64,000 bases of DNA from a virus. Its lineage: Duplodnaviria > Caudoviricetes. Every line of letters starts with the position of its first letter. The first letter of the stretch is position 1. Of the stretch, positions 1 to 64,000 are shown piece by piece. The stretch is from the IMG/VR virus record IMGVR_UViG_3300049846_001081; one strand, 5' to 3'. The position numbers and the translations under genes are program-made. The notes under the pieces were generated by a model that worked only from the letters and a program-made list of their open reading frames with translations, was not told the origin of the DNA and made no database searches.

Positions 1-1170
1 TCTGCTCAGAAAGAAGTGAACTATCTTGTCAAAGAGTTTGAATGTCGTAAAGCGGCAGACCAGTATGCTCGTGCTTCAACTGCCCGCACTGGTGTTCTTG
101 ATACTACTCGTCTTCATACCTACAAATACAATGAAGATCTATTCAAGAAAGTTTCGGTGATTCCTGATGGAAAGAATCACGGTCTTGTATTTGTTTTGGA
201 TTGGAGTGGTTCTATGTCCGATGTAATGCTTGATACTTGTAAGCAACTCTTTAATCTTGTGTGGTTCTGTAAGAAAGTTTCTATTCCTTTTGAGGTTTAT
301 GCTTTCACAAATGAATGGCGTCGTTGTGAGTATAATTATGAAGCAGAACAATATATTGCTGCAGATCGCACACCTCATTATGAGAAAAAAGAAGGTCTGT
401 TGGTTGTAGATGAAACTTTTTCTATGATGAATATTCTCACCAGCAAAGTTTCTGGTAAGGAATTGGAGCACCAACTTCTTAATATTTGGCGTCTTGCTTA
501 TTGTTTTGGTAGGACTTATCATTCTCCTTACACTTATCCCAACCGTTTGTGTCTGTCTGGAACTCCTTTGAATGAAGCATTGATTTCTCTTTATCAGATT
601 CTTCCTAAGTTTCAGAAAGAGAATAAACTTCAGAAGGTTCAGTGTATTGTTCTTACTGATGGTGAAGCGAATCAACTTGTTTATCATAAAGAAGTTCATC
701 GTTCTTATTCTAAAGATCCTGTTCTTGGAACTGGGTATGTTCATTCTCACAACACTATTCTTCGTGATCGCAAACTTGGAACAACCTATAAAATTGATGA
801 AGGATATCATGGATTTACAGATACTCTCCTCAAAAATCTAAAAGATAAGTTTGCATCAATGAATTTTATCGGTATTCGTGTTCTTGAAAGCCGAAATGTT
901 TATCGTTTTATTCAACTTTATCACACTCAATCTGATAAGCAGTATGAAAAAATCCAGAGTGACTGGAAAAAACTGAAGAGTTTCACTATTACTAATTCTG
1001 GTTACGATGCTTACTTTGGATTGTCCTCAACAGCCCTTTCTCAGGATACTGAATTTGAAGTTGCTGAAGATGCTACCAAGTCTCAAATCAAATCAGCATT
1101 TGCCAAGTCTCTGAAGACTAAAAAACTAAATAAAAAAGTACTGGGCGAGTTTATCTCTTTAGTTGCATGA
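1..1170 (+). CDS. CobT-like vWA-domain protein (cyanophage 'peptidase'), 5' end outside the window
   Basis: MIDAS motif VLDWSGSM plus IVLTDGE; reading frame is open from base 1; lies upstream of the CobS-like AAA+ gene. Confidence 0.8.
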   Translation, partial: SAQKEVNYLVKEFECRKAADQYARASTARTGVLDTTRLHTYKYNEDLFKKVSVIPDGKNHGLVFVLDWSGSMSDVMLDTCKQLFNLVWFCKKVSIPFEVYAFTNEWRRCEYNYEAEQYIAADRTPHYEKKEGLLVVDETFSMMNILTSKVSGKELEHQLLNIWRLAYCFGRTYHSPYTYPNRLCLSGTPLNEALISLYQILPKFQKENKLQKVQCIVLTDGEANQLVYHKEVHRSYSKDPVLGTGYVHSHNTILRDRKLGTTYKIDEGYHGFTDTLLKNLKDKFASMNFIGIRVLESRNVYRFIQLYHTQSDKQYEKIQSDWKKLKSFTITNSGYDAYFGLSSTALSQDTEFEVAEDATKSQIKSAFAKSLKTKKLNKKVLGEFISLVA

Positions 1171-1391
1171 AGACTTACAAAGAATTTGTTACTGAAGCTG
1201 GAGATTGGTGGCATCCAGATCCAAAAAAAGATCGTACTATAAGTGGATCGGGAAATAAAATGAGAGCGCGGGAAGATCGCGGAGATGATGTTTCCGTGCA
1301 AAAGAAACCCGATTACAGTAACAGACTTAAACCAGGTGAAACATATATGCAATTTGCAAAACGCAAACAATCAGAGGGGACTAATAGGTGA
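1167..1391 (+). CDS. Small protein with T4 capsid-targeting-like N-terminus (MKTYKEFVTEA)
   Basis: N-terminus resembles MKTYQEFIAE of T4 internal proteins; ATGA overlap with upstream stop. Confidence 0.65.
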   Translation: MKTYKEFVTEAGDWWHPDPKKDRTISGSGNKMRAREDRGDDVSVQKKPDYSNRLKPGETYMQFAKRKQSEGTNR

Positions 1392-1573
1392 AAACTAAAT
1401 TTCCATTTGAACACGTAGTAAAATACGATACTAAAGAAGTGTGGATTAAGTGCAACAGTGCAACTACTGCTTTAGGTATTCCTGCACTTGTAAAAAAATA
1501 TTATCCAGGTTATACTGGGCACATTGCAAGCAATGAATACCTTGAAGAACTCAAGAACCAGTTGGCGAACTGA
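1388..1573 (+). CDS. Hypothetical protein
   Basis: Coupled by GTGA overlap, followed by a terminator hairpin. Confidence 0.65.
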   Translation: MKTKFPFEHVVKYDTKEVWIKCNSATTALGIPALVKKYYPGYTGHIASNEYLEELKNQLAN

Positions 1574-1578
1574 CCATC

Positions 1579-1602
1579 GGGGTCCCAAGCGGACCCCTTT
1601 TT
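1579..1602 (+). terminator. Rho-independent terminator
   Basis: GGGGTCC-caagc-GGACCCC followed by T5. Confidence 0.75.
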
Positions 1603-1644
1603 CGTTTATAATGACTAGGTTGAAACAAAGCAAACGCCCTGATT

Positions 1645-2763
1645 ATGGCACTCTCCTCCGACTACATCCGCACTTCTCTTCAGTCACTCTATGGTAATAA
1701 TGTGACTGGTGCTGACATTCGTGCATGGTGTGCTCTGAATGATTCCAACTATCAAACTGTTACTAAAAAACTTGATCAGTTTAAAGTTGCTCGTGGCAAA
1801 TGGAACCTTGAAGTGACTCAACAAAAAGTGGAAGAAATTGAGCGTACTTTTCAAGCACCTGCTGTGGTCCCCCCTGTAGAACAGAATCTTATTCCTGATA
1901 AAGATGATACCTTCGTCAAGTTTGGTAATTTTAACGACGTTAAAAAAATTATTCAGTCCCGTATTTTTTACCCTACGTTCATTACGGGTCTTTCGGGTAA
2001 CGGTAAAACGTTCGGCGTGGAGCAAGCGTGTGCTCAACTTAAGCGTGAATTGATTCGTGTTAACATCACGATTGAGACTGACGAGGATGATCTGATTGGC
2101 GGTTTCCGTCTTGTGAATGGTGAAACTGTTTGGCACAATGGTCCTGTGATTGAAGCACTGGAACGTGGTGCAATTCTGCTTCTGGATGAGATTGACCTTG
2201 CTTCTAACAAGATTCTGTGTCTCCAATCCGTTCTGGAAGGTAAAGGTGTTTTCTTGAAGAAAATCGGTCGCTTCGTGAAACCTGCTTCTGGGTTCAACGT
2301 GATTGCCACCGCAAACACCAAAGGTAAGGGTAGTGATGACGGTCGTTTCATCGGCACTAACGTTCTCAACGAAGCATTCCTTGAGCGTTTCCCCGTGACC
2401 TTTGAGCAGTCCTATCCTGCCCCTGCAACCGAGCAGAAGATCCTTGAGGGCATCGCTCTGGACCTTGGCGTGGAAGACCGTGATTTCTGCAAGCGCCTTG
2501 TGGACTGGGCTGATATCATCCGCAAGACCTTCTACGATGGTGGTATTGAGGAAATCATCAGCACCCGCCGTCTGGTGCATATTGTTCGTGCTTACAGCAT
2601 CTTTGGTAACAAGGCAAAGGCAATTGATGTTTGCACCGCACGATTTGATGATGAAACCAAGACTGCCTTTATTGAACTTTACGATAAGGTGGATGCTGAT
2701 TTCCAAATGCCGTCGCAACCTGAACTGACTGTTGAGTACGTTGACTATCCCCATCAAATTTGA
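1645..2763 (+). CDS. cobS: CobS/MoxR-like AAA+ ATPase
   Basis: Walker A GLSGNGKT, Walker B LLLDEID, FIGTNVLNEAFLERF; typical of T4-like cyanophages. Confidence 0.9.
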   Translation: MALSSDYIRTSLQSLYGNNVTGADIRAWCALNDSNYQTVTKKLDQFKVARGKWNLEVTQQKVEEIERTFQAPAVVPPVEQNLIPDKDDTFVKFGNFNDVKKIIQSRIFYPTFITGLSGNGKTFGVEQACAQLKRELIRVNITIETDEDDLIGGFRLVNGETVWHNGPVIEALERGAILLLDEIDLASNKILCLQSVLEGKGVFLKKIGRFVKPASGFNVIATANTKGKGSDDGRFIGTNVLNEAFLERFPVTFEQSYPAPATEQKILEGIALDLGVEDRDFCKRLVDWADIIRKTFYDGGIEEIISTRRLVHIVRAYSIFGNKAKAIDVCTARFDDETKTAFIELYDKVDADFQMPSQPELTVEYVDYPHQI

Positions 2764-2769
2764 TAGAAT
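2741..2769 (+). promoter_or_regulatory. Sigma70-like early promoter
   Basis: TTGACT-17 bp-TAGAAT. Confidence 0.6.
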
Positions 2770-2817
2770 ATGAGGAGGTCAATGTGCCTCCTATTTTGCC
2801 CTTTACTATGAAACAAA

Positions 2818-3318
2818 ATGTCTGAAAACTTTGAGAGCACTTACGAAAATTCTATTCCTAAAACATTTGGGGATACTGTGATTTATGGTGGAGAAGGAAC
2901 TGATACTATTTCCTTTGGATCTCCCCGTCCTGCACAAGATTTTATTTACGCAGCAGGATCAGTTCCCTTTGCTAGTTTTGGAAGTTCTTCCCCTGATACT
3001 ATTACCTTTAATTTGAAAATGCCCGAAGATACAAATAAAAATCATTTCTGGAAATATAACGAAGACAAAATCCTCAAGCAACTTGAAGAATATATCGCTG
3101 GAACTTATAGTCAGCACTATGTTGATCGTACTGGTGGTGGAACAGAACAAACACTAGACAAGATCAAACACAATCGCCGTGAAGGTTTCTGTGCTGGTAA
3201 TGTAACCAAATATATTGATCGTTACGACACTAAAGGAACTCCCCGTGCTGATCTATTCAAGGTTCTTCACTACACTATTCTTCTGATCAACCATCTTAAT
3301 CTTATTGAAAATAAGTGA
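2818..3318 (+). CDS. Conserved phage protein, DUF3310/SaV-like C-terminal domain
   Basis: HY...GFCAGNVTKYIDRY..K....DLFKVLHY pattern. Confidence 0.65.
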   Translation: MSENFESTYENSIPKTFGDTVIYGGEGTDTISFGSPRPAQDFIYAAGSVPFASFGSSSPDTITFNLKMPEDTNKNHFWKYNEDKILKQLEEYIAGTYSQHYVDRTGGGTEQTLDKIKHNRREGFCAGNVTKYIDRYDTKGTPRADLFKVLHYTILLINHLNLIENK

Positions 3319-3986
3319 TTATGAAACTTTCTGATAAAACTCTTTCTGTTCTGAAGAACTTTTCTTCCATTAATCAATCTATCCTTTTCAAGCAAGGAAG
3401 TAAACTTCGCACCATCTCTGTGATGAAGAATATTCTTGCAGAAGCGACGATTACTGAAGAGTTTCCAAAAGACTTTGGAATCTATGACTTGAATCAGTTT
3501 CTGAATGGTCTTGGTCTCCATCAAAGTCCAGAACTTGATTTTGCGAATGACGGATATGCGGTCATCCGCGAAGGTAAAATGCGGTCCAAGTATTTCTTTG
3601 CTGATCCAAATGTAATTATTACTCCTCCAGACAAAGCAATTAGTCTTCCTACTGAAGATGTTTGTTTTGAGTTGAGCACTGAACAATTAGACAAACTTCT
3701 GAAAGCCGCAGCAGTTTATCAACTTCCAGATATTTCTGCTGTTGGTGAAGCAGGTGTGGTAAAACTGGTTGTTCGTGATAAGAAGAATGATACTTCCAAT
3801 GATTTCTCCATTGTTGTTGGAGAAACTGAGTCTGAGTTTGTTTTCAACTTTAAGGTGGAAAACATTAAGATTCTTCCTGGGACCTATGAGGTAGTTGTTT
3901 CGCAAAAACTTTTGTCACGATTCCAGTCTAAGAACCACGACCTTTGCTATTATATTGCTCTGGAACCTGATTCTACTTTTGGATGA
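3315..3986 (+). CDS. gp45: Sliding clamp
   Basis: MKLSDKTLSVLKNFSSINQSI N-terminus, FGIYDLNQFL, YYIALEPDS C-terminus. Confidence 0.95.
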   Translation: MIMKLSDKTLSVLKNFSSINQSILFKQGSKLRTISVMKNILAEATITEEFPKDFGIYDLNQFLNGLGLHQSPELDFANDGYAVIREGKMRSKYFFADPNVIITPPDKAISLPTEDVCFELSTEQLDKLLKAAAVYQLPDISAVGEAGVVKLVVRDKKNDTSNDFSIVVGETESEFVFNFKVENIKILPGTYEVVVSQKLLSRFQSKNHDLCYYIALEPDSTFG

Positions 3987-4495
3987 ACATCTTTGTAACT
4001 TCTCCTTGGCCTGCTGAGAGTGCTATTTGTCTTCCTGACAAACACGTTGTCAAGATGCCATTAGAATGCTGTCAAATGCTTTCTATTGTGGCATCTGACA
4101 AATGGGGTCATAATTATGGTCCTTTATATAAAATTGATAACACTCCCTACAGAACTGAAAAGGGTGCATTTCGTAATCATCCCTGCACCAAATGGGCTAT
4201 GGAAAGTATCCATAATGCATATTGGTTGATTAAACATGGTTTAAACTTGTGTGATGAATATACCTTACGGTATAATAAAACTCATGCTTGCTACAAAACT
4301 TTAGTTGATGCTTATTATTTGTTTCCGAAAGGTAAAATAAACGAAGTAACTTCATTTGCTAGAGCAATGCCAGATGAGTATAAACTTGACACAAGCATTG
4401 ACACTTTTACTGCTTACAAGATGTATATCGCATCCAAACCTTGGGTTGCATCTAATTATCTTCGTATGCCAGAACGAAAACCTGATTGGGTATAA
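3983..4495 (+). CDS. Pyrimidine-dimer DNA glycosylase/EndoV-like protein
   Basis: MNIF...DKHVVKMPLECCQMLS and NHPCTKWA motifs. Confidence 0.75.
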   Translation: MNIFVTSPWPAESAICLPDKHVVKMPLECCQMLSIVASDKWGHNYGPLYKIDNTPYRTEKGAFRNHPCTKWAMESIHNAYWLIKHGLNLCDEYTLRYNKTHACYKTLVDAYYLFPKGKINEVTSFARAMPDEYKLDTSIDTFTAYKMYIASKPWVASNYLRMPERKPDWV

Positions 4496-4500
4496 ACATT

Positions 4501-5448
4501 ATGAGTCGTAATGAATTTTTGTGGGTTGAAAAATACCGACCCAAAACAATTGAAGATTGCATTCTCCCAGAGGGAACCAAAAAAACTTTTAAAGACTTCC
4601 TAGATAAAGGAGAAGTTCCCAACCTTCTTCTTGCTGGACCTGCTGGGTGCGGTAAGACAACAGTAGCAAAAGCACTATGTAATGAACTAGGAGTAGATGT
4701 ATATGTCATTAACGGATCCGACGAAGGTAGATTCCTTGATACTGTCCGAAACACTGCGAAGAACTTCGCTTCCACCGTATCGCTTTCGTCAACTGCTAAA
4801 CACAAAGTCATCATTATTGATGAGGCAGATAACACAACCAACGACGTTCAACTCCTCTTACGGGCGTCTATTGAGGAATTTAGTAACAATTGCAGATTCA
4901 TCTTCACCTGCAATTACAAAAACAAAATCATTGAACCTCTCCACTCCCGATGTGCCGTGGTGGACTTCAGTATCAAAGGCAAGGAAAGGACCAACCTTGC
5001 TGCAGGTTTTTATGGACGCTTGCAAGACATCTTACAAAAGGAGGGGATCAAATATGATTCAAAAGTTCTCGTTGAACTTATTAACAAACATTTCCCCGAT
5101 TGGAGACGAATCCTCAATGAGTGCCAACGCTATTCGTCGGGAGGAGAAATCAACACGGGCATTCTTGCAACTTTTAGTGATGTAAAAATCAATGATCTCG
5201 TTAGTCATCTTAAGGATAAAAACTTTCCTGAAGTCCGAAAGTGGGTGGTCTCCAACTTGGATAACGATGCTTCTCACCTTCTTCGCAGGGTTTATGACGC
5301 TGTTTATGATTGCTTACTTCCCCAATCTATCCCTGCTGCCGTTCTTGTTATTGCTAAGTATCAATACCAATGTGCGTTTGTGGCTGACCAAGAAATTAAC
5401 CTCTTAGCAGCATTAACAGAAATTATGGTGGAGTGTGAATTTAAATGA
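4501..5448 (+). CDS. gp44: Clamp loader large subunit
   Basis: LWVEKYRP, GPAGCGKTT, IIDEAD, SRC motifs; ATG at 4501. Confidence 0.95.
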   Translation: MSRNEFLWVEKYRPKTIEDCILPEGTKKTFKDFLDKGEVPNLLLAGPAGCGKTTVAKALCNELGVDVYVINGSDEGRFLDTVRNTAKNFASTVSLSSTAKHKVIIIDEADNTTNDVQLLLRASIEEFSNNCRFIFTCNYKNKIIEPLHSRCAVVDFSIKGKERTNLAAGFYGRLQDILQKEGIKYDSKVLVELINKHFPDWRRILNECQRYSSGGEINTGILATFSDVKINDLVSHLKDKNFPEVRKWVVSNLDNDASHLLRRVYDAVYDCLLPQSIPAAVLVIAKYQYQCAFVADQEINLLAALTEIMVECEFK

Positions 5449-6293
5449 AATCTCTAAAAACCCCTTTACGTTACCCTGGTGGTAAGTCTCGCGCCTGTGA
5501 AAAAATAGGACTTTATATTCCAGATCTTCGTAACTATGATGAGTTCCGTGAACCATTTCTTGGTGGTGGAAGTGTTGCGATTTATATCGCCAAAAAATAT
5601 CCTGGATTAAATATTTGGGTAAATGATTTATACGAACCGCTGGTAAATTTCTGGCAACAACTCCAGATGTTTGGCAATGATCTTAAAGATAAACTGGTAG
5701 AATTAAAGACAGCAAACAATACTCCCGATTTGGCAAGAGAACTTTTTCTTCACTCAAAGGGGCAGATCAATGACCAAAGTTTGCCAAGTATTTATCGTGC
5801 TGTGGCTTTCTATGTTGTTAATAAGTGTTCTTTTAGTGGTCTCACAGAGAGTTCATCATTTTCGCAACAGGCATCTAACTCCAACTTTTCAATGCGTGGT
5901 ATTGAAAAACTGCCTGCGTATTCTGCGTTGATTGCAAACTGGCGTATAACTAACTATTCCTACGACTATTTGTTGGATGGGAATATGGGTGCTTTTGTGT
6001 ATCTTGATCCTCCTTATGACATTAAGGATAATCTCTATGGGAATAAAGGATCAATGCATAAAGGATTTGATCACGATAAGTTTGCTACTGATTGCGCTTC
6101 TTGTTATATGCATCAACTGATAAGTTATAACTCTGATCAACTTGTAAAAGACCGTTTTATAGGTGAAAAATGGAAGACTGGTGAGTTTGATCTAACTTAT
6201 ACGATGCGTTCTGTTGGTGAATATATGCGGGAGCAAAAAGAAAGAAAAGAACTTCTGCTGTTTAATTATAATAAAGATTTGTTATGGAATTGA
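5445..6293 (+). CDS. dam: DNA adenine methyltransferase (Dam/D12 class)
   Basis: LRYPGGKS, EPFLGGGSV, YLDPPY motifs. Confidence 0.92.
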   Translation: MKSLKTPLRYPGGKSRACEKIGLYIPDLRNYDEFREPFLGGGSVAIYIAKKYPGLNIWVNDLYEPLVNFWQQLQMFGNDLKDKLVELKTANNTPDLARELFLHSKGQINDQSLPSIYRAVAFYVVNKCSFSGLTESSSFSQQASNSNFSMRGIEKLPAYSALIANWRITNYSYDYLLDGNMGAFVYLDPPYDIKDNLYGNKGSMHKGFDHDKFATDCASCYMHQLISYNSDQLVKDRFIGEKWKTGEFDLTYTMRSVGEYMREQKERKELLLFNYNKDLLWN

Positions 6294-6652
6294 AAGATTG
6301 GTTGAACTCAATTAATTTTACAAAGGAAGACCTATCGGAAAATACTAAGGATTATCCTCCATATATTATCAATCGTTGTCTTTCTGGTCATATTGACTGT
6401 ATTTTATTTGCAAATGAAATGAATATTCATCATCAACTTGATAAAGATATGCAATATTCATTTTATCTAAATAGTTTGAGGAAAAAGAAGAGGTTTTCTC
6501 CCTGGCTCCGAAAGGATAAGGTTACAGACTTAGAATGTGTTAAATCATACTATGGATATAGTAATGAAAAAGCATCTCAAGCACTGAAAATCCTGACAAA
6601 AGAACAACTTACTTTCATCAAAAAACGACTTGATATTGGAGGAAAAAAATGA
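6284..6652 (+). CDS. gp62: Clamp loader small subunit
   Basis: DWLNSIN, YPPYIINR, YYGYSNEKA; position between gp44 and regA. Confidence 0.93.
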   Translation: MELKDWLNSINFTKEDLSENTKDYPPYIINRCLSGHIDCILFANEMNIHHQLDKDMQYSFYLNSLRKKKRFSPWLRKDKVTDLECVKSYYGYSNEKASQALKILTKEQLTFIKKRLDIGGKK

Positions 6653-7086
6653 CTACTACGGTAGAACCTACTGTTGAATGGTCTCAGGACCAAATGGTAG
6701 AGGTAATTCTTAATGAACCTGATGATTTTCTGAAAGTTCGTGAAACTTTGACTCGCATTGGAGTTGCATCAAGAAAGGAGAAAAAACTCTATCAATCTTG
6801 CCATATTCTACACAAACAAGGTAGATATTTTATCGTTCACTTTAAAGAATTGTTTGCTCTTGACGGTAAACATGCAAACTTAACTGTAAACGATGTTCAA
6901 AGACGCAATCGTATTGTTCGTCTTCTTGCCGACTGGGGACTTATCACGGTTGTAAAAGAAAGTTCTGTTACTGATATTGCACCACTCAATCAAATTAAAG
7001 TTCTTGCTTATAAGGACAAAAATGATTGGATTCTTGAACAGAAATATAATATTGGTAAAAAAGGAAAAACAACAGACGGTGAATAA
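6649..7086 (+). CDS. regA: Translational repressor RegA
   Basis: DDFLKVRETLTRIGVAS, LYQSCHILHKQGRYFIVHFKELF. Confidence 0.97.
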   Translation: MTTTVEPTVEWSQDQMVEVILNEPDDFLKVRETLTRIGVASRKEKKLYQSCHILHKQGRYFIVHFKELFALDGKHANLTVNDVQRRNRIVRLLADWGLITVVKESSVTDIAPLNQIKVLAYKDKNDWILEQKYNIGKKGKTTDGE

Positions 7087-7135
7087 ATAGTATGTCGCTT
7101 TCGTGCGCGACACGCTACAACGGAATAACGCTATG
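7084..7135 (+). ncRNA. Candidate late-expressed structured RNA downstream of regA
   Basis: TAAATA late box, then GTCGC...GCGAC hairpin, no ORF, ends at a terminator. Confidence 0.4.
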
Positions 7136-7137
7136 AT

Positions 7138-7173
7138 GGAGGGCTTGACACCCTCCTTTTTTTCTGCTATAAT
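7138..7173 (+). promoter_or_regulatory. Terminator hairpin containing a consensus sigma70 promoter for the R-M cassette
   Basis: GGAGGG/CCCTCC stem + T7; TTGACA (7145-7150)-17 bp-TATAAT (7168-7173). Confidence 0.8.
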
Positions 7174-7205
7174 AAGAACGATTGATAAACCAACTACCTT
7201 TTACT

Positions 7206-7835
7206 ATGACCGCCCTCAAAGTCGGAACGATTGAGTATCTAAAAAATGTTCCTCTTTATGGTGATGAAATTGGATCATTTGCAGTAACAAGATATTCTGA
7301 TAAAGATATTTCTTTGTTTAAAGAAAACTTTGAGTCCTGGGTAAAACATCGCGAACTGTGTCTAAGCATTGGTGGTAGAGCACCTAATTTGTGTGATGCT
7401 TTTACTGAAGGTATGTACTGCCTTTATAGTGGTTCTGTTCGTTATGTAAAAGTAGATCGTAGAAAAGCAGAATATAAAACATTTGGACCAGAAAAACTAT
7501 CCAATGCATCTATTGATACTTATTCTGAAAAAAACAAAGAAGGGGAACAAATAAAGTCATCAATTATTTTAGATGATTGTACATCTTTTGGTCCAACAAG
7601 TAAACAAGATGCACTTTACTTTATGCATTTTTATCGTGACGGTAAAACTCTTGATGGATCTTTTGATTTGTATAGAATTGAAAATGATTTACTGTACTCT
7701 ACAGTTATTAAAAATGATGGAACTACCTTTGCCGAAAAACAAAAGACAGGGCAAAGACCTCATTTTTCTTTGATGAAAAAAGTAATCATCCCAAATAACA
7801 TTCAACCCATTGAAAAAAATGTCAAACTTTGGTAA
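7206..7835 (+). CDS. Type II restriction endonuclease, Bsp6I-like (predicted GCNGC)
   Basis: D...EQIKSS PD-(D/E)xK-type core, TSFGP motif, C-terminal FAEKQKTGQRPHFSL; overlaps a C5 MTase gene. Confidence 0.7.
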   Translation: MTALKVGTIEYLKNVPLYGDEIGSFAVTRYSDKDISLFKENFESWVKHRELCLSIGGRAPNLCDAFTEGMYCLYSGSVRYVKVDRRKAEYKTFGPEKLSNASIDTYSEKNKEGEQIKSSIILDDCTSFGPTSKQDALYFMHFYRDGKTLDGSFDLYRIENDLLYSTVIKNDGTTFAEKQKTGQRPHFSLMKKVIIPNNIQPIEKNVKLW

Positions 7836-8772
7836 TAAAACAATTGATCTTTTTGCTGGTATTGGTGGAGTTCGCATAGGATTTGAACGAGCAGGATTTC
7901 AAACGGTATTTGCCAATGATTTTGAACCAAAATGTAAATTGACGTATGATTTAAACTTTGATGAACCAAAATTATTGATAGAAGACATACGCAATATTTC
8001 TCCAGATACTCTTCCAGACTTTAATTTTTTATTGGGTGGATTCCCTTGCCAAGCATTTTCTATTGCTGGTCATCGTCAGGGATTTGATGATGAGAAAGAT
8101 CGTGGAAATTTATTTTTTTACATTGCAAAAATTCTTGAAACTAAAAAACCAGATGGTTTCTTTTTGGAGAATGTAAAAAATTTGTGTTCTCATGATAATG
8201 GTAGAACATTTCAAATTATTGCTTCTGTTTTAAATGATCTCGGTTATCACCTTAACTATAAGGTATTAAACACAATGGAGTATGGAAATGTCCCTCAAAA
8301 TAGGGAGCGTATTTACATTGTTGGATTTAAAGATGTTGAACGTGCAAATAAATTTAGGTTTCCAAATCCGAAACATTTGACAGTTACTGTGAAGGACTTG
8401 TTGGAACCAGTTGTTGATGCAAAATATTATTATGAAAATAAACCTTTGTATGAAAAAATTAAAAATGATGTAAATGATGAAAACAAAATATATCAATGGC
8501 GAAGAGTTTATGTTAGAGAAAATAAAAAAAATGTATGCCCAACTTTAACTGCAAATATGGGAACTGGTGGTCATAATGTTCCCATTATCAGAGATTCTGT
8601 AGGAATCCGCAAATTAACTCCATGGGAATGTTTGAGAATGCAAGGTTTTCCTGATACTTATAAATTACCAAAATTAAATAGTGATGGTCCACTATATACG
8701 CAAGCGGGTAATTCGGTAAGTGTTCCAGTTATAGAATCTATTGCTAGAGAAATTGCAAAAGTTTGTATGTGA
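7819..8772 (+). CDS. DNA cytosine-C5 methyltransferase, M.Bsp6I-like
   Basis: DLFAGIGG, GFPCQ, LENV, QNRERIY, TRD WRRVYVRENK..CPTLTANMGTGGHNVP, YTQAGNSV. Confidence 0.92.
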   Translation: MSNFGNKTIDLFAGIGGVRIGFERAGFQTVFANDFEPKCKLTYDLNFDEPKLLIEDIRNISPDTLPDFNFLLGGFPCQAFSIAGHRQGFDDEKDRGNLFFYIAKILETKKPDGFFLENVKNLCSHDNGRTFQIIASVLNDLGYHLNYKVLNTMEYGNVPQNRERIYIVGFKDVERANKFRFPNPKHLTVTVKDLLEPVVDAKYYYENKPLYEKIKNDVNDENKIYQWRRVYVRENKKNVCPTLTANMGTGGHNVPIIRDSVGIRKLTPWECLRMQGFPDTYKLPKLNSDGPLYTQAGNSVSVPVIESIAREIAKVCM

Positions 8773-8788
8773 AACCGAACAAAAATTT

Positions 8789-8813
8789 ACGGGGTTCATC
8801 ACCTCGTTTTTTT
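8789..8813 (+). terminator. Rho-independent terminator after the MTase
   Basis: ACGGGGT/ACCTCGT stem + T-run. Confidence 0.55.
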
Positions 8814-8889
8814 ATGATTGTTGTATAATTAGTATTGGATGCCTTCGGGGTCCACAAAACACAAACTCGCTTTAAAAGGAGCTACCATA

Positions 8890-9324
8890 ATGACTAACCT
8901 AATGAAATATCAGGCTGCGGATCTTCCTGCATTGTTGGAAAGAATTAATCGCAATACAATTGGAATGGATGAATACTTTGATCGTATTTTTAAAATTCAC
9001 GAAACAACTTCCAATTATCCACCATATAATCTTGTTCAAGTTAGTAATGTAGAATCCCGACTTGAAATTGCTCTTGCTGGATTTAAAAAGGGAGAAGTTT
9101 ATGTCTACACTCAAGACGGCAAACTTTTTATTGAAGGTCAGAAGGAGGATAAAGAAACAGACACCAGGTACGTTCACAAGGGTCTGGCTCAACGGTCGTT
9201 TACACGTTCCTGGACACTCTCTGATGACACGGAAGTTAGATCAGTTGATTTTGAGGATGGGCTTCTAACGGTCACTCTTGGAAGAATTGTTCCTGATCAC
9301 CATAAGAGGAAAGATTATCTCTAA
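8890..9324 (+). CDS. hsp20: Small heat shock protein
   Basis: NYPPYNL, LEIALAGF, HKGLAQRSF, VDFEDGLLTV; RBS AAGGAG upstream of ATG 8890. Confidence 0.95.
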   Translation: MTNLMKYQAADLPALLERINRNTIGMDEYFDRIFKIHETTSNYPPYNLVQVSNVESRLEIALAGFKKGEVYVYTQDGKLFIEGQKEDKETDTRYVHKGLAQRSFTRSWTLSDDTEVRSVDFEDGLLTVTLGRIVPDHHKRKDYL

Positions 9325-9340
9325 ATAATTAAAAAAATCA

Positions 9341-9580
9341 ATGAAGTCTTTCAAAGAGTTTGAAGCAATCGCTTATAAAGGAGCAGTTCCCCATACTGTT
9401 TTTTCTGGAGGAAAAGCGAAAAAAATTCCTAAAGGAAAGGCAGTTCCTGTAAGAAGTCGCTCTAGTGCTGGTGGATTTGGTGGAGTTGGTGGTGGGTCTG
9501 CTCCAGGACCCGGTGGCGGTGCTGGAGGAACATCTGGTGCCTCTGGTAATGGTGGTGGAAACGGTGGTGATGGCGAATAA
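9341..9580 (+). CDS. Small basic/Gly-rich protein with CTS-like N-terminus (MKSFKEFEA)
   Basis: TAAATA at 9322-9327; Gly-rich C-terminal half. Confidence 0.6.
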   Translation: MKSFKEFEAIAYKGAVPHTVFSGGKAKKIPKGKAVPVRSRSSAGGFGGVGGGSAPGPGGGAGGTSGASGNGGGNGGDGE

Positions 9581-9603
9581 ATAGAATTGAATATCGTCGG
9601 CGC

Positions 9604-9656
9604 GGGGAGCACCTGGCAAAATCCAGGTTGACTCCCCCTTTTTTTCTTGCTAAAAT
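9604..9656 (+). promoter_or_regulatory. Terminator hairpin overlapping a sigma70-like promoter
   Basis: GGGGAG/CTCCCC stem + T-run; TTGACT (9628-9633)-17 bp-TAAAAT. Confidence 0.65.
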
Positions 9657-9677
9657 GACTGGAGGTATGGAGTAAAA

Positions 9678-10061
9678 ATGACGATTAAACTTTTACTTTT
9701 AAAGTCGGGTGAAGATATCATCTCAGACATTAAAGAAATGGTTATTGGTGAGGATGAAGACCGAAGAGTGGTTGGATATTTCCTTAACAAACCTTGCCTA
9801 GTTAAGATGAGGGATCCAAGTCTTCTTGTTGAAGAAAGTACAGAAGAGCAAAAGAAAACTGCATATCAAGTTTCTCTTTATCCTTGGATGCCTCTTTCAA
9901 AAGATTCAGTTATTCCTGTTGCTGCTGATTGGGTAGTGACTATTGTAGAACCTATTGTTAAACTTTCTGAAATGTACGTGGAGGACGTGTTATCTCGTGG
10001 AACAGAAAACGATCAAAATTCTAGCACTATTGAACAACCTGATTCTAATAACTCAGATTGA
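9678..10061 (+). CDS. Conserved cyanophage hypothetical protein upstream of gp43
   Basis: GGAGG RBS; MTIKLLLLKSGEDII N-terminus. Confidence 0.75.
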   Translation: MTIKLLLLKSGEDIISDIKEMVIGEDEDRRVVGYFLNKPCLVKMRDPSLLVEESTEEQKKTAYQVSLYPWMPLSKDSVIPVAADWVVTIVEPIVKLSEMYVEDVLSRGTENDQNSSTIEQPDSNNSD

Positions 10062-10260
10062 AGAAGTTGGTGCTGATATTGGAGAACCTGATTGTAAACT
10101 TATTAATCCATTTGTAGTAAGAAGCGATCAAACTCTTGAACCATTCCTATTTGGTTATACGAAGGAAAACACTTTTATGATGAGTTCGGATAAGATTTTA
10201 ACCTTAGCAAATCCAACTCCGACACTTCTTGAAAAATATGAGGACTTGATTAAAGAATGA
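9997..10260 (+). CDS. Conserved hypothetical protein
   Basis: GTG start with GAGGA upstream; stop overlaps gp43 start. Confidence 0.65.
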   Translation: MEQKTIKILALLNNLILITQIEEVGADIGEPDCKLINPFVVRSDQTLEPFLFGYTKENTFMMSSDKILTLANPTPTLLEKYEDLIKE

Positions 10261-12752
10261 GATTTTACACTAATGTTCAATTGATTGGAAATCAATTTTT
10301 GATTCGTGGAGTAGATAATGGTAAAAGATTTGAGACAAGAGATGAGTTCTTTCCAACTCTCTTTGTAAAAACTAAAAAAGATTCCAAATATAGAACATTA
10401 AGTGGTGAAGCAGTAGAACCAATTAATCCTGGAACTGTAAAGGATTGTCGTGAGTTCTATAAAAAATATGATGAAGTTGATGGATTTGAGATTTATGGAA
10501 ATGATCGGTATATCTACCAATACATTTCCGAAAAATATCCAGAGGATGAAATCAAGTTTGATATCAGTAAAATCAAACTTGTGACCCTGGATATTGAGGT
10601 TGCTTCCGAGCAGGGATTCCCTGATGTGGAATCGGCATCAGAAGAAATTCTTTCAATTAGTATTCAAGATTATACAACCAAGGAAATTATTACTTGGGGA
10701 GTTAAACCTTTTAATCACACTCGAAAAGATTTAACATATCATTATTGTCCAAGTGAATATGAACTTTTAAGTCATTTTATTCACCATTGGATGATTGATG
10801 TTCCTGATGTGATTACTGGATGGAACATTCAGTTGTATGATATTCCTTATATTTGTAAACGCCTAAATCGTGTTCTTGGTGAGAAACTGATGAAGCGTTT
10901 CTCTAACTGGGGACTTGTAACTGAAGGTGAAATTTATATCAACGGACGTAAGCACACAACATTTGATGTTGGTGGATTGACTCAACTTGATTATCTAGAT
11001 CTTTATAAGAAGTTTACTTACAAAGCACAGGAATCATATCGCCTTGATTATATTGCTGAGGTTGAACTTGGGCAGAAGAAACTAGATCACTCTGAGTTTG
11101 ATACATTCAAAGACTTCTACACAAAAGGATGGCAGAAGTTTATTGAGTACAACATCATTGACGTAGAACTTGTTGACCGTTTGGAAGATAAGATGAAACT
11201 GATTGAGTTGGCACTTACAATGGCATATGATGCTAAGGTGAACTATGCCGATGTGTTCTCTCAAGTTCGTATGTGGGATAACATTATCTACACATATCTT
11301 AAGAAGAGAAACATTGTTATTCCCCCTCGCAACAAAGCACAAAAAGATGAGAAGTATGCTGGTGCTTATGTAAAAGAACCTGTGCCTGGAATGTATGATT
11401 GGGTTGTAAGTTTTGACTTGAACTCACTATATCCTCATTTGATTATGCAGTATAACATCTCCCCAGAAACACTTATGGATGAAAGACATCCAACAGTCAA
11501 TGTAGATAAGATTCTGAATAAGGAACTTACTTTTGAGATGTATAAAGATTATGCTGTCTGTGCTAACGGAGCAATGTTCCGTAAGGATGTTCGTGGATTT
11601 CTTCCAGAGTTGATGGAGAAAATTTATAATGAACGTGTAATCTTTAAGAAGAAAATGCTTGTGGCAGAGCAAGAATATGAGAAGACTAAAAAGAAAGATT
11701 TAATTAAAGAAATTGCCCGCTGTAATAACATTCAGATGGCACGTAAGATTCAACTCAACTCTGCTTATGGTGCTATCGGAAATCAGTATTTTCGCTATTA
11801 TAAACTGGCAAATGCTGAGGCAATCACATTGTCTGGTCAAGTTTCCATTCAATGGATTATGAATAAGATGAATTCTTATTTCAATAAAGTTCTTAAAACT
11901 GAAGGTGAAGATTATGTCATTGCTTCTGACACTGACTCTTTGTACATCAATATGGGTCCTCTGGTTGAAAGTGTATTCAAAGGCAGAGAGAAAACTACTC
12001 AAGGCATTGTTACGTTCCTTGATAAGGTCTGTAATGTGGAATTTGAAAAGTATATTGAAAGTTCTTACCAAGAACTGGCTGACTATGTGAATGCTTACGA
12101 CCAAAAGATGGTTATGAAGCGAGAGTGTATTGCTGAGCGTGGTATCTGGACAGCAAAGAAGAGATACATTTTGAGTGTTTGGGATAGTGAAGGTGTTCGT
12201 TATGAAGAACCTAAACTTAAGATTAAAGGTATTGAGGCAATCAAATCTTCTACCCCTGCACCTTGTCGTAAGATGTTGAAAGAATCTTTTAATATTATGA
12301 TGAGCGGAAGTGAGGATAATATGATTTCTTTCATTGATGACTGTCGTAATAAGTTTAAAAAGTTATCTCCAGAGGAGATTTCTTTTCCACGCTCTGCGTC
12401 TGATGTTCAAAAGTATCAATCTTCTTCGGACATTTATGTTAAAGGAACTCCCATCCACGTTCGTGGGGCACTGTTGTTTAATCACTATGTAAAACAAAAT
12501 AAACTTACTGGGAAATACTCTCTTATTCAAAATGGAGAGAAGGTTAAATTTGTTTATCTTAAAAAACCAAATACAATTCACGAAAACGTAATCTCATTCA
12601 TTCAGGAATTTCCCAAGGAACTCAATCTTGACAAATACATAGACTATGAACTACAATTTGAGAAAGCATTTCTAGAGCCTCTCAAGATTATTCTTGATAC
12701 AATTGGATGGAATGTAGAGAAGACAGTAAACCTTGAATTATTTTTTGCCTAA
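10257..12752 (+). CDS. gp43: Family B DNA polymerase
   Basis: LDIEV exonuclease, [23 protein letters not shown]; uninterrupted. Confidence 0.98.
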
Positions 12753-13756
12753 TGGACTTCTTAAAAGATATTGTAAAAGAGATTGGTGATGACTTTACTA
12801 AGTTAGCATCAGATATTGATGAGACTGAGACTTATGTTGACACGGGTTCGTACATTTTTAATGCACTGGTTTCAGGTAGCATATTTGGTGGTGTATCTGG
12901 GAATAAGATTACTGCTATTGCTGGAGAGTCTAGTACTGGAAAGACTTTCTTCTCTCTCGCTGTGGTTAAGAATTTTCTTGATACTCATCCCGATGGTTAC
13001 TGTCTCTACTTTGATACTGAAGCCGCTATTACCAAATCACTTATAGAATCTCGTGGAATTGATACTACTCGTCTGGTTGTTGTTAACGTTGTTACTATTG
13101 AGGAGTTTCGTACAAAGGCACTCAAAGCAGTAGACATGTATTTGAAAGCACCAGTAGAAGACCGCAAACCTTGTATGTTTGTGTTGGATTCTCTTGGTAT
13201 GCTTTCTACAAGCAAAGAAATTAATGACGCATTAAATGAGAAAGAAGTTAGGGATATGACTAAATCCCAACTTATTAAAGGTGCGTTTAGAATGTTAACC
13301 CTTAAACTAGGTCAAGCAAATGTCCCGCTCATTGTCACAAATCATACATACGATGTCATCGGAGCTTACGTACCAACTAAAGAAATGGGAGGAGGTTCTG
13401 GACTCAAGTACGCAGCAAGCACGATCATTTATCTCAGCAAAAAGAAAGAAAAGGATGGAACAGAAGTGGTCGGCAATATTATCAAAGCTAAGACTGCTAA
13501 ATCGCGTTTGAGTAAGGAGAACAAAGATGTTGAAGTCCGTCTGTATTATGATGAGCGCGGTCTTGATCGTTACTACGGTCTTCTGGAACTTGGTGAGATT
13601 GGTGGACTCTGGAAGAATGTAGCAGGACGCTATGAGATTGATGGTAAGAAGATTTATGCTAAGCAGATTCTGAAAGAACCTGAAGTATATTTCACTCCAG
13701 AAGTGATGGAGAAACTTGATGAAATTGCAAGAGAAGAATTTAGTTACGGTTCATGA
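12752..13756 (+). CDS. uvsX: RecA-like recombinase
   Basis: [27 protein letters not shown]. Confidence 0.96.
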
Positions 13757-14295
13757 TTAAAGTCCTTAAGACTGGAATCAATGTATCTAAAGTTGTAGAT
13801 CAACTCAAAAAATATCCACAAGACTGGGACCACCAAAAGCACCTTAAAGATTCCCAGTCTTTAGTTGATAGAGGATTTGCTGACTTGCCAGTAAGTGCTC
13901 TTCAACTTATAATGGGTGGGGTCAAAAACAAAGAAGAATTTGTTGGTGATTCTGAAATAAACATCAAGACTCCTGCATACGAACATCACAGTGAAATCAG
14001 AAAGATTATACGCAAACACTTTGGGAATAGAGAATTACATCGTTGTGGATTTCTTTCTCTTCCTGTTGATGAAATTGTAGGAGCACATATTGATGAAGGA
14101 ACCTATTACATAACAAGAGATAGATACCATCTTTCTATTGTTGGTAGATATCAGTATTTTTGTGGTACTGATACTACTATTGTTGAACCAGGAACTCTTT
14201 TGTGGTTTAATAATAAATTACCTCATGGCACCGTTAATATTGGTGATGAGACTAGAATAACGTTTGTATTTGATATGCCTCATGGACAAAGTTGA
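13753..14295 (+). CDS. Asp/Asn beta-hydroxylase-like 2OG-Fe(II) oxygenase
   Basis: HID..., [12 protein letters not shown]...N...RI motifs. Confidence 0.75.
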
Positions 14296-15658
14296 GTTTC
14301 TTATTCTTCGCAATCTCTTGCACAATGAAGAATATGTTCGCAAAGTTATTCCTTTTATTAAATCGGAATACTTTGAAGATACAAATCAAAAAGTAGTATT
14401 TGAAGAGATTCTTAAGTTTGTTCAGGAATACAATCAACCAACTACAAAGGAAGTTCTTTGTATTGAAGTGGAAAAACGTCAAGATATCAATGATACTTCT
14501 TTCAAAGAAATTACTCATCTAATTGGATGTCTTGATGATGTTCCTGTTGAATTTAATTGGTTAGTTACTACTACTGAGAAATGGTGTCGTGATCGTGCCA
14601 TTTATTTGGCATTGATGGAATCCATTCATATTGCTGATGGTAAAGATGAAAAGAAGAATCGTGACAGTATTCCTTCTATTCTTTCTGATGCTCTTGCTGT
14701 AAGTTTTGATACACATATTGGTCATGATTACTTACAAGATTACGAACAAAGATATGAATCTTATCATAAAAAGGAGGATAAAATTGAATTTGATCTTGAA
14801 TACTTTAACAAAATCACGAAAGGTGGTCTCCCTAACAAAACTCTTAACATCGCTCTTGCTGGTACGGGTGTCGGGAAATCTCTATTCATGTGCCATGTGG
14901 CTAGCTCCGTCTTGCTCCAAGGACGGAACGTTTTGTACATTACGTTGGAAATGGCAGAAGAACGCATTGCTGAAAGAATTGATGCCAACCTCCTAAATGT
15001 TCCTATTCAAGATATTGCTGAACTTCCAAAAACAATGTTTGAAAACAAGGTTACAAACCTTGCTAAAAAAACTCAAGGAACACTTATAATTAAGGAATAT
15101 CCTACAGCGTCTGCACATGCAGGTCATTTTAAGTCATTGCTTAATGAACTTGCACTTAAGAAGTCATTTAGACCTGATATTATTTTTATTGATTACCTTA
15201 ATATTTGTGCTTCCTCTAGGTATCGCGGAAACAGCAATATCAATTCCTATACATTTGTAAAGGCAATTGCTGAAGAATTACGAGGACTCGCAGTTGAATT
15301 TAACGTACCAATCGTGTCTGCTACTCAGACCACTCGTTCAGGTTATGGTAGTTCTGATGTTGAACTTACTGATACTTCAGAATCATTCGGTCTTCCTGCT
15401 ACTGCTGACTTGATGTTTGCTCTAATTAGTACAGAAGAACTTGAGGGACTTGGACAGATACTTGTAAAACAACTTAAGAATCGTTATAATGACCCTACCA
15501 TTCATAAGCGTTTCGTGATTGGTATTGATAGGGCAAAGATGCGTCTTTATGACTGCGAACAATCTGCTCAACAAGATATCCTTGACAATGGAAAGGATGA
15601 AGAGTATGATTATGAAGAAAAGAAACCTAAAAAATCATTTGAAGGATTTAAATTCTAA
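14282..15658 (+). CDS. gp41: Replicative DNA helicase
   Basis: AGTGVGKS, YITLEM, IDYL, SATQTTR, KNRY. Confidence 0.97.
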   Translation: MDKVEFLILRNLLHNEEYVRKVIPFIKSEYFEDTNQKVVFEEILKFVQEYNQPTTKEVLCIEVEKRQDINDTSFKEITHLIGCLDDVPVEFNWLVTTTEKWCRDRAIYLALMESIHIADGKDEKKNRDSIPSILSDALAVSFDTHIGHDYLQDYEQRYESYHKKEDKIEFDLEYFNKITKGGLPNKTLNIALAGTGVGKSLFMCHVASSVLLQGRNVLYITLEMAEERIAERIDANLLNVPIQDIAELPKTMFENKVTNLAKKTQGTLIIKEYPTASAHAGHFKSLLNELALKKSFRPDIIFIDYLNICASSRYRGNSNINSYTFVKAIAEELRGLAVEFNVPIVSATQTTRSGYGSSDVELTDTSESFGLPATADLMFALISTEELEGLGQILVKQLKNRYNDPTIHKRFVIGIDRAKMRLYDCEQSAQQDILDNGKDEEYDYEEKKPKKSFEGFKF

Positions 15659-16071
15659 TGACCAAAGTTATTGATACAAACAAATATATTGAATTCGTTC
15701 GTCAAACTACAAGTCCTGCAAGTAGTGATTTAGCCGCACTTCTTGCCCGTATTGCTGAACTTGAGACTGGGAATGATGTTGATGTTCCTCGTCTTTTGAC
15801 TGCCGCTCTTGGTATTAGTGCTGAAGCTGGTGAGTTTACTGAAGTTGTTAAGAAGATAATTCTACAGGGAAAACCATATAATCAAGAAGCAACTTTTCAC
15901 ATGAAGCGTGAACTTGGTGATATCTGTTGGTATCTTTCTCAGGCATTTATGGCACTTGATACTAACTTTGAAGAAATTCTTCAGATGAATTTTGAAAAAC
16001 TGAGTGCTCGCTATCCTGAAGGTGCATTTGATGTTTACCGTTCTGAAAATCGTGTGGAGGGGGATCTGTGA
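15658..16071 (+). CDS. mazG: MazG-like NTP pyrophosphohydrolase
   Basis: EAGEFTEVVKK, ELGDICWY, KLSARYP. Confidence 0.92.
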   Translation: MTKVIDTNKYIEFVRQTTSPASSDLAALLARIAELETGNDVDVPRLLTAALGISAEAGEFTEVVKKIILQGKPYNQEATFHMKRELGDICWYLSQAFMALDTNFEEILQMNFEKLSARYPEGAFDVYRSENRVEGDL

Positions 16072-16253
16072 CTAAAGAAAAACAAGTGACAATTAAAATG
16101 GACGCTCGTACAGCGGCTGCAGTTCGTCAAGTTCTGTTTGATGCTCAAAAAGGATACACCTATGATGAAGTGAGTGTTCCTCCTCGCGTAACTGATATTC
16201 GTCTGGTAATTCAACAACTTGATGATAATATTGGTGCTGTTCTTGGTGCTTGA
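16068..16253 (+). CDS. Hypothetical protein
   Basis: Coupled to the mazG stop. Confidence 0.65.
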   Translation: MTKEKQVTIKMDARTAAAVRQVLFDAQKGYTYDEVSVPPRVTDIRLVIQQLDDNIGAVLGA

Positions 16254-16300
16254 CCCTTTATGGATCTTTTTTATAAATAACTAAAAAGTATTTGTAAAAA

Positions 16301-16852
16301 ATGGATTCTAAAGAACTGCGCGGTTTATACGAAGCATATGCTGATGTATATGCTCCTCAAGAAGAGATTGATGAAGCATCAAGAGCAGATGATACGACAA
16401 GAGCAAACATTGCTCGTTATGCTGGTAAAAAAGGTATTTCATTTGAACCAGGACCAAACTGGGACCCATCTGCTAATCGTGGAAGAGGTGCCCATTTAAA
16501 TCCAAAGCAAAAGGAAAAGCAGCGTCGTAAAGCACTTCGTCAAGAAGAACTTGATATCTTTGATGTAGTCCTTGAGTTCCTCCAAGCAGAAGGATACGCA
16601 GAAACTCTGGAAGAGGCAGAGTGGATGATGGCAAATGAATTGGATGCTGATGATATTGATGCTATTTTGGGGGAAGGCAAATCTTCTAGACCACGCTATC
16701 CTGGTGGCAGAGGTGTTCTAGACCAGGAAAGAAGAGATGAAAAGAGGGAAGCTTCTGCTGAAAATATGCGTGGTCATACAGCAGGTCCTGGTACTGTAAC
16801 CAAGAATCCAAAGAAACTTCGTAAGCAAAAAGCAATGGGCGAGCACGGCTGA
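16301..16852 (+). CDS. Late charged modular protein, putative head-internal protein
   Basis: TATAAATA at 16272-16279; LYEAY, FDVVLEFLQAEGYAET modules. Confidence 0.7.
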   Translation: MDSKELRGLYEAYADVYAPQEEIDEASRADDTTRANIARYAGKKGISFEPGPNWDPSANRGRGAHLNPKQKEKQRRKALRQEELDIFDVVLEFLQAEGYAETLEEAEWMMANELDADDIDAILGEGKSSRPRYPGGRGVLDQERRDEKREASAENMRGHTAGPGTVTKNPKKLRKQKAMGEHG

Positions 16853-16907
16853 TAGATAAATCGGAAGGTTGCTCTAACCCACTTGACTTTTTAATTGATA
16901 GAGTTAT

Positions 16908-16944
16908 AAAAAAAGGAGGGGATAAAACCCCTCCTTTAATTTTA
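16908..16944. terminator. Bidirectional terminator between convergent genes
   Basis: A-run, AAAGGAGGG/CCCTCCTTT stem, T-rich tail. Confidence 0.7.
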
Positions 16945-17145
16945 TTTGGAACTTACAAAATCATTAATGATTTCTGCTTGTTTTAGAACTTCATTTAGAG
17001 TTGGAAAATCTGGGTAATCCATTGGCACTTGTTTCTTTTTATCTTCATTCCAACAACGAGCAGTGTCATATTCAATACTAAACTGGTCATTCAGCATATT
17101 ATATGCTTGCTTAAAAATTTCAAAACGTAGTTCGTAGGGCGTCAT
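16942..17145 (-). CDS. Hypothetical phage protein (MTPYELRFEIFKQA)
   Basis: RBS AGGAG upstream on the minus strand; convergent terminator. Confidence 0.7.
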   Translation of the reverse strand: MTPYELRFEIFKQAYNMLNDQFSIEYDTARCWNEDKKKQVPMDYPDFPTLNEVLKQAEIINDFVSSK

Positions 17146-17229
17146 AAGTATTCTCCTAATGTGTATTGTGTGTGATGTGTAGTAACATCAATAGTACACT
17201 AAACTAAATATCTAAAAAAGTCAACTATA

Positions 17230-17427
17230 ATGAAAACATACCAGCAGTTCTCTGAAGATATTGAAGCACGAAGAAAACAACTTCGTCAAAGGTCAAGAGA
17301 GCAAATGCAGAAGTTCAAAGAGAAATCTAGAGCTTCTGCAGATGCTCAAAGGCAAAAAGCAGAAGATGCTGGAGAGCGTAAAAGATTAAAGGATGAGATT
17401 AAAAGGGAGTTAAGAGACGAGAACTAA
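17230..17427 (+). CDS. Small highly charged helical protein with CTS-like N-terminus (MKTYQQFSED)
   Basis: TAAATA at 17205-17210; K/R/E-rich. Confidence 0.7.
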   Translation: MKTYQQFSEDIEARRKQLRQRSREQMQKFKEKSRASADAQRQKAEDAGERKRLKDEIKRELRDEN

Positions 17428-17493
17428 ATAAAACGGAAGGTTGCTCTAACTCACTTGACTTTTTAGTTGAGTGGGTTTTATAATATCTTTATC

Positions 17494-17567
17494 GGGGATA
17501 TAGCTCAGTTGGTAGTAGCACTTGCTTTGCAAGCAAGATGTCATCGGTTCGAGTCCGATTATCTCCA
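17494..17567 (+). tRNA. trnA: tRNA-Ala(UGC)
   Basis: Cloverleaf, G3:U70, anticodon loop TTTGCAA, GGTTCGAGTCC; TTGACT-18-TATAAT promoter upstream. Confidence 0.95.
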
Positions 17568-17597
17568 TTCTAAATACTTGAAAGAGTATATGTAAAA

Positions 17598-18827
17598 ATG
17601 AAAGAAGGAAGCGTTATTGAAGGTATATTCGCAATGTATTGTGCCCTTGTTTTAATAGATCCTGATGATGGTAATGATATTAATAAAATAAAATTAAAAA
17701 TAAGAAATATGAGATTGAATACTCAATTGAAGCAAGAAATTAGGGGCGGAAAGACCTCAAGAACTGTTGAGTTTCATAAATTGTATCCAAAAGATGATGA
17801 TTTTGAAATGCAAGTCGTTGATGCTAATCCTCAACAATATAAGCATATGAGTGCTGGAGAAAAATATTTCGTTATTCAGGGTAGAAGGCAAACAACTGGA
17901 CCTGATGGTTACACTGCTCCTCCTGATTTTGTTCAAGTCAAATTAGATGTAACTTTGAAGGCTAGTGAGGTTGAAAGAGCGTATGGGATGATACTGAAAG
18001 ATAATTTTGGGGAAAGTGGAGATTTTGGTAAAATTGCGGAAAAGGTTGATACTCTACTCAAAGCAAAACATTCTCAGTTTTTTAGACAACTTGTAATGGC
18101 AAAAAATAGATTTTTAAAAAATAAAACTACCGATGTTGTTCAATATAACGTCATAGCAGATGGTATAGGTGGCGAAAGTTCTGGTGGAGCTATAAAGTCG
18201 GATGTTTTAATAAGAATAGTGGCAAATGGTCAGAGTATCCTTAAGTATAATATAAATTTTTCTCTTAAAAGTGATGCGGTTACAGTTGAAAATATTGGGT
18301 TGATTAGGGGCGCAAATGAAGTTTATAATATGTTTGAGGGTGGATTGACTGGAAGAGCAAAGATCCAAGCAAAAATGTTTATTGATGAAATAAATGAAAC
18401 AGCTATGGGAAATTCTGAAATTGGAGTTAAAAAAGGGACCGTTAATAGGGTTGCTTTAACGGCACTATTTGAAGTTATAAAAAATAATCTTCCTAGCGGA
18501 ACATCCAGATCTAATGAATATTATGATTATCTTGAAAAAGCTGCTTTTGGTAAAGATAAGGCTTCAATTGTTATTGCTGATAAAAATAAATTAAAACAAA
18601 TGACTCCAGATTATATTAAATATTTAAGAACATACGGAAATAATGGTAAACCGTTGCTTTTGGAGGTAAAAGCAACTTCTGGTGATATTAGATTTGCTCC
18701 ACCTGGACAATCAAAGGAATTTTTATTTAAACTGAGGCTTAAATCGGAACACGGAACCATTGCAAAAATGATGCTTGACGTTGGCAATTTAACCCATGGT
18801 GGAAGAAATTTTAGAAAATTGAAATAA
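17598..18827 (+). CDS. Hypothetical protein, possible PD-(D/E)xK nuclease fold
   Basis: G..IEG helix, KSDV...NFSLK motif; TAAATA at 17571. Confidence 0.55.
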   Translation: MKEGSVIEGIFAMYCALVLIDPDDGNDINKIKLKIRNMRLNTQLKQEIRGGKTSRTVEFHKLYPKDDDFEMQVVDANPQQYKHMSAGEKYFVIQGRRQTTGPDGYTAPPDFVQVKLDVTLKASEVERAYGMILKDNFGESGDFGKIAEKVDTLLKAKHSQFFRQLVMAKNRFLKNKTTDVVQYNVIADGIGGESSGGAIKSDVLIRIVANGQSILKYNINFSLKSDAVTVENIGLIRGANEVYNMFEGGLTGRAKIQAKMFIDEINETAMGNSEIGVKKGTVNRVALTALFEVIKNNLPSGTSRSNEYYDYLEKAAFGKDKASIVIADKNKLKQMTPDYIKYLRTYGNNGKPLLLEVKATSGDIRFAPPGQSKEFLFKLRLKSEHGTIAKMMLDVGNLTHGGRNFRKLK

Positions 18828-18864
18828 TTAATAATCAATAAATAAAGGTATAAGATTAAACAAT

Positions 18865-20145
18865 ATGAAGAGTTTCTTTACATTTTTATCAGAAGCAACA
18901 CAATCGCAAGCATCTCAGCAGGCTCAAAAACTGGGTCTAAAAGGTGATGGCCATGGAGGTTGGCTGGATCGTTCTGGTAAAGTAGTAGCAAGAACTGATA
19001 AAGGAAAACTCAAGTTTATTGATGGGCGTCAAGCAGGAACAGCAGAACCTGCAACCGAACCAAGACAAGCAGGACCTGCTCCAACACCACAACCACAAAC
19101 AGCACAAGCACCTGCACCAGTTCCACAACAAGTACCTGGCTCAGCACCACAAGATCAAGAACAAGGGCAAGAACTTCCACCACTGACTGTTGTATTTGGA
19201 CGCTTCAATCCACCAACAGTCGGACACGAAAAACTTCTGAAGTCTGCAAAGAGAATTTCTGCTGGTGGAGATATTAAAATCTATCCATCAAGAACACAAG
19301 ATCCAAAGAAAAATCCACTTGATGCAAACAAGAAAGTTTCGTTTATGAAGAAGATGTTTCCTGAATTTAAGGACAATATTATTAACGACGAAGAAATGAA
19401 GACTATTTTCAATGTTCTTGTTGCAGCGAATGAAGATGGTTATACAAGTGTAAATATTGTTGTTGGTTCTGATAGACAAGCGGAGTTTGAGAACCTAGCA
19501 CAAAAGTATAATGGGGATCTTTATACCTTTGATCAAATTCGTGTGATCTCTGCTGGCGTCCGTGATGCGGATGCTGAAGGTGTGGAAGGAATGTCTGCAT
19601 CTAAAATGAGAAAAGCAGTAATGGATGATGACTTCAATTCCTTCCGCAGAGGAACACCAAAGACACTTGATGATGGAGATACTCAAACATTGTTTAATGC
19701 AGTTCGTCAAGGAATGGGTGTAAAAAAAGTAAAGATTAAAAAAGAAAATTATAATCTCTGGGAAATTGCTCCAAAGTATGATATGAGAAATCTTCGTGAA
19801 AATTATATTTCTGGAAAAATTTTTAGAATCGGTGATAAAGTTCAGAACTTAAATACTGGATTAATTGGTGAAGTGATGCGTAGAGGCACCAACTATCTAA
19901 TCTGTGTGACAGAAGATGGAAATATGTTTAAATCTTGGATTAAGGATGTAATGGAATATACTGAAGTTAAAATGGATAGAATGTATAGAACTCCAGGGAA
20001 ACCAAACACACTTGCTGGAACTACTGGGTATTTGAAGTATGCAGCAAAGCAAACTCCTGGGTCTTCATTGGGGAAACAAAATATTCAAGTAGGTGGTCGC
20101 TCATTTTTGGATTTAATAAATAAGTATAAGGTAAAAAGTAAGTAG
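18865..20145 (+). CDS. Cytidylyltransferase-like (HxGH) protein with CTS-like N-terminus
   Basis: FGRFNPPTVGHEKL, VVGSDR, MSASKMR; MKSFFTFLSEA start; late box 18839. Confidence 0.85.
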   Translation: MKSFFTFLSEATQSQASQQAQKLGLKGDGHGGWLDRSGKVVARTDKGKLKFIDGRQAGTAEPATEPRQAGPAPTPQPQTAQAPAPVPQQVPGSAPQDQEQGQELPPLTVVFGRFNPPTVGHEKLLKSAKRISAGGDIKIYPSRTQDPKKNPLDANKKVSFMKKMFPEFKDNIINDEEMKTIFNVLVAANEDGYTSVNIVVGSDRQAEFENLAQKYNGDLYTFDQIRVISAGVRDADAEGVEGMSASKMRKAVMDDDFNSFRRGTPKTLDDGDTQTLFNAVRQGMGVKKVKIKKENYNLWEIAPKYDMRNLRENYISGKIFRIGDKVQNLNTGLIGEVMRRGTNYLICVTEDGNMFKSWIKDVMEYTEVKMDRMYRTPGKPNTLAGTTGYLKYAAKQTPGSSLGKQNIQVGGRSFLDLINKYKVKSK

Positions 20146-20152
20146 AATTGCA

Positions 20153-22189
20153 ATGTCCACCAATCCTCTGAATGATATTACCAGAGTTTATCTGGAACAA
20201 GTCGCTTCTCAAGAAGTTGAGATTGAAGAAGGTATGACCATGAAGGATTTCAAAGCAAACCGCAGAAAACTCAAGCGTAGAGAAGCTTCTGCCGATGCTA
20301 AGAAGAGAGGTCATGTTGGTAAAGAGTGGTATAACAGTGGTAGGACCTATTCTCCTGATGAGGCGAAGAGTGGTCGTGCAAAACTGGATGATGCAGAAAG
20401 AAGCACAAGACATCGTAGTTCTATAGACCCTGAGGGTGAAGATAGTAACTACTCAGCAGATAAGACTAAGAATCCCAAGAAACTCCGCAAGCAAAAAGCA
20501 ATGGGAGAACTTGGCGAATCTTCACATCTTGAGACAGATATGAAGAAGCGTTCTGAAGCAAATGAAAAAGCACGTAAAGAAATTGCGAAAAGCAAAGCTC
20601 ATGCTGATATGGTGAAGGCAGCAAGAAAACATTTTGATGAATCAAAGAAAGGTGACGGTAATTTGGCAAACAACTATCCCCCCTATGATAAAGTCACCAG
20701 AGGAGATGTAATCGCTGGTGCAACTGGTAATGATGAGATGGGCGGCAAGAAAAAGAAAAAGGTAGAAGAAGGTAATGACGGTAATTTAGCAAACAACTAT
20801 CCTCCATACGATAAGGTTACCAGGGGAGATGTGATTGCTGGAAGATTAGGTAAAGACCAGATGGGTGGTAAGAAGAAAAAAGTAACCAAAGAAGGATATT
20901 CAAACTGGAGACAAGATCTTTCTGAAGTTATCAAGGATACTGAAACTGAAAAGAAAATTACAGAAAAGCAAGTTAATAACAAAATTGTAATCAATCCAAA
21001 GTTGGATCTTGGTGAAGCAGTAGAGAACCTTGGTGGAACTTTGCTTGAGATGATTGAGGTTGAGAATTTTGATTCTATCTTTGATGATCTTTCGGAGTCT
21101 GAAATCTTCTTGCTTTCGGATGATCTGATTGAAGAAGTTGTAGAAGAGTTTTTCTATGAGTGTCTAGAAGAGGGTTATGATCTTGATCAAGTAGAAAATG
21201 TTCTAATTGAATCAATTGAACTGACTGATTCAATTTTAACCGAAGCAAAAGTTACTTTGGGTCATGATACAAAAATCAAGAGTGATAGACTTGGAAAAGT
21301 AAAGTCTGCTGTTAAGAAGGTTGGTGGTGCTATTGCCCGAGGCGCTGGGTATGTTGCAGGTGCAGCAGTTCGTGGTGCAAAAGCAGCTGGTAGAGAATTT
21401 AAAGCAGGATATCAAAGAGGCAGAGGTGGATCATCAGGTTCATCTACATCTTCTACATCTTCATCAGCGTCTTCTTCTGGATCTTCATCTTCCGAAACTG
21501 GAACTAAGCGTCCTGGTTTACTTGGAAGAATTGGTTCAGCACTGAAGAGTGGTTTGAAGAGAGCTGTTGCAAAAGGTGCAAGAGCAGTTTCAAGAGGAGC
21601 AAGAAATGTTGCTCGTAAGGTAGAAGGTAAACCCTCTACCTCATCAGCATCTACAAAACCAGCACCAAAAAAAGCAGAAAAACCTGCTGATCCTTGGGAA
21701 GGTAGTTACAAAAAATCTTCGGAAGTAAAAACGAAACCAAAACCAAAAGCATCAACCAAAAAAGCACCGACACCAAAAGCAACTACAAAGGCACCTGCAA
21801 AAAGGAAGAAAAAGTCAAAGTTAGATGATTTACTTGCTTCAGTAAGAAGTGAGAGTGTTCAAATTGATGAAAAGACTTTGACTAAAATGGAAATGAAGAA
21901 GCGCGAAGAAATTGTCAAGTCAATGAAAGATAAAGCATCTGATTTTGAAAAGAGATATCCTGGTCGTGGTAAAGAAGTGATGTATGCTACTGCCACCAAA
22001 ATGGCAAAAAAAGTTGCAGAACAAACAATGGAACTTCAACCCAAAACTCAAACACAGACACAACAACCAGATCCTAGAGCAAAAGCAGCATCTCAAAGAG
22101 CAAAAGCAAAAGCGATAGAATTGAAAACGAGAGAACTTGCAACTCTTAGATCAACTCCAGCTGGAACTGCAGTTTCTACTTTTAACTGA
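20153..22189 (+). CDS. Large low-complexity modular protein, putative head-internal polyprotein
   Basis: Alternating basic and acidic modules, internal repeats, Ser-rich linker; late box 20117. Confidence 0.7.
   Translation: MSTNPLNDITRVYLEQVASQEVEIEEGMTMKDFKANRRKLKRREASADAKKRGHVGKEWYNSGRTYSPDEAKSGRAKLDDAERSTRHRSSIDPEGEDSNYSADKTKNPKKLRKQKAMGELGESSHLETDMKKRSEANEKARKEIAKSKAHADMVKAARKHFDESKKGDGNLANNYPPYDKVTRGDVIAGATGNDEMGGKKKKKVEEGNDGNLANNYPPYDKVTRGDVIAGRLGKDQMGGKKKKVTKEGYSNWRQDLSEVIKDTETEKKITEKQVNNKIVINPKLDLGEAVENLGGTLLEMIEVENFDSIFDDLSESEIFLLSDDLIEEVVEEFFYECLEEGYDLDQVENVLIESIELTDSILTEAKVTLGHDTKIKSDRLGKVKSAVKKVGGAIARGAGYVAGAAVRGAKAAGREFKAGYQRGRGGSSGSSTSSTSSSASSSGSSSSETGTKRPGLLGRIGSALKSGLKRAVAKGARAVSRGARNVARKVEGKPSTSSASTKPAPKKAEKPADPWEGSYKKSSEVKTKPKPKASTKKAPTPKATTKAPAKRKKKSKLDDLLASVRSESVQIDEKTLTKMEMKKREEIVKSMKDKASDFEKRYPGRGKEVMYATATKMAKKVAEQTMELQPKTQTQTQQPDPRAKAASQRAKAKAIELKTRELATLRSTPAGTAVSTFN
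20651..20842 (+). repeat. Duplicated 69-nt coding module (GNLANNYPPYDKVTRGDVIAG) at 20651-20719 and 20774-20842
   Basis: Near-identical peptide, mostly synonymous nucleotide differences. Confidence 0.9.
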
Positions 22190-22233
22190 TTTAATATCTA
22201 AATAGATCTGGATACTCTCATACGGAGGTCATT

Positions 22234-22407
22234 ATGGGTGGAGTAGTAGCGGTTTTAAAACCACTTCTGATTCAGATTGCAACTCATCCTGCTGTTAAGC
22301 AACTTGTTCTTGATCTACTCAAGAAATATGTTGATAGCACAGATAATAGTATTGATAATGTTGTTTATGAAATGGTAAAAGATAAACTCTTTACGCCACA
22401 AGCATGA
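22234..22407 (+). CDS. Small hypothetical protein (57 aa, not in ORF track)
   Basis: Late box 22199, GGAGG RBS, ATG 22234 to TGA 22407. Confidence 0.65.
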   Translation: MGGVVAVLKPLLIQIATHPAVKQLVLDLLKKYVDSTDNSIDNVVYEMVKDKLFTPQA

Positions 22408-22568
22408 TTACTTGTTTTGTAACTAACTGGGGAATAACCATTTTTCTAGGTATATTGCTAACTGCTTCCGAGTGGTTAGCAAAAACAAAAAAATTCAAAG
22501 AAAACGGCTTACTTGATTTAATAACTAATTTTTTAAAAGTTGTTTTACGCAAAGGAGATCAAAAGTAG
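22404..22568 (+). CDS. Small membrane protein (54 aa, not in ORF track)
   Basis: ATGA coupling; hydrophobic WGITIFLGILLTASEWL; terminator 22552-22582. Confidence 0.55.
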   Translation: MITCFVTNWGITIFLGILLTASEWLAKTKKFKENGLLDLITNFLKVVLRKGDQK

Positions 22569-22625
22569 GGTCTCCTTTTTTTATAAATATCTTATAGCAA
22601 ATAAGTTTTTTACGGAAGAAAGAAC

Positions 22626-23387
22626 ATGGCACTCTGGGGAAACAATGATAATAAAGGTTCTGGAGGCACAGTAACTCTAGACTACTCCACCCTTGTCGTA
22701 ACTGGTTCTGGCACATCTTTTGGTAACGTTGGTGCTGCTGTAACTGGTGATGTAATCAGATTTGGTATTCGTGGTGGTGGCGGAACCTATTTCGGAGATG
22801 CTGTAATCGTTGGCATTGCTAGCACAACTCAATGTACAATTGGATCTACTGCAGGATTAAGTGGTGCAGCAATTGCCGCAACTTCTTTTTACGTTAGTGA
22901 ACTTCCTAAGTATACAGTGCTTGATAGCTCTTATAGCAATATTAATGATGCAACACAGTCTCTTCAAACCTTAACAATTACAGGAACTGCAACTACTAAC
23001 GCTAATATTGGAACTTCCATTGTTCCAGTAGTTGCTCCTAGTGGATTACTAGTTGGAGATACTTTACTAAATGGTGGAAGCGACATTCTTATTTCTACAA
23101 TTGGTGCCACTACAATTTCTCTTGGTTCAACAATTTCTGCTGGAATTGCAACTGGTGATACGTTGACCTTTAAGAGATATGTTGATGGTTATGACAAACA
23201 AGTTTATGGAATTTCTACTGATGGAGTTCCTGCTGCATATCAAGGATTTACTCATCAAGGTTGGGTTGGTATTACAACCTACGTTGATTGTCAAGGAAAC
23301 TTTAGAGTTAAGAGTGAAGTTCTTGTAGCAATGTCCGGTATTACCACTGGTTCTGACGGAATTCTTTATCCAACTCCTGTCAAATAA
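22626..23387 (+). CDS. Putative virion structural protein (G/T/S-rich beta protein)
   Basis: TATAAATA at 22582; MALWG start and HQGWVG..KSEVLVAM end typical of cyanophage structural proteins. Confidence 0.7.
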   Translation: MALWGNNDNKGSGGTVTLDYSTLVVTGSGTSFGNVGAAVTGDVIRFGIRGGGGTYFGDAVIVGIASTTQCTIGSTAGLSGAAIAATSFYVSELPKYTVLDSSYSNINDATQSLQTLTITGTATTNANIGTSIVPVVAPSGLLVGDTLLNGGSDILISTIGATTISLGSTISAGIATGDTLTFKRYVDGYDKQVYGISTDGVPAAYQGFTHQGWVGITTYVDCQGNFRVKSEVLVAMSGITTGSDGILYPTPVK

Positions 23388-23390
23388 TAT

Positions 23391-23783
23391 ATGATTTTTA
23401 ATGAATTGAACGAGGACAATTTCCTCCTATTTGCAATTAAACATTATGAAAATCCCCAGGCAGTGACTAAAGAGGATTTTGAAAAAGACTTAAATCATTT
23501 CAAATATATTAAAAGACTTTTGAAACGATACAAGAATACAGGTGAATTAAAAACTCACCTTCTTCTTAATCACTTTATCATTCTTTATAATATTTTTGGT
23601 GAAGCAACAACTCCAATGTTGTTCTTTAAGATTGAAAAAGATTTGTGGTCTTCCATGAAAAGTTTTATAATTTTTTTGAATAGACTACCAGAATATCCAA
23701 AATCTACAATACATGATATACAAGTTGATTTAAAATGTTTATCTGAACTTCAAAAAATCTACAATGGATCACAAGAAACTTGA
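23391..23783 (+). CDS. Conserved T4-like phage protein
   Basis: ELNEDNFLLFAIKHYENP...HLLLNHFIILYNIFG. Confidence 0.75.
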   Translation: MIFNELNEDNFLLFAIKHYENPQAVTKEDFEKDLNHFKYIKRLLKRYKNTGELKTHLLLNHFIILYNIFGEATTPMLFFKIEKDLWSSMKSFIIFLNRLPEYPKSTIHDIQVDLKCLSELQKIYNGSQET

Positions 23784-23976
23784 TCGCATTATTTCTATAA
23801 TAAGAGAGCAAATGGTAGCAAATGCTCCAGGGACTCAGGGTGGATTTTCTGGATCAGCAAATCCAAAGGGACCTGTTGCTGGTTTTGATCCTGTTATGGG
23901 GACGACAAGAAGAAAATATGCATCTTTAGGAGCAGGATCCCGCAAACGCTGGATGAAAAAGAAACCATCGCAGTAG
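23764..23976 (+). CDS. Hypothetical protein
   Basis: Overlaps upstream gene; AGFDPVM motif. Confidence 0.6.
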   Translation: MDHKKLDRIISIIREQMVANAPGTQGGFSGSANPKGPVAGFDPVMGTTRRKYASLGAGSRKRWMKKKPSQ

Positions 23977-23980
23977 AACA

Positions 23981-24328
23981 ATGTTTGGTCAGGACTCAAA
24001 AATTAAAGTTGCTGTTCTTGAAGAAAGAGTAAAAATTCATGAAGAAATGGTAGAGCGTGTAGATGCTGCTATTCAAACTTTAAGCGAGACCAACCAGAAC
24101 ATATGTAAGATGCTTGCAGTTCATGATGAAAGAATTATGAACTGTACTTTAAGTGATAACAATACAAATGAAAAAATTGGAAAGTTAGAAATAAAGGTTG
24201 ACGAACTTTCTAAATTTAGATGGATGGCAGCCGGAATAGTTGCTCTGGCTTTATTATTTGTACCAGTTGTAACAGATTTTATAACTGCATCAGTAAATTC
24301 AGTTACAGAACAAGTTAAAAATAAATAA
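23981..24328 (+). CDS. Coiled-coil protein with C-terminal TM helix
   Basis: VAVLEER coiled coil; WMAAGIVALALLFVPVV. Confidence 0.65.
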   Translation: MFGQDSKIKVAVLEERVKIHEEMVERVDAAIQTLSETNQNICKMLAVHDERIMNCTLSDNNTNEKIGKLEIKVDELSKFRWMAAGIVALALLFVPVVTDFITASVNSVTEQVKNK

Positions 24329-24494
24329 TTGAGTGTTGGCATAAGATGCCAATGAAGACTCAAAAGAAAATAACACTCTATACTCTACAAAAGACAACTA
24401 ATTCAGTCATTAAATGGACCGCAATAATGACTGCTCTTTGTCTTGACAAAGCACGTTGACCTGCTAGAATAGAACGACAGGTTAATGTTTGTTT

Positions 24495-25463
24495 ATGGAC
24501 TTTGTTGATGTGAAGTACATCAATTTGATATCTTCTAGGTTTCAAAAATTCAAGAAGGTAAAGAATAATCTCTACAACTTTCGTTGCCCCATTTGTGGTG
24601 ACTCTCAAAGAAATAAAAATAAAGCAAGAGGATATCTGTATCAGGTAAAGAACAATACAAACTTCAAGTGTCATAACTGTGGAGTCAATATCTCTTTCAA
24701 TAATTTTTTAAAACAAATAGATTCTGCAATTTATAAACAATACACTTTTGAGAAGTTTAAAGATGGAAAAACTGGTAGAAATTTCACTGTTGAAGAACCA
24801 GTATTTAATTTTGAAACACCAAAGTTTAAACCAAAACTAGACCTACCAAAAGCATCAGAAAATCCTGACGCAAATGAATACTTGGTAAAGCGAAAGTTAA
24901 ACCCACATAACTATTATTACGCCGAAAAATTCAAGTCTTGGACTAATTCTTTAAAGAAAGTCTTTGATGATACTGCTAAAGATGAACCTAGGATTATTAT
25001 TCCTTTGTTCTATCAAAATACTCTTGTTGGATTTCAGGGCAGAGCACTTGGTCCAAGCAAGATTAAATACATCACTGTAATGTTGAACGATGACGCACCA
25101 AAAATCTACGGTCTCAATGAGATTGAAAAAAACAAAACTGTATACATCACCGAAGGTCCCTTTGACTCAACTTTCATTCGCAACGCGATTGCTCTTTGCG
25201 GAGCTGACGGTGATATTGGTAAGTGGGGTATTAGCGATTGTGTGTGGATCTATGATAACGAACCACGTAATGCAGAAATCCACCGCAGGATTGAACAGTG
25301 TATCAGTAGAGGAGATAAGGTCGTAATTTGGCCTTCAATGATAAGAGAAAAAGATATTAATGATATGGTTTTATCTGGACTAGATGTTCAATCTGTGATA
25401 GAATCAAATACTTATTCTGGACTAGAAGCAAAACTTAAATTTACCACCTGGAAGAAAATATGA
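24495..25463 (+). CDS. gp61: DNA primase
   Basis: Zn finger CPICGDS...CHNC, TOPRIM TEGPFDS, YDNE, KDINDM. Confidence 0.96.
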   Translation: MDFVDVKYINLISSRFQKFKKVKNNLYNFRCPICGDSQRNKNKARGYLYQVKNNTNFKCHNCGVNISFNNFLKQIDSAIYKQYTFEKFKDGKTGRNFTVEEPVFNFETPKFKPKLDLPKASENPDANEYLVKRKLNPHNYYYAEKFKSWTNSLKKVFDDTAKDEPRIIIPLFYQNTLVGFQGRALGPSKIKYITVMLNDDAPKIYGLNEIEKNKTVYITEGPFDSTFIRNAIALCGADGDIGKWGISDCVWIYDNEPRNAEIHRRIEQCISRGDKVVIWPSMIREKDINDMVLSGLDVQSVIESNTYSGLEAKLKFTTWKKI

Positions 25464-27757
25464 GCAACGGCACTAAAGTTAAAAAGCGCGATGGACGAAT
25501 TGAGTCTCTTGACCTAGACAAAATGCATTTGATGGTTGAAGAGGCGTGTAAAGGTCTTGCAGGGGTCTCTGCAAGTCAAGTTGAGATGACCTCTGGTATT
25601 CAATTCTATGATGGAATTACCACAGCAGAAATTCAAGAAATTCTAATTCGTTCTGCTTCAGACTTAATTGATCTTGATCACCCGAATTATCAGTTTGTTG
25701 CCGCCCGCCTTCTTCTTTTTGCGGTTCGTAAGCAACTTTATGGGAAGATGAAAGAACTTCCAACTTTAGAACAACACATTATTGATTGTGTTTCTGCCGA
25801 AGTTTATGATAGTGATATTTACAACAAGTATTCTCAAGAAGAGATTGCTCGCGCTGAGTCGTTTATTGATCATGACCGTGACTTTCTATTCACTTATGCA
25901 GGTTTACGTCAAGTCGTTGATAAGTACCTCGTGCAAGATAGAAGCAGTGGCGGTGTATATGAAACCCCACAGTTTATGTACATGATGATTGCTCTGACTA
26001 TCTTTGCAGAGTATCCCAAAGAAACCAGAATGTCATATGTCAAGAGGTATTATGACGCAATCTCAAAGCACAAAATCAACATCCCAACACCAATCATGGC
26101 GGGAGTGCGGACTCCGCTTAGACAATTTGCTAGCTGTGTGCTTGTTGACGTTGATGACACCCTCGATAGTATCTTTAGTAGCGATATGGCTATTGGCAGA
26201 TACGTTGCACAGAGGGCGGGAATCGGCATCAACGCTGGTAGAATCCGTGGCATCAACAGCAAAATCCGAGGTGGAGAAGTTCAACACACGGGTGTTGTAC
26301 CATTTCTCAAGAAGTTTGAAGCAACTGTCAGATGTTGCACGCAGAATGGCATACGAGGTGGATCCGCGACAGTACACTTCCCAATCTGGCACCAAGAAAT
26401 AGAAGACATTCTTGTTCTTAAAAACAACAAGGGAACGGAGGATAATCGTGTTCGTAAACTTGACTACAGTATTCAAATCAGTAAACTCTTCTATGAAAGG
26501 TTCATTCAGGATGCTGAGATCACGCTTTTCTCCCCACACGATGTACCTGGACTATATGATAGCTTCGGACTCCCTAGTTTTGATGATCTCTACGTTTCGT
26601 ATGAGAAGAATCCGACCATTAAGAAAAAAACTGTTAAAGCACAGGAACTCATTCTCAATCTCCTTAAGGAACGTGCGGAAACGGGTCGTGTCTATATTAT
26701 GAATATTGATCACTGCAACTCTCACTCATCCTTTAAGGACAAAGTTGAGATGAGCAATCTGTGTCAGGAAATCACTCTTCCAACTTATCCTATTCAACAC
26801 ATTGATGATACAAATGGGGAAATTGCTCTATGTATTCTCTCTGCTATCAATGTTGGTAAAGTTAAGTCTGATGATGAACTTGAGGAACTTTGTGACCTTT
26901 CAGTTCGCGGTTTGGATGAGTTGATTGACTATCAAAAATACCCCGTAGCCGCGGCAGAAATTGCCACTAAGGCACGTCGTTCTCTTGGTGTAGGGTTTAT
27001 TGGTCTTGCACACTATTTGGCAAAACTTGGATACAACTATGATTCTCAGGAAGCATGGGATGCAGTTCATGGACTTGCTGAAAGTTTTCAATACTATCTA
27101 CTGAAAGCCTCCAATCAACTTGCTAAAGAAAAGGGACATTGTGAATACTTTGGTCGTACTAAGTATGCTGATGGAATTCTACCAATTGATACATACAAAA
27201 AGGATGTGGATGAAATTTCTTCTATTGGTTTAGAGCATGATTGGGAATCTCTCAGAGCATCTATCTTGGAACATGGTCTCAGGCACTCAACACTGTCCGC
27301 ACAGATGCCATCGGAGAGCAGTTCCGTTGTGTCAAACGCAACCAATGGAATTGAACCACCCAGAGATTACTTGTCCGTTAAGAAATCAAAGAAAGGTCCA
27401 CTTAAGCAGATTGTTCCCCAGTATCATACCCTTAAGAACAATTATACGCTTCTGTGGGAGATGTCTAGCAATCGTGGGTATATTAATATTGTTGCAGTTA
27501 TGCAAAAGTTCTTTGATCAAGCGATTTCTGGAAACTGGTCCTATAATCCAGAGAATTATGACAACAATGAAGTTCCTACTTCAGTGATGGCAAATGACTT
27601 TTTGACTACATACAAGTACGGGTGGAAAACTTCTTACTACCAAAACACTTATGATATTAAGACTGATGAGGTAGTAGAAGAGAAACCCAATCTTCAAGAT
27701 TTGCTAAGTGAGTTAAGTTCAGTAGAGGAGGGAGAGTGTGAATCCTGTGCAGTTTAA
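25460..27757 (+). CDS. nrdA: Ribonucleotide reductase class Ia alpha subunit
   Basis: ATP-cone VKKRDG, QFASC, SNLCQEI, C-terminal CESCAV; no intein. Confidence 0.98.
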   Translation: MSNGTKVKKRDGRIESLDLDKMHLMVEEACKGLAGVSASQVEMTSGIQFYDGITTAEIQEILIRSASDLIDLDHPNYQFVAARLLLFAVRKQLYGKMKELPTLEQHIIDCVSAEVYDSDIYNKYSQEEIARAESFIDHDRDFLFTYAGLRQVVDKYLVQDRSSGGVYETPQFMYMMIALTIFAEYPKETRMSYVKRYYDAISKHKINIPTPIMAGVRTPLRQFASCVLVDVDDTLDSIFSSDMAIGRYVAQRAGIGINAGRIRGINSKIRGGEVQHTGVVPFLKKFEATVRCCTQNGIRGGSATVHFPIWHQEIEDILVLKNNKGTEDNRVRKLDYSIQISKLFYERFIQDAEITLFSPHDVPGLYDSFGLPSFDDLYVSYEKNPTIKKKTVKAQELILNLLKERAETGRVYIMNIDHCNSHSSFKDKVEMSNLCQEITLPTYPIQHIDDTNGEIALCILSAINVGKVKSDDELEELCDLSVRGLDELIDYQKYPVAAAEIATKARRSLGVGFIGLAHYLAKLGYNYDSQEAWDAVHGLAESFQYYLLKASNQLAKEKGHCEYFGRTKYADGILPIDTYKKDVDEISSIGLEHDWESLRASILEHGLRHSTLSAQMPSESSSVVSNATNGIEPPRDYLSVKKSKKGPLKQIVPQYHTLKNNYTLLWEMSSNRGYINIVAVMQKFFDQAISGNWSYNPENYDNNEVPTSVMANDFLTTYKYGWKTSYYQNTYDIKTDEVVEEKPNLQDLLSELSSVEEGECESCAV

Positions 27758-28928
27758 GATTTCTTCCGTAGAGGAACAACAAACGAATATTAAAGGAATG
27801 ACCGTATTCAATACGGAAAAAGTGGACACTAAAAAGCAACCAATGTTTTTTGGAAAACCACTTGGAGTTCAGAGATATGATTCATACAAATATCCTGTAT
27901 TTGATAAACTAACAACTCAGCAACTTGGATATTTTTGGAGACCTGAGGAGGTCTCCCTCCAAAAGGATCGTGGAGATTATCAAACACTGCGCCCAGAACA
28001 GAAGCACATTTATACTTCTAATTTGAAGTATCAGATCATGTTGGATTCTGTTCAAGGTCGTGGTCCTGGTATGGCATTTATTCCATACTGTTCACTTCCT
28101 GAATTGGAAGCATGTATGGAAGTGTGGGGATTCATGGAAATGATCCATTCACGTTCTTACACATATATCATCAAAAACGTTTATTCAGACCCCTCTGAGG
28201 TGTTTGATACTATCATTGGCGATGAACGTCTTCTGGAACGTGCTAGAAGCGTTACAGAGTCTTATGATGACTTTATTCAATCCGCACAACAATATGGTGT
28301 GTCTGATACCTGGATGCACCGACTTGAGGGAGTTTCATACGCAAAGGAATCACTCAACGATGTCAAACGAAAACTGTACAGAGCAGTCGCAAATGTTAAT
28401 ATTCTTGAAGGTATTCGCTTCTACGTTAGTTTTGCTTGTAGTTTCGCCTTTGGTGAACTTAAGCTTATGGAAGGATCAGCTAAAATCATCTCTCTTATCG
28501 CAAGAGACGAAAATCAACACCTAGCACTTACTCAGAATATTCTGAATAAGTGGAGAGAAGGTGATGATCCAGAAATGCAACAAATTGCAAAAGAAGAAGA
28601 GGAATGGGTTTATGCAATGTTTGATCGTGCAGTAAATGAAGAAAAACGTTGGGCAGATTATCTGTTCAAAGATGGAAGCATGATCGGACTCAATGACAAA
28701 TTGCTTCAACAGTATGTTGAATGGATTGCGAACCGTAGACTAAAAGCAATCGGACTTAAACCACAGTATGATATTTCAGCAAACAACAATCCACTACCTT
28801 GGACTCAGCATTGGATTTCTTCCAAAGGACTCCAGGTTGCTCCCCAGGAAACTGAGGTAGAATCCTATGTAGTCGGAGGCATTAAACAAGATGTTACCAA
28901 AAATACTTTCTCAGGATTCAAACTATGA
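27738..28928 (+). CDS. nrdB: Ribonucleotide reductase class Ia beta subunit
   Basis: FWRPEEV, EMIHSRSY, LEGIRFY, DENQH, PQETEVESY. Confidence 0.97.
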   Translation: MNPVQFKISSVEEQQTNIKGMTVFNTEKVDTKKQPMFFGKPLGVQRYDSYKYPVFDKLTTQQLGYFWRPEEVSLQKDRGDYQTLRPEQKHIYTSNLKYQIMLDSVQGRGPGMAFIPYCSLPELEACMEVWGFMEMIHSRSYTYIIKNVYSDPSEVFDTIIGDERLLERARSVTESYDDFIQSAQQYGVSDTWMHRLEGVSYAKESLNDVKRKLYRAVANVNILEGIRFYVSFACSFAFGELKLMEGSAKIISLIARDENQHLALTQNILNKWREGDDPEMQQIAKEEEEWVYAMFDRAVNEEKRWADYLFKDGSMIGLNDKLLQQYVEWIANRRLKAIGLKPQYDISANNNPLPWTQHWISSKGLQVAPQETEVESYVVGGIKQDVTKNTFSGFKL

Positions 28929-29040
28929 TGAATGGTGTGAACAAGCAATTCTGAACGCTTATCAGGAAGCGGCAGAATGTGATGAATTTATGTTTGGGGA
29001 TTACAACTATTGTAAAGAATGGTTAGGTACAAATGAATAG
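28891..29040 (+). CDS. Small acidic hypothetical protein (49 aa) overlapping the nrdB end
   Basis: MLPKILSQDSNYDEWCEQ..., ends just before terminator 29046-29067. Confidence 0.45.
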   Translation: MLPKILSQDSNYDEWCEQAILNAYQEAAECDEFMFGDYNYCKEWLGTNE

Positions 29041-29067
29041 ATAGAGGAGGTTAACCCTCCTTTTTTT

Positions 29068-29229
29068 ATGTCCAAAAATCAATTAACTAAAGATGAGTTA
29101 AAAGTTCGTGTTCTGAAATTGAAAAATAATTTATATAAAGAACATATTCGCCCAGAAATGGACATGAAAGGACTTGCTCATAAATATCTGAACGAAGTTC
29201 TTGATATCATTGATGAGTATAGATATTGA
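29068..29229 (+). CDS. Small hypothetical protein (53 aa)
   Basis: MSKNQLTKDELKVRVLKLK...EYRY. Confidence 0.55.
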   Translation: MSKNQLTKDELKVRVLKLKNNLYKEHIRPEMDMKGLAHKYLNEVLDIIDEYRY

Positions 29230-29656
29230 CTATGAAAACCCTTGGACCTACAATGGAAAAGTATTTGGTTCAAGTGATATTCAAGATTATTTTGGTTTTG
29301 TATATCATATTCATTGCAATCAAACTAATCGTGACTATATTGGTAGAAAGTATTTTTGGAGTTTCCGCACACCAAGAGGAAAATCTAGAAAAGTTAAGTC
29401 AGAGTCCGATTGGAAAATATATTACGGTTCCTGTCCTGAACTCAAAGAAGATGTAGAAAAATATGGTAGGGAGAATTTTACGCGCACTATTTTATCATTA
29501 CATAAAACAAAGGGCAAAACAAACTTTGAAGAAACGAGGCAACTCTTCTTCAACAATGTCCTCACGGAATCCCTTGACAACGGAGTGCCAAGATACTATA
29601 ATAGCAACATCCTCAACAGGTACTTCCGAAAAGATTATTATGACCGCAACGACTGA
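29213..29656 (+). CDS. GIY-YIG endonuclease, T4 endonuclease II-like
   Basis: GFVY...YIGRK, SDW..YYGS, YYNSNI; downstream of nrdB as denA is in T4. Confidence 0.85.
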   Translation: MSIDIDYENPWTYNGKVFGSSDIQDYFGFVYHIHCNQTNRDYIGRKYFWSFRTPRGKSRKVKSESDWKIYYGSCPELKEDVEKYGRENFTRTILSLHKTKGKTNFEETRQLFFNNVLTESLDNGVPRYYNSNILNRYFRKDYYDRND

Positions 29657-29813
29657 AGATATTGTGGCGCATGTGAGATCTTGGTCTCTTGATCGTGTTG
29701 CTGATAAAAGTATATCTAAAATGGATGCCCGTGCTATTCTTGCTGAGTTTTATGAGTGGATTGAGCCAGAGGATGACGAATTGGAAATTGTCTCTCTAGA
29801 ACCAGAATCTTGA
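29640..29813 (+). CDS. Small hypothetical protein
   Basis: Internal ATG at 29640 of the listed ORF, overlapping the EndoII-like end. Confidence 0.55.
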   Translation: MTATTEDIVAHVRSWSLDRVADKSISKMDARAILAEFYEWIEPEDDELEIVSLEPES

Positions 29814-29838
29814 CAAAATCTAAATAAAAACTTATAAT
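29810..29838 (+). promoter_or_regulatory. Dual early/late promoter
   Basis: TTGACA-17-TATAAT with TAAATA (29821-29826) inside the spacer. Confidence 0.75.
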
Positions 29839-29971
29839 GCTTACAACCCACCCCATAAAGGTGGGTTTCACATTATGAGACTTTGAATGTGAAATTAGAG
29901 CCTAGGAGATTGCCCCTTGAGAGAGGGGAAGTGCGCTTTCTCTATTAGGATGTAGAGTTCAATCAATTTAA

Positions 29972-30610
29972 ATGCAAAATTTCTTTACAGTAGCCCTGCC
30001 TCTCGTGGCATCGGTTACGACCAACGTGGCAACACTGCCTGTATTTCCTCCTCCACCTGTGAATGGACCAAATCCACCTTTTTCAATTGTGAAGGAGTTT
30101 GAAGTTACGACAGCGACCAAAGAGGTTGCTCCCGAAAAGCCAAAGGAGAAAAGGCTAATTTGTAAAGGGTGTAATGAAAATGAAAATGTTGCCCTGAATT
30201 ATTTTCAGGACATTGGAATTAAAGACAGAAACGCCCTTGCTACCATCATGGGTAATATTCGTCAGGAATCAACTTTTATTCCTAACATCTGTGAAGGTGG
30301 TAGTAGAACCAGTTGGAGTAACTGTGGACGCGGTTACGGACTGATTCAATGGACATCTGCCAATCGTTATTATGGATTGGGTGATTTTGCTAAGAAGTAT
30401 GGTGGTTCACCATCATCACTTCACACGCAACTTCGTTATCTAACGAATGAAGTCCAGTGGAAGGATATTGAGGGGAGAATGAAAACCCCTGGCAAATCAA
30501 TTAACCGATACATGGACTATGCGTATAGTTGGATTGGTTGGGGGCATCATGGTGCCCGCACTTCGTATGCTCATGAGTATGCTTCCAAACTGATCACGGT
30601 AGAAGTTTGA
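29972..30610 (+). CDS. Exported phage-tail-lysozyme-like peptidoglycan hydrolase
   Basis: Signal-like N-terminus; IMGNIRQES, GYGLIQWT, QLRYL. Confidence 0.75.
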   Translation: MQNFFTVALPLVASVTTNVATLPVFPPPPVNGPNPPFSIVKEFEVTTATKEVAPEKPKEKRLICKGCNENENVALNYFQDIGIKDRNALATIMGNIRQESTFIPNICEGGSRTSWSNCGRGYGLIQWTSANRYYGLGDFAKKYGGSPSSLHTQLRYLTNEVQWKDIEGRMKTPGKSINRYMDYAYSWIGWGHHGARTSYAHEYASKLITVEV

Positions 30611-30669
30611 TACAATAGAATATACAATTGAATAATAAATAGAGGGGAGTGTTGCACTCCTCTTTTTTT

Positions 30670-31068
30670 ATGTTTAATTTTAACTTCGGAAAGAAGAAAC
30701 CAGATAAGAAGCAGATAATCCTTATAAGCCTCATACTCAGTGGTATCGTTGCAACACTCTCCCAATGTACTGGAGTGTCCCCAGAGCGCCTCTGGGACCT
30801 CCTAGACGAGGCACAGAGGACGTTCTTCCCCCAGACCATAATCAACGATGTCCTGCTCCAGGACCCTGGTGTGGTGGATAGAAGGGTCAAGAGAGACGTT
30901 GATAAAGCAATCCGTGATTATGAACGCTTGACAAAGGACTCAGAACCACCTAGAGTACCTTTGCCACGGTTGATTGAGAAAGCTCCAGATGGCTCAGAGG
31001 CTCAAAGATTATTAGGAGGCGAAATGAGGTTATGTGCTCCATGGGTTGACGACTGCCCTAAGGAGTGA
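30670..31068 (+). CDS. Hypothetical protein with N-terminal TM
   Basis: Late box 30636; IILISLILSGIVATL. Confidence 0.65.
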   Translation: MFNFNFGKKKPDKKQIILISLILSGIVATLSQCTGVSPERLWDLLDEAQRTFFPQTIINDVLLQDPGVVDRRVKRDVDKAIRDYERLTKDSEPPRVPLPRLIEKAPDGSEAQRLLGGEMRLCAPWVDDCPKE

Positions 31069-31086
31069 TATAATAAACAAGTTAAT

Positions 31087-31160
31087 GACTCAATAGCTCA
31101 GATGGATAGAGCAACTGCCTTCTAAGCAGTCGGTCGTAGGTTCGAGTCCTACTTGAGTCG
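31087..31160 (+). tRNA. trnR: tRNA-Arg(UCU)
   Basis: GACTCAA/TTGAGTC acceptor, loop CTTCTAA. Confidence 0.95.
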
Positions 31161-31334
31161 TTGGAGTTTATCTCCATATATAAAAGTGATAGAGGGTAAG
31201 TCACTGTTATATCCTGATGAGGTATATTACACTTACTCCATCAAAACGTAGGAAGTGCAATCCCTCTCGCTGGTTGCGACTAGATGAAGGAAAAGGTGAT
31301 TCTGTCTGCACATAGAGATCCCTCCTACCACCAA

Positions 31335-31416
31335 GTCGTTGTGGCGGAATTGGTAGACGCGCTGGGTTTAGGTTCCAGTAGATTAATCTGTGAAGGTTCA
31401 AGTCCTTTCAACGACA
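31335..31416 (+). tRNA. trnL: tRNA-Leu(UAG)
   Basis: Loop TTTAGGT, long variable arm, GGTTCAAGTCC. Confidence 0.93.
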
Positions 31417-31417
31417 C

Positions 31418-31446
31418 TTGACAATCAAATCCAAAAGGTTTATGAT
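31418..31446 (+). promoter_or_regulatory. Sigma70-like promoter inside the tRNA cluster
   Basis: TTGACA-17-TATGAT. Confidence 0.7.
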
Positions 31447-31456
31447 TGTCTTATAA

Positions 31457-31527
31457 GCGGGTATGGTGTAGCGGTAACACGCCATCCTTCCAAGTTGGAA
31501 TCACCGGTTCGAACCCGGTTACCCGCT
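31457..31527 (+). tRNA. trnG: tRNA-Gly(UCC)
   Basis: GCGGGTA/TACCCGC acceptor, loop CTTCCAA. Confidence 0.93.
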
Positions 31528-31529
31528 TT

Positions 31530-31601
31530 CCTCTGGTAGTCTATTGGTAAGGACGGGTGGACAACACACATGGAAACTAGGTTCGATTCCTAGACAGAGG
31601 T
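31530..31601 (+). ncRNA. tRNA-like element with non-canonical anticodon arm
   Basis: Acceptor CCTCTG/CAGAGG, D-arm GTCTATTGGTAAGGAC, T-arm CTAGG-TTCGATT-CCTAG; anticodon arm only GTG/CAC around GACAACA. Confidence 0.6.
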
Positions 31602-31605
31602 ACAT

Positions 31606-31677
31606 TCCACAATGGCGCAGCGGTAGCGCAGATGACTGTTAATCATTTGGTCCCTGGTTCGAATCCAGGTTGTGGAG
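31606..31677 (+). tRNA. trnN: tRNA-Asn(GUU)
   Basis: Loop CTGTTAA, GGTTCGAATCC. Confidence 0.94.
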
Positions 31678-31767
31678 TTGGAAGTGATCCTGCGATAACC
31701 TCAAGAGCACTCCTTCCAACTAAAACCTAGAATATTTCTAGGTCAGGGGGATGGCCTCCCCTGTTTC

Positions 31768-31839
31768 GGGCGATTAACTCAGCGGTAGAGTGCCTCCTTT
31801 ACACGGAGTAGGTCGGCGGTTCGAATCCGTCATCGCCCA
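31768..31839 (+). tRNA. trnV: tRNA-Val(UAC)
   Basis: GGGCGAT/ATCGCCC acceptor, loop TTTACAC. Confidence 0.94.
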
Positions 31840-31867
31840 TTTCATAAATACTTAAAAAAAGAGTATA

Positions 31868-32302
31868 ATGGAAAAACTGTTTAAACTCTTAAGTGATGCT
31901 CAGTCATCACTTTTTGTTTTATTTCACAAAACTTGGGCATTTCATTGGAATGTAGTTGGTGAAGATTTCACACAACTACATCAACTCTTTGGTGGACAGT
32001 ATGAAACAATGTTTGAAGAGATTGACAGACTCTCTGAACATATGAGATATTTAAATATCAAACCTTTAAGCTCTCTTTCAAGAATGCTTGAGGTAACTCA
32101 AATTAAAGAAGCGGCAAGTTCAACAGGGGCAAAAGAAATGCTTCAAGAACTCCTAGATAATAATACTAAGTTTTGTGAGTTAATGGTTGAGATTTCAGAA
32201 GAATCGGAAAATCAAAAATCATATGCAACTGCTAATTTAGTCCAAGATTTAATGGAATCACATGGTAAGTTTGTATGGCAATTAAGATCACATTTGCAGT
32301 GA
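31868..32302 (+). CDS. dps: Dps/ferritin-like protein
   Basis: FHWNVVGEDFTQLHQLF..QY.....EIDRLSEH, HGKFVWQL. Confidence 0.9.
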   Translation: MEKLFKLLSDAQSSLFVLFHKTWAFHWNVVGEDFTQLHQLFGGQYETMFEEIDRLSEHMRYLNIKPLSSLSRMLEVTQIKEAASSTGAKEMLQELLDNNTKFCELMVEISEESENQKSYATANLVQDLMESHGKFVWQLRSHLQ

Positions 32303-32317
32303 TAAGGATGAAAAACA

Positions 32318-32569
32318 ATGATATCAATAAGATGCAAAGACTGTAATAAAGAATTAACAGGACATCCATCAAAAACAGTGACTTGTGGATGTCCTAATAT
32401 GGCAACAATTCGTGGAGATAAGATTTCGGCACTTGACTTATCTCGCATTGTTATGTTAAACTCTTTAAAAGAAAATCAAAACAAAAGTGTGCTGACTTCT
32501 CAAGATATTGCTTGGCAAGAAGCACGTCGCCAACGTAAAGTAAAGCGACTTGATTTTGAAGTCCGTTGA
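32318..32569 (+). CDS. Small Cys-containing hypothetical protein
   Basis: CKDC...CGC motif. Confidence 0.65.
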   Translation: MISIRCKDCNKELTGHPSKTVTCGCPNMATIRGDKISALDLSRIVMLNSLKENQNKSVLTSQDIAWQEARRQRKVKRLDFEVR

Positions 32570-32579
32570 GGACTTATTT

Positions 32580-32663
32580 GGAAAGGTGTCCGAGTGGTTT
32601 AAGGAACTTGTCTTGAAAACAAGCGTGTTAGTAGCACCGTGGGTTCGAATCCCACCCTTTCCG
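32580..32663 (+). tRNA. trnS: tRNA-Ser(UGA)
   Basis: Loop CTTGAAA, long variable arm. Confidence 0.94.
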
Positions 32664-32787
32664 TTACATAAGATACTAACTTAATATTTTCTTAATTTTT
32701 CTGTATAGTACTGTTACAAAACACTGACAATTGGTTGACTTTGAAATGTCATTGGATAGTATATAGTAGTATCACAAGAATAAACTA

Positions 32788-32937
32788 ATGGATCAGCACA
32801 CCTATAATAATTGGGTGAAGATCAAAGAAACCTTTGAAGCTTCTGGCAATACCAATAATATGTTTTATTATAGAGCATGTGAAATTATAAAAACAAAAAA
32901 AGATCCATTAGCAAAATTTCTTGGAGATGAGAAATGA
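32788..32937 (+). CDS. Small hypothetical protein (49 aa)
   Basis: MDQHTYNNWVKIKETFEASG... Confidence 0.55.
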   Translation: MDQHTYNNWVKIKETFEASGNTNNMFYYRACEIIKTKKDPLAKFLGDEK

Positions 32938-33137
32938 TGCACGAACAAGAAGAGTTTATTACACGCTCAGAAGTTCAGGAGATGATTGATGCAGCAATAC
33001 GACGACACAACCGTAATGCTTCTATCATTAGTATGTGCGTCGGTTGGGTGGTTCTTGCTTTATTTGCTGAGGGACTTCTAAGACTTGTTGGGGTAATTCC
33101 ACCTCTACTACCATGGCTCAAAATCACTCTGAACTGA
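32934..33137 (+). CDS. Small membrane protein
   Basis: IISMCVGWVVLALFAEGLL TM. Confidence 0.65.
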   Translation: MMHEQEEFITRSEVQEMIDAAIRRHNRNASIISMCVGWVVLALFAEGLLRLVGVIPPLLPWLKITLN

Positions 33138-33403
33138 TATATTTGGTTCCTTGGTTTGTGCTACTAATTATTTCTATATCAATGTTTGTGCAAGGATGGA
33201 TGATTATGAATGCTCATCATGGGTATTCAAAAAGTCCAAAAGTAAAACATCCAGAACTTAACGACGTTAAAGCGGGAGATCCTTTACTAGTGGTTAAATT
33301 CACAGAAGAAGATTTGCAAGAACTACACCAAAGAATTCTCCAACAGAAAATGGATGAACTCTTTGAAGAACCATCAACTTATGAGGATGAAGAAGATGAC
33401 TAA
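33113..33403 (+). CDS. Small membrane protein with acidic tail
   Basis: N-terminal TM; LLVVKF motif. Confidence 0.6.
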   Translation: MAQNHSELIYLVPWFVLLIISISMFVQGWMIMNAHHGYSKSPKVKHPELNDVKAGDPLLVVKFTEEDLQELHQRILQQKMDELFEEPSTYEDEEDD

Positions 33404-33488
33404 AACACTTTTTCTATTATCAACTGTATATTTTTCTACAATTGCACTGTGGATTTATTGGGGGTTGACCCATGCATATCCACAATAA
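33396..33488 (+). CDS. Single-TM microprotein (30 aa)
   Basis: MTKTLFLLSTVYFSTIALWIYWGLTHAYPQ. Confidence 0.45.
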   Translation: MTKTLFLLSTVYFSTIALWIYWGLTHAYPQ

Positions 33489-33672
33489 ACAAAAATATAA
33501 CTTTGCCATGTCTGCATTTGTGAGGATGCACGGTCATTCCGTTATACATAATCATGATATTAAACAGTTTTGTATTGAATGGTCCAATGGAAATGATAGT
33601 GCTCCTTTAACGGGGCTTGACGAAGTTGATCAGTACCTGTATTATGAATACAAGAACTGGAGGGGAAGATGA
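33472..33672 (+). CDS. Hypothetical protein (start uncertain)
   Basis: Operon context. Confidence 0.55.
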   Translation: MHIHNKQKYNFAMSAFVRMHGHSVIHNHDIKQFCIEWSNGNDSAPLTGLDEVDQYLYYEYKNWRGR

Positions 33673-33785
33673 TTTTTCACCTAGTTGAAACACTAGCATC
33701 AAGCCCCTTCTTTCTTTTTCTATGTGGGATTGGGTTGACAGTCGTTCCTTTTGCTGGTATTATGTTTATACACAGGACCAAGTAA
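33669..33785 (+). CDS. Single-TM microprotein (38 aa)
   Basis: ATGA coupling; FFLFLCGIGLTVVPFAGIMFI. Confidence 0.5.
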   Translation: MIFHLVETLASSPFFLFLCGIGLTVVPFAGIMFIHRTK

Positions 33786-33859
33786 CGGAATGTAGCTCAG
33801 TTTGGTAGAGCACTCGCTTTGGGAGCGAGATGTCGCAGGTTCGAATCCTGTCATTCCGA
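33786..33859 (+). tRNA. trnP: tRNA-Pro(UGG)
   Basis: CGGAATG/CATTCCG acceptor, loop TTTGGGA. Confidence 0.95.
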
Positions 33860-33876
33860 CTCATAAAAATCACTTT

Positions 33877-34104
33877 ATGAAAATGCAAGAACTAGAAGAA
33901 CTTCAATCCTTTACAGTCGAAGAATTTCAATCTGATTTTGACAATCTAATACAAAGAGTAGAAAAAGGTGAATCATTTATCATACGGGACGGAAATAAAA
34001 GCGCAGTGATAGTTCCTTACAACGAAACCATAAAGTACGCGATAGAATCAACTGTGGATGACGAACTGATACGTCTCCACACAGACCACGAAGAAGGGTC
34101 TTAA
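33877..34104 (+). CDS. Phd/YefM-like antitoxin homologue with no adjacent toxin
   Basis: TVEEFQSDFDNLIQRVEKGESFIIRDGNKSAVIVP matches the Phd fold pattern. Confidence 0.6.
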   Translation: MKMQELEELQSFTVEEFQSDFDNLIQRVEKGESFIIRDGNKSAVIVPYNETIKYAIESTVDDELIRLHTDHEEGS

Positions 34105-34111
34105 TTCTATT

Positions 34112-34183
34112 GGGAGTATAGCTTAATGGTTAGAGCGCCCTGCTTATAACGGGGTAGTCTGGGTTCAACTCCCAGTACTCCTA
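34112..34183 (+). tRNA. trnI: tRNA-Ile(UAU)
   Basis: Stem CCCTG/CGGGG, loop CTTATAA. Confidence 0.85.
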
Positions 34184-34185
34184 TT

Positions 34186-34258
34186 GCTCGTTTAGCAATC
34201 TGGTGAATGCACCGATCTCATAAATCGGCATAGGTGGGATCGTTCCCCACAACGAGCA
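34186..34258 (+). tRNA. tRNA with CAU anticodon (Met or Ile2), atypical T-loop
   Basis: GCTCGTT/AACGAGC acceptor, loop CTCATAA, T-loop ATCGTTC. Confidence 0.8.
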
Positions 34259-34259
34259 C

Positions 34260-34289
34260 TTGACAGAACCCCTGTCAAACCCTTATAAT
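34260..34289 (+). promoter_or_regulatory. Sigma70-like promoter with palindromic -35
   Basis: TTGACAG-aaccc-CTGTCAA; TATAAT 18 bp from the -35. Confidence 0.65.
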
Positions 34290-34311
34290 ACTAAGGTCAA
34301 CATTCAAAACA

Positions 34312-34527
34312 ATGACTCTTACAGCAAAATTCAAGAAAGACGTTCAAACCCTTCGCGGTGCAGCAAATGGTGAATTCTACCTTGATGTAAAGAATCCGAA
34401 ACTTTATAAAAAGGTTCGCCGTTTCTATGAAAACGAAGGTGTAGTATTTTCTGGTGATCCTCTTGATGACTATGAAATGCTTATGGAATATGTTCTTGCT
34501 GATCTCGAATCTGTTGAAGTAGCATGA
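34312..34527 (+). CDS. Conserved cyanophage hypothetical protein
   Basis: FYLDVKNPKLYKKVRRFYE. Confidence 0.7.
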   Translation: MTLTAKFKKDVQTLRGAANGEFYLDVKNPKLYKKVRRFYENEGVVFSGDPLDDYEMLMEYVLADLESVEVA

Positions 34528-34769
34528 AAGTAGTTAGGAAACCAACCGTTCTGATGGAACGATTCCCTTATCGTTATGTTCAAGTTGGCATCTTAGAAAT
34601 TAACGGTAAACCCGATTGTCGTATTCAAAAAGTAGATTCATATACTGGTCGTTATCGGGATATGTATCTTTGTGATAATGAAATGCAGTTGATGACTGCT
34701 ATGGAAGACTTTGAATATACTAAATGGTTGGACCCTGATACTGTTCCTTGTTATGTAAAAGATGATTAA
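34524..34769 (+). CDS. Conserved cyanophage hypothetical protein
   Basis: ERFPYRYV...YLCDNEMQ. Confidence 0.7.
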   Translation: MKVVRKPTVLMERFPYRYVQVGILEINGKPDCRIQKVDSYTGRYRDMYLCDNEMQLMTAMEDFEYTKWLDPDTVPCYVKDD

Positions 34770-34816
34770 ATAGACACGGATGGTCTTTAACAGCACTGGT
34801 CGGGAGCAAACCCCTA

Positions 34817-35044
34817 ATGTCAAAATCTGATTTGCTTCGGTGGATTGGAAACATTCTTCTTATAATTGGTTATCAAACTATGTTATGGGGAGAATTTAAA
34901 TATGGTTTAATGATAAAGGTTATTGGTGGGTTACTCACAGTACCTTTTGCAATTAAACTAAAACTTTGGGATGTATTATTCTTATGTGCATTCTTTGGTA
35001 TTACCGAGATATCAAAGTTAACCCAACTTTTCTTAGTTTCTTAA
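34817..35044 (+). CDS. Small multi-TM protein
   Basis: Three hydrophobic segments; late box 34767. Confidence 0.6.
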   Translation: MSKSDLLRWIGNILLIIGYQTMLWGEFKYGLMIKVIGGLLTVPFAIKLKLWDVLFLCAFFGITEISKLTQLFLVS

Positions 35045-35098
35045 AACTAAGTGGTGGAGTCAATATGACCCTATTATGAGTTTACGTCATCTCTCAAA

Positions 35099-35180
35099 TG
35101 CCGTTGGTGCGGATGGGGAATTCTTTCTCCGCCTGGTTTCCAATTTCCAGTCAAAGAATTGGTGGCGAGCCTGAATTTCT
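35099..35180 (+). ncRNA. wcaG-type structured RNA motif
   Basis: GTTGGTGCGGA...CTGG-loop-CCAG...GTGGCGAGC; loop CCAATT can pair with downstream AATTGG (pseudoknot); upstream of a WcaG-type epimerase. Confidence 0.65.
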
Positions 35181-35182
35181 TG

Positions 35183-35210
35183 GAGGAGTTGCATAAACTC
35201 CTCTTTTTTT
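35183..35210 (+). terminator. Rho-independent terminator
   Basis: GAGGAGTT/AACTCCTC + T7. Confidence 0.8.
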
Positions 35211-35228
35211 GTATAATTAAACTAAAAA

Positions 35229-36053
35229 ATGATTAGTGTATACGGTTCTTCTGGTTTTGTTGGCAGTAGATTTTGCAATCTTTATTCCGATCTTGTCGTG
35301 AAACAAGATAGAAATGAAAGAAAACCAAAAACAAAAAATATTTTATATTTTATTTCAACTGTAGATAATTACAACGTTCATTCAAATATTACTTTAGATG
35401 TTGAAACTAATCTCAAGGTTCTCTGTGAAGTTCTGGATTTTTGTAGAAATTCTGATATCACTTTCAATTTTATTAGTTCTTGGTTTACATACGGGGAAAC
35501 TAAACTACCAGCAAAAGAAGAATACTACTGCAGACCAACAGGATTTTATTCAATCACAAAAAAAGCAGCAGAAGATCTTTTAATTTCTTTTTGTAGAACA
35601 TATGGTGTCAAATATAGAATTTTAAGACTTTGCAACGTATATGGAGTGGGTGATAAAAAAATATCAAAAAAGAAAAATGCTATTCAGTATATGATTAATC
35701 TTCTTAAAAATAATGAAGATGTAAGTCTATATGACAATGGAGAACCAATACGAGACTTGATGTATATTGATGATGTTTGCCATGCAATAAACATTGTATT
35801 GGAGAAAGGAAATAAGAATGAAATTTATAATATTGGTAGTGGAATACCTGTGAGTATTGGAGAGGTAATCAATATTGCAAAAACTATATTAAAATCCAAA
35901 TCTAAAATAAATTATATTGATGCGCCAGATTTTCATAAAATAGTTCAATCTAAAGATTTCTGGATGGATGTTTCCAAGTTAAAGTCTCTTGGATTTGAGC
36001 AAAGAGTTTCATTGAAAGATGGTTTGCAAATACTTTGTGATGTGATAGAATAA
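35229..36053 (+). CDS. NAD-dependent epimerase/dehydratase (WcaG-like)
   Basis: GSSGFVGS, YSITK, RLCNVYG. Confidence 0.88.
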   Translation: MISVYGSSGFVGSRFCNLYSDLVVKQDRNERKPKTKNILYFISTVDNYNVHSNITLDVETNLKVLCEVLDFCRNSDITFNFISSWFTYGETKLPAKEEYYCRPTGFYSITKKAAEDLLISFCRTYGVKYRILRLCNVYGVGDKKISKKKNAIQYMINLLKNNEDVSLYDNGEPIRDLMYIDDVCHAINIVLEKGNKNEIYNIGSGIPVSIGEVINIAKTILKSKSKINYIDAPDFHKIVQSKDFWMDVSKLKSLGFEQRVSLKDGLQILCDVIE

Positions 36054-36073
36054 TAAAAGGTATATACTAAAAA

Positions 36074-36805
36074 ATGACTGCATCAAAAACCTTAGTCGTA
36101 AGTAATCATGCCAATCATGATTTGGAGTGGTTGAAGATGACTCATGACTATGGATTTTCTCCAGACAACACTATCATTTACGATAGAACTCCTGAAGATT
36201 TTCCTGGTGGGAAATCAAAAATAAATCATCTAGGAAAAGTTATTCCGTCGCCAAATGTTGGATCTAATCCATATGATATTGGTAGATATATTGTAGATCA
36301 TTATGATGATTTACCTGATGTGATGATTCACATAAAAGGAAATTTATTGCAGAAAAAATATACAACCAAAGAAAAATTTATATATGCTTTGAAGGCAAAT
36401 TGGTTTGTTCCAATTGATGGTGGTTCTCTTTGTGAATCTTATTTTCCTTATTTGGTCAATGATAATTGGTTTGCTCAACCAATGGAGTGGGAAGATAGGA
36501 TCGGACAAGAAAAAGCAGAAGAAATAAAACAAATGAAAATATATCCAAGGATATCAAATCTTAGGGAATTCATTCAAGATCTCTTTATTGTAGATACTAT
36601 TCCCAAATTTTTAAGTTTTGCTCCTGGTGCAAATTATGTTGTTCCTAAAAATTGTATATTAAAGTATAGTAAAAACTTTTACAAAAAAATTATGCATTAT
36701 ACTGACTATAATAATAATCCAATTGAAGCACATTGGTTTGAAAGAGTTTTGCAAATGGCATGGCAAGGTTGTTTAGAAGAAAACTTTTCTTATATTGTGG
36801 AGTGA
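36074..36805 (+). CDS. DUF3431-like protein
   Basis: PNVG...YIVDHYDDLPD, FAPGANYVV, HWFER. Confidence 0.65.
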   Translation: MTASKTLVVSNHANHDLEWLKMTHDYGFSPDNTIIYDRTPEDFPGGKSKINHLGKVIPSPNVGSNPYDIGRYIVDHYDDLPDVMIHIKGNLLQKKYTTKEKFIYALKANWFVPIDGGSLCESYFPYLVNDNWFAQPMEWEDRIGQEKAEEIKQMKIYPRISNLREFIQDLFIVDTIPKFLSFAPGANYVVPKNCILKYSKNFYKKIMHYTDYNNNPIEAHWFERVLQMAWQGCLEENFSYIVE

Positions 36806-36809
36806 GAGA

Positions 36810-38108
36810 ATGAAAGAACAAATACAAAAATTTGTAAATGATTTGTTTGAAAAGGATGAAGACTTTTTCCCCTATCTTTATAATAATGATTATGTAAAAG
36901 GTGAAAGTAATATTTTTTATTCTGGTCCTTATTGGGATAATCAAGAAATAGAAGCGGCACTAAAGACTTTTCTGACTGGAAAGTGGCTTTCTTCTGGTGA
37001 GCAGGTTAATAAGTTTGAAAGGGAGTTTTCAAAAAAGTTTAACTTTGGTCACTCTGTCATGGTTAATTCTGGAAGTTCTGCTAATCTTGTCATGATTGCA
37101 GCACTTAAAAAATATTTTGGTTGGAATGATGGTGATGAAATCATCGTATCTGTCTGTGGATTTCCCACAACTCTGAACCCAATCATTCAAAATAATCTAA
37201 AACCAGTATTTGTTGATATTAATTATCAAGATCTCAACTGGAACCTGAGTGAAATAAGGAAAAAGATTACTTCCAAAACAAGAGCACTTTTTTCTTCTCC
37301 TGTTCTTGCTAATCCGTATGATTATGATGAGGTTCTGAATATTTGTGATGAGCACAATATCCATCTAATCGCAGATAATTGTGATAGTTTGGGTAGTAAG
37401 TGGAAAGGTAAATACCTCACCGATCATGCAGTTGCTGCTTCTTGTTCTTTTTATCCAGCGCATCATATCACCACCATTGAAGGTGGTATGGTATCTTCAA
37501 ATATTAAAGAAGTTGTAGATCTTGCTCGTAGTTTTGCTTGGTGGGGCAGGGACTGTTATTGTGTTGGATCTCAAAACCTTTTAAGTTGTGGAACTTGTGG
37601 TAAGAGGTTTGATAAGTGGTTGCTTGGATATGATAAAATTGTTGATCACAAATATGTTTTTGGTCAGATTGGATATAATTTAAAACCTATTGATATGCTT
37701 GGTGCAATCGGATCTGTTCAACTCAATAAATTTGAAAAGATTCATTATATTCGTAGGTATAACAAGGAAAGACTTCATGAAATCTTTGAAACTATTCCCG
37801 GAGTTCGTGTAGTTGGAGAACACCCAGATGCAGAAACAAGTTGGTTTGGTGTTCCTATTATTTGTGACGGAGATAAAACAGAACTTGTTAAGTTTTTAGA
37901 AGATAATAAAATTCAGACTAGAAATTATTTTGCAGGCAATCTTCTTATTCATCCTGCATATAGGCATTTGGAGTCTGCATTTAACTATCCAAATGCAATG
38001 AAAGTTCTTGACAATGTATTTTTTGTCGGATGTTCTCCCGTAATCACGGATTCTATGATAGAATATATAGAAGAAGTTGTTAATTCTTATAAGGTGAAAA
38101 ATCTATGA
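36810..38108 (+). CDS. rfbH: CDP-4-keto-6-deoxyglucose-3-dehydrase-like (RfbH/DdhC, DegT superfamily)
   Basis: VNSGSSANL, SFYPAHHIT (His in place of Lys), GRDCYC...CGKRF Fe-S cysteines. Confidence 0.8.
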   Translation: MKEQIQKFVNDLFEKDEDFFPYLYNNDYVKGESNIFYSGPYWDNQEIEAALKTFLTGKWLSSGEQVNKFEREFSKKFNFGHSVMVNSGSSANLVMIAALKKYFGWNDGDEIIVSVCGFPTTLNPIIQNNLKPVFVDINYQDLNWNLSEIRKKITSKTRALFSSPVLANPYDYDEVLNICDEHNIHLIADNCDSLGSKWKGKYLTDHAVAASCSFYPAHHITTIEGGMVSSNIKEVVDLARSFAWWGRDCYCVGSQNLLSCGTCGKRFDKWLLGYDKIVDHKYVFGQIGYNLKPIDMLGAIGSVQLNKFEKIHYIRRYNKERLHEIFETIPGVRVVGEHPDAETSWFGVPIICDGDKTELVKFLEDNKIQTRNYFAGNLLIHPAYRHLESAFNYPNAMKVLDNVFFVGCSPVITDSMIEYIEEVVNSYKVKNL

Positions 38109-39154
38109 GTGATTATAAAAAGACAGCACTTGTTCTTGGTGCTGGTGGTTTTATTGGAAGTCATATGGTAAAAAGACTTCGTGCAGAAGGATATTGGGTT
38201 CGCGGTGTAGATCTTAAACTTCCTGAGTTTTCAGAAAGTGAAGCACATGAATTTATTATTGGAGATCTGAGGGATGTTTCTTTTGTAGAAAGAGTTCTTC
38301 AGTACAAAGGTCCTTATCGTAATTTTTATAACTTTGTTCCTTCAAAGTATATTGATACCTTTGATGAGATTTATCAGTTTGCTGCTGATATGGGTGGTGC
38401 GGGATTTGTTTTCACAGGTGAAAATGATGCAGATATCATGCATAATTCAGCAACTATTAACCTCAATGTCCTTGAGGCTCAACGTCAACTCAATGATTTT
38501 AGAGAAGTAAATAAAACTAAGATTTTCTATTCTGGATCCGCTTGCATGTATCCAGAACATAATCAACTGGACCCAGACAATCCTGACTGCCGTGAAGAAT
38601 CAGCGTATCCCGCCAATCCAGACTCAGAGTATGGATGGGAAAAACTTTTTTCAGAACGCCTCTACTTTGCTTATCATCGCAACTATGGTATTCCTGTACG
38701 TGTTGCTAGATATCATAATATTTTCGGACCAGAAGGAACCTGGGAGGGTGGTAGAGAAAAAGCTCCAGCTGCCATCTGTCGTAAAGTAGCATACCTCCCC
38801 GATGAGGGTGGTGCTATTGAAGTCTGGGGTGATGGAAAGCAGACACGTTCATTTCTTTATATTGATGAGTGTATTGAAGCAACTCGTCGTTTGATGGAAT
38901 CTGATTTTATTGGACCTGTCAATATTGGTTCTGAGGAAATGGTTACTATTAATCAACTTGTGGATACTGCATCTAGGGTTGCAAATAAGAACGTGACAAA
39001 ACAACATATTGATGGACCACTTGGAGTTCGTGGTAGAAACTCCAACAATGATTTAATTAGAGAAAAACTTGGATGGGATTATTCCCAAACACTTGAGGAA
39101 GGTATTCGCAAAACGTATAAATGGATTGGAGAACAAATTGATGCAAAGGCATAA
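38105..39154 (+). CDS. GDP-mannose 3,5-epimerase-like SDR
   Basis: GAGGFIGSH, AADMGG, SACMYP, YGWEKL, GREKAPAA, GVRGRNS. Confidence 0.85.
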   Translation: MSDYKKTALVLGAGGFIGSHMVKRLRAEGYWVRGVDLKLPEFSESEAHEFIIGDLRDVSFVERVLQYKGPYRNFYNFVPSKYIDTFDEIYQFAADMGGAGFVFTGENDADIMHNSATINLNVLEAQRQLNDFREVNKTKIFYSGSACMYPEHNQLDPDNPDCREESAYPANPDSEYGWEKLFSERLYFAYHRNYGIPVRVARYHNIFGPEGTWEGGREKAPAAICRKVAYLPDEGGAIEVWGDGKQTRSFLYIDECIEATRRLMESDFIGPVNIGSEEMVTINQLVDTASRVANKNVTKQHIDGPLGVRGRNSNNDLIREKLGWDYSQTLEEGIRKTYKWIGEQIDAKA

Positions 39155-39944
39155 ATTTAATCTTGTAGGAAATACTTTTAATTATATTGATGCTCCCCGT
39201 TGTTCAGTAGCGGGAAAAGTTTCTAAGTTCACTGAATGGGTTGATGATGGTGGAGAAGGAACTTTTTATGTTGATGCTGCAATTGGTATGGCATTTGATG
39301 ATCAAAGGTCCGGTCCAAAGTATGCTTGGATTCTTGAATCTGCGGCTATTTTACCCCAAATTACTGATTGGGTTAAAATGAATTCCGATTTGGTGATGAG
39401 CACATTTGATTTTATTTTTACTCATAACCAAGAACTTCTTAAAATAAATTCTGATAAATTTAAATGGGTTCCCGCACAAGGAACTTGGATTAAGGATTTG
39501 AAAGTTTATGATAAAACCAAAATGATCTCAATGATCGCTTCAAACAAAAATATGTGTGAGGGTCATCGTAATCGTCTAGAGTGGGTTGAAAAACTTAAGG
39601 ATCAAGTTGATTTTTTTGGTAGAGGATTTCCTACAGAAATCTCTACCAAGGAAGAAGGTCTTTGTGATTATATGTTTTCTATTGCCATAGAAAATGCATC
39701 GTATGAGACTTATTTTACTGAAAAACTTCTAGATTGTTTTGCAACAGGAACTATTCCTGTTTATTATGGTGCTCCTAATATTGGAGACTATTTTAACAAA
39801 GATGGCATCATTGATTTGAGTGAAGAGTTTGATGTATCTGATGAAATCTACTATAGTAAAATGGAAGCCATTAAAGAAAATTTAGAAAAAACTAAAAAGA
39901 TGGAAGTATTAGAAGACTTTATTTGGGAGAATTATTTTTCATGA
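39141..39944 (+). CDS. Glycosyltransferase, GT10 fucosyltransferase-like
   Basis: YMFSIAIEN...YFTEKLLDCF..GTIPVYYGA. Confidence 0.8.
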   Translation: MQRHKFNLVGNTFNYIDAPRCSVAGKVSKFTEWVDDGGEGTFYVDAAIGMAFDDQRSGPKYAWILESAAILPQITDWVKMNSDLVMSTFDFIFTHNQELLKINSDKFKWVPAQGTWIKDLKVYDKTKMISMIASNKNMCEGHRNRLEWVEKLKDQVDFFGRGFPTEISTKEEGLCDYMFSIAIENASYETYFTEKLLDCFATGTIPVYYGAPNIGDYFNKDGIIDLSEEFDVSDEIYYSKMEAIKENLEKTKKMEVLEDFIWENYFS

Positions 39945-40483
39945 CAAGAGAACTTTATAATAGAGCGGCAGCAGAAGGTAAAAACCCAATGCATTACATC
40001 TATGAAGACTTAGGTATTAAGAGAGGATGTAAATATTTTGTTGAGACGGGAACACATCTTGGAGGAAGTGTTGATGTTGCACTTGAACTAGGATTTGATA
40101 AAATCTTTAGTTGTGAAATTATGGAAGATCGTTATAATTATTGCATGAAAAAATATGAAAGTAACGACAATGTTTATCTTTGGAACGGAACTTCTCTGGA
40201 TTGTTTTCCGGATATAGTAGAAAAACTTGATGAAAAATCTTTGTTTTGGCTTGATGCCCACGGAGAGGGTGGTGGGGTTCCCACATTTGAGGAGTTGGAT
40301 ATTATTGCATCATCTCCAATTAAAAATCATAGTATTCTTATTGATGATGTTCCTGTTTATTTTTCTCATAATAAACAAGAGTTGAAAGATAAAATTCTTT
40401 CAGTAAATCCAAACTATACAATCGTTGAATATCAAACAATTAATGATCACAAAGATTATGTAATAGGAGCATTTATTGAATGA
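39941..40483 (+). CDS. Putative SAM-dependent methyltransferase
   Basis: FVETGT..G, SCEI, FWLDAH, ILIDD. Confidence 0.6.
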   Translation: MTRELYNRAAAEGKNPMHYIYEDLGIKRGCKYFVETGTHLGGSVDVALELGFDKIFSCEIMEDRYNYCMKKYESNDNVYLWNGTSLDCFPDIVEKLDEKSLFWLDAHGEGGGVPTFEELDIIASSPIKNHSILIDDVPVYFSHNKQELKDKILSVNPNYTIVEYQTINDHKDYVIGAFIE

Positions 40484-41235
40484 GCGATAAAGTTTGTATA
40501 ATTAAACAACCAGCGGGAATCGGAGACATTTTTTTCTGTCAAAAAATAGCACAATCTGTTTTAGTGGAAACTGACTGTGATAGAGTTATTTGGCCTGTAG
40601 CATCAATATATTCTTATTTGAGAGATTATCTGATTGCTGAAAAGGTTGAATTTGTTGATGAAAATGTAGATTTTCCATATAAGCATGTCTATAATTCCAA
40701 TAACTTGTATATGGAACAGACAGATGAATATCTGTTCGTTCCTCTTCAAACATCAGACTATGTTCAAAAAGTGTGTAAATGTCATAATAATCACCTAGCA
40801 CATGGACATATGAAGTATGACTTTTGTAATGTTGACTACTTAGATTGGAAAGACTACTTCAATTTTAATAGAAATGATGAGCGTGAAAATAATTTAATTC
40901 AAAGAATTGGTTTAGACATAACAAAACCATATAATCTTATTAATAAAAATTCTGGAACGTATCCAAACTATGGAACCAGAGATGATCTAATTCCAGATAA
41001 TGATTATCAAAATGTTTATATGGAATTTTATGATGATGTAAATTTGTTTGATTGGATTAAAGTATTTGAAAATGCAAAAGAAATTCATACTGTAGAAACA
41101 TCTGTTTATTATATTTTAGAAAAACTTAATTTGCAAAATGTTTACATTTATGCAAAACCAACACCCCAAAATAGGGCAAATGATTTTTCTTATATGAAAG
41201 ATCACTGTAGTAAAAATTGGAAGTATATTAATTGA
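40480..41235 (+). CDS. Putative glycosyltransferase (GT-B/GT9-like)
   Basis: N-terminal AGIGDIFF; WIKVFENAKEIHTVETS. Confidence 0.5.
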   Translation: MSDKVCIIKQPAGIGDIFFCQKIAQSVLVETDCDRVIWPVASIYSYLRDYLIAEKVEFVDENVDFPYKHVYNSNNLYMEQTDEYLFVPLQTSDYVQKVCKCHNNHLAHGHMKYDFCNVDYLDWKDYFNFNRNDERENNLIQRIGLDITKPYNLINKNSGTYPNYGTRDDLIPDNDYQNVYMEFYDDVNLFDWIKVFENAKEIHTVETSVYYILEKLNLQNVYIYAKPTPQNRANDFSYMKDHCSKNWKYIN

Positions 41236-41239
41236 AAAA

Positions 41240-42250
41240 ATGAAAGCAGCGGTATTAGTGGAAATTGATAAACCACTTGCAATTAAAGAAGTGGAACTTA
41301 CTGAATTGAAAGTAGGGCAGGTTCTAGTTAAAGTTCTTGTAAGTGGTTTGTGTGGGGCACAACTTCATGAGATTAGGGGGCATAAGGGAAATGCAAAATT
41401 TCTTCCCCATCTAATGGGTCATGAGGGTTGTGGTGTTGTTCAGGAAGTTGGTCCTGGTGTTACAACTGTGAAAGTTGGAGACAAAGTTGTAATGCATTGG
41501 AGACCTGGAACTGGTATTGAAGCACCATTTCCGACTTATGTTATGGATGGAAAAAATATGAGTAGTGGTAAAGTAACCACTCTCAGTGAATACTCCATTG
41601 TTTCTGAAAATAGACTAACAGTTGTTCCTCAAGATACTCCTCCAGAACTTTGTGCAATTCTTGGATGTGCTCTTACGACAGCAATGGGTATCATTGATAA
41701 TGAAGTTGACTTGAAGTTTGGTGAAAGTGTTGCTGTTGTTGGAACTGGTGGTGTTGGTTTGAATTTAATTCAAGCTGCAGCAATGAAAAGTGCTTGTCCA
41801 ATTTATGCTGTAGACAATAATCTTACAAAAAAAGAGTTGTGCTTTTCAGCAGGAGCTTCATTATTCACAAATTCTGTTCTCAATATTGAAGAACCTGTAG
41901 ATGTGATCATTGATACTACTGGAATTCCTGAAGTTATTTCTCAGTCAATATCTAAACTTTCTGGTAAAGGTAGAATGATTCTTGTTGGACAACCAGCCCC
42001 AGGAAAAATGGTTGAGGTTATGAATGCCGTAAATCTTTTTAATGGCATCGGTCAAAGTATTAAGGCAACCCAAGGAGGAAAAACTAATCCTCATGAAGAT
42101 ATTCCTAGATATGTAAAACTGCATCAAAATGGTCTACTAGATATTAGTAAGTTAATTACTCATACATTTACACTAGATGAAGTAAATGATGCATTTGACT
42201 TGTTAAAAACTGGTAATGCTGGTAGAATTATTGTTGAAATAGGAGTTTAA
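41240..42250 (+). CDS. Zn-binding medium-chain dehydrogenase
   Basis: GLCG, GHEGCG, GTGGVG. Confidence 0.88.
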   Translation: MKAAVLVEIDKPLAIKEVELTELKVGQVLVKVLVSGLCGAQLHEIRGHKGNAKFLPHLMGHEGCGVVQEVGPGVTTVKVGDKVVMHWRPGTGIEAPFPTYVMDGKNMSSGKVTTLSEYSIVSENRLTVVPQDTPPELCAILGCALTTAMGIIDNEVDLKFGESVAVVGTGGVGLNLIQAAAMKSACPIYAVDNNLTKKELCFSAGASLFTNSVLNIEEPVDVIIDTTGIPEVISQSISKLSGKGRMILVGQPAPGKMVEVMNAVNLFNGIGQSIKATQGGKTNPHEDIPRYVKLHQNGLLDISKLITHTFTLDEVNDAFDLLKTGNAGRIIVEIGV

Positions 42251-42253
42251 TAG

Positions 42254-43456
42254 ATGAGAGGAACTGATTGGACCCCCGAAACACTGAAAGAATTTTCTGA
42301 TCATATTGCAGAAGTTCATGATGCAGGATATCTTCCATTTACTGTTCATTTGTGTGGCGGTAATGAACAACAGTTGATTGATATCTTTGCAGATATCAAA
42401 GAGAATGATTATGTTCTTTCTACACATAGAAATTCTTATCATGCTCTTCTTCATGGTATTTCTCCAGAAGAAGTAGAGGAAAAGATTCGTACTGGTAGAA
42501 GTATGTTTATGTTTGATCGTAAACGTAATTTCTATGTGTCAGCAATCATCGGTGGAACGCCTGGAATTGCTGTTGGTATCGGATGGGCTCTGAAGAGGAA
42601 AAAGTCGGATCAAAGGGTTTGGTGTTTTGTTGGTGATGGAATTGAAGACACTGGACACTTCGCGGAAGCTGTGCGTTACGTTGATGGTTGGGATCTTCCA
42701 GTGACTTTTGTTATTGAAGATGATGGAATGGCTGTTAATGCGTCCAAAAAATCACGTTGGGGTAAAGACGAAGATATTCAATGGCCATCTTGTGTGTTGA
42801 GGTATCACTATACCAAAACACGTCCACATATTCGCACTGGAAACTTTGCTCCTTTGGATGTAATGAAGTCGGTCATGAAAACCGATGAAGAATATTTCCC
42901 TCTTCTTGAAGAACGTCCTGTCAATTTAAATATTGAAAAAACAGATCTTTCCTTTAAAAATGCAGTCACACTTGCAATGACTGAAATGGGAAATGACGGT
43001 AATATCTTTATTGGTTATAGTATTGTTCCTGGTGATGCAATGGAAACACTTAAAAATGTTAACCTGGATCAAAAAATTGAAACTCCAGTTGCAGAAAACT
43101 TAATGGTTGGATTGGCAATTGGAATGGCATTTGAAGGATTTAGACCTGTTGTTTATTTTGAACGACATGATTTTATGTTGGTCGCAGCTGATGCAATCGT
43201 AAATCATGTTGATAAAATTGAAAGAATTTCTCATGGCGAATTTAAATGTCCTGTCATTCTAAAGACTGTTGTTGATGACAGCACTCTTTTCTATTCTGGT
43301 CCAACACATGAACAAGATTTTACTGAAGGTTTCCGTGCTCTAGTTGATTTTCCTGTATTAGATCCTCAGTCTCCTGATGAAGTTCTTGCTGCTTACAGAT
43401 ATGCCCAGCAAAGTGATAGACCAGTAATGGTTGTTGAGCATAAAAAATTCTTCTGA
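42254..43456 (+). CDS. TPP-dependent enzyme, fused E1-alpha-like and pyrimidine-binding domains
   Basis: STHR, VGDG TPP motif, ETPVAEN...GLAIG; transketolase C-terminal domain absent. Confidence 0.8.
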   Translation: MRGTDWTPETLKEFSDHIAEVHDAGYLPFTVHLCGGNEQQLIDIFADIKENDYVLSTHRNSYHALLHGISPEEVEEKIRTGRSMFMFDRKRNFYVSAIIGGTPGIAVGIGWALKRKKSDQRVWCFVGDGIEDTGHFAEAVRYVDGWDLPVTFVIEDDGMAVNASKKSRWGKDEDIQWPSCVLRYHYTKTRPHIRTGNFAPLDVMKSVMKTDEEYFPLLEERPVNLNIEKTDLSFKNAVTLAMTEMGNDGNIFIGYSIVPGDAMETLKNVNLDQKIETPVAENLMVGLAIGMAFEGFRPVVYFERHDFMLVAADAIVNHVDKIERISHGEFKCPVILKTVVDDSTLFYSGPTHEQDFTEGFRALVDFPVLDPQSPDEVLAAYRYAQQSDRPVMVVEHKKFF

Positions 43457-44307
43457 TGAAAACATATCTTTCTGTGGGAATCGGGGACATGATGTGCCTT
43501 GATTCTCTTCTTGTTGATGAAGAGCGAGAGAGCATAACCGAAATTTATTGGGCATGTAGATTCGGTAAAGTCCTTGCGCCATTAATGCAGAACAATCCAG
43601 GTTATCCAAATTTAAAAGGTCAATATTTTATTGATGACGAAATTGGAAAGAATGCAATGGAAAATTTAGATCCTGTTGCAATTCCATTCTGGCACTTTAG
43701 ACCAGACTTTCCAAGAAATTTTCAAATAGGATTATCTTTGTTTGGTTTAAGTTCCGAGGATGTTCAAGCAATTGATGTTGCTGGAACTTTTGCTGAAGTT
43801 TGTGATGGCGTAAAAAGAGGAGTTCCAAAAGAAAATTTATTTTTTGAATCTACGTTTATTAAGTATTCAAATAAACCTTCATATTCAAATTACATTTTGT
43901 TTCATTATCCGACATCAACAAGACCCAAACAAGACATTGCTCAAATAACCGATAATGACTGGAAGTTTGTTGAGGAATTATCACTTAAAACTAATAGAAA
44001 AGTGGTGGTGGTATCTGACCATGAAATAAAAATTCCTTTATCAAATTTTGAGGTTTTAATTAATCCTGATATTCAACTTGTTGTTGATTTAATTTCTCAC
44101 TGTGATTACTATGCTGGATGCGATTCTTTTTGTTCTATTCTTGCATCAAAAAGACTTCCAAAAGAAAATCTGTATGTAAAAACACATGATGTAAATATTA
44201 CTACTAATTTGTTAAATGGAAATTGTGGGTTTATGTATTCTTATTTCAATCCACATTCACCAGAGGATATTGCATATTTCTATAAATCATACCTTGGAGA
44301 ACCGTGA
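43456..44307 (+). CDS. Putative GT9 heptosyltransferase-like protein
   Basis: VGIGDMMCLDSL resembles WaaF WVGDMMM; LISHCDYYAGCDS resembles the GT9 C-terminal motif; adjacent to ADP-heptose genes. Confidence 0.5.
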   Translation: MKTYLSVGIGDMMCLDSLLVDEERESITEIYWACRFGKVLAPLMQNNPGYPNLKGQYFIDDEIGKNAMENLDPVAIPFWHFRPDFPRNFQIGLSLFGLSSEDVQAIDVAGTFAEVCDGVKRGVPKENLFFESTFIKYSNKPSYSNYILFHYPTSTRPKQDIAQITDNDWKFVEELSLKTNRKVVVVSDHEIKIPLSNFEVLINPDIQLVVDLISHCDYYAGCDSFCSILASKRLPKENLYVKTHDVNITTNLLNGNCGFMYSYFNPHSPEDIAYFYKSYLGEP

Positions 44308-45032
44308 AAAAAATACTAGTTATTGGTGAAAGCTGTAGAGATGTATTTGTTTATTGCCATTCAAATAGATTATGTCCAGAAGCACCTGTTCCAGTATTGA
44401 ATATTGTAGATCAAAGAGAAAATCCTGGAATGGCTGGAAATGTCCGTAGAAATATTGAAAGTATATATGGAAAAGTTGATATTCATACTAATAAGGATTG
44501 GTATGAAATAACCAAAACTAGATATGTTCATCAAGAAACTAACCATATGTTTTTCAGGGTTGATACCACTCAAGAAATAAAAAGAACTAGTGTTAAAAAA
44601 ATAGATCTAGATTGTGAGGTCATTGTCATTTCAGATTATAACAAAGGATTTTTAACTGAAGAAGATATAGAATATATTTGTTCTAATCATAACAATGTTT
44701 TTATAGATACTAAAAAGATTCTTGGTGATTGGGTAACTAAAGCAAGATTTATTAAAATCAATGATTATGAATTTAGTAATTCCGAAAGTTTTATAACCGA
44801 AGAAATATCTTCTAAAATTATTCATACGATGGGTGGATTAGGATGTGAATATCAAGGTAAACGATATCCGACAAAAAAGGTAGAAGTTAAGGATTTGTCT
44901 GGTGCAGGAGACACCTTTATGGCTTCTTTGGTAGTTAAATTTGTGGAAACGGATGATATTATCCAAAGCATTAAATATGCAAATCAATGTGCATCTAAAG
45001 TTGTGACACAGAAGGGAGTTAGTGTAATATGA
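44304..45032 (+). CDS. hldA: Heptose-7-phosphate kinase (HldE kinase domain, PfkB)
   Basis: RLCPEAPVPV, GMAGNV, KTRY, SDYNKG, DLSGAGDT. Confidence 0.85.
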   Translation: MKKILVIGESCRDVFVYCHSNRLCPEAPVPVLNIVDQRENPGMAGNVRRNIESIYGKVDIHTNKDWYEITKTRYVHQETNHMFFRVDTTQEIKRTSVKKIDLDCEVIVISDYNKGFLTEEDIEYICSNHNNVFIDTKKILGDWVTKARFIKINDYEFSNSESFITEEISSKIIHTMGGLGCEYQGKRYPTKKVEVKDLSGAGDTFMASLVVKFVETDDIIQSIKYANQCASKVVTQKGVSVI

Positions 45033-45805
45033 TTATTTTGACAGGATCTAACGGATTTATTGGAAGAAACTTTAAATCCAAATTAGAAAATATAATTGAA
45101 TTAGATCAACATAACTGTTGGGAGTTTTTTAGAACCTTTGAACAATGGAAAGAAGTTGATTTGATTATTCATCAAGGAGCTATTTCTTCTACTGTTGAAA
45201 CTGATATTACAAAGATACATCAATATAATGTTGAATATACTTTGAAATTGTTTTCATATGCAATGCGATATGGTATTCCTGTAAAGTATGCCTCTTCCGC
45301 ATCAGTATATGGAAATACAAGAGGGCAAATTAATCCATTAAATTACTATGCAATTAGTAAGTTGCAGATTGATTATTTCGTTCAGGACAATCTTGAAAAG
45401 TTTTCTAGTATCCAAGGGTTTAGATACTTTAATGTATATGGAAAGTATGAGGACAATAAAGGAGACCAAGCAAGTCCCGTAAGTAAATTTACAAAACAAA
45501 TTAAAGAAACTGGTAAGTTAAAATTATTTGAAGGATCTGATAAATTTTTTAGGGACTTTATTTGTGTAGATGATCTTGTAAACGTTGTTCTTAATAATGA
45601 GAATCCATCAGGGATTTATGATTTAGGTACAAGTAATCCTGTAAGTTTTCAACACGTTGCAGAATGCGTTGCTAGAAAGTATAATGGTGAAATAGAATAT
45701 ATTTCTTTCCCAGATCACTTGAAAGGCAAGTATCAAGACTATACTTGTGCAAAAAATGAGTGGAAAGATTATCAATTTAAAACTGTTGAAGAATACTTAA
45801 CATGA
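45029..45805 (+). CDS. hldD: ADP-L-glycero-D-manno-heptose 6-epimerase-like
   Basis: HQGAISST, YASSASVYG, PLNYYAISK, FRYFNVYG, RDFICVDD, YQDYTCA. Confidence 0.8.
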   Translation: MIILTGSNGFIGRNFKSKLENIIELDQHNCWEFFRTFEQWKEVDLIIHQGAISSTVETDITKIHQYNVEYTLKLFSYAMRYGIPVKYASSASVYGNTRGQINPLNYYAISKLQIDYFVQDNLEKFSSIQGFRYFNVYGKYEDNKGDQASPVSKFTKQIKETGKLKLFEGSDKFFRDFICVDDLVNVVLNNENPSGIYDLGTSNPVSFQHVAECVARKYNGEIEYISFPDHLKGKYQDYTCAKNEWKDYQFKTVEEYLT

Positions 45806-46206
45806 TTACTGTATGGGTAAATGGATGCTTTGATATTTTGCATCCAGGTCATATTGAACTTTTTAAGGTCGCTAAGTCTCTTGGCGACCGTTTAATTGTT
45901 GGTGTAGATGAGGATCATAAAGTCAAAAATGATAAGGGATCGGATAGACCAATCAATCCTTTATTTTTTAGGAAGACTATGTTAGAATCAATCAAGTATA
46001 TTGATTTGGTTTTACCTTTTGGGAGTAGACTTGAACTAGAACAACTTATTGAACTTTATAGTCCAGATATACTTTTAGTTGGTGGTGATTGGAGAGAAGG
46101 AGATGTTGTTGGTAGAGAGTTTGCAAAAGAGGTAAGATTTTTTAATCGTATTGGAAATTATTCAACCACGGATATTATTTCAAAAATTCATGAAGTACAT
46201 TGTTGA
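45802..46206 (+). CDS. hldC: Heptose-1-phosphate adenylyltransferase (HldE C-terminal domain)
   Basis: NGCFDILHPGH, KG..RPIN, VGGDW, YSTT. Confidence 0.85.
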   Translation: MITVWVNGCFDILHPGHIELFKVAKSLGDRLIVGVDEDHKVKNDKGSDRPINPLFFRKTMLESIKYIDLVLPFGSRLELEQLIELYSPDILLVGGDWREGDVVGREFAKEVRFFNRIGNYSTTDIISKIHEVHC

Positions 46207-46513
46207 TATTGACGGAACTATTTGCACTCCTGTTTCTAATGGAAACTATGAAGAAGCAACATCAATTCCCTCTCATATTAAAAAAATAAATAAACTATAC
46301 GATGAAGGACATACAATCGTATATCTAACAGCTAGAGGAATGGGTCGTTACGGCGACAATGCAGACCTAGCACGAAAAATGTTTTATGAACTAACTGCAA
46401 ATCAATTAGATGAGTGGGGATGTAAATATCACAAACTGATGCTTGGAAAACCCTCTGGGGATTTTTATATTGACGATAAAGGTGTAAATTCAAATGACTT
46501 CTTCGGAGATTAA
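46190..46513 (+). CDS. HAD-family phosphatase
   Basis: VDIDGTIC, LTARG, GKP.GDFYIDDK. Confidence 0.8.
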   Translation: MKYIVDIDGTICTPVSNGNYEEATSIPSHIKKINKLYDEGHTIVYLTARGMGRYGDNADLARKMFYELTANQLDEWGCKYHKLMLGKPSGDFYIDDKGVNSNDFFGD

Positions 46514-46850
46514 ATTTGTTCCCAAAGGTTGGGGATTTGAAAAGTGGATTGTGAATTGTGAAGAATACTGTGGAAAAATTCTTTATTTTGTGAAAGATAG
46601 GAAATGTTCATGGCATTATCATAAACTTAAGGATGAAGTTTTTTATGTTCAGAGTGGTAAAATTGCAGTAAAATATTCTGATACTGATGATTTAGAAACA
46701 GCAAAAGTAATAGTTCTATGCAAAGGAGATAAGTTTCATGTCTATAGGGGTCTTAGGCATCAAATGATTGCTCTTGAGGATACAGAATTATTTGAATTTT
46801 CTACACAACATTTTGATGAAGATAGTTATAGGGTGATGAAAGGGGATTAA
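46494..46850 (+). CDS. Cupin-fold sugar isomerase-like protein
   Basis: PKGWG, SWHYHKLKDE, LRHQM, EFST. Confidence 0.7.
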   Translation: MTSSEIKFVPKGWGFEKWIVNCEEYCGKILYFVKDRKCSWHYHKLKDEVFYVQSGKIAVKYSDTDDLETAKVIVLCKGDKFHVYRGLRHQMIALEDTELFEFSTQHFDEDSYRVMKGD

Positions 46851-46851
46851 T

Positions 46852-47709
46852 ATGATTGGAATGAATAAACTGGGAACCAAGGGTAGACTTGGTAACCAAA
46901 TGTTTCAGTATGCTTCTTTAGTTGGAATTGCAAAGAATATGGGATATGAACATTGTATCCCAGATCATTCTGAGGCAAAATGGTTTCATAAACATGTTGG
47001 TGATGAAATTGTTACTGTAAATCATCACTTACAACACTTGTTTGAACTTAATCATCTTGATGGTAGATTTGGTTTAATTGATGGATATGAAGTTGATGTA
47101 CATCAACATGAATTTTGTGAAGAATTATTCAATGAATGTCCAGATAATGCAAGTCTTTATGGGCATTTTGAAAGTTATAAGTATTTTAAAAATGCAGAAG
47201 ATGAAGTTAGGAATGACTTTGTTTTCAAAGAAAAATATTTGGAAGGCGTGGAAGCATTCCATAAAAAGAATAAAACTGATAATCCAGTTTGTTTAAACAT
47301 TAGACGGGGTAAAGATTTTATTAGAGTTCAAGACTATCACGCTATTTGTACTGAAAAGTATTACTTAGACTGTATTGAGGATCTTGGGAAAGATCGTCAA
47401 TACATTGTTATATCTGACGATATTGAATGGTGTAAAACTGTTTTTATAGGAAATAATTTTTTATTCAGCGATGGAGAGCGAGAAGAAAATCAAAAAGCAT
47501 ATCATGATATGTGCTTAGGAGCTTCTTGTTCAGATTTTATTATTTCCAATAGTACATTTTCTTGGTGGATATCTTATCTAAGTAAGAATAAAAATAAAAA
47601 AATCTATGCCCCAGATCCTTGGTTTGGTCCTGCTTTGCAACATTTAGATACATCTGGTTATTATCTCCCAGAAACAATAAAAGTTAATCGTGAGGTTGTT
47701 AAAGTATGA
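46852..47709 (+). CDS. Alpha-1,2-fucosyltransferase-like (GT11)
   Basis: GRLGNQMFQYA, NIRRG, SDD, SNSTFSWW. Confidence 0.88.
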   Translation: MIGMNKLGTKGRLGNQMFQYASLVGIAKNMGYEHCIPDHSEAKWFHKHVGDEIVTVNHHLQHLFELNHLDGRFGLIDGYEVDVHQHEFCEELFNECPDNASLYGHFESYKYFKNAEDEVRNDFVFKEKYLEGVEAFHKKNKTDNPVCLNIRRGKDFIRVQDYHAICTEKYYLDCIEDLGKDRQYIVISDDIEWCKTVFIGNNFLFSDGEREENQKAYHDMCLGASCSDFIISNSTFSWWISYLSKNKNKKIYAPDPWFGPALQHLDTSGYYLPETIKVNREVVKV

Positions 47710-48512
47710 TGGATTTAACTTTTCTTATCCCAACAAGAATTGAAACAGAAGATAGATTGCGAAACATCATTTCTTCAGTCTCTTATTTGTTGAGGCATAT
47801 ACCAGCAAAAGTAATCGTTAAAGAAGTATCAAATCATCCTACATTTCAGTTTAGGGCTTTACCTGAAATTAGGAAATATGCAAACACAGAAAATTTGACT
47901 TTTTTATATGAAGAAAGTAATGAATCATTGTTTTGCAAAAGTAAAGTCTTAAATGATTTAATCGTTGCATCTGATACTAAAGTTGTGGCAAATTATGATG
48001 CAGATTGTATCCTTCCAATTTCATCTTACCACCAAGCATATGGTGCTATTAATGATGGGCAAGCAGATGTAGTGTATCCATATGGTTGTGGTATCTATCA
48101 GTGGAAAGCAAATTATAGTATGCAAATCTATGAGGAGTTTGTAAATCAACTTGATACATCTGTTTTGGATAAAAATAAAACACTATCAAATTCAACAATT
48201 GGATGGACTCAATTTATCAATCGTCAAAAGTACATTGACTCCTATATGATGAATGAAAATTTTGTGTCATGGGGATGTGAGGATGATGAGTTTTATTATC
48301 GCATGAGTGTTCTTGGAAATCGTATTGCGAGAATTGATAATTATGTTTACCATTTAGAACATGGTAGAACTCATAATTCTTGGTTTAGTAATCCAAACTT
48401 TAATAATAACTGGCAACTTTGGAACACAATTAAAACATTTGACAGAGATAAACTTATACAGTATTATGAAAGTCAGGACTATCTTAAAATACGCAAAGAA
48501 CAATTGAAATGA
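47706..48512 (+). CDS. GT2/GT7-like glycosyltransferase
   Basis: YDAD DxD motif, NENFVSWGCEDDEF, HLEH. Confidence 0.8.
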   Translation: MMDLTFLIPTRIETEDRLRNIISSVSYLLRHIPAKVIVKEVSNHPTFQFRALPEIRKYANTENLTFLYEESNESLFCKSKVLNDLIVASDTKVVANYDADCILPISSYHQAYGAINDGQADVVYPYGCGIYQWKANYSMQIYEEFVNQLDTSVLDKNKTLSNSTIGWTQFINRQKYIDSYMMNENFVSWGCEDDEFYYRMSVLGNRIARIDNYVYHLEHGRTHNSWFSNPNFNNNWQLWNTIKTFDRDKLIQYYESQDYLKIRKEQLK

Positions 48513-49324
48513 TAGGATTTAATGCATTGGGGCGAATGGGTAGATTTGCCAATCAAATGTTTCAATATGCTTCTCTTAAGGGAATTGCAAGAAATGTTGG
48601 AGCAGATATTTGTATCCCAAATCATACTCATGCAGTTGATGATGGAATTGGAAACAAACTTCGCACAGAACTTTTTGATTCTTTTGATTTGAATGTAAAT
48701 GTTGGACTTTTAAACAATGGACATGCCCCAGTTGTTCAAGAAAGATTTTTTCATTTTGATGAAGAACTTTTTAAATTATGTCCAGATCATGTAAGTCTTC
48801 AAGGATATTTCCAAACAGAGAAATATTTTAAACATGTTGAAAGTGAAATTCGCGAAGACTTCACATTCAAAGATGAAATTTTAAAACCATGCAAAGAAAT
48901 GATTTCATCTGTAGAAAGTCCTATTGCATTACATGTTCGTAGAACGGATTATTTGACTAACAGTGAAAATCATTTTAATCTTTCATTGTCTTATTATGAA
49001 AATGCATTATCATATTTTGGCAATGATAGAAATGTGATTGTTTTTTCAGATGATCCTTCTTGGTGTAATGAACAAAAACTATTTGAAAATGATAGATTTT
49101 TGATTTCTGAAAACACAGACAATAGAGTGGATCTATGTTTAATGACTCTTTGTGATGATTTTATTATTGCAAATTCTTCTTATTCTTGGTGGGGTGCATG
49201 GCTTTCTTCTAATAAAAATAAAAAAGTTATTGCTCCGGACCAATGGTTTGGTACAACTGGATATACAAAAGACCACGATACTAAAGATTTAATTCCCAAT
49301 GACTGGACAAGAATCCCTGCTTGA
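48509..49324 (+). CDS. Alpha-1,2-fucosyltransferase-like (GT11)
   Basis: GRFANQMFQYA, GYFQ, HVRRTDY, ANSSYSWWGA. Confidence 0.9.
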   Translation: MIGFNALGRMGRFANQMFQYASLKGIARNVGADICIPNHTHAVDDGIGNKLRTELFDSFDLNVNVGLLNNGHAPVVQERFFHFDEELFKLCPDHVSLQGYFQTEKYFKHVESEIREDFTFKDEILKPCKEMISSVESPIALHVRRTDYLTNSENHFNLSLSYYENALSYFGNDRNVIVFSDDPSWCNEQKLFENDRFLISENTDNRVDLCLMTLCDDFIIANSSYSWWGAWLSSNKNKKVIAPDQWFGTTGYTKDHDTKDLIPNDWTRIPA

Positions 49325-50117
49325 TAAAAACAAATCAGCATTCAAACTTAAAGGTATTCCTCATATTTACTGGTTGAACCTTGATGCCGATGTTCATCGT
49401 CGGGAATATATGGAACAACAATTTAAATATTGGGAAATTGAAAATCATACCCGCATCTCTGGATTTGATGGTAGAGAAGATGATGTATCTTCTCATTTAA
49501 AGGGAAGAATACCAGATAATGTAAGTCAAAATGAGCTAGGTTGTTGCATGTCTCATTTAAAGGCAATTAAACATTTTTATGAAGAAACAGATGATGAATA
49601 TTGTTTAATCCTTGAAGATGATGTCAATTTTGATATCGTCAGGCATTGGAATTTTACATGGACAGAATTCTTTTCTTTAGTCCCGTATGATTGGGATTGT
49701 GTACAATTGACGACAATATGCACCGGAGACATTCATGTCAAGTTGCATCTCAAATTCATTAATGATTTTTCAGCTGCAATTTATCTTATCAGTAGGCATC
49801 ATGCTTCAAAACTAATGAAGCATCATATTCGCGGTGATAAATTCAAACTTGATAATGGAGTAAAACCTAGAGCGGTTTCTGAAGACACTATTTTGGAAAC
49901 TGGAAAAACTTATACAATTCCACTATTTCTTTATAATTTAGAAATGGGATCTGCCATACATCCAGAACATCTTGGTATTTTTCATAAAGCACCTCATGAT
50001 GCTCTCTTGGGATATTGGGAGCAACAAGGAGCAACGATTGATATTCGTGAACATATGAATTATGATCCTTATTTGGGTCGGATAACCGAAAATTCAATGG
50101 CACAAAATGGGGCTTGA
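49299..50117 (+). CDS. GT25 glycosyltransferase
   Basis: WLNLD...RR, GCCMSH, LILEDD. Confidence 0.85.
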   Translation: MTGQESLLDKNKSAFKLKGIPHIYWLNLDADVHRREYMEQQFKYWEIENHTRISGFDGREDDVSSHLKGRIPDNVSQNELGCCMSHLKAIKHFYEETDDEYCLILEDDVNFDIVRHWNFTWTEFFSLVPYDWDCVQLTTICTGDIHVKLHLKFINDFSAAIYLISRHHASKLMKHHIRGDKFKLDNGVKPRAVSEDTILETGKTYTIPLFLYNLEMGSAIHPEHLGIFHKAPHDALLGYWEQQGATIDIREHMNYDPYLGRITENSMAQNGA

Positions 50118-50218
50118 CATGATCCCAAAGTAAATGTTAAGATAAATACCGTGAAGTGACAGTGCCGCAATTATTTGCATAGTCACACATTATGTCCTAT
50201 AGAACAAAAACAAAATCT

Positions 50219-51712
50219 ATGAAACTCAAACAACTGATGCTTGCACCTGTTGCTCTGGGAATGGTTGCTCCTGTTGCTGCAAATGCCGCAGATCTTAATA
50301 TGGTAGCAGTCAACCAATACTCTTCTGAGCAGGTTACAAGTGTCTCACAACTGTCTGATGTGCAACCCACCGACTGGGCATATCAGGCACTCAGCAACCT
50401 TGTAGAGCGTTATGGTTGCGTTGCTGGTTATCCCAATGGCACCTATGGTGGTGGTAAGGCAATGACCCGATTTGAAGCCGCAGCACTTCTAAATGCTTGT
50501 CTGGATCGTGTAACTGAAAACACTGATGAACTCAAGCGTCTTGCTGATGAGTTCCGCAATGAACTGACTGTAATCCAAGGTTCTGTTTCTAAACTAGAAG
50601 CACAAGTTGGACAACTTGAAGCAACTCAGTTCTCCACTACTACTAAACTGAAAGGTGAAGCATCTTTCGTTCTTGGTGGTGTTGATGATGCCTGGACTCC
50701 TGGCAAGGATGCCAGTACGAATGTTGGCAACACTGCATTCAACTATGATCTTCGTATCAACCTTGATACTTCTTTCACTGGTAAAGATCTGCTTCGCACT
50801 CGTCTGCGTTCGGGTAACTTCTCCAGTCAACCCTTCGGTTCTTCTTCGTCCCTGTTCAAACTGGATAAGGCAGAGAGCACTGCTGATGTAGTTAAACTGG
50901 ACCGCCTGTATTATAGTTTCCCTGCACTTGCTAAGGGTGTAACCCTGACTGCTGGTGCTCTGGTTCGTAATACAGAGATGACCTGGATTCCTTCTGCTTA
51001 TAAGTCGGATGTTCTGGACTTTTTCCAACTTGCTGGTGCCCCTGGTGTCTATAACAAGGCAACTGGTTCTGGTTTTGGAGCCCAGTGGGTACAAGGTAAG
51101 AAAGGTTTTGTTGCTGGTCTGAATTATGTTGCCCAAGGTGGTTCTGATTCCACCAAAGGTGAATTTAATGAGAAGGGTTCTCTGAATACTCTTGCTCAGA
51201 TTGGTTACCGTGCTCCTAATTATGGTGTTGCATTCGGTTATCGTTATGGTACTGAGGGCACCCGTGTTCGTACCTTTAATGGTGTTCTGGGTTCTTCTGG
51301 TTCTCTTGCTCCTGGTCAAACCTCTAATGGTTATGCTCTGAGTGCTTACTGGCAACCTTCCAAGTCTGGCATCATTCCTTCTGTGAGTGGTGGTTATGGT
51401 TGGAATACTGTAAGTCTGAATGCCGAAGGTGAAGCAACTCCTAATGGTGCTACCGATTCGCAAACTTGGTACGCTGGTCTTCAGTGGTCTGATGTACTTG
51501 CTAAAGGTAACTCAGCTGGTTTCGCTATTGGTCAACCTGGTAATGCAGAAGGACTTGATAAGGAAGCAACGATGTGGGAAGTCTTCTACAAGTATAAGGT
51601 TTCCGACAACATCACTGTTACTCCTGCAGTGTTCTATGTGTCCAACAATCAGGCACTTTCGGATACCTCTTCCAACTATGGTGGTGTAATTCAAACTACC
51701 TTCCGTTTCTGA
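50219..51712 (+). CDS. Cyanobacterial-type outer-membrane porin (SLH + OprB-like barrel, Som family)
   Basis: Signal peptide, SDVQPTDWAYQALSNLVERYGC SLH, TRFEAAALL, C-terminal TTFRF. Confidence 0.92.
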   Translation: MKLKQLMLAPVALGMVAPVAANAADLNMVAVNQYSSEQVTSVSQLSDVQPTDWAYQALSNLVERYGCVAGYPNGTYGGGKAMTRFEAAALLNACLDRVTENTDELKRLADEFRNELTVIQGSVSKLEAQVGQLEATQFSTTTKLKGEASFVLGGVDDAWTPGKDASTNVGNTAFNYDLRINLDTSFTGKDLLRTRLRSGNFSSQPFGSSSSLFKLDKAESTADVVKLDRLYYSFPALAKGVTLTAGALVRNTEMTWIPSAYKSDVLDFFQLAGAPGVYNKATGSGFGAQWVQGKKGFVAGLNYVAQGGSDSTKGEFNEKGSLNTLAQIGYRAPNYGVAFGYRYGTEGTRVRTFNGVLGSSGSLAPGQTSNGYALSAYWQPSKSGIIPSVSGGYGWNTVSLNAEGEATPNGATDSQTWYAGLQWSDVLAKGNSAGFAIGQPGNAEGLDKEATMWEVFYKYKVSDNITVTPAVFYVSNNQALSDTSSNYGGVIQTTFRF

Positions 51713-51734
51713 TAAACCACTCATAAGTTGAGTG

Positions 51735-51762
51735 AAAGCACCCCAGAAAGGGGTGCTTTTTT
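51735..51762 (+). terminator. Rho-independent terminator
   Basis: AAAGCACCCC/GGGGTGCTTT + T-run. Confidence 0.8.
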
Positions 51763-51857
51763 ATGAAATCTAAACCTTAACCAAATCTTAGTGGACTTTA
51801 AGGTTTACTTCCAGTATCATTACTTACGAAGTCAATTCACTTCTAAACAAACTTTTT

Positions 51858-52820
51858 ATGAAACTAAAAAACTTTATTGCTATTGGTCTGGTTGTTGCTC
51901 CTGCCACTGCTCTTGCTGGACCCACTTTGAATGGTGCTGGTGCCACCTTCCCTGCACCAATTTATCAACGCTGGTTCCAAGATTATGCACGAACTTCTGG
52001 GAATAGGGTTAATTATCAGTCCGTTGGTTCTGGTGCTGGTGTTCGTCAATTCCTTGCGGGAACGGTTGATTTCGCAGCAAGCGATGAACCAATCAAACCA
52101 GCAGAAGCAGCAAAGGTGAAGCGTGGTGTCGTTCAAATTCCTATGGTAGGTGGAACGATTGCTGTTGCTTATAACAAGCCTGGTTGCAAACTGAAACTGA
52201 CCCAGAAGCAAACCGTTGATGTATTCTCTGGACGCATTAAGGATTGGAAAGCACTTGGTTGCTCCGCTGGTCCTATTCAAGTTGTGTATCGTTCTGATGG
52301 ATCTGGAACTACCTTTGCATTCACCAACTCTCTGGATGCATTCGGTGGTTGGGCTCCTGGTGTTGGTAAGGCAGTCAAGTGGCCTACTGGTGTTGGTTCA
52401 AAAGGTAATGAAGGTGTTGCTGGAACCATCAAGAACACTCCTGGTGGTATTGGTTATGTTAACACTGGTTTTGTTCGTGCTAACAAACTCCAAGCCGCCG
52501 TATTGCAGAACAAGGCAGGTAAGTTCGTTGGCCCTTCTGCTGCGACTGGTTCCTCTGCTCTGAATGGTATTACTCTGGATGCTAATCTTGCTGGTGAGAA
52601 CCCTAATCCTGCTGGTGTAAATGCATATCCCATTTCTACTTTGACTTGGATTCTTGCTTATAAGAAAGGCAATGGTGCAAAAACAGATGATATCCGTGCC
52701 GCTATCAACTATGCTCTAAGCACCAAGGCACAATCTATTGCTGATGACCTTGGATATGTTCCTCTTTCAGGAAGTGTTCTGAACAAAGCACGTCTTGCTG
52801 TTGGTCGTATCGGTCAATAA
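51858..52820 (+). CDS. pstS: Phosphate-binding protein
   Basis: GAGATFPAP, YQSVGSGAG, VDFAASD, RSDGSGTT, YPI. Confidence 0.96.
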   Translation: MKLKNFIAIGLVVAPATALAGPTLNGAGATFPAPIYQRWFQDYARTSGNRVNYQSVGSGAGVRQFLAGTVDFAASDEPIKPAEAAKVKRGVVQIPMVGGTIAVAYNKPGCKLKLTQKQTVDVFSGRIKDWKALGCSAGPIQVVYRSDGSGTTFAFTNSLDAFGGWAPGVGKAVKWPTGVGSKGNEGVAGTIKNTPGGIGYVNTGFVRANKLQAAVLQNKAGKFVGPSAATGSSALNGITLDANLAGENPNPAGVNAYPISTLTWILAYKKGNGAKTDDIRAAINYALSTKAQSIADDLGYVPLSGSVLNKARLAVGRIGQ

Positions 52821-52933
52821 TGTAAGCATTTATACTTATTAAAGTCAGAATTCTCTAACAAGGGTGGGTTTCCCCCCTTGTTTTTTCTTTAGGTTTCCTA
52901 TATAATTGTGTAACAGTTCTTTACAAATCTATT

Positions 52934-53143
52934 ATGACTGTAACAACTAATGATCGTGGACAACAAAACATGTGGGCAATTGAGCCACCTGTTTATATTT
53001 CTGATGAAGATGCAAAGAAGTATGGAATGAAGAGTTATGCTGAACGAGCCGAATCTGCTAATGGTCGCTGGGCTATGCTTGGGATCGTGGCTGGTTTTAT
53101 CTCTTACGCACTAACGGGTCATCTATTTTTTGGTGTAATCTGA
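52934..53143 (+). CDS. hli: High-light-inducible protein
   Basis: AESANGRWAMLG chlorophyll-binding motif. Confidence 0.92.
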   Translation: MTVTTNDRGQQNMWAIEPPVYISDEDAKKYGMKSYAERAESANGRWAMLGIVAGFISYALTGHLFFGVI

Positions 53144-53152
53144 GACTTGACA

Positions 53153-53239
53153 ATGACTTCAATTATCTTTACAATAACTAGTGTCGCCTTTTTTGTTTTA
53201 CTGGCACATTCAGTTAATCAACTCTCAGAAACTTATTAA
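53153..53239 (+). CDS. Single-TM microprotein (28 aa)
   Basis: MTSIIFTITSVAFFVLLAHSVNQLSETY fills the hli-petF gap. Confidence 0.45.
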   Translation: MTSIIFTITSVAFFVLLAHSVNQLSETY

Positions 53240-53758
<519 letters not shown>

Positions 53759-53766
<8 letters not shown>

Positions 53767-53866
53767 AAGAGCAGAACGTATTAATGGTTGGGCAGCTATG
53801 ATTGGTATTATTGCTGCTATGGGCAGTTACGCTGCCACTGGTCAGATTATTCCTGGCATTTGGTGA
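53759..53866 (+). CDS. hli: Second high-light-inducible protein (35 aa, not in ORF track)
   Basis: MNERAERINGWAAMIGIIAAMGSYAATGQIIPGIW; AAGGAG RBS. Confidence 0.9.
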
Positions 53867-53877
53867 TGGAGGTTCCT

Positions 53878-54405
53878 ATGCGTAGAGAAGGTTATACTAT
53901 TCCTGAAGTTCAATTTCAGTTTCGTGAGAATGGTGAGTTTGTAACACGCACATCTTCTGATCTTTTTAGTGGAAAACGTGTAGTAATTTTTAGCTTGCCT
54001 GGTGCTTTCACTCCTACTTGCAGTGCTTATCAACTACCTGGTTTTGAGGAGAAGTTTGATGATTTTACTGCACTAGGTATTGATGATATTTACTGCATTT
54101 CTGTTAATGATGGATTTGTTATGAATGCTTGGGCACAAGACCAAAACATCAAGAACGTCACTCTAATCCCAGACGGAAATGCATATTTCACACGTTCTAT
54201 GGGAATGCTTGTCAATAAGTCTAACCTTGGTTTCGGTGATCGCTCTTGGCGTTATGCTGCAGTCGTGGATAACGGAATCATCGAAAAACTATTCGTTGAA
54301 GTGGGGCAACGGGACAACGCAGACACCGACCCTTACGAAGCGACTACTCCAGAAACTGTTTTTGAATATGTAAAAACAACAGTACGAGAAACTGTTACTG
54401 TCTGA
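53878..54405 (+). CDS. Peroxiredoxin (Prx5/type II)
   Basis: PGAFTPTCS, SVNDGFVM, DGN..FT, RSWRY; GGAGG RBS. Confidence 0.92.
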   Translation: MRREGYTIPEVQFQFRENGEFVTRTSSDLFSGKRVVIFSLPGAFTPTCSAYQLPGFEEKFDDFTALGIDDIYCISVNDGFVMNAWAQDQNIKNVTLIPDGNAYFTRSMGMLVNKSNLGFGDRSWRYAAVVDNGIIEKLFVEVGQRDNADTDPYEATTPETVFEYVKTTVRETVTV

Positions 54406-54413
54406 TAATACTC

Positions 54414-54439
54414 AAAGCGCCTAAAAAGGCGCTTTTTTT
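54414..54439 (+). terminator. Rho-independent terminator
   Basis: AAAGCGCCT/AGGCGCTTT + T-run, followed by TATAAATA late promoter. Confidence 0.8.
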
Positions 54440-54470
54440 ATAAATACTCCAGTGTTTAGAGTAATATCCA

Positions 54471-55142
54471 ATGACCCTAGATCTTCATAACTTTTTTAAG
54501 TTTTATGATGATGGTAACGCGAATCATGTAGCAGCAGTTCAGTGGTTAGAGGATAACCTACCTGCTCAATTTTTAGATGATGCGGAGACAGATTGGATTG
54601 GAATGTTCAGAACCAAACCACCAACTCCAGCAGTTCTTGATGTTCCATATTTCAATCAAGTAGATAACTACAGAGATGCACATAGAACTTGTAACAGTTC
54701 GTCATGTGCTATGTGTCTTGCTTTCCTCAAGCCAGGAAGCATTAAAGGTGATGACGAATACGTCAAGAAAGTATTTGCAATTGGTGATACGACTGACCAT
54801 GCCGTACAGACAAAAGTTCTGGCAGGTTATGGAATTAAGTCACACTTTAGTTACAATCTTTCTTTTGCTGATATTGATAAGAGTCTTGATGCTGGGAAAC
54901 CTGTCGTTATTGGTATCCTGCATCGCGGTTCTTTATCTGCACCTACTGGTGGGCACATGTGTGTTGTAATTGGTAAGACTCCAGATGGCAAAGGATACTA
55001 TATTAATGACCCATATGGTTCTCTAAACGATAACTATACTGGTCCAGTCACAAATGGTAAAAAGACCATTTACACCAAAGCAGTTCTCAAGCACCGTTGG
55101 TGTCCAGGAGGCAACGATGGATGGGGAAGAATCTTCGATTAA
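54471..55142 (+). CDS. C39-like cysteine peptidase (putative endolysin)
   Basis: VPYFNQ.DN, CNSSSCAM, GHMCVVIG, NDPYG. Confidence 0.8.
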   Translation: MTLDLHNFFKFYDDGNANHVAAVQWLEDNLPAQFLDDAETDWIGMFRTKPPTPAVLDVPYFNQVDNYRDAHRTCNSSSCAMCLAFLKPGSIKGDDEYVKKVFAIGDTTDHAVQTKVLAGYGIKSHFSYNLSFADIDKSLDAGKPVVIGILHRGSLSAPTGGHMCVVIGKTPDGKGYYINDPYGSLNDNYTGPVTNGKKTIYTKAVLKHRWCPGGNDGWGRIFD

Positions 55143-55240
55143 TTTTAAGAGAAAGATGCTTAAAGTAATTAAGGATCTTACTAATAACGGTAGACATAAG
55201 GAAGCAAACGATCTTTATCAAAAGTATTTCGGAGGACAAA

Positions 55241-55915
55241 ATGGCAAGAATTGATTTGCACAATTTCTTCAAGTTTTATGACGAGAAGAATCCTAACCAT
55301 GTAAAAGCAGTTCAATGGTTAGAAGATAATCTACCAGTTCAATATCTTGAGGATAATGTGGACTGGGCAGAGATTTATCGCGGAAAAAAGACTAGTGCTG
55401 CATCAGCATCAGCTCCTGTCGCTGTTGCAGCTCCTGTAACGGGTGGTGATGATGTCCCACAAATGGGCATCAAGTTGATCAAAGAGTTTGAAGGATGCCA
55501 TCTGAAGGCATATCCTGACCCTCTGACTGGTGGACTTCCAATCACAATCGGTTGGGGTTCTACCCGCAAGAAAGATGGTTCAGCATTCAAACTTGGAGAT
55601 ACACTTACACAACAAGAGGCGGATGAACTCTTAATTGAACAATGTAAAAAAGAGTTTCTCCCAGCACTTCGTAAAATTCCACATTGGGGGGAGATGTCAG
55701 ATGGGAAACGCGGAGCACTTCTCAGCTTTGCTTATAATCTTGGCGCTGGTTTCTACGGCGGCGATAACTTTAATACTATTACTAAACGCCTGAAGAATAA
55801 GGAGTGGGACTTAGTTCCTGATGCTCTTTATCTCTACCGCAATCCTGGTTCTAATGTAGAGGCAGGTCTCGCCAGACGCCGTAAGGCAGAAGGTGAATCC
55901 TGGAAGAAAGGATAA
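55241..55915 (+). CDS. GH24 lysozyme (endolysin)
   Basis: IKEFEGC.L.AY.D, TIGWG, SFAYNLG, GLARRRKAE. Confidence 0.92.
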   Translation: MARIDLHNFFKFYDEKNPNHVKAVQWLEDNLPVQYLEDNVDWAEIYRGKKTSAASASAPVAVAAPVTGGDDVPQMGIKLIKEFEGCHLKAYPDPLTGGLPITIGWGSTRKKDGSAFKLGDTLTQQEADELLIEQCKKEFLPALRKIPHWGEMSDGKRGALLSFAYNLGAGFYGGDNFNTITKRLKNKEWDLVPDALYLYRNPGSNVEAGLARRRKAEGESWKKG

Positions 55916-55971
55916 ATAGTTACAATCAACACTGATTCTTGATCTTAACTGGTCTGAATCTACATACTCCG

Positions 55972-56054
55972 AGTCCTCTGTGATTCGGTGAATACTTTAC
56001 TTTTAAACACACTTCGGTCTGTTTTGTTTAGTACACACTGAACCATAGAGGACT
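55972..56054 (+). promoter_or_regulatory. Long hairpin sequestering the RBS of the autotransporter-like gene
   Basis: 55972-55990 pairs with 56036-56054 (contains AGAGGA); apical cUUCGg. Confidence 0.65.
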
Positions 56055-56058
56055 TTAT

Positions 56059-58686
56059 ATGTCTTACACTAAAAGGGCGCTTGCTGCAGCGTCTGCGCTA
56101 TTAGTTGGCGCACCAGCAACACTTGCAGGAAATGTCACATTACAAGGCAACTGCGTAAAAATCGGTACAAGTGATTTAGGAACCATTGGTTCGCAAGGAA
56201 ACACCGCACCAGGTATTCTCTACGATTCCACTTGCACATCAACCTTTAATCCATCATACGATTATCTCACACCAGGAACTCCTTTTGAGGGTTGGACAAT
56301 TAAGGGATTAAACGGAACCGCAGTTCTTTTTAATCACACTAATAATAATGCTTCTTATATGGGTTCTAGTCCAGTTACAGGAACCAACGTAGATTACTCT
56401 GGTGTATCATACAGAGGAGTCACATTTGATAATCGTGCCGTATGGTCTGGTTCCACATCAAACTTTCATATTGAACACGATGTAAGATTTAATGATTCTC
56501 AACACTTCGTCGATATTAATACTCGTTTAGAGTTTCTGATTGCTGTTCCTACTCTTTACTTCGGTAGATTCACTGACCCAGACGCAAGAGCAGCTGCAGG
56601 AGATAGTTCAGCAACACTTAATGTCAGAGGATATGCTGGTGGTATTCCAGCAACTAATGTAGTTCTATCAGAAGCACTTGCATCCAAATATGCTCTTGGA
56701 TTATTCACAGGACAAATCGGTGGAGTCAACTCTGGTGTAAGTGCTGGATGGACTAGTGATCCAGTTGACTATTATAATGGAGTCAATGATGGTGATGGAG
56801 ACTACACTATTGGTCTTGGATTTATGTTCTCTGGTATTTCTGCTGGAGACATCATTAACGTTCAGTATGCTTATATCTTCGGACCTTCTGCTTTTGCTGC
56901 TGGTTCTGGTGCCGTTGCTGGCGGTGCTGGTGGATCTACTCCAACAACCTTCACTGTTACTGATGTAGGTTCTGCTTCTGCCCCCACAACTCCTTCCACA
57001 CCAACAGTCACGGGAACTTCAACAACAGATTCAGTATCAACTTCAACGTCATCATCAACCAGAACTGAAACTTCTTATGTAACCAGAACTGTCAACTCAA
57101 CTGATTCTGATGGAAATCCAGTTGTAAGAACGTATGTTGATACTGTTGTAACAACCATTCCAGTTACAACCACGACAACCACTACAACACCAGTTACAAC
57201 TACAACTTATTCTGATGGAACTTCAACTAGTTCATCAGGAACACCAATCGTTACAACTTCAACTTCTGATGGAACTGGAACTGATGCTGTTACTGGAACT
57301 ATTCTTGATGCTACTGCTGTTACAAGAACTGTTACAACATCTTCAAGTTCTAACTCTTCCACAACAGGAACCAGAACAGTCACTAGAACTGTAACTGATA
57401 CTGATGCATCTGGAAATCCAAGAACTAGAACTTATACTGATACTGTTCTTGATACAACACCAGTTACAACAACCACAACTACGTCCACACCAGTTACAAC
57501 CATCTATCACGCAGACGGTTCAACCACAGTTGTAGAAGGAACTTCTACATCATCAAGTTCTTCATCAAACGGAACCACAAGTTCTTCTGTAATTGCTACG
57601 GCTCTTGATTCAACCGCAATTACAAGACCTTCTGTATCAACCTCATCAGTTCAATCAACAACTCTTCCAGTTGTAAATGTAACTCTTACCGAGCACGATG
57701 CATCTGAAAATAAAGGAGTTCAGAAGATTGCAAGACATCATGCAACAACCACTACAACTCCAATGGTAAGAACTGTTGTAACTACACCAGTTACAACTAC
57801 AACAAACTCTGATGGAACTGAAAATGTAACTAACGGAACACCAGTAATCACTTATGAACTCTGGAATGATGTTGGCATCTCACATGCATATGATAATCTA
57901 TTTGGTCGTGTAGATCAGTTAGAAGTTCTTGATGGAATCAATGATGGTATCAATGGACTTCTGAATCACGAACCTTCAAGAACAAAAGAAAGATTGAGAG
58001 TATTTGAGAACAATAGATTTGTTCAGTCCTATAATGCTGATGGATATTCCGCTGATAGTAAAATCTTCGGTGGTGGATTTGAGTTTGATGTAACCAAAGG
58101 TTGGACTGTTGGTTATCAATATAATAATGTAAATATCAAACTTCGTGGTGTTGATTCAAACTCATCACAAGTTAAGAACGTTCACGGTATCTTCAACACA
58201 TTCCACGGTAATACATTTACTCTGAATACTAACGCTGCAATTGCAGATAGTAAATACAACTACACCAGAACAGTTGAAGGTGTATTTAATAATGCGGGTG
58301 AAACAAAAGGAAATGAGTGGTGGGTATCAAATCGTCTCTATATGCATGTAACAAAGTGGTTAAGTCCATTTGTTGGTTATACAGTTCAGAATGTAAAGAG
58401 AAACGCATACACTGAAACAGGTTCTATTCAATCTGCAAGGAGTGTTGAAGCATTTAATCAAACAACTCATGTTGGTGAAGCTGGACTTAAGTTGGAAACT
58501 CGCTTTGGTGGTAAGAAGAAGGATCTGTTTGGAGTTAGTGTAGAGGGTTCTTATGGAACTGATAATTCTTATGGTGTAAATGCATCAGTAGATTACAAAG
58601 AAATGTTAATTATTGAAGCATCTCATGGTGTAAACAATGGTGTAACTAACAACTCTATTGCAGGTAAGGTTAAGTTTAGGTTCTAA
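56059..58686 (+). CDS. Autotransporter-like outer-membrane protein with Ser/Thr-rich repeat passenger
   Basis: Signal peptide, long T/S-rich repeats, beta-barrel-like C-terminus ending VKFRF. Confidence 0.7.
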   Translation: MSYTKRALAAASALLVGAPATLAGNVTLQGNCVKIGTSDLGTIGSQGNTAPGILYDSTCTSTFNPSYDYLTPGTPFEGWTIKGLNGTAVLFNHTNNNASYMGSSPVTGTNVDYSGVSYRGVTFDNRAVWSGSTSNFHIEHDVRFNDSQHFVDINTRLEFLIAVPTLYFGRFTDPDARAAAGDSSATLNVRGYAGGIPATNVVLSEALASKYALGLFTGQIGGVNSGVSAGWTSDPVDYYNGVNDGDGDYTIGLGFMFSGISAGDIINVQYAYIFGPSAFAAGSGAVAGGAGGSTPTTFTVTDVGSASAPTTPSTPTVTGTSTTDSVSTSTSSSTRTETSYVTRTVNSTDSDGNPVVRTYVDTVVTTIPVTTTTTTTTPVTTTTYSDGTSTSSSGTPIVTTSTSDGTGTDAVTGTILDATAVTRTVTTSSSSNSSTTGTRTVTRTVTDTDASGNPRTRTYTDTVLDTTPVTTTTTTSTPVTTIYHADGSTTVVEGTSTSSSSSSNGTTSSSVIATALDSTAITRPSVSTSSVQSTTLPVVNVTLTEHDASENKGVQKIARHHATTTTTPMVRTVVTTPVTTTTNSDGTENVTNGTPVITYELWNDVGISHAYDNLFGRVDQLEVLDGINDGINGLLNHEPSRTKERLRVFENNRFVQSYNADGYSADSKIFGGGFEFDVTKGWTVGYQYNNVNIKLRGVDSNSSQVKNVHGIFNTFHGNTFTLNTNAAIADSKYNYTRTVEGVFNNAGETKGNEWWVSNRLYMHVTKWLSPFVGYTVQNVKRNAYTETGSIQSARSVEAFNQTTHVGEAGLKLETRFGGKKKDLFGVSVEGSYGTDNSYGVNASVDYKEMLIIEASHGVNNGVTNNSIAGKVKFRF
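57040..57850 (+). repeat. Imperfect internal repeats of the Thr-rich stalk
   Basis: VTRTV..TD..GNP..RTY.DTV...PVTTTT twice; ACACCAGTTACAAC recurs four times. Confidence 0.8.
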
Positions 58687-58721
58687 AATCCTAAATATAA
58701 CAGACTTCATCACACGGACTG

Positions 58722-59063
58722 ATGGAACAAAACAAAAGAGAAAAGTGTATGAGTACTGTTATTCGTGTTGCTATTCTTAGTTGGTCTGCTGCTCTCCTAA
58801 CAGCTTCGTATGCGGGTCTTCTTGCTAAGATGGACCCAACCTTTATTGCTACTGTCTTCACGGCATCTGCTGCGACGTTTGGCATTAATACCATGAAGAA
58901 GGGTGGCGATGATGATGAAAAGAAAGAACCTCCCGCATCTGCACCAGCACTTGTAGAGGCACCACCAGAGCCTCCTGCTCCTGAAGAAGAAACAGCACCA
59001 TCTCTTGAAGAAAGAGTTGAAGTATTGGAAGGACAAGTTCAACCACGCACAGGTGGAGCATAA
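58722..59063 (+). CDS. Membrane protein with Pro/Glu-rich tail
   Basis: Two TM segments; late box 58692. Confidence 0.65.
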   Translation: MEQNKREKCMSTVIRVAILSWSAALLTASYAGLLAKMDPTFIATVFTASAATFGINTMKKGGDDDEKKEPPASAPALVEAPPEPPAPEEETAPSLEERVEVLEGQVQPRTGGA

Positions 59064-59179
59064 TGGCTAAGTCTGCTAACAAAGGTAAAAAGGGTAGTGC
59101 AGGATCTGCAAATAACAAAAAGCAGAACTCTGGTAATGCCAACGCTAAAAAGGCAAAGAATGGTGGCAAGAAAAAGTGA
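59063..59179 (+). CDS. Small very basic protein (38 aa)
   Basis: MAKSANKGKKGSAGSANNKKQNSGNANAKKAKNGGKKK, coupled on both sides. Confidence 0.55.
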   Translation: MAKSANKGKKGSAGSANNKKQNSGNANAKKAKNGGKKK

Positions 59180-59355
59180 TGGAGTTCATCGCTTTTATGA
59201 TAGTTGGTCATGTTGAAACAAGTCCTGGCAGTTGTCAGGTTGAGTATCTTCGTTACAATGAAGTTCATTCGCTTGTAGTACCGTGCCACGAGAATGGAAC
59301 ACCCCTAAAAGGGAGTGTTGGAATGCTCCCATCCATAAAATACTCCAAGCCATAG
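59179..59355 (+). CDS. Small hypothetical protein
   Basis: TGATG coupling. Confidence 0.4.
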   Translation: MEFIAFMIVGHVETSPGSCQVEYLRYNEVHSLVVPCHENGTPLKGSVGMLPSIKYSKP

Positions 59356-59483
59356 ACAATCACACCCGCCTCTATATGGAGACGGGTGATTTTTGGCATG
59401 AAGAACAGGCCCAGATTTTGAGAAAGTATGTAAAAGATTTGAAAGTCTGGATACACAAAGAAGAAGGATGGTGGGATGAATGA
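59283..59483 (+). CDS. Hypothetical protein
   Basis: Coupled to the next gene. Confidence 0.6.
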   Translation: MPREWNTPKRECWNAPIHKILQAIDNHTRLYMETGDFWHEEQAQILRKYVKDLKVWIHKEEGWWDE

Positions 59484-60226
59484 AAAAATTCCTCACAGCA
59501 ATCGGATTATCATTAACCTTAACATTCCCTGCGTTAGCAAATTCACTTGAACCAAAACAACCTACAGTAAGACCTTATAGTGTAGAGGCAATGGGTTGTA
59601 TGATTCTTTTAGAATGTACTGAAGGTGTAGAAAAACTTTCAGTGGATTCTGAATTACTAAAAAATCCAGACTTTGATCCATTCAGGGAGGAATTGAAAAG
59701 GATTATTACCGCTCTTGATAGTGTAAATGTTCCAGTTTATGTTGCACCAGAAAGATATTTTACTCCAAGGACAGTAGGATTATATAAACCAAACTATAAT
59801 CGTTTCTTTGTTAATGAAACTCTTCTTAAAGATCCAAGAGAGTTTTTAGGAACAATGAGACACGAAGGATGGCATGTTGTTCAGGATTGTATGGGTGGTG
59901 GATTGCAAACATCCTTTATGGCTCAAGTACATCAGGATAGTGAAATTCCTGCTTGGATTATGAAAAATACTAGACTGACTTATGAATCTATGATGCAAAG
60001 TCGTGCAGTTCCTTGGGAAGCAGATGCGAACTGGGCAGAAGAACAGTCAAATGTAACTGCTGAAAAGATAGAAATGTGTGCCAAAGGACCTCTTTGGGAT
60101 CAAATTCGCCCAACACCAATGACTATGGATTGGTTGATTGGGTGTGGATTTATGAAACCACAAGAAGGAAAGTATCCATACTATCCAAATAAAAAAGTAG
60201 AGTATTGTACTGAAGGTAAATATTGA
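59480..60226 (+). CDS. Exported putative zinc metalloprotease
   Basis: Signal peptide; RHEGWH HExxH; WEADA. Confidence 0.6.
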   Translation: MKKFLTAIGLSLTLTFPALANSLEPKQPTVRPYSVEAMGCMILLECTEGVEKLSVDSELLKNPDFDPFREELKRIITALDSVNVPVYVAPERYFTPRTVGLYKPNYNRFFVNETLLKDPREFLGTMRHEGWHVVQDCMGGGLQTSFMAQVHQDSEIPAWIMKNTRLTYESMMQSRAVPWEADANWAEEQSNVTAEKIEMCAKGPLWDQIRPTPMTMDWLIGCGFMKPQEGKYPYYPNKKVEYCTEGKY

Positions 60227-60378
60227 TGGATCAGTTTCCTTGGGGAGTTGTTATAATATTATCTTGCGGACTTGCCTTTACTGCATACATCATTTACTAC
60301 ATACTAAAGTTAGCAAATGAGGAGATGAAAGATGAAACATCTGAGTCTAATTCTATCAATCACAAGTCTAGGCATTAG
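60226..60378 (+). CDS. Single-TM small protein
   Basis: FPWGVVIILSCGLAFTAYIIYYIL. Confidence 0.45.
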   Translation: MDQFPWGVVIILSCGLAFTAYIIYYILKLANEEMKDETSESNSINHKSRH

Positions 60379-60544
60379 TGCTGCAATTGGTGTGGGTGCT
60401 TATATTACTTACCAAAAAGCACAAAAGATTCTAGATAATCCAGAAGAATTTGTTGGTGCTGTTGTAGAGAAACAGGTTAACAAAGCATTTGAAAAATTAC
60501 CGATTCCGAAACTAAATACTGGGAGTATTAAGTTTCCTTTCTAA
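60332..60544 (+). CDS. Small membrane-anchored protein
   Basis: N-terminal TM. Confidence 0.6.
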   Translation: MKHLSLILSITSLGISAAIGVGAYITYQKAQKILDNPEEFVGAVVEKQVNKAFEKLPIPKLNTGSIKFPF

Positions 60545-60981
60545 TGGCAGACAAAGATCCATACATATATCGTATTCGCTCAGTTCATAAAGTAGTCGAT
60601 GGGGATACTATTGACGCTGATATTGATTTGGGGTTTGACATTTCTCTCACTAAACGCATTCGCCTTGCTGGGGTTGACACTCCTGAAAGTCGTACTACTG
60701 ATGCAAAAGAAAAAGCATTAGGATTGGAAGTTAAAGAATGGCTTAAAAAGAAACTAGAGGGACAGATTGATATTGTTGTTAAAACAGAACTCCCAGATTC
60801 TACTGAAAAGTATGGTAGAATTCTAGGACATCTTTTTATTGGTGATAAAGAAGTATCCGCAGTCAATAAGAAAAAGTCTGTTAATCAGCAAATGATTGAT
60901 GAAGGATATGCTTGGGAATATGATGGTGGTACAAAGAAAAAAGATTTTGCTTTATTGGAATCAAAAAGAAAGGCGAGCTGA
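60544..60981 (+). CDS. Staphylococcal-nuclease-like (SNase) protein
   Basis: VVDGDTI, IRLAGVDTPE, KYGRILG. Confidence 0.85.
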   Translation: MADKDPYIYRIRSVHKVVDGDTIDADIDLGFDISLTKRIRLAGVDTPESRTTDAKEKALGLEVKEWLKKKLEGQIDIVVKTELPDSTEKYGRILGHLFIGDKEVSAVNKKKSVNQQMIDEGYAWEYDGGTKKKDFALLESKRKAS

Positions 60982-61809
60982 TAACTTCTTAGCAATCTTT
61001 TTAGGCGGGGCAAAGAGACCTTTGAATCTTTCCCTGCCTTCTTTTGTAAACTTATCAATTATCACATCATCAACAATAACTTTGTTCTCAATTTCATAGA
61101 GAGCATTGGTATCTACTTGGTCACGGATATACTGCTCCACGTTATCTGTCTGTGCTACCAAACGAGTTCCTTCTGATGAGTATTCAAAGATATCAACATG
61201 CCCACCTTCTGACATAACATAATGCAAAACAGGTTTGACTTGTTTGATTTTAATTTTAAACTTATTCTTTGTTGCCTCTCGTATAAATGGTTCAGCCGCA
61301 TTCTTGAGAACATTTAAGACTGCTGTAGAAGCCATGGTGGTCGCAGTCGTAACTACTGCGACAGCACCAGCCGTAGCAACAATAGAAGGATCAGGTAGAT
61401 TAATATCGGTTCCAAGGACTGTAAATGTTGGTGTTGTTGGTTTATTTGCTGGTATTTCAGCAATGGGTATTTGTGGCGTTTGAGATGGAGGGGTTTGAAC
61501 AACCTGAGGCAGTTGAGGGGGAGGAGTAGTATCAGGTAGTCCCCTAGGTTTATCAAGTTGCTCTACCGCCTGTTTGTCACGCTCTGCTTTTACTGCAGCA
61601 TCAAACTCTTCTTGTGTTGGTACATTAATTACAGGATACTTGACAGAGGTGTCTGGCATTTCAAATACTGGTAGTGCCAGACCACGAACAACAGGAACTT
61701 CTGTTGATTTAACAACTGGAGGATTTATAGTAGGAATAATAGATGGACCACCAATTCTTACATCAGATGCTCCTAGATTAATTTGCTTTATTGGGTCCAT
61801 TGGCAACAT
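60961..61809 (-). CDS. Pro-rich membrane protein
   Basis: Pro-rich N-terminal half, VATAGAVAVVTT hydrophobic segment; part of the minus-strand operon. Confidence 0.7.
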   Translation of the reverse strand: MLPMDPIKQINLGASDVRIGGPSIIPTINPPVVKSTEVPVVRGLALPVFEMPDTSVKYPVINVPTQEEFDAAVKAERDKQAVEQLDKPRGLPDTTPPPQLPQVVQTPPSQTPQIPIAEIPANKPTTPTFTVLGTDINLPDPSIVATAGAVAVVTTATTMASTAVLNVLKNAAEPFIREATKNKFKIKIKQVKPVLHYVMSEGGHVDIFEYSSEGTRLVAQTDNVEQYIRDQVDTNALYEIENKVIVDDVIIDKFTKEGRERFKGLFAPPKKIAKKLSARLSF

Positions 61810-62365
61810 CCTTCACATTGGGATATTTGACAACTACGTCAGCACAGATCTTATAGTAAGGACTATCTGGATGGAATGTAATACCAGATTTGATTGCTTC
61901 ACCACACTTCAATAGCCTGACTAATTCAAAATCTAATCTTGCTTTATCTGCTTCTGCTTGTTGTCTTGCTATTTCTACTCTTGCTCTTGATTTACAGATC
62001 TCTGTAAGACTTCCATCAAGAGGAAAGTTAAAACCAAGCGAGATGCCAGCATTTCCGCTGAATGATTTGTGGGTTTCTGGGTCATTACTTCCGTTACCAG
62101 TTGCGAGTGCAAATGGAGCAAAACTCATCGTTGGACCTTGGCAGGATACACCACCACCGTAGGTGTTGACGGCATAAGGACCTTGTAATACTTGAACAGC
62201 CTGGTTTGTAACATTACCAGTAGCACTGGCGCTAGGACCAGCGATGTTAGTGTTTGACGGAGCAGTTTGAGCTGTTGCGGATCCACAAAGTAAGGCACTG
62301 GCTATTGTGTAAAGACAGAGATTGATGTAGTGGTTGATTGTGTTTCTGTGGTGCGATCTATCCAT
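61778..62365 (-). CDS. Exported hypothetical protein
   Basis: Signal-like segment, GGGVSCQGPT, three further Cys. Confidence 0.7.
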   Translation of the reverse strand: MDRSHHRNTINHYINLCLYTIASALLCGSATAQTAPSNTNIAGPSASATGNVTNQAVQVLQGPYAVNTYGGGVSCQGPTMSFAPFALATGNGSNDPETHKSFSGNAGISLGFNFPLDGSLTEICKSRARVEIARQQAEADKARLDFELVRLLKCGEAIKSGITFHPDSPYYKICADVVVKYPNVKDVANGPNKAN

Positions 62366-62661
62366 GTTTCTTTTGCCACTCCAGGTCCGAGATAGGTTTC
62401 GCTGAACTGGAATGGAGCACCTTGATTCATAATGGTGTAGTTTGCTCCTTGTTGCGGAGTGCCAGGAATGTTAATATTAGTTCCAGTCACAGTGTATGAT
62501 GTGCCAGTTGTATATTCAACTTGGCGAATTGTTTCTATTACTTTTGTAGTAGATTCCGTAGTCGCATTGATTGTGCCCCTAGTAAAATTAGGCACAACAC
62601 TCTCTGCTAGGGCAGGACAAGAAAACCCTAGCAGGAATAAACCTGCTAGGATATGTCTCAT
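62302..62661 (-). CDS. Exported hypothetical protein
   Basis: Signal peptide ending PALA; VVPNFTRG. Confidence 0.7.
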   Translation of the reverse strand: MRHILAGLFLLGFSCPALAESVVPNFTRGTINATTESTTKVIETIRQVEYTTGTSYTVTGTNINIPGTPQQGANYTIMNQGAPFQFSETYLGPGVAKETWIDRTTETQSTTTSISVFTQ

Positions 62662-63119
62662 TTGAATACGCTCAGTTCAATACTACGTTGACCTGTTGCA
62701 GTTGTTCCAGCACCACCAGCGGTGACAGTGGGAACACCAGTAGGAGATAAAGTACCAGCAAGAGAACCTTTCTCACCACCAACTTGTGTTACGCTATCTC
62801 CATAGAGATTAGGTGAACCAATAACACCAGTTGTTACTGATTGTGTAGTTACAGGAGTATCGGCAGCATTGAAACTTTCTGAGAAAGTAAATGCTTGACC
62901 TGCGGTATTAATATCATAGGTTCCAGCACCGCCTACACCACCAAAGGATGTGGATTGGATATTGGTTCCTGACGCTGAATATGAAGCACCGATTCTTGTT
63001 GATTGAACTGCAGCACCATCAACTTTCAATTGTACGGAGTCAGTGATTCTTGATGTGATTTCAGCAGCATTAACTGGGATTGCGAAGAATAACGAAAAGG
63101 CTAGAATAAGTCTTTTCAT
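62658..63119 (-). CDS. Exported hypothetical protein (S/T/G-rich)
   Basis: MKRLILAFSLFFAIPVNA signal peptide; start at 63119. Confidence 0.7.
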   Translation of the reverse strand: MKRLILAFSLFFAIPVNAAEITSRITDSVQLKVDGAAVQSTRIGASYSASGTNIQSTSFGGVGGAGTYDINTAGQAFTFSESFNAADTPVTTQSVTTGVIGSPNLYGDSVTQVGGEKGSLAGTLSPTGVPTVTAGGAGTTATGQRSIELSVFK

Positions 63120-63175
63120 TTTTCTTATGTGATAAACACTATTGTTATTTAGCATGATGTCCCCATTTGGGGAGC

Positions 63176-63209
63176 TTGACGGGCACGGGAAACCGTAGTA
63201 TGATAAATA
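63176..63209 (+). promoter_or_regulatory. psbA dual early/late promoter
   Basis: TTGACG-17-TATGAT overlapping TAAATA. Confidence 0.7.
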
Positions 63210-63289
63210 GGTAAACAAATGTTACGGATTTCTCATAAATCTTAACATTGTTAAACACCCCGTAAACCGAGACCTCTAGGGTGTATAAA

Positions 63290-63375
63290 TTACGTCTCTC
63301 ATACCCAGTCTGAGGGTGACTGGGGAATAGTATCACCACCATTTCCCTGATGGTCTTACTACTCTTTCAATAAAA
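63290..63375 (+). ncRNA. PhotoRC-II-type psbA 5' leader RNA
   Basis: TACGTCTCTCATACC-CAGTC tgagggt GACTG-...ATCACCACCATTTCCCTGATGGT...TACT directly before the psbA ATG. Confidence 0.65.
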
Positions 63376-64000
63376 ATGACTGCTACACTTTCACGTCAAC
63401 AATCACAATCAAATATTTGGGAACAGTTCTGCAACTGGGTTACTTCAACCGATAATCGTCTTTATGTCGGTTGGTTCGGAGTCCTGATGATTCCTTGCCT
63501 GCTCGCCGCTACAACTTGTTTCATCATCGCCTTCATCGGTGCTCCCCCTGTGGACATTGATGGTATCCGTGAACCCGTTGCTGGTTCACTCATGTACGGA
63601 AACAACATCATCTCTGGTGCTGTTATTCCTTCATCCAATGCAATTGGACTGCACTTTTATCCTATCTGGGAAGCTGCTTCCCTAGATGAGTGGCTATATA
63701 ACGGTGGACCATTCCAACTGGTCGTCTTCCACTTTCTGATTGGTATCTATGCCTACATGGGTCGTGAATGGGAACTTTCTTACCGACTTGGTATGCGTCC
63801 TTGGATTTGTGTTGCTTACAGCGCACCCGTTGCTGCTGCTAGCGCAGTGTTCCTGGTGTATCCCTTCGGTCAAGGATCCTTCTCTGATGCGATGCCTCTG
63901 GGGATTTCGGGAACTTTCAACTACATGCTTGTTTTCCAGGCAGAACACAACATTCTTATGCATCCTTTCCACATGCTGGGAGTTGCTGGTGTCTTCGGTG
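63376..64000 (+). CDS. psbA: Photosystem II D1 protein (runs off the window end; absent from ORF track)
   Basis: MTATLSRQQ...[26 protein letters not shown]...[16 protein letters not shown]...[22 protein letters not shown]. Confidence 0.98.

What the first reader, a model, noticed from the sequence alone, without database searches (positions are those of the whole stretch)
7138..8813. Complete Bsp6I-like type II restriction-modification system inserted in the replication core
Seen: an AT-rich two-gene cassette between regA and hsp20, with its own perfect TTGACA-17-TATAAT promoter and terminator. It encodes a C5 MTase and an overlapping ORF with SFGP and QKTGQRPHFSL motifs. Knowledge: both the MTase target-recognition segment (WRRVYVRENK..CPTLTANMGTGGHNVP) and these ORF motifs match my recollection of the Bsp6I (GCNGC) pair. 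Phages usually carry orphan MTases, not the cognate REase. Seen: GCAGC/GCTGC sites are abundant in this window, so the phage would depend on methylation. Inference: an early weapon to cut host DNA or co-infecting phage DNA, or a selfish element.
Basis: partly seen in the sequence, partly recalled or inferred. Interest (0 to 1): 0.75.

Follow-up and report, generated by a model that had tools for sequence, protein, structure and literature searches.

The report
Bsp6I-type restriction-modification cassette in a cyanophage
A freshwater T4-like cyanophage carries an intact two-gene restriction-modification system of the Bsp6I (probably GCNGC) type, wedged between two core replication-region genes. 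Virulent phages rarely carry such systems, so it probably lets the phage cut unmethylated host or rival DNA while its own DNA is methylated.

Summary
ORF R (7206-7835, 209 aa) passes Pfam RE_Bsp6I (38.4 bits, cut-off 25). Its AlphaFold model (pLDDT 95) finds Swiss-Prot R.Bsp6I first (E 3.8e-9). The nearest solved folds are the GCNGC-specific BisI-family enzymes NhoI and Eco15I (Z about 10) and PvuII (Z 7.8). The family-invariant residues E68, D104 and K117 (with Q115, a QxK form of (D/E)XK) are intact.

ORF M (7819-8772, 317 aa) overlaps R by 17 nt. It is 53% identical to M.Bsp6I, and about 84% identical across the target-recognition core to the methylase partner of a Bacillus plasmid Bsp6I-family enzyme.

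S-SM2 and Bellamy have an empty regA-hsp20 site holding one terminator/promoter element. Here two copies of that element flank the 1.6-kb cassette (PeSL-like).

No match to R was found in 50,697 deposited phage genomes or in PHROGs. However, R-M pairs of this clade recur, under purifying selection (dN/dS 0.07), at several different sites of uncultured cyanomyovirus contigs. GCNGC is not avoided (92 sites, observed/expected 1.02), so the phage must rely on methylation.

The role (host-DNA degradation, rival exclusion, or selfish spread) is inferred, not shown.

Earlier notes of this scan report other cyanophage-borne restriction genes on other DNA; I did not check them.

The parts
6649..7086 (+). 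regA (translational repressor), the upstream flank of the insertion site
   Evidence: Pfam PF01818, E 3.1e-44. About 80% nt identity to regA of S-SM2 and Bellamy.
7138..7173 (+). Left composite terminator/early-promoter element (PeSL-like). Stem-loop 7138-7156, T-run 7157-7163, -35 TTGACA 7145-7150 inside the loop, -10 TATAAT 7168-7173.
   Evidence: Promoter and terminator scan. It aligns with the single element in the empty site of S-SM2 and Bellamy. It is one of only four such composite elements in the 64-kb window.
7206..7835 (+). R gene: Bsp6I-family type IIP restriction endonuclease, 209 aa. Putative active site is E68, D104 and Q115-I-K117; R184 is also invariant.
   Evidence: Pfam RE_Bsp6I, 38.4 bits against cut-off 25. 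PADLOC REase_II. AF2 pLDDT 95.3. Foldseek top hit R.Bsp6I P43419, E 3.8e-9. NhoI Z 10.0 and PvuII Z 7.8. Invariant columns. dN/dS 0.066 against L003. Predicted homodimer.
7819..7835 (+). 17-nt overlap of the R stop and the M start (ATG 7819, TAA 7833-7835), suggesting translational coupling
   Evidence: Read from the sequence. The same junction is conserved in L003, L004, L005, L008 and L014.
7819..8772 (+). M gene: C5 cytosine DNA methyltransferase, 317 aa, M.Bsp6I-like
   Evidence: PF00145, E 6e-90. TIGR00675. Foldseek top hit M.Bsp6I P43420, 53% identity, TM 0.92. 54% overall and about 84% TRD-core identity to the methylase next to a Bsp6I-family REase on Bacillus plasmid pTM1. dN/dS 0.033.
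8789..8829 (+). Right composite terminator/promoter element. Stem-loop 8789-8807, T-run 8808-8814, TATAAT 8824-8829. It ends the cassette transcript and drives hsp20.
   Evidence: From the T-run onward it is collinear with the native hsp20 leader of S-SM2 and Bellamy.
8890..9324 (+). hsp20, the downstream flank of the insertion site
   Evidence: PF00011, E 2e-14. The start was set by alignment with S-SM2 and Bellamy.

Best explanation
The cassette is an intact, functional type IIP restriction-modification operon of the Bsp6I family, most probably GCNGC-specific.

How it is built and expressed:
- A consensus sigma-70 early promoter drives one transcript.
- That transcript encodes a homodimeric PD-(D/E)XK endonuclease (R), followed by a translationally coupled C5 methyltransferase (M).

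How it protects the phage:
- Virion DNA arrives already methylated from the previous cycle.
- After replication it is hemimethylated and M re-methylates it, so the phage's roughly 1.4 GCNGC sites per kb are protected.

What it attacks:
- Unmethylated DNA in the infected cell is cut. That includes the host chromosome and any co-infecting phage that lacks this methylation.
- The likely benefits are host shut-off with nucleotide recycling, and exclusion of rival phages.

How it got there:
- It entered the regA-hsp20 intergenic region by recombination at a composite terminator/promoter element (PeSL-like), leaving one copy on each side.

Shown here: family membership of both genes, intact catalytic residues, purifying selection, an empty site in relatives, flanking element copies, recurrence in cyanomyovirus contigs, and undepleted target sites. 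Inferred: GCNGC specificity, early timing, the protection logic and the biological role.
For: R:
- Pfam RE_Bsp6I, E 1.3e-9, above the cut-off, and PADLOC REase_II.
- The model (pLDDT 95.3) matches R.Bsp6I P43419 with E 3.8e-9 and TM 0.74 by hit.
- The best solved folds are NhoI (Z 10.0), Eco15I_Ntd (Z 9.7) and PvuII (Z 7.8).
- NhoI and Eco15I recognise GCNGC and use a D + QxK + helix-Glu active site (PMC11347163). That is the same arrangement as the family-invariant E68, D104 and K117 with Q115 found here.
- Homodimer model: ipSAE 0.79 against a best of 3 controls of 0.00. Runs agree in at least 93% of contacts and pLDDT is at least 89. In calibration the mark was reached by 20 of 30 true homodimers and 1 of 23 monomers. 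A pass may partly reflect likeness to solved PvuII-type dimers.

M:
- 53% identical to M.Bsp6I against 42% or less for other specificities.
- The TRD core matches 38 of 45 residues of the methylase partner of a Bacillus Bsp6I-family REase.

Selection: R dN/dS is 0.066 and M is 0.033 against the 96%-identical copy L003.

Insertion: S-SM2 and Bellamy have a 160-bp regA-hsp20 spacer with one element. The window has two copies flanking the cassette.

Recurrence:
- R-M pairs sit at 4 or more different contexts in cyanomyovirus-like contigs.
- The flanks of L014 and L016 match only Synechococcus myophages.

Target sites: 92 GCNGC sites, observed/expected 1.02.

Precedent: chlorovirus R-M degrades host DNA and marseillevirus R-M excludes rivals, with R transcribed before M (PMC7253447).

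Expression (weak evidence): a metatranscriptome run holds 100%-identical contigs over R, the R/M junction (7542-8017) and M.
Against: - No enzymatic or methylome data exist, so specificity rests on homology. R is only 23% identical to R.Bsp6I over the structural alignment, and BLASTP aligns only the C-terminal 83 residues to the plasmid homologue.
- R has an N-terminal extension (209 against 174 aa) of unknown effect.
- The RNA-library contigs over R and M are at low depth (3-4.5, against about 140 for hsp20) and could be DNA carry-over.
- Nothing here separates benefit to the phage from selfish maintenance.
- The host and its own GCNGC methylation state are unknown.
- The two flanking elements are similar but not identical, so the recombination route is a reconstruction.
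Confidence: 0.6

Rival explanations
1. The cassette is a selfish, addictive mobile element. It persists and hops between hyperplastic sites of cyanomyovirus genomes because a genome that loses M while R persists is cut, or because it eliminates cassette-free co-infecting siblings. On this reading it makes no contribution to host takeover.
For: It is found at several unrelated positions in related phage genomes. In metagenomes, cassette-less regA-hsp20 junction contigs and much higher depth on the flanks than on the cassette suggest a minority accessory element (weak, because the joint sides are short). GC content is slightly lower than the surroundings. R-M systems are known selfish elements (Kobayashi 2001, cited in PMC12801897).
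Against: Divergence is long (R 40-60% identity across copies) with purifying selection and a conserved compact operon within one viral group. That argues for sustained utility. Post-segregational killing logic fits poorly with a lytic cycle lasting one generation. This reading is not exclusive of the main explanation.
Confidence: 0.2
2. Only the methyltransferase matters. It protects phage DNA from host Bsp6I/Fnu4HI-like GCNGC restriction, and R is a decaying or silent passenger.
For: Orphan protective methylases are the rule in phages (PMC4176335). M is far better conserved than R (70-96% against 40-96% identity). Near-identical methylases occur as orphans fused to LexA in Patescibacteria.
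Against: R is full length with all family-invariant residues. Its dN/dS is 0.066 at unsaturated divergence. A confident fold and dimer are predicted. Every sampled phage copy of M (6 of 6 contexts) has R directly upstream.
Confidence: 0.1
3. R is a modification-dependent (BisI-like) enzyme that cuts methylated GCNGC, for example DNA of rivals or hosts carrying that mark, rather than unmethylated DNA.
For: The nearest solved structures are the BisI-family enzymes NhoI and Eco15I (Z 9.7-10.0). They share the QxK active-site variant.
Against: R passes the Bsp6I Pfam model and matches R.Bsp6I far better (E 3.8e-9) than NhoI or Eco15I (Foldseek E 0.07-0.2). A methyl-dependent GCNGC nuclease co-transcribed with a GCNGC methylase would destroy the phage's own 92 sites per 64 kb. 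The position that may correspond to the BisI (H/R)(V/I/T/M) methyl-binding pair reads H/R-F in this family; that correspondence was not verified.
Confidence: 0.03

Closest known systems
Bsp6I restriction-modification system of Bacillus sp. RFL6 (R.Bsp6I P43419, M.Bsp6I P43420; GC^NGC; isoschizomer of Fnu4HI), and the Bsp6I-family pair on Bacillus altitudinis plasmid pTM1
   Same: Both genes belong to the same families and share the R-then-M orientation. M is 53-54% identical overall, with a near-identical target-recognition core. R has the same Pfam family and predicted fold.
   Different: R is only about 23% identical and 35 residues longer at the N-terminus. In the phage clade R and M overlap by 17 nt, whereas pTM1 has a gap of about 100 nt. 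The cassette is carried by a virulent-type T4-like cyanophage under an early sigma-70 promoter, not by a plasmid. Specificity is untested.
Chlorovirus (e.g. PBCV-1, NC-1A) and marseillevirus virus-encoded type II R-M systems
   Same: A lytic DNA virus carries a complete R-M pair of prokaryotic origin, and its own genome is methylated at sites that are not depleted. The proposed uses are host DNA degradation and exclusion of competing viruses. In melbournevirus R is expressed before M (PMC7253447).
   Different: The hosts are eukaryotic algae and amoebae, and the enzyme families are unrelated. Virion packaging of the REase is known for chloroviruses and unknown here.
PeSL (promoter-early stem-loop) cassettes of T4-like phages (Arbiol et al. 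2010, PMC2839356; Comeau et al. 2014, PMC4122927)
   Same: A composite terminator/early-promoter motif lies on both sides of an indel that distinguishes related T4-like genomes, with a single copy at the empty site.
   Different: PeSLs were described in coliphage, Yersinia-phage and vibriophage pairs, and were not shown here for cyanophages beyond this locus. The two copies are diverged, and recombination itself was not observed. The insertion lies between core genes rather than in a classical hyperplastic region.
BisI family (NhoI, Eco15I) and PvuII
   Same: PvuII-like PD-(D/E)XK fold, N-terminal-helix dimerisation, D + QxK + helix-Glu active site and a GCNGC target.
   Different: BisI enzymes need methylated cytosines and have no partner methylase. 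No sequence-level similarity is detectable.

Membership tests
Bsp6I-family type IIP restriction endonuclease (Pfam PF09504) | Matches the family HMM above the curated gathering score | tested here: met
   38.4 bits against cut-off 25, E 1.3e-9, covering profile positions 18-169 of 179. PADLOC REase_II, E 4.4e-15.
Bsp6I-family type IIP restriction endonuclease (Pfam PF09504) | Fold like the biochemically characterised R.Bsp6I, in the PvuII-like PD-(D/E)XK class | tested here: met
   Foldseek: P43419 with E 3.8e-9, probability 1.00, TM 0.74 by hit, and the next hit at E 8.5e-3. VIA-align: NhoI Z 10.0 (rmsd 4.4, 126 aligned) and PvuII Z 7.8 (rmsd 5.0, 124 aligned).
Bsp6I-family type IIP restriction endonuclease (Pfam PF09504) | Catalytic residues conserved (helix Glu, Asp of the 'PD' motif, Q/E-x-K) | tested here: met
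   E68, D104 and K117 are invariant in 69 family members, and Q115 is conserved at 90% or more in the phage clade. Their roles are assigned by analogy to NhoI/Eco15I (PMC11347163). The Bsp6I mutagenesis paper (PMC548357) could not be read.
Bsp6I-family type IIP restriction endonuclease (Pfam PF09504) | Homodimer, as expected for a palindromic cutter | tested here: met
   Prediction only: ipSAE 0.79 against a best of 3 controls of 0.00, with a symmetric interface through helix 32-58 and residues 60-69.
Bsp6I-family type IIP restriction endonuclease (Pfam PF09504) | Cleaves GC^NGC and is blocked by cognate methylation | not testable with these tools
   Needs enzyme assays.
M.Bsp6I-like C5 cytosine methyltransferase (PF00145) | C5-MTase motifs I (FxGxG), IV (PCQ), VI (ENV), VIII (QxRxR) and X (GNSV) | tested here: met
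   PF00145 E 6e-90 and TIGR00675 E 2.5e-99. DLFAGIGG, GFPCQAFS, LENVKN, QNRERIY and AGNSVSVP are visible in the translation.
M.Bsp6I-like C5 cytosine methyltransferase (PF00145) | Target-recognition domain like that of a GCNGC methylase | tested here: met
   Best Swiss-Prot match is M.Bsp6I, at 53% against 42% or less for the others. The TRD core is 38 of 45 identical to the methylase adjacent to a Bsp6I-family REase on pTM1. The methylated base and site were not measured.
Type II R-M operon | R and M adjacent, co-oriented, and co-inherited across relatives | tested here: met
   17-nt overlap here. The same pairing is seen in L003-L017.
PeSL-bounded mobile cassette of T4-like phages | Composite stem-loop terminator and early promoter at both borders of an indel, with a single copy at the empty site of a relative | tested here: met
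   The definition comes from PMC4122927.
PeSL-bounded mobile cassette of T4-like phages | The indel was generated by recombination between PeSLs | not testable with these tools
   This is an inference from anatomy. Copies elsewhere (L005, L007) have a similar element downstream only.
BisI family of modification-dependent REases | (H/R)(V/I/T/M) methyl-binding motif and sequence membership | tested here: inconclusive
   There is structural similarity only. A profile of 69 sequences finds no PDB chain of this family. The candidate position reads H/R-F.

The most novel reading that the evidence does not exclude
A lineage of T4-like cyanomyoviruses, which lack the hydroxymethyl-cytosine of T4, uses a dedicated R-M pair to tell self from non-self. 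Early-made R.Bsp6I-like enzyme would shred the GC-rich, GCNGC-dense host chromosome and unmethylated rival phages, while pre-methylated phage DNA is spared. This would be functionally equivalent to T4's hmC plus EndoII/EndoIV, and to chlorovirus R-M. The cassette would be a long-resident, selected weapon that moves between genome sites through terminator/promoter elements.
Probability: 0.3. Interest if true: 0.75.

Novelty: new member of a known kind. Interest (0 to 1): 0.55.

Why it matters
Complete R-M systems are almost absent from virulent phages: 9 in 831 genomes (PMC4176335). This REase family has no PHROG, and tblastn found no match in 50,697 deposited phage genomes. Even so, metagenomes show a conserved, selected clade of it in cyanomyoviruses.

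If the pair is active, it gives a concrete and testable mechanism for two things in abundant aquatic phages: how cyanophages with ordinary cytosine discriminate their own DNA from host DNA during host-genome degradation, and how phages exclude one another.

It also predicts a GCNGC 5mC methylome. That mark would expose these phages to BisI-type methyl-dependent host nucleases.

The enzyme pair is itself a possible new Fnu4HI/Bsp6I isoschizomer source.

Tried and rejected
- Literature: the Bsp6I/PvuII mutagenesis paper (PMC548357) is not held, so catalytic residues were assigned from conservation and the BisI-family structure paper. Searches for a described cyanophage R-M with a REase found only methylase discussions.
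- Whole genome: none is held for this window, so genome-wide site statistics and a search for other copies were not possible.
- Sequence searches against solved structures: single-sequence phmmer and a 69-sequence profile both gave nothing meaningful. Foldseek against PDB gave only weak E-values (0.07 or worse); the VIA-align second look was needed.
- Related-loci searches: the broad alignments A2 and A5 failed for lack of a conserved peptide stretch. The single protein found nothing in IMG/VR. The phage-clade alignment found one IMG/VR contig (L018), so abundance in IMG/VR could not be measured by this route.
- R-first order as a possible phage adaptation: rejected, because the Bacillus plasmid pTM1 pair is also R then M. 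Three other cellular-like contexts vary: RHH-M-R, R with Vsr and a convergent M, and R next to RE_NgoFVII_C.
- dN/dS for distant pairs is saturated (dS above 1) and was not used.
- Read laying: parts of M without RNA-contig cover, and the low cassette depth in runs X4 and X5, prove nothing by themselves. The empty-site joints have short sides (26-51 nt) at 90% likeness.
- Rfam: no RNA family within the cassette.
Full report
**Setting.** The window is part of a T4-like cyanomyovirus. It encodes gp62, regA, hsp20 and gp43, and its nearest deposited relatives are Synechococcus phages S-SM2, Bellamy and SynMITS9220M01, at only about 76-80% nucleotide identity. Near-identical DNA is held by freshwater metagenome runs from several studies. 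No whole genome is held for the window.

**Observation.**
- A 12-of-12 sigma-70 promoter (TTGACA 7145-7150, 17 nt, TATAAT 7168-7173) sits inside and just after a G+C-rich stem-loop with a T-run (7138-7163).
- ORF R runs from 7206 to 7835 (209 aa).
- ORF M runs from 7819 to 8772 (317 aa) and overlaps R by 17 nt.
- A second stem-loop with a T-run (8789-8814) follows, and is itself followed by TATAAT at 8824-8829.
- The cassette is mildly AT-rich: 32.1% GC against 37.3%, at the 11th percentile of same-size windows.
- GCNGC occurs 92 times in the window (68 GCWGC and 24 GCSGC), with observed/expected 1.02, so it is neither depleted nor enriched.

**What R is.**
- R passes the Pfam RE_Bsp6I model (38.4 bits, cut-off 25) and a PADLOC type II REase model.
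- It has no PHROG family and no tblastn match in 50,697 deposited phage genomes.
- The family is small: 193 clusters at 50% identity among 1.84 billion representatives.
- In an alignment of 69 members, E68, D104, K117 and R184 are invariant. The consensus around them is S-F-D-x-Y ... Q-I-K.
- An AlphaFold model (pLDDT 95.3) finds Swiss-Prot R.Bsp6I as its top and only strong hit (E 3.8e-9, TM 0.74 by hit).
- Among solved structures the best are NhoI (Z 10.0), Eco15I N-domain (Z 9.7), PvuII (Z 7.8) and DpnI (Z 6.7), all PvuII-class PD-(D/E)XK restriction enzymes.
- NhoI and Eco15I recognise GCNGC. Their active sites are Asp plus QVK/QIK plus a helix Glu (PMC11347163). That is the same variant as D104, Q115-I-K117 and E68 here.
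- A homodimer is predicted with ipSAE 0.79 against 0.00 for the best of three controls. Runs agree in at least 93% of contacts and pLDDT is at least 89. In calibration 20 of 30 true homodimers and 1 of 23 monomers reached the mark. The interface runs through the long N-terminal helix, as in PvuII-type enzymes, and the pass may partly reflect that likeness.
- Sequence-only searches against PDB found nothing.

**What M is.**
- M is a canonical C5 methyltransferase (PF00145, E 6e-90; TIGR00675) with all the usual motifs.
- Its model's best Swiss-Prot match is M.Bsp6I: 53% identity over 316 columns, TM 0.92. The next best matches are 42% or lower and have other specificities.
- A 7.2-kb Bacillus altitudinis plasmid carries an NCBI-annotated Bsp6I-family REase (174 aa) followed by a 315-aa methylase, the same lengths as the Swiss-Prot Bsp6I pair.
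- The phage M is 54% identical to that methylase overall.
- This is the strongest computational evidence available here that M methylates the Bsp6I site. The site itself (GCNGC) is taken from the literature on Bsp6I and Fnu4HI, not measured.

**Is R alive?**
- The closest copy, L003, comes from a different run, sits at the same regA-hsp20 site and is 96% identical at the amino-acid level. Against it, dN/dS is 0.066 for R (dS 0.31) and 0.033 for M. More distant pairs are saturated and were not used.
- All family-invariant residues are present.
- A metatranscriptome run contains 100%-identical contigs over R (7212-7392), across the R/M junction (7542-8017) and over M (8342-8541). Their depth is 3-4.5, against about 10 for regA and about 140 for hsp20. 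This is compatible with a low-abundance R-M transcript, but DNA carry-over cannot be excluded.

**How it got there.**
- S-SM2 and Bellamy have regA and hsp20 about 160 bp apart, with a single stem-loop/T-run/-10 element between them.
- In the alignment, the window's left junction follows these relatives through the stem-loop and -10 box and then diverges. The right junction picks up at a second stem-loop and continues collinearly into the hsp20 leader.
- The cassette therefore lies between two diverged copies of one composite terminator/promoter.
- This is the anatomy of the PeSL-bounded indels that Arbiol, Comeau and Krisch proposed as the vehicle of modular shuffling in T4-like phages (PMC2839356, PMC4122927).
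- Only four such composite elements exist on this strand of the 64-kb window, and two of them flank the cassette.
- Metagenome contigs that join regA directly to hsp20 hint that empty-site siblings coexist with carriers. The joint sides are short, so this is weak.

**It is not a one-off.**
- Eighteen R homologues (39-96% identity) were found among 5.8 billion clustered proteins.
- More than a hundred M homologues at 68-96% identity were listed.
- Every M context sampled has an RE_Bsp6I gene directly upstream, usually with the same 17-nt overlap and a conserved junction.
- The contexts differ. One is regA-hsp20 (window, L003). Another is after a CP12 gene (L004-L007). A third is after a DEAD-box helicase-like gene and before a CAAD gene (L008-L011). 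Three others lie among small ORFs (L012-L017), one of them on a 252-kb contig.
- Neighbouring genes carry cyanomyovirus-typical Pfam families such as Kyano_Gp96 and CP12. The flanks of L014 and L016 match only Synechococcus myophages.
- So a Bsp6I-type R-M clade has been resident and mobile within cyanomyoviruses long enough for R to diverge to about 40% identity while staying paired with M.
- Cellular-like contexts are heterogeneous: RHH-M-R in a Methanobacteriaceae MAG (L022), R with Vsr and a convergent M (L023, L024), and R beside an NgoFVII-like fragment (L025). The R-first order is shared with the Bacillus plasmid, so it is not a phage invention. The tight overlap was seen only in the phage clade, in this small sample.

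**Mechanism proposed.**
- The consensus sigma-70 promoter should be read by unmodified host RNA polymerase at the start of infection, giving one R-M mRNA that ends at the right-hand terminator. This timing is inferred.
- Incoming phage DNA carries the methylation laid down in the previous host, so making R first is harmless to the phage.
- Replication produces hemimethylated sites that M completes.
- Unmethylated DNA (the host chromosome and co-infecting phages without this methylase) is cut at GCNGC, a site that should be much denser in GC-rich picocyanobacterial DNA than in the 37%-GC phage.
- The precedents are chloroviruses, where virus R-M degrades host DNA, and marseilleviruses, where it excludes rival viruses and R is transcribed before M (PMC7253447).
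- A selfish-element reading is not excluded and may coexist with this one.
- A 'methylase-only' reading is disfavoured by the selection on R.
- A methyl-dependent reading of R is disfavoured by its family assignment and by self-incompatibility with M.

**Novelty and score.**
- Both proteins are clear members of known families, and virus-borne R-M systems are known, so this is a new member of a known kind.
- The unusual aspects are the carrier (a virulent-type T4-like cyanophage, inserted between core genes of the replication region), the rarity of complete R-M systems in such phages (PMC4176335), the absence of this REase family from deposited phage genomes and PHROGs, and its recurrence under selection in uncultured cyanomyoviruses.
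- Earlier notes of this scan report other cyanophage-borne restriction genes on other DNA: a PvuII-like orphan, a GTAC-type pair, and another pair between repeated elements. I did not check them, but they suggest the theme is broader than the literature indicates.
- Interest is 0.55.

Noticed in passing
window 1-64000: The tetranucleotides GGCC (observed/expected 0.28) and CCGG (0.18) are strongly depleted. GATC (0.67) and GCGC (0.69) are moderately depleted, while GCNGC is not (1.02). This pattern fits avoidance of host type II sites for which the phage has no protective methylase.
   Followed up: partly
window 5445-6293: A Dam-like D12-class N6-adenine methyltransferase (PF02086, E 1.5e-29) lies between gp44 and gp62. 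Bellamy and L003 have a methylase at the same place, whereas S-SM2 has an unrelated gene there. The phage therefore carries two DNA methylases within 3 kb.
   Followed up: partly
window 7090-7135: The spacer after the regA stop contains a hairpin (about 7088-7117) and adjoining sequence that are almost identical in this phage, S-SM2 and Bellamy, although coding regions are only 76-80% identical. RNA folding of 7084-7180 gives a z-score of -2.7. It may be a conserved regulatory RNA or a regA-related operator.
   Followed up: partly
window 8833-8895: The hsp20 leader gives a sub-threshold match to the ROSE_3 RNA thermometer family (24.3 bits, gathering score 43, E 0.032). In a metatranscriptome run, hsp20 contigs have about 140x depth against about 10x for regA.
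   Followed up: no
L019-L021 (Patescibacteria contigs), gene at 3001-4590: Methylases about 70% identical to the phage M are fused to an N-terminal LexA repressor (LexA_DNA_bind plus Peptidase_S24) in many Patescibacteria (Nomurabacteria and others). They have no Bsp6I-family REase nearby, so these are widespread SOS-linked orphan methylase fusions.
   Followed up: partly
L025:184-1258: In one cellular-type contig a Bsp6I-family REase gene sits directly after a fragment matching RE_NgoFVII_C (NgoFVII cuts GCSGC) and before an HTH_3 gene. This suggests exchange or decay among GCNGC-related systems.
   Followed up: no
L012:6667-7182, L014:5638-6177, L009:12487-13011: HNH_3 or NUMOD3 homing-endonuclease-like genes lie 1.7-3 kb downstream of the R-M cassette, on the opposite strand, in several carrier contigs. 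No such gene lies next to the cassette in the window.
   Followed up: no
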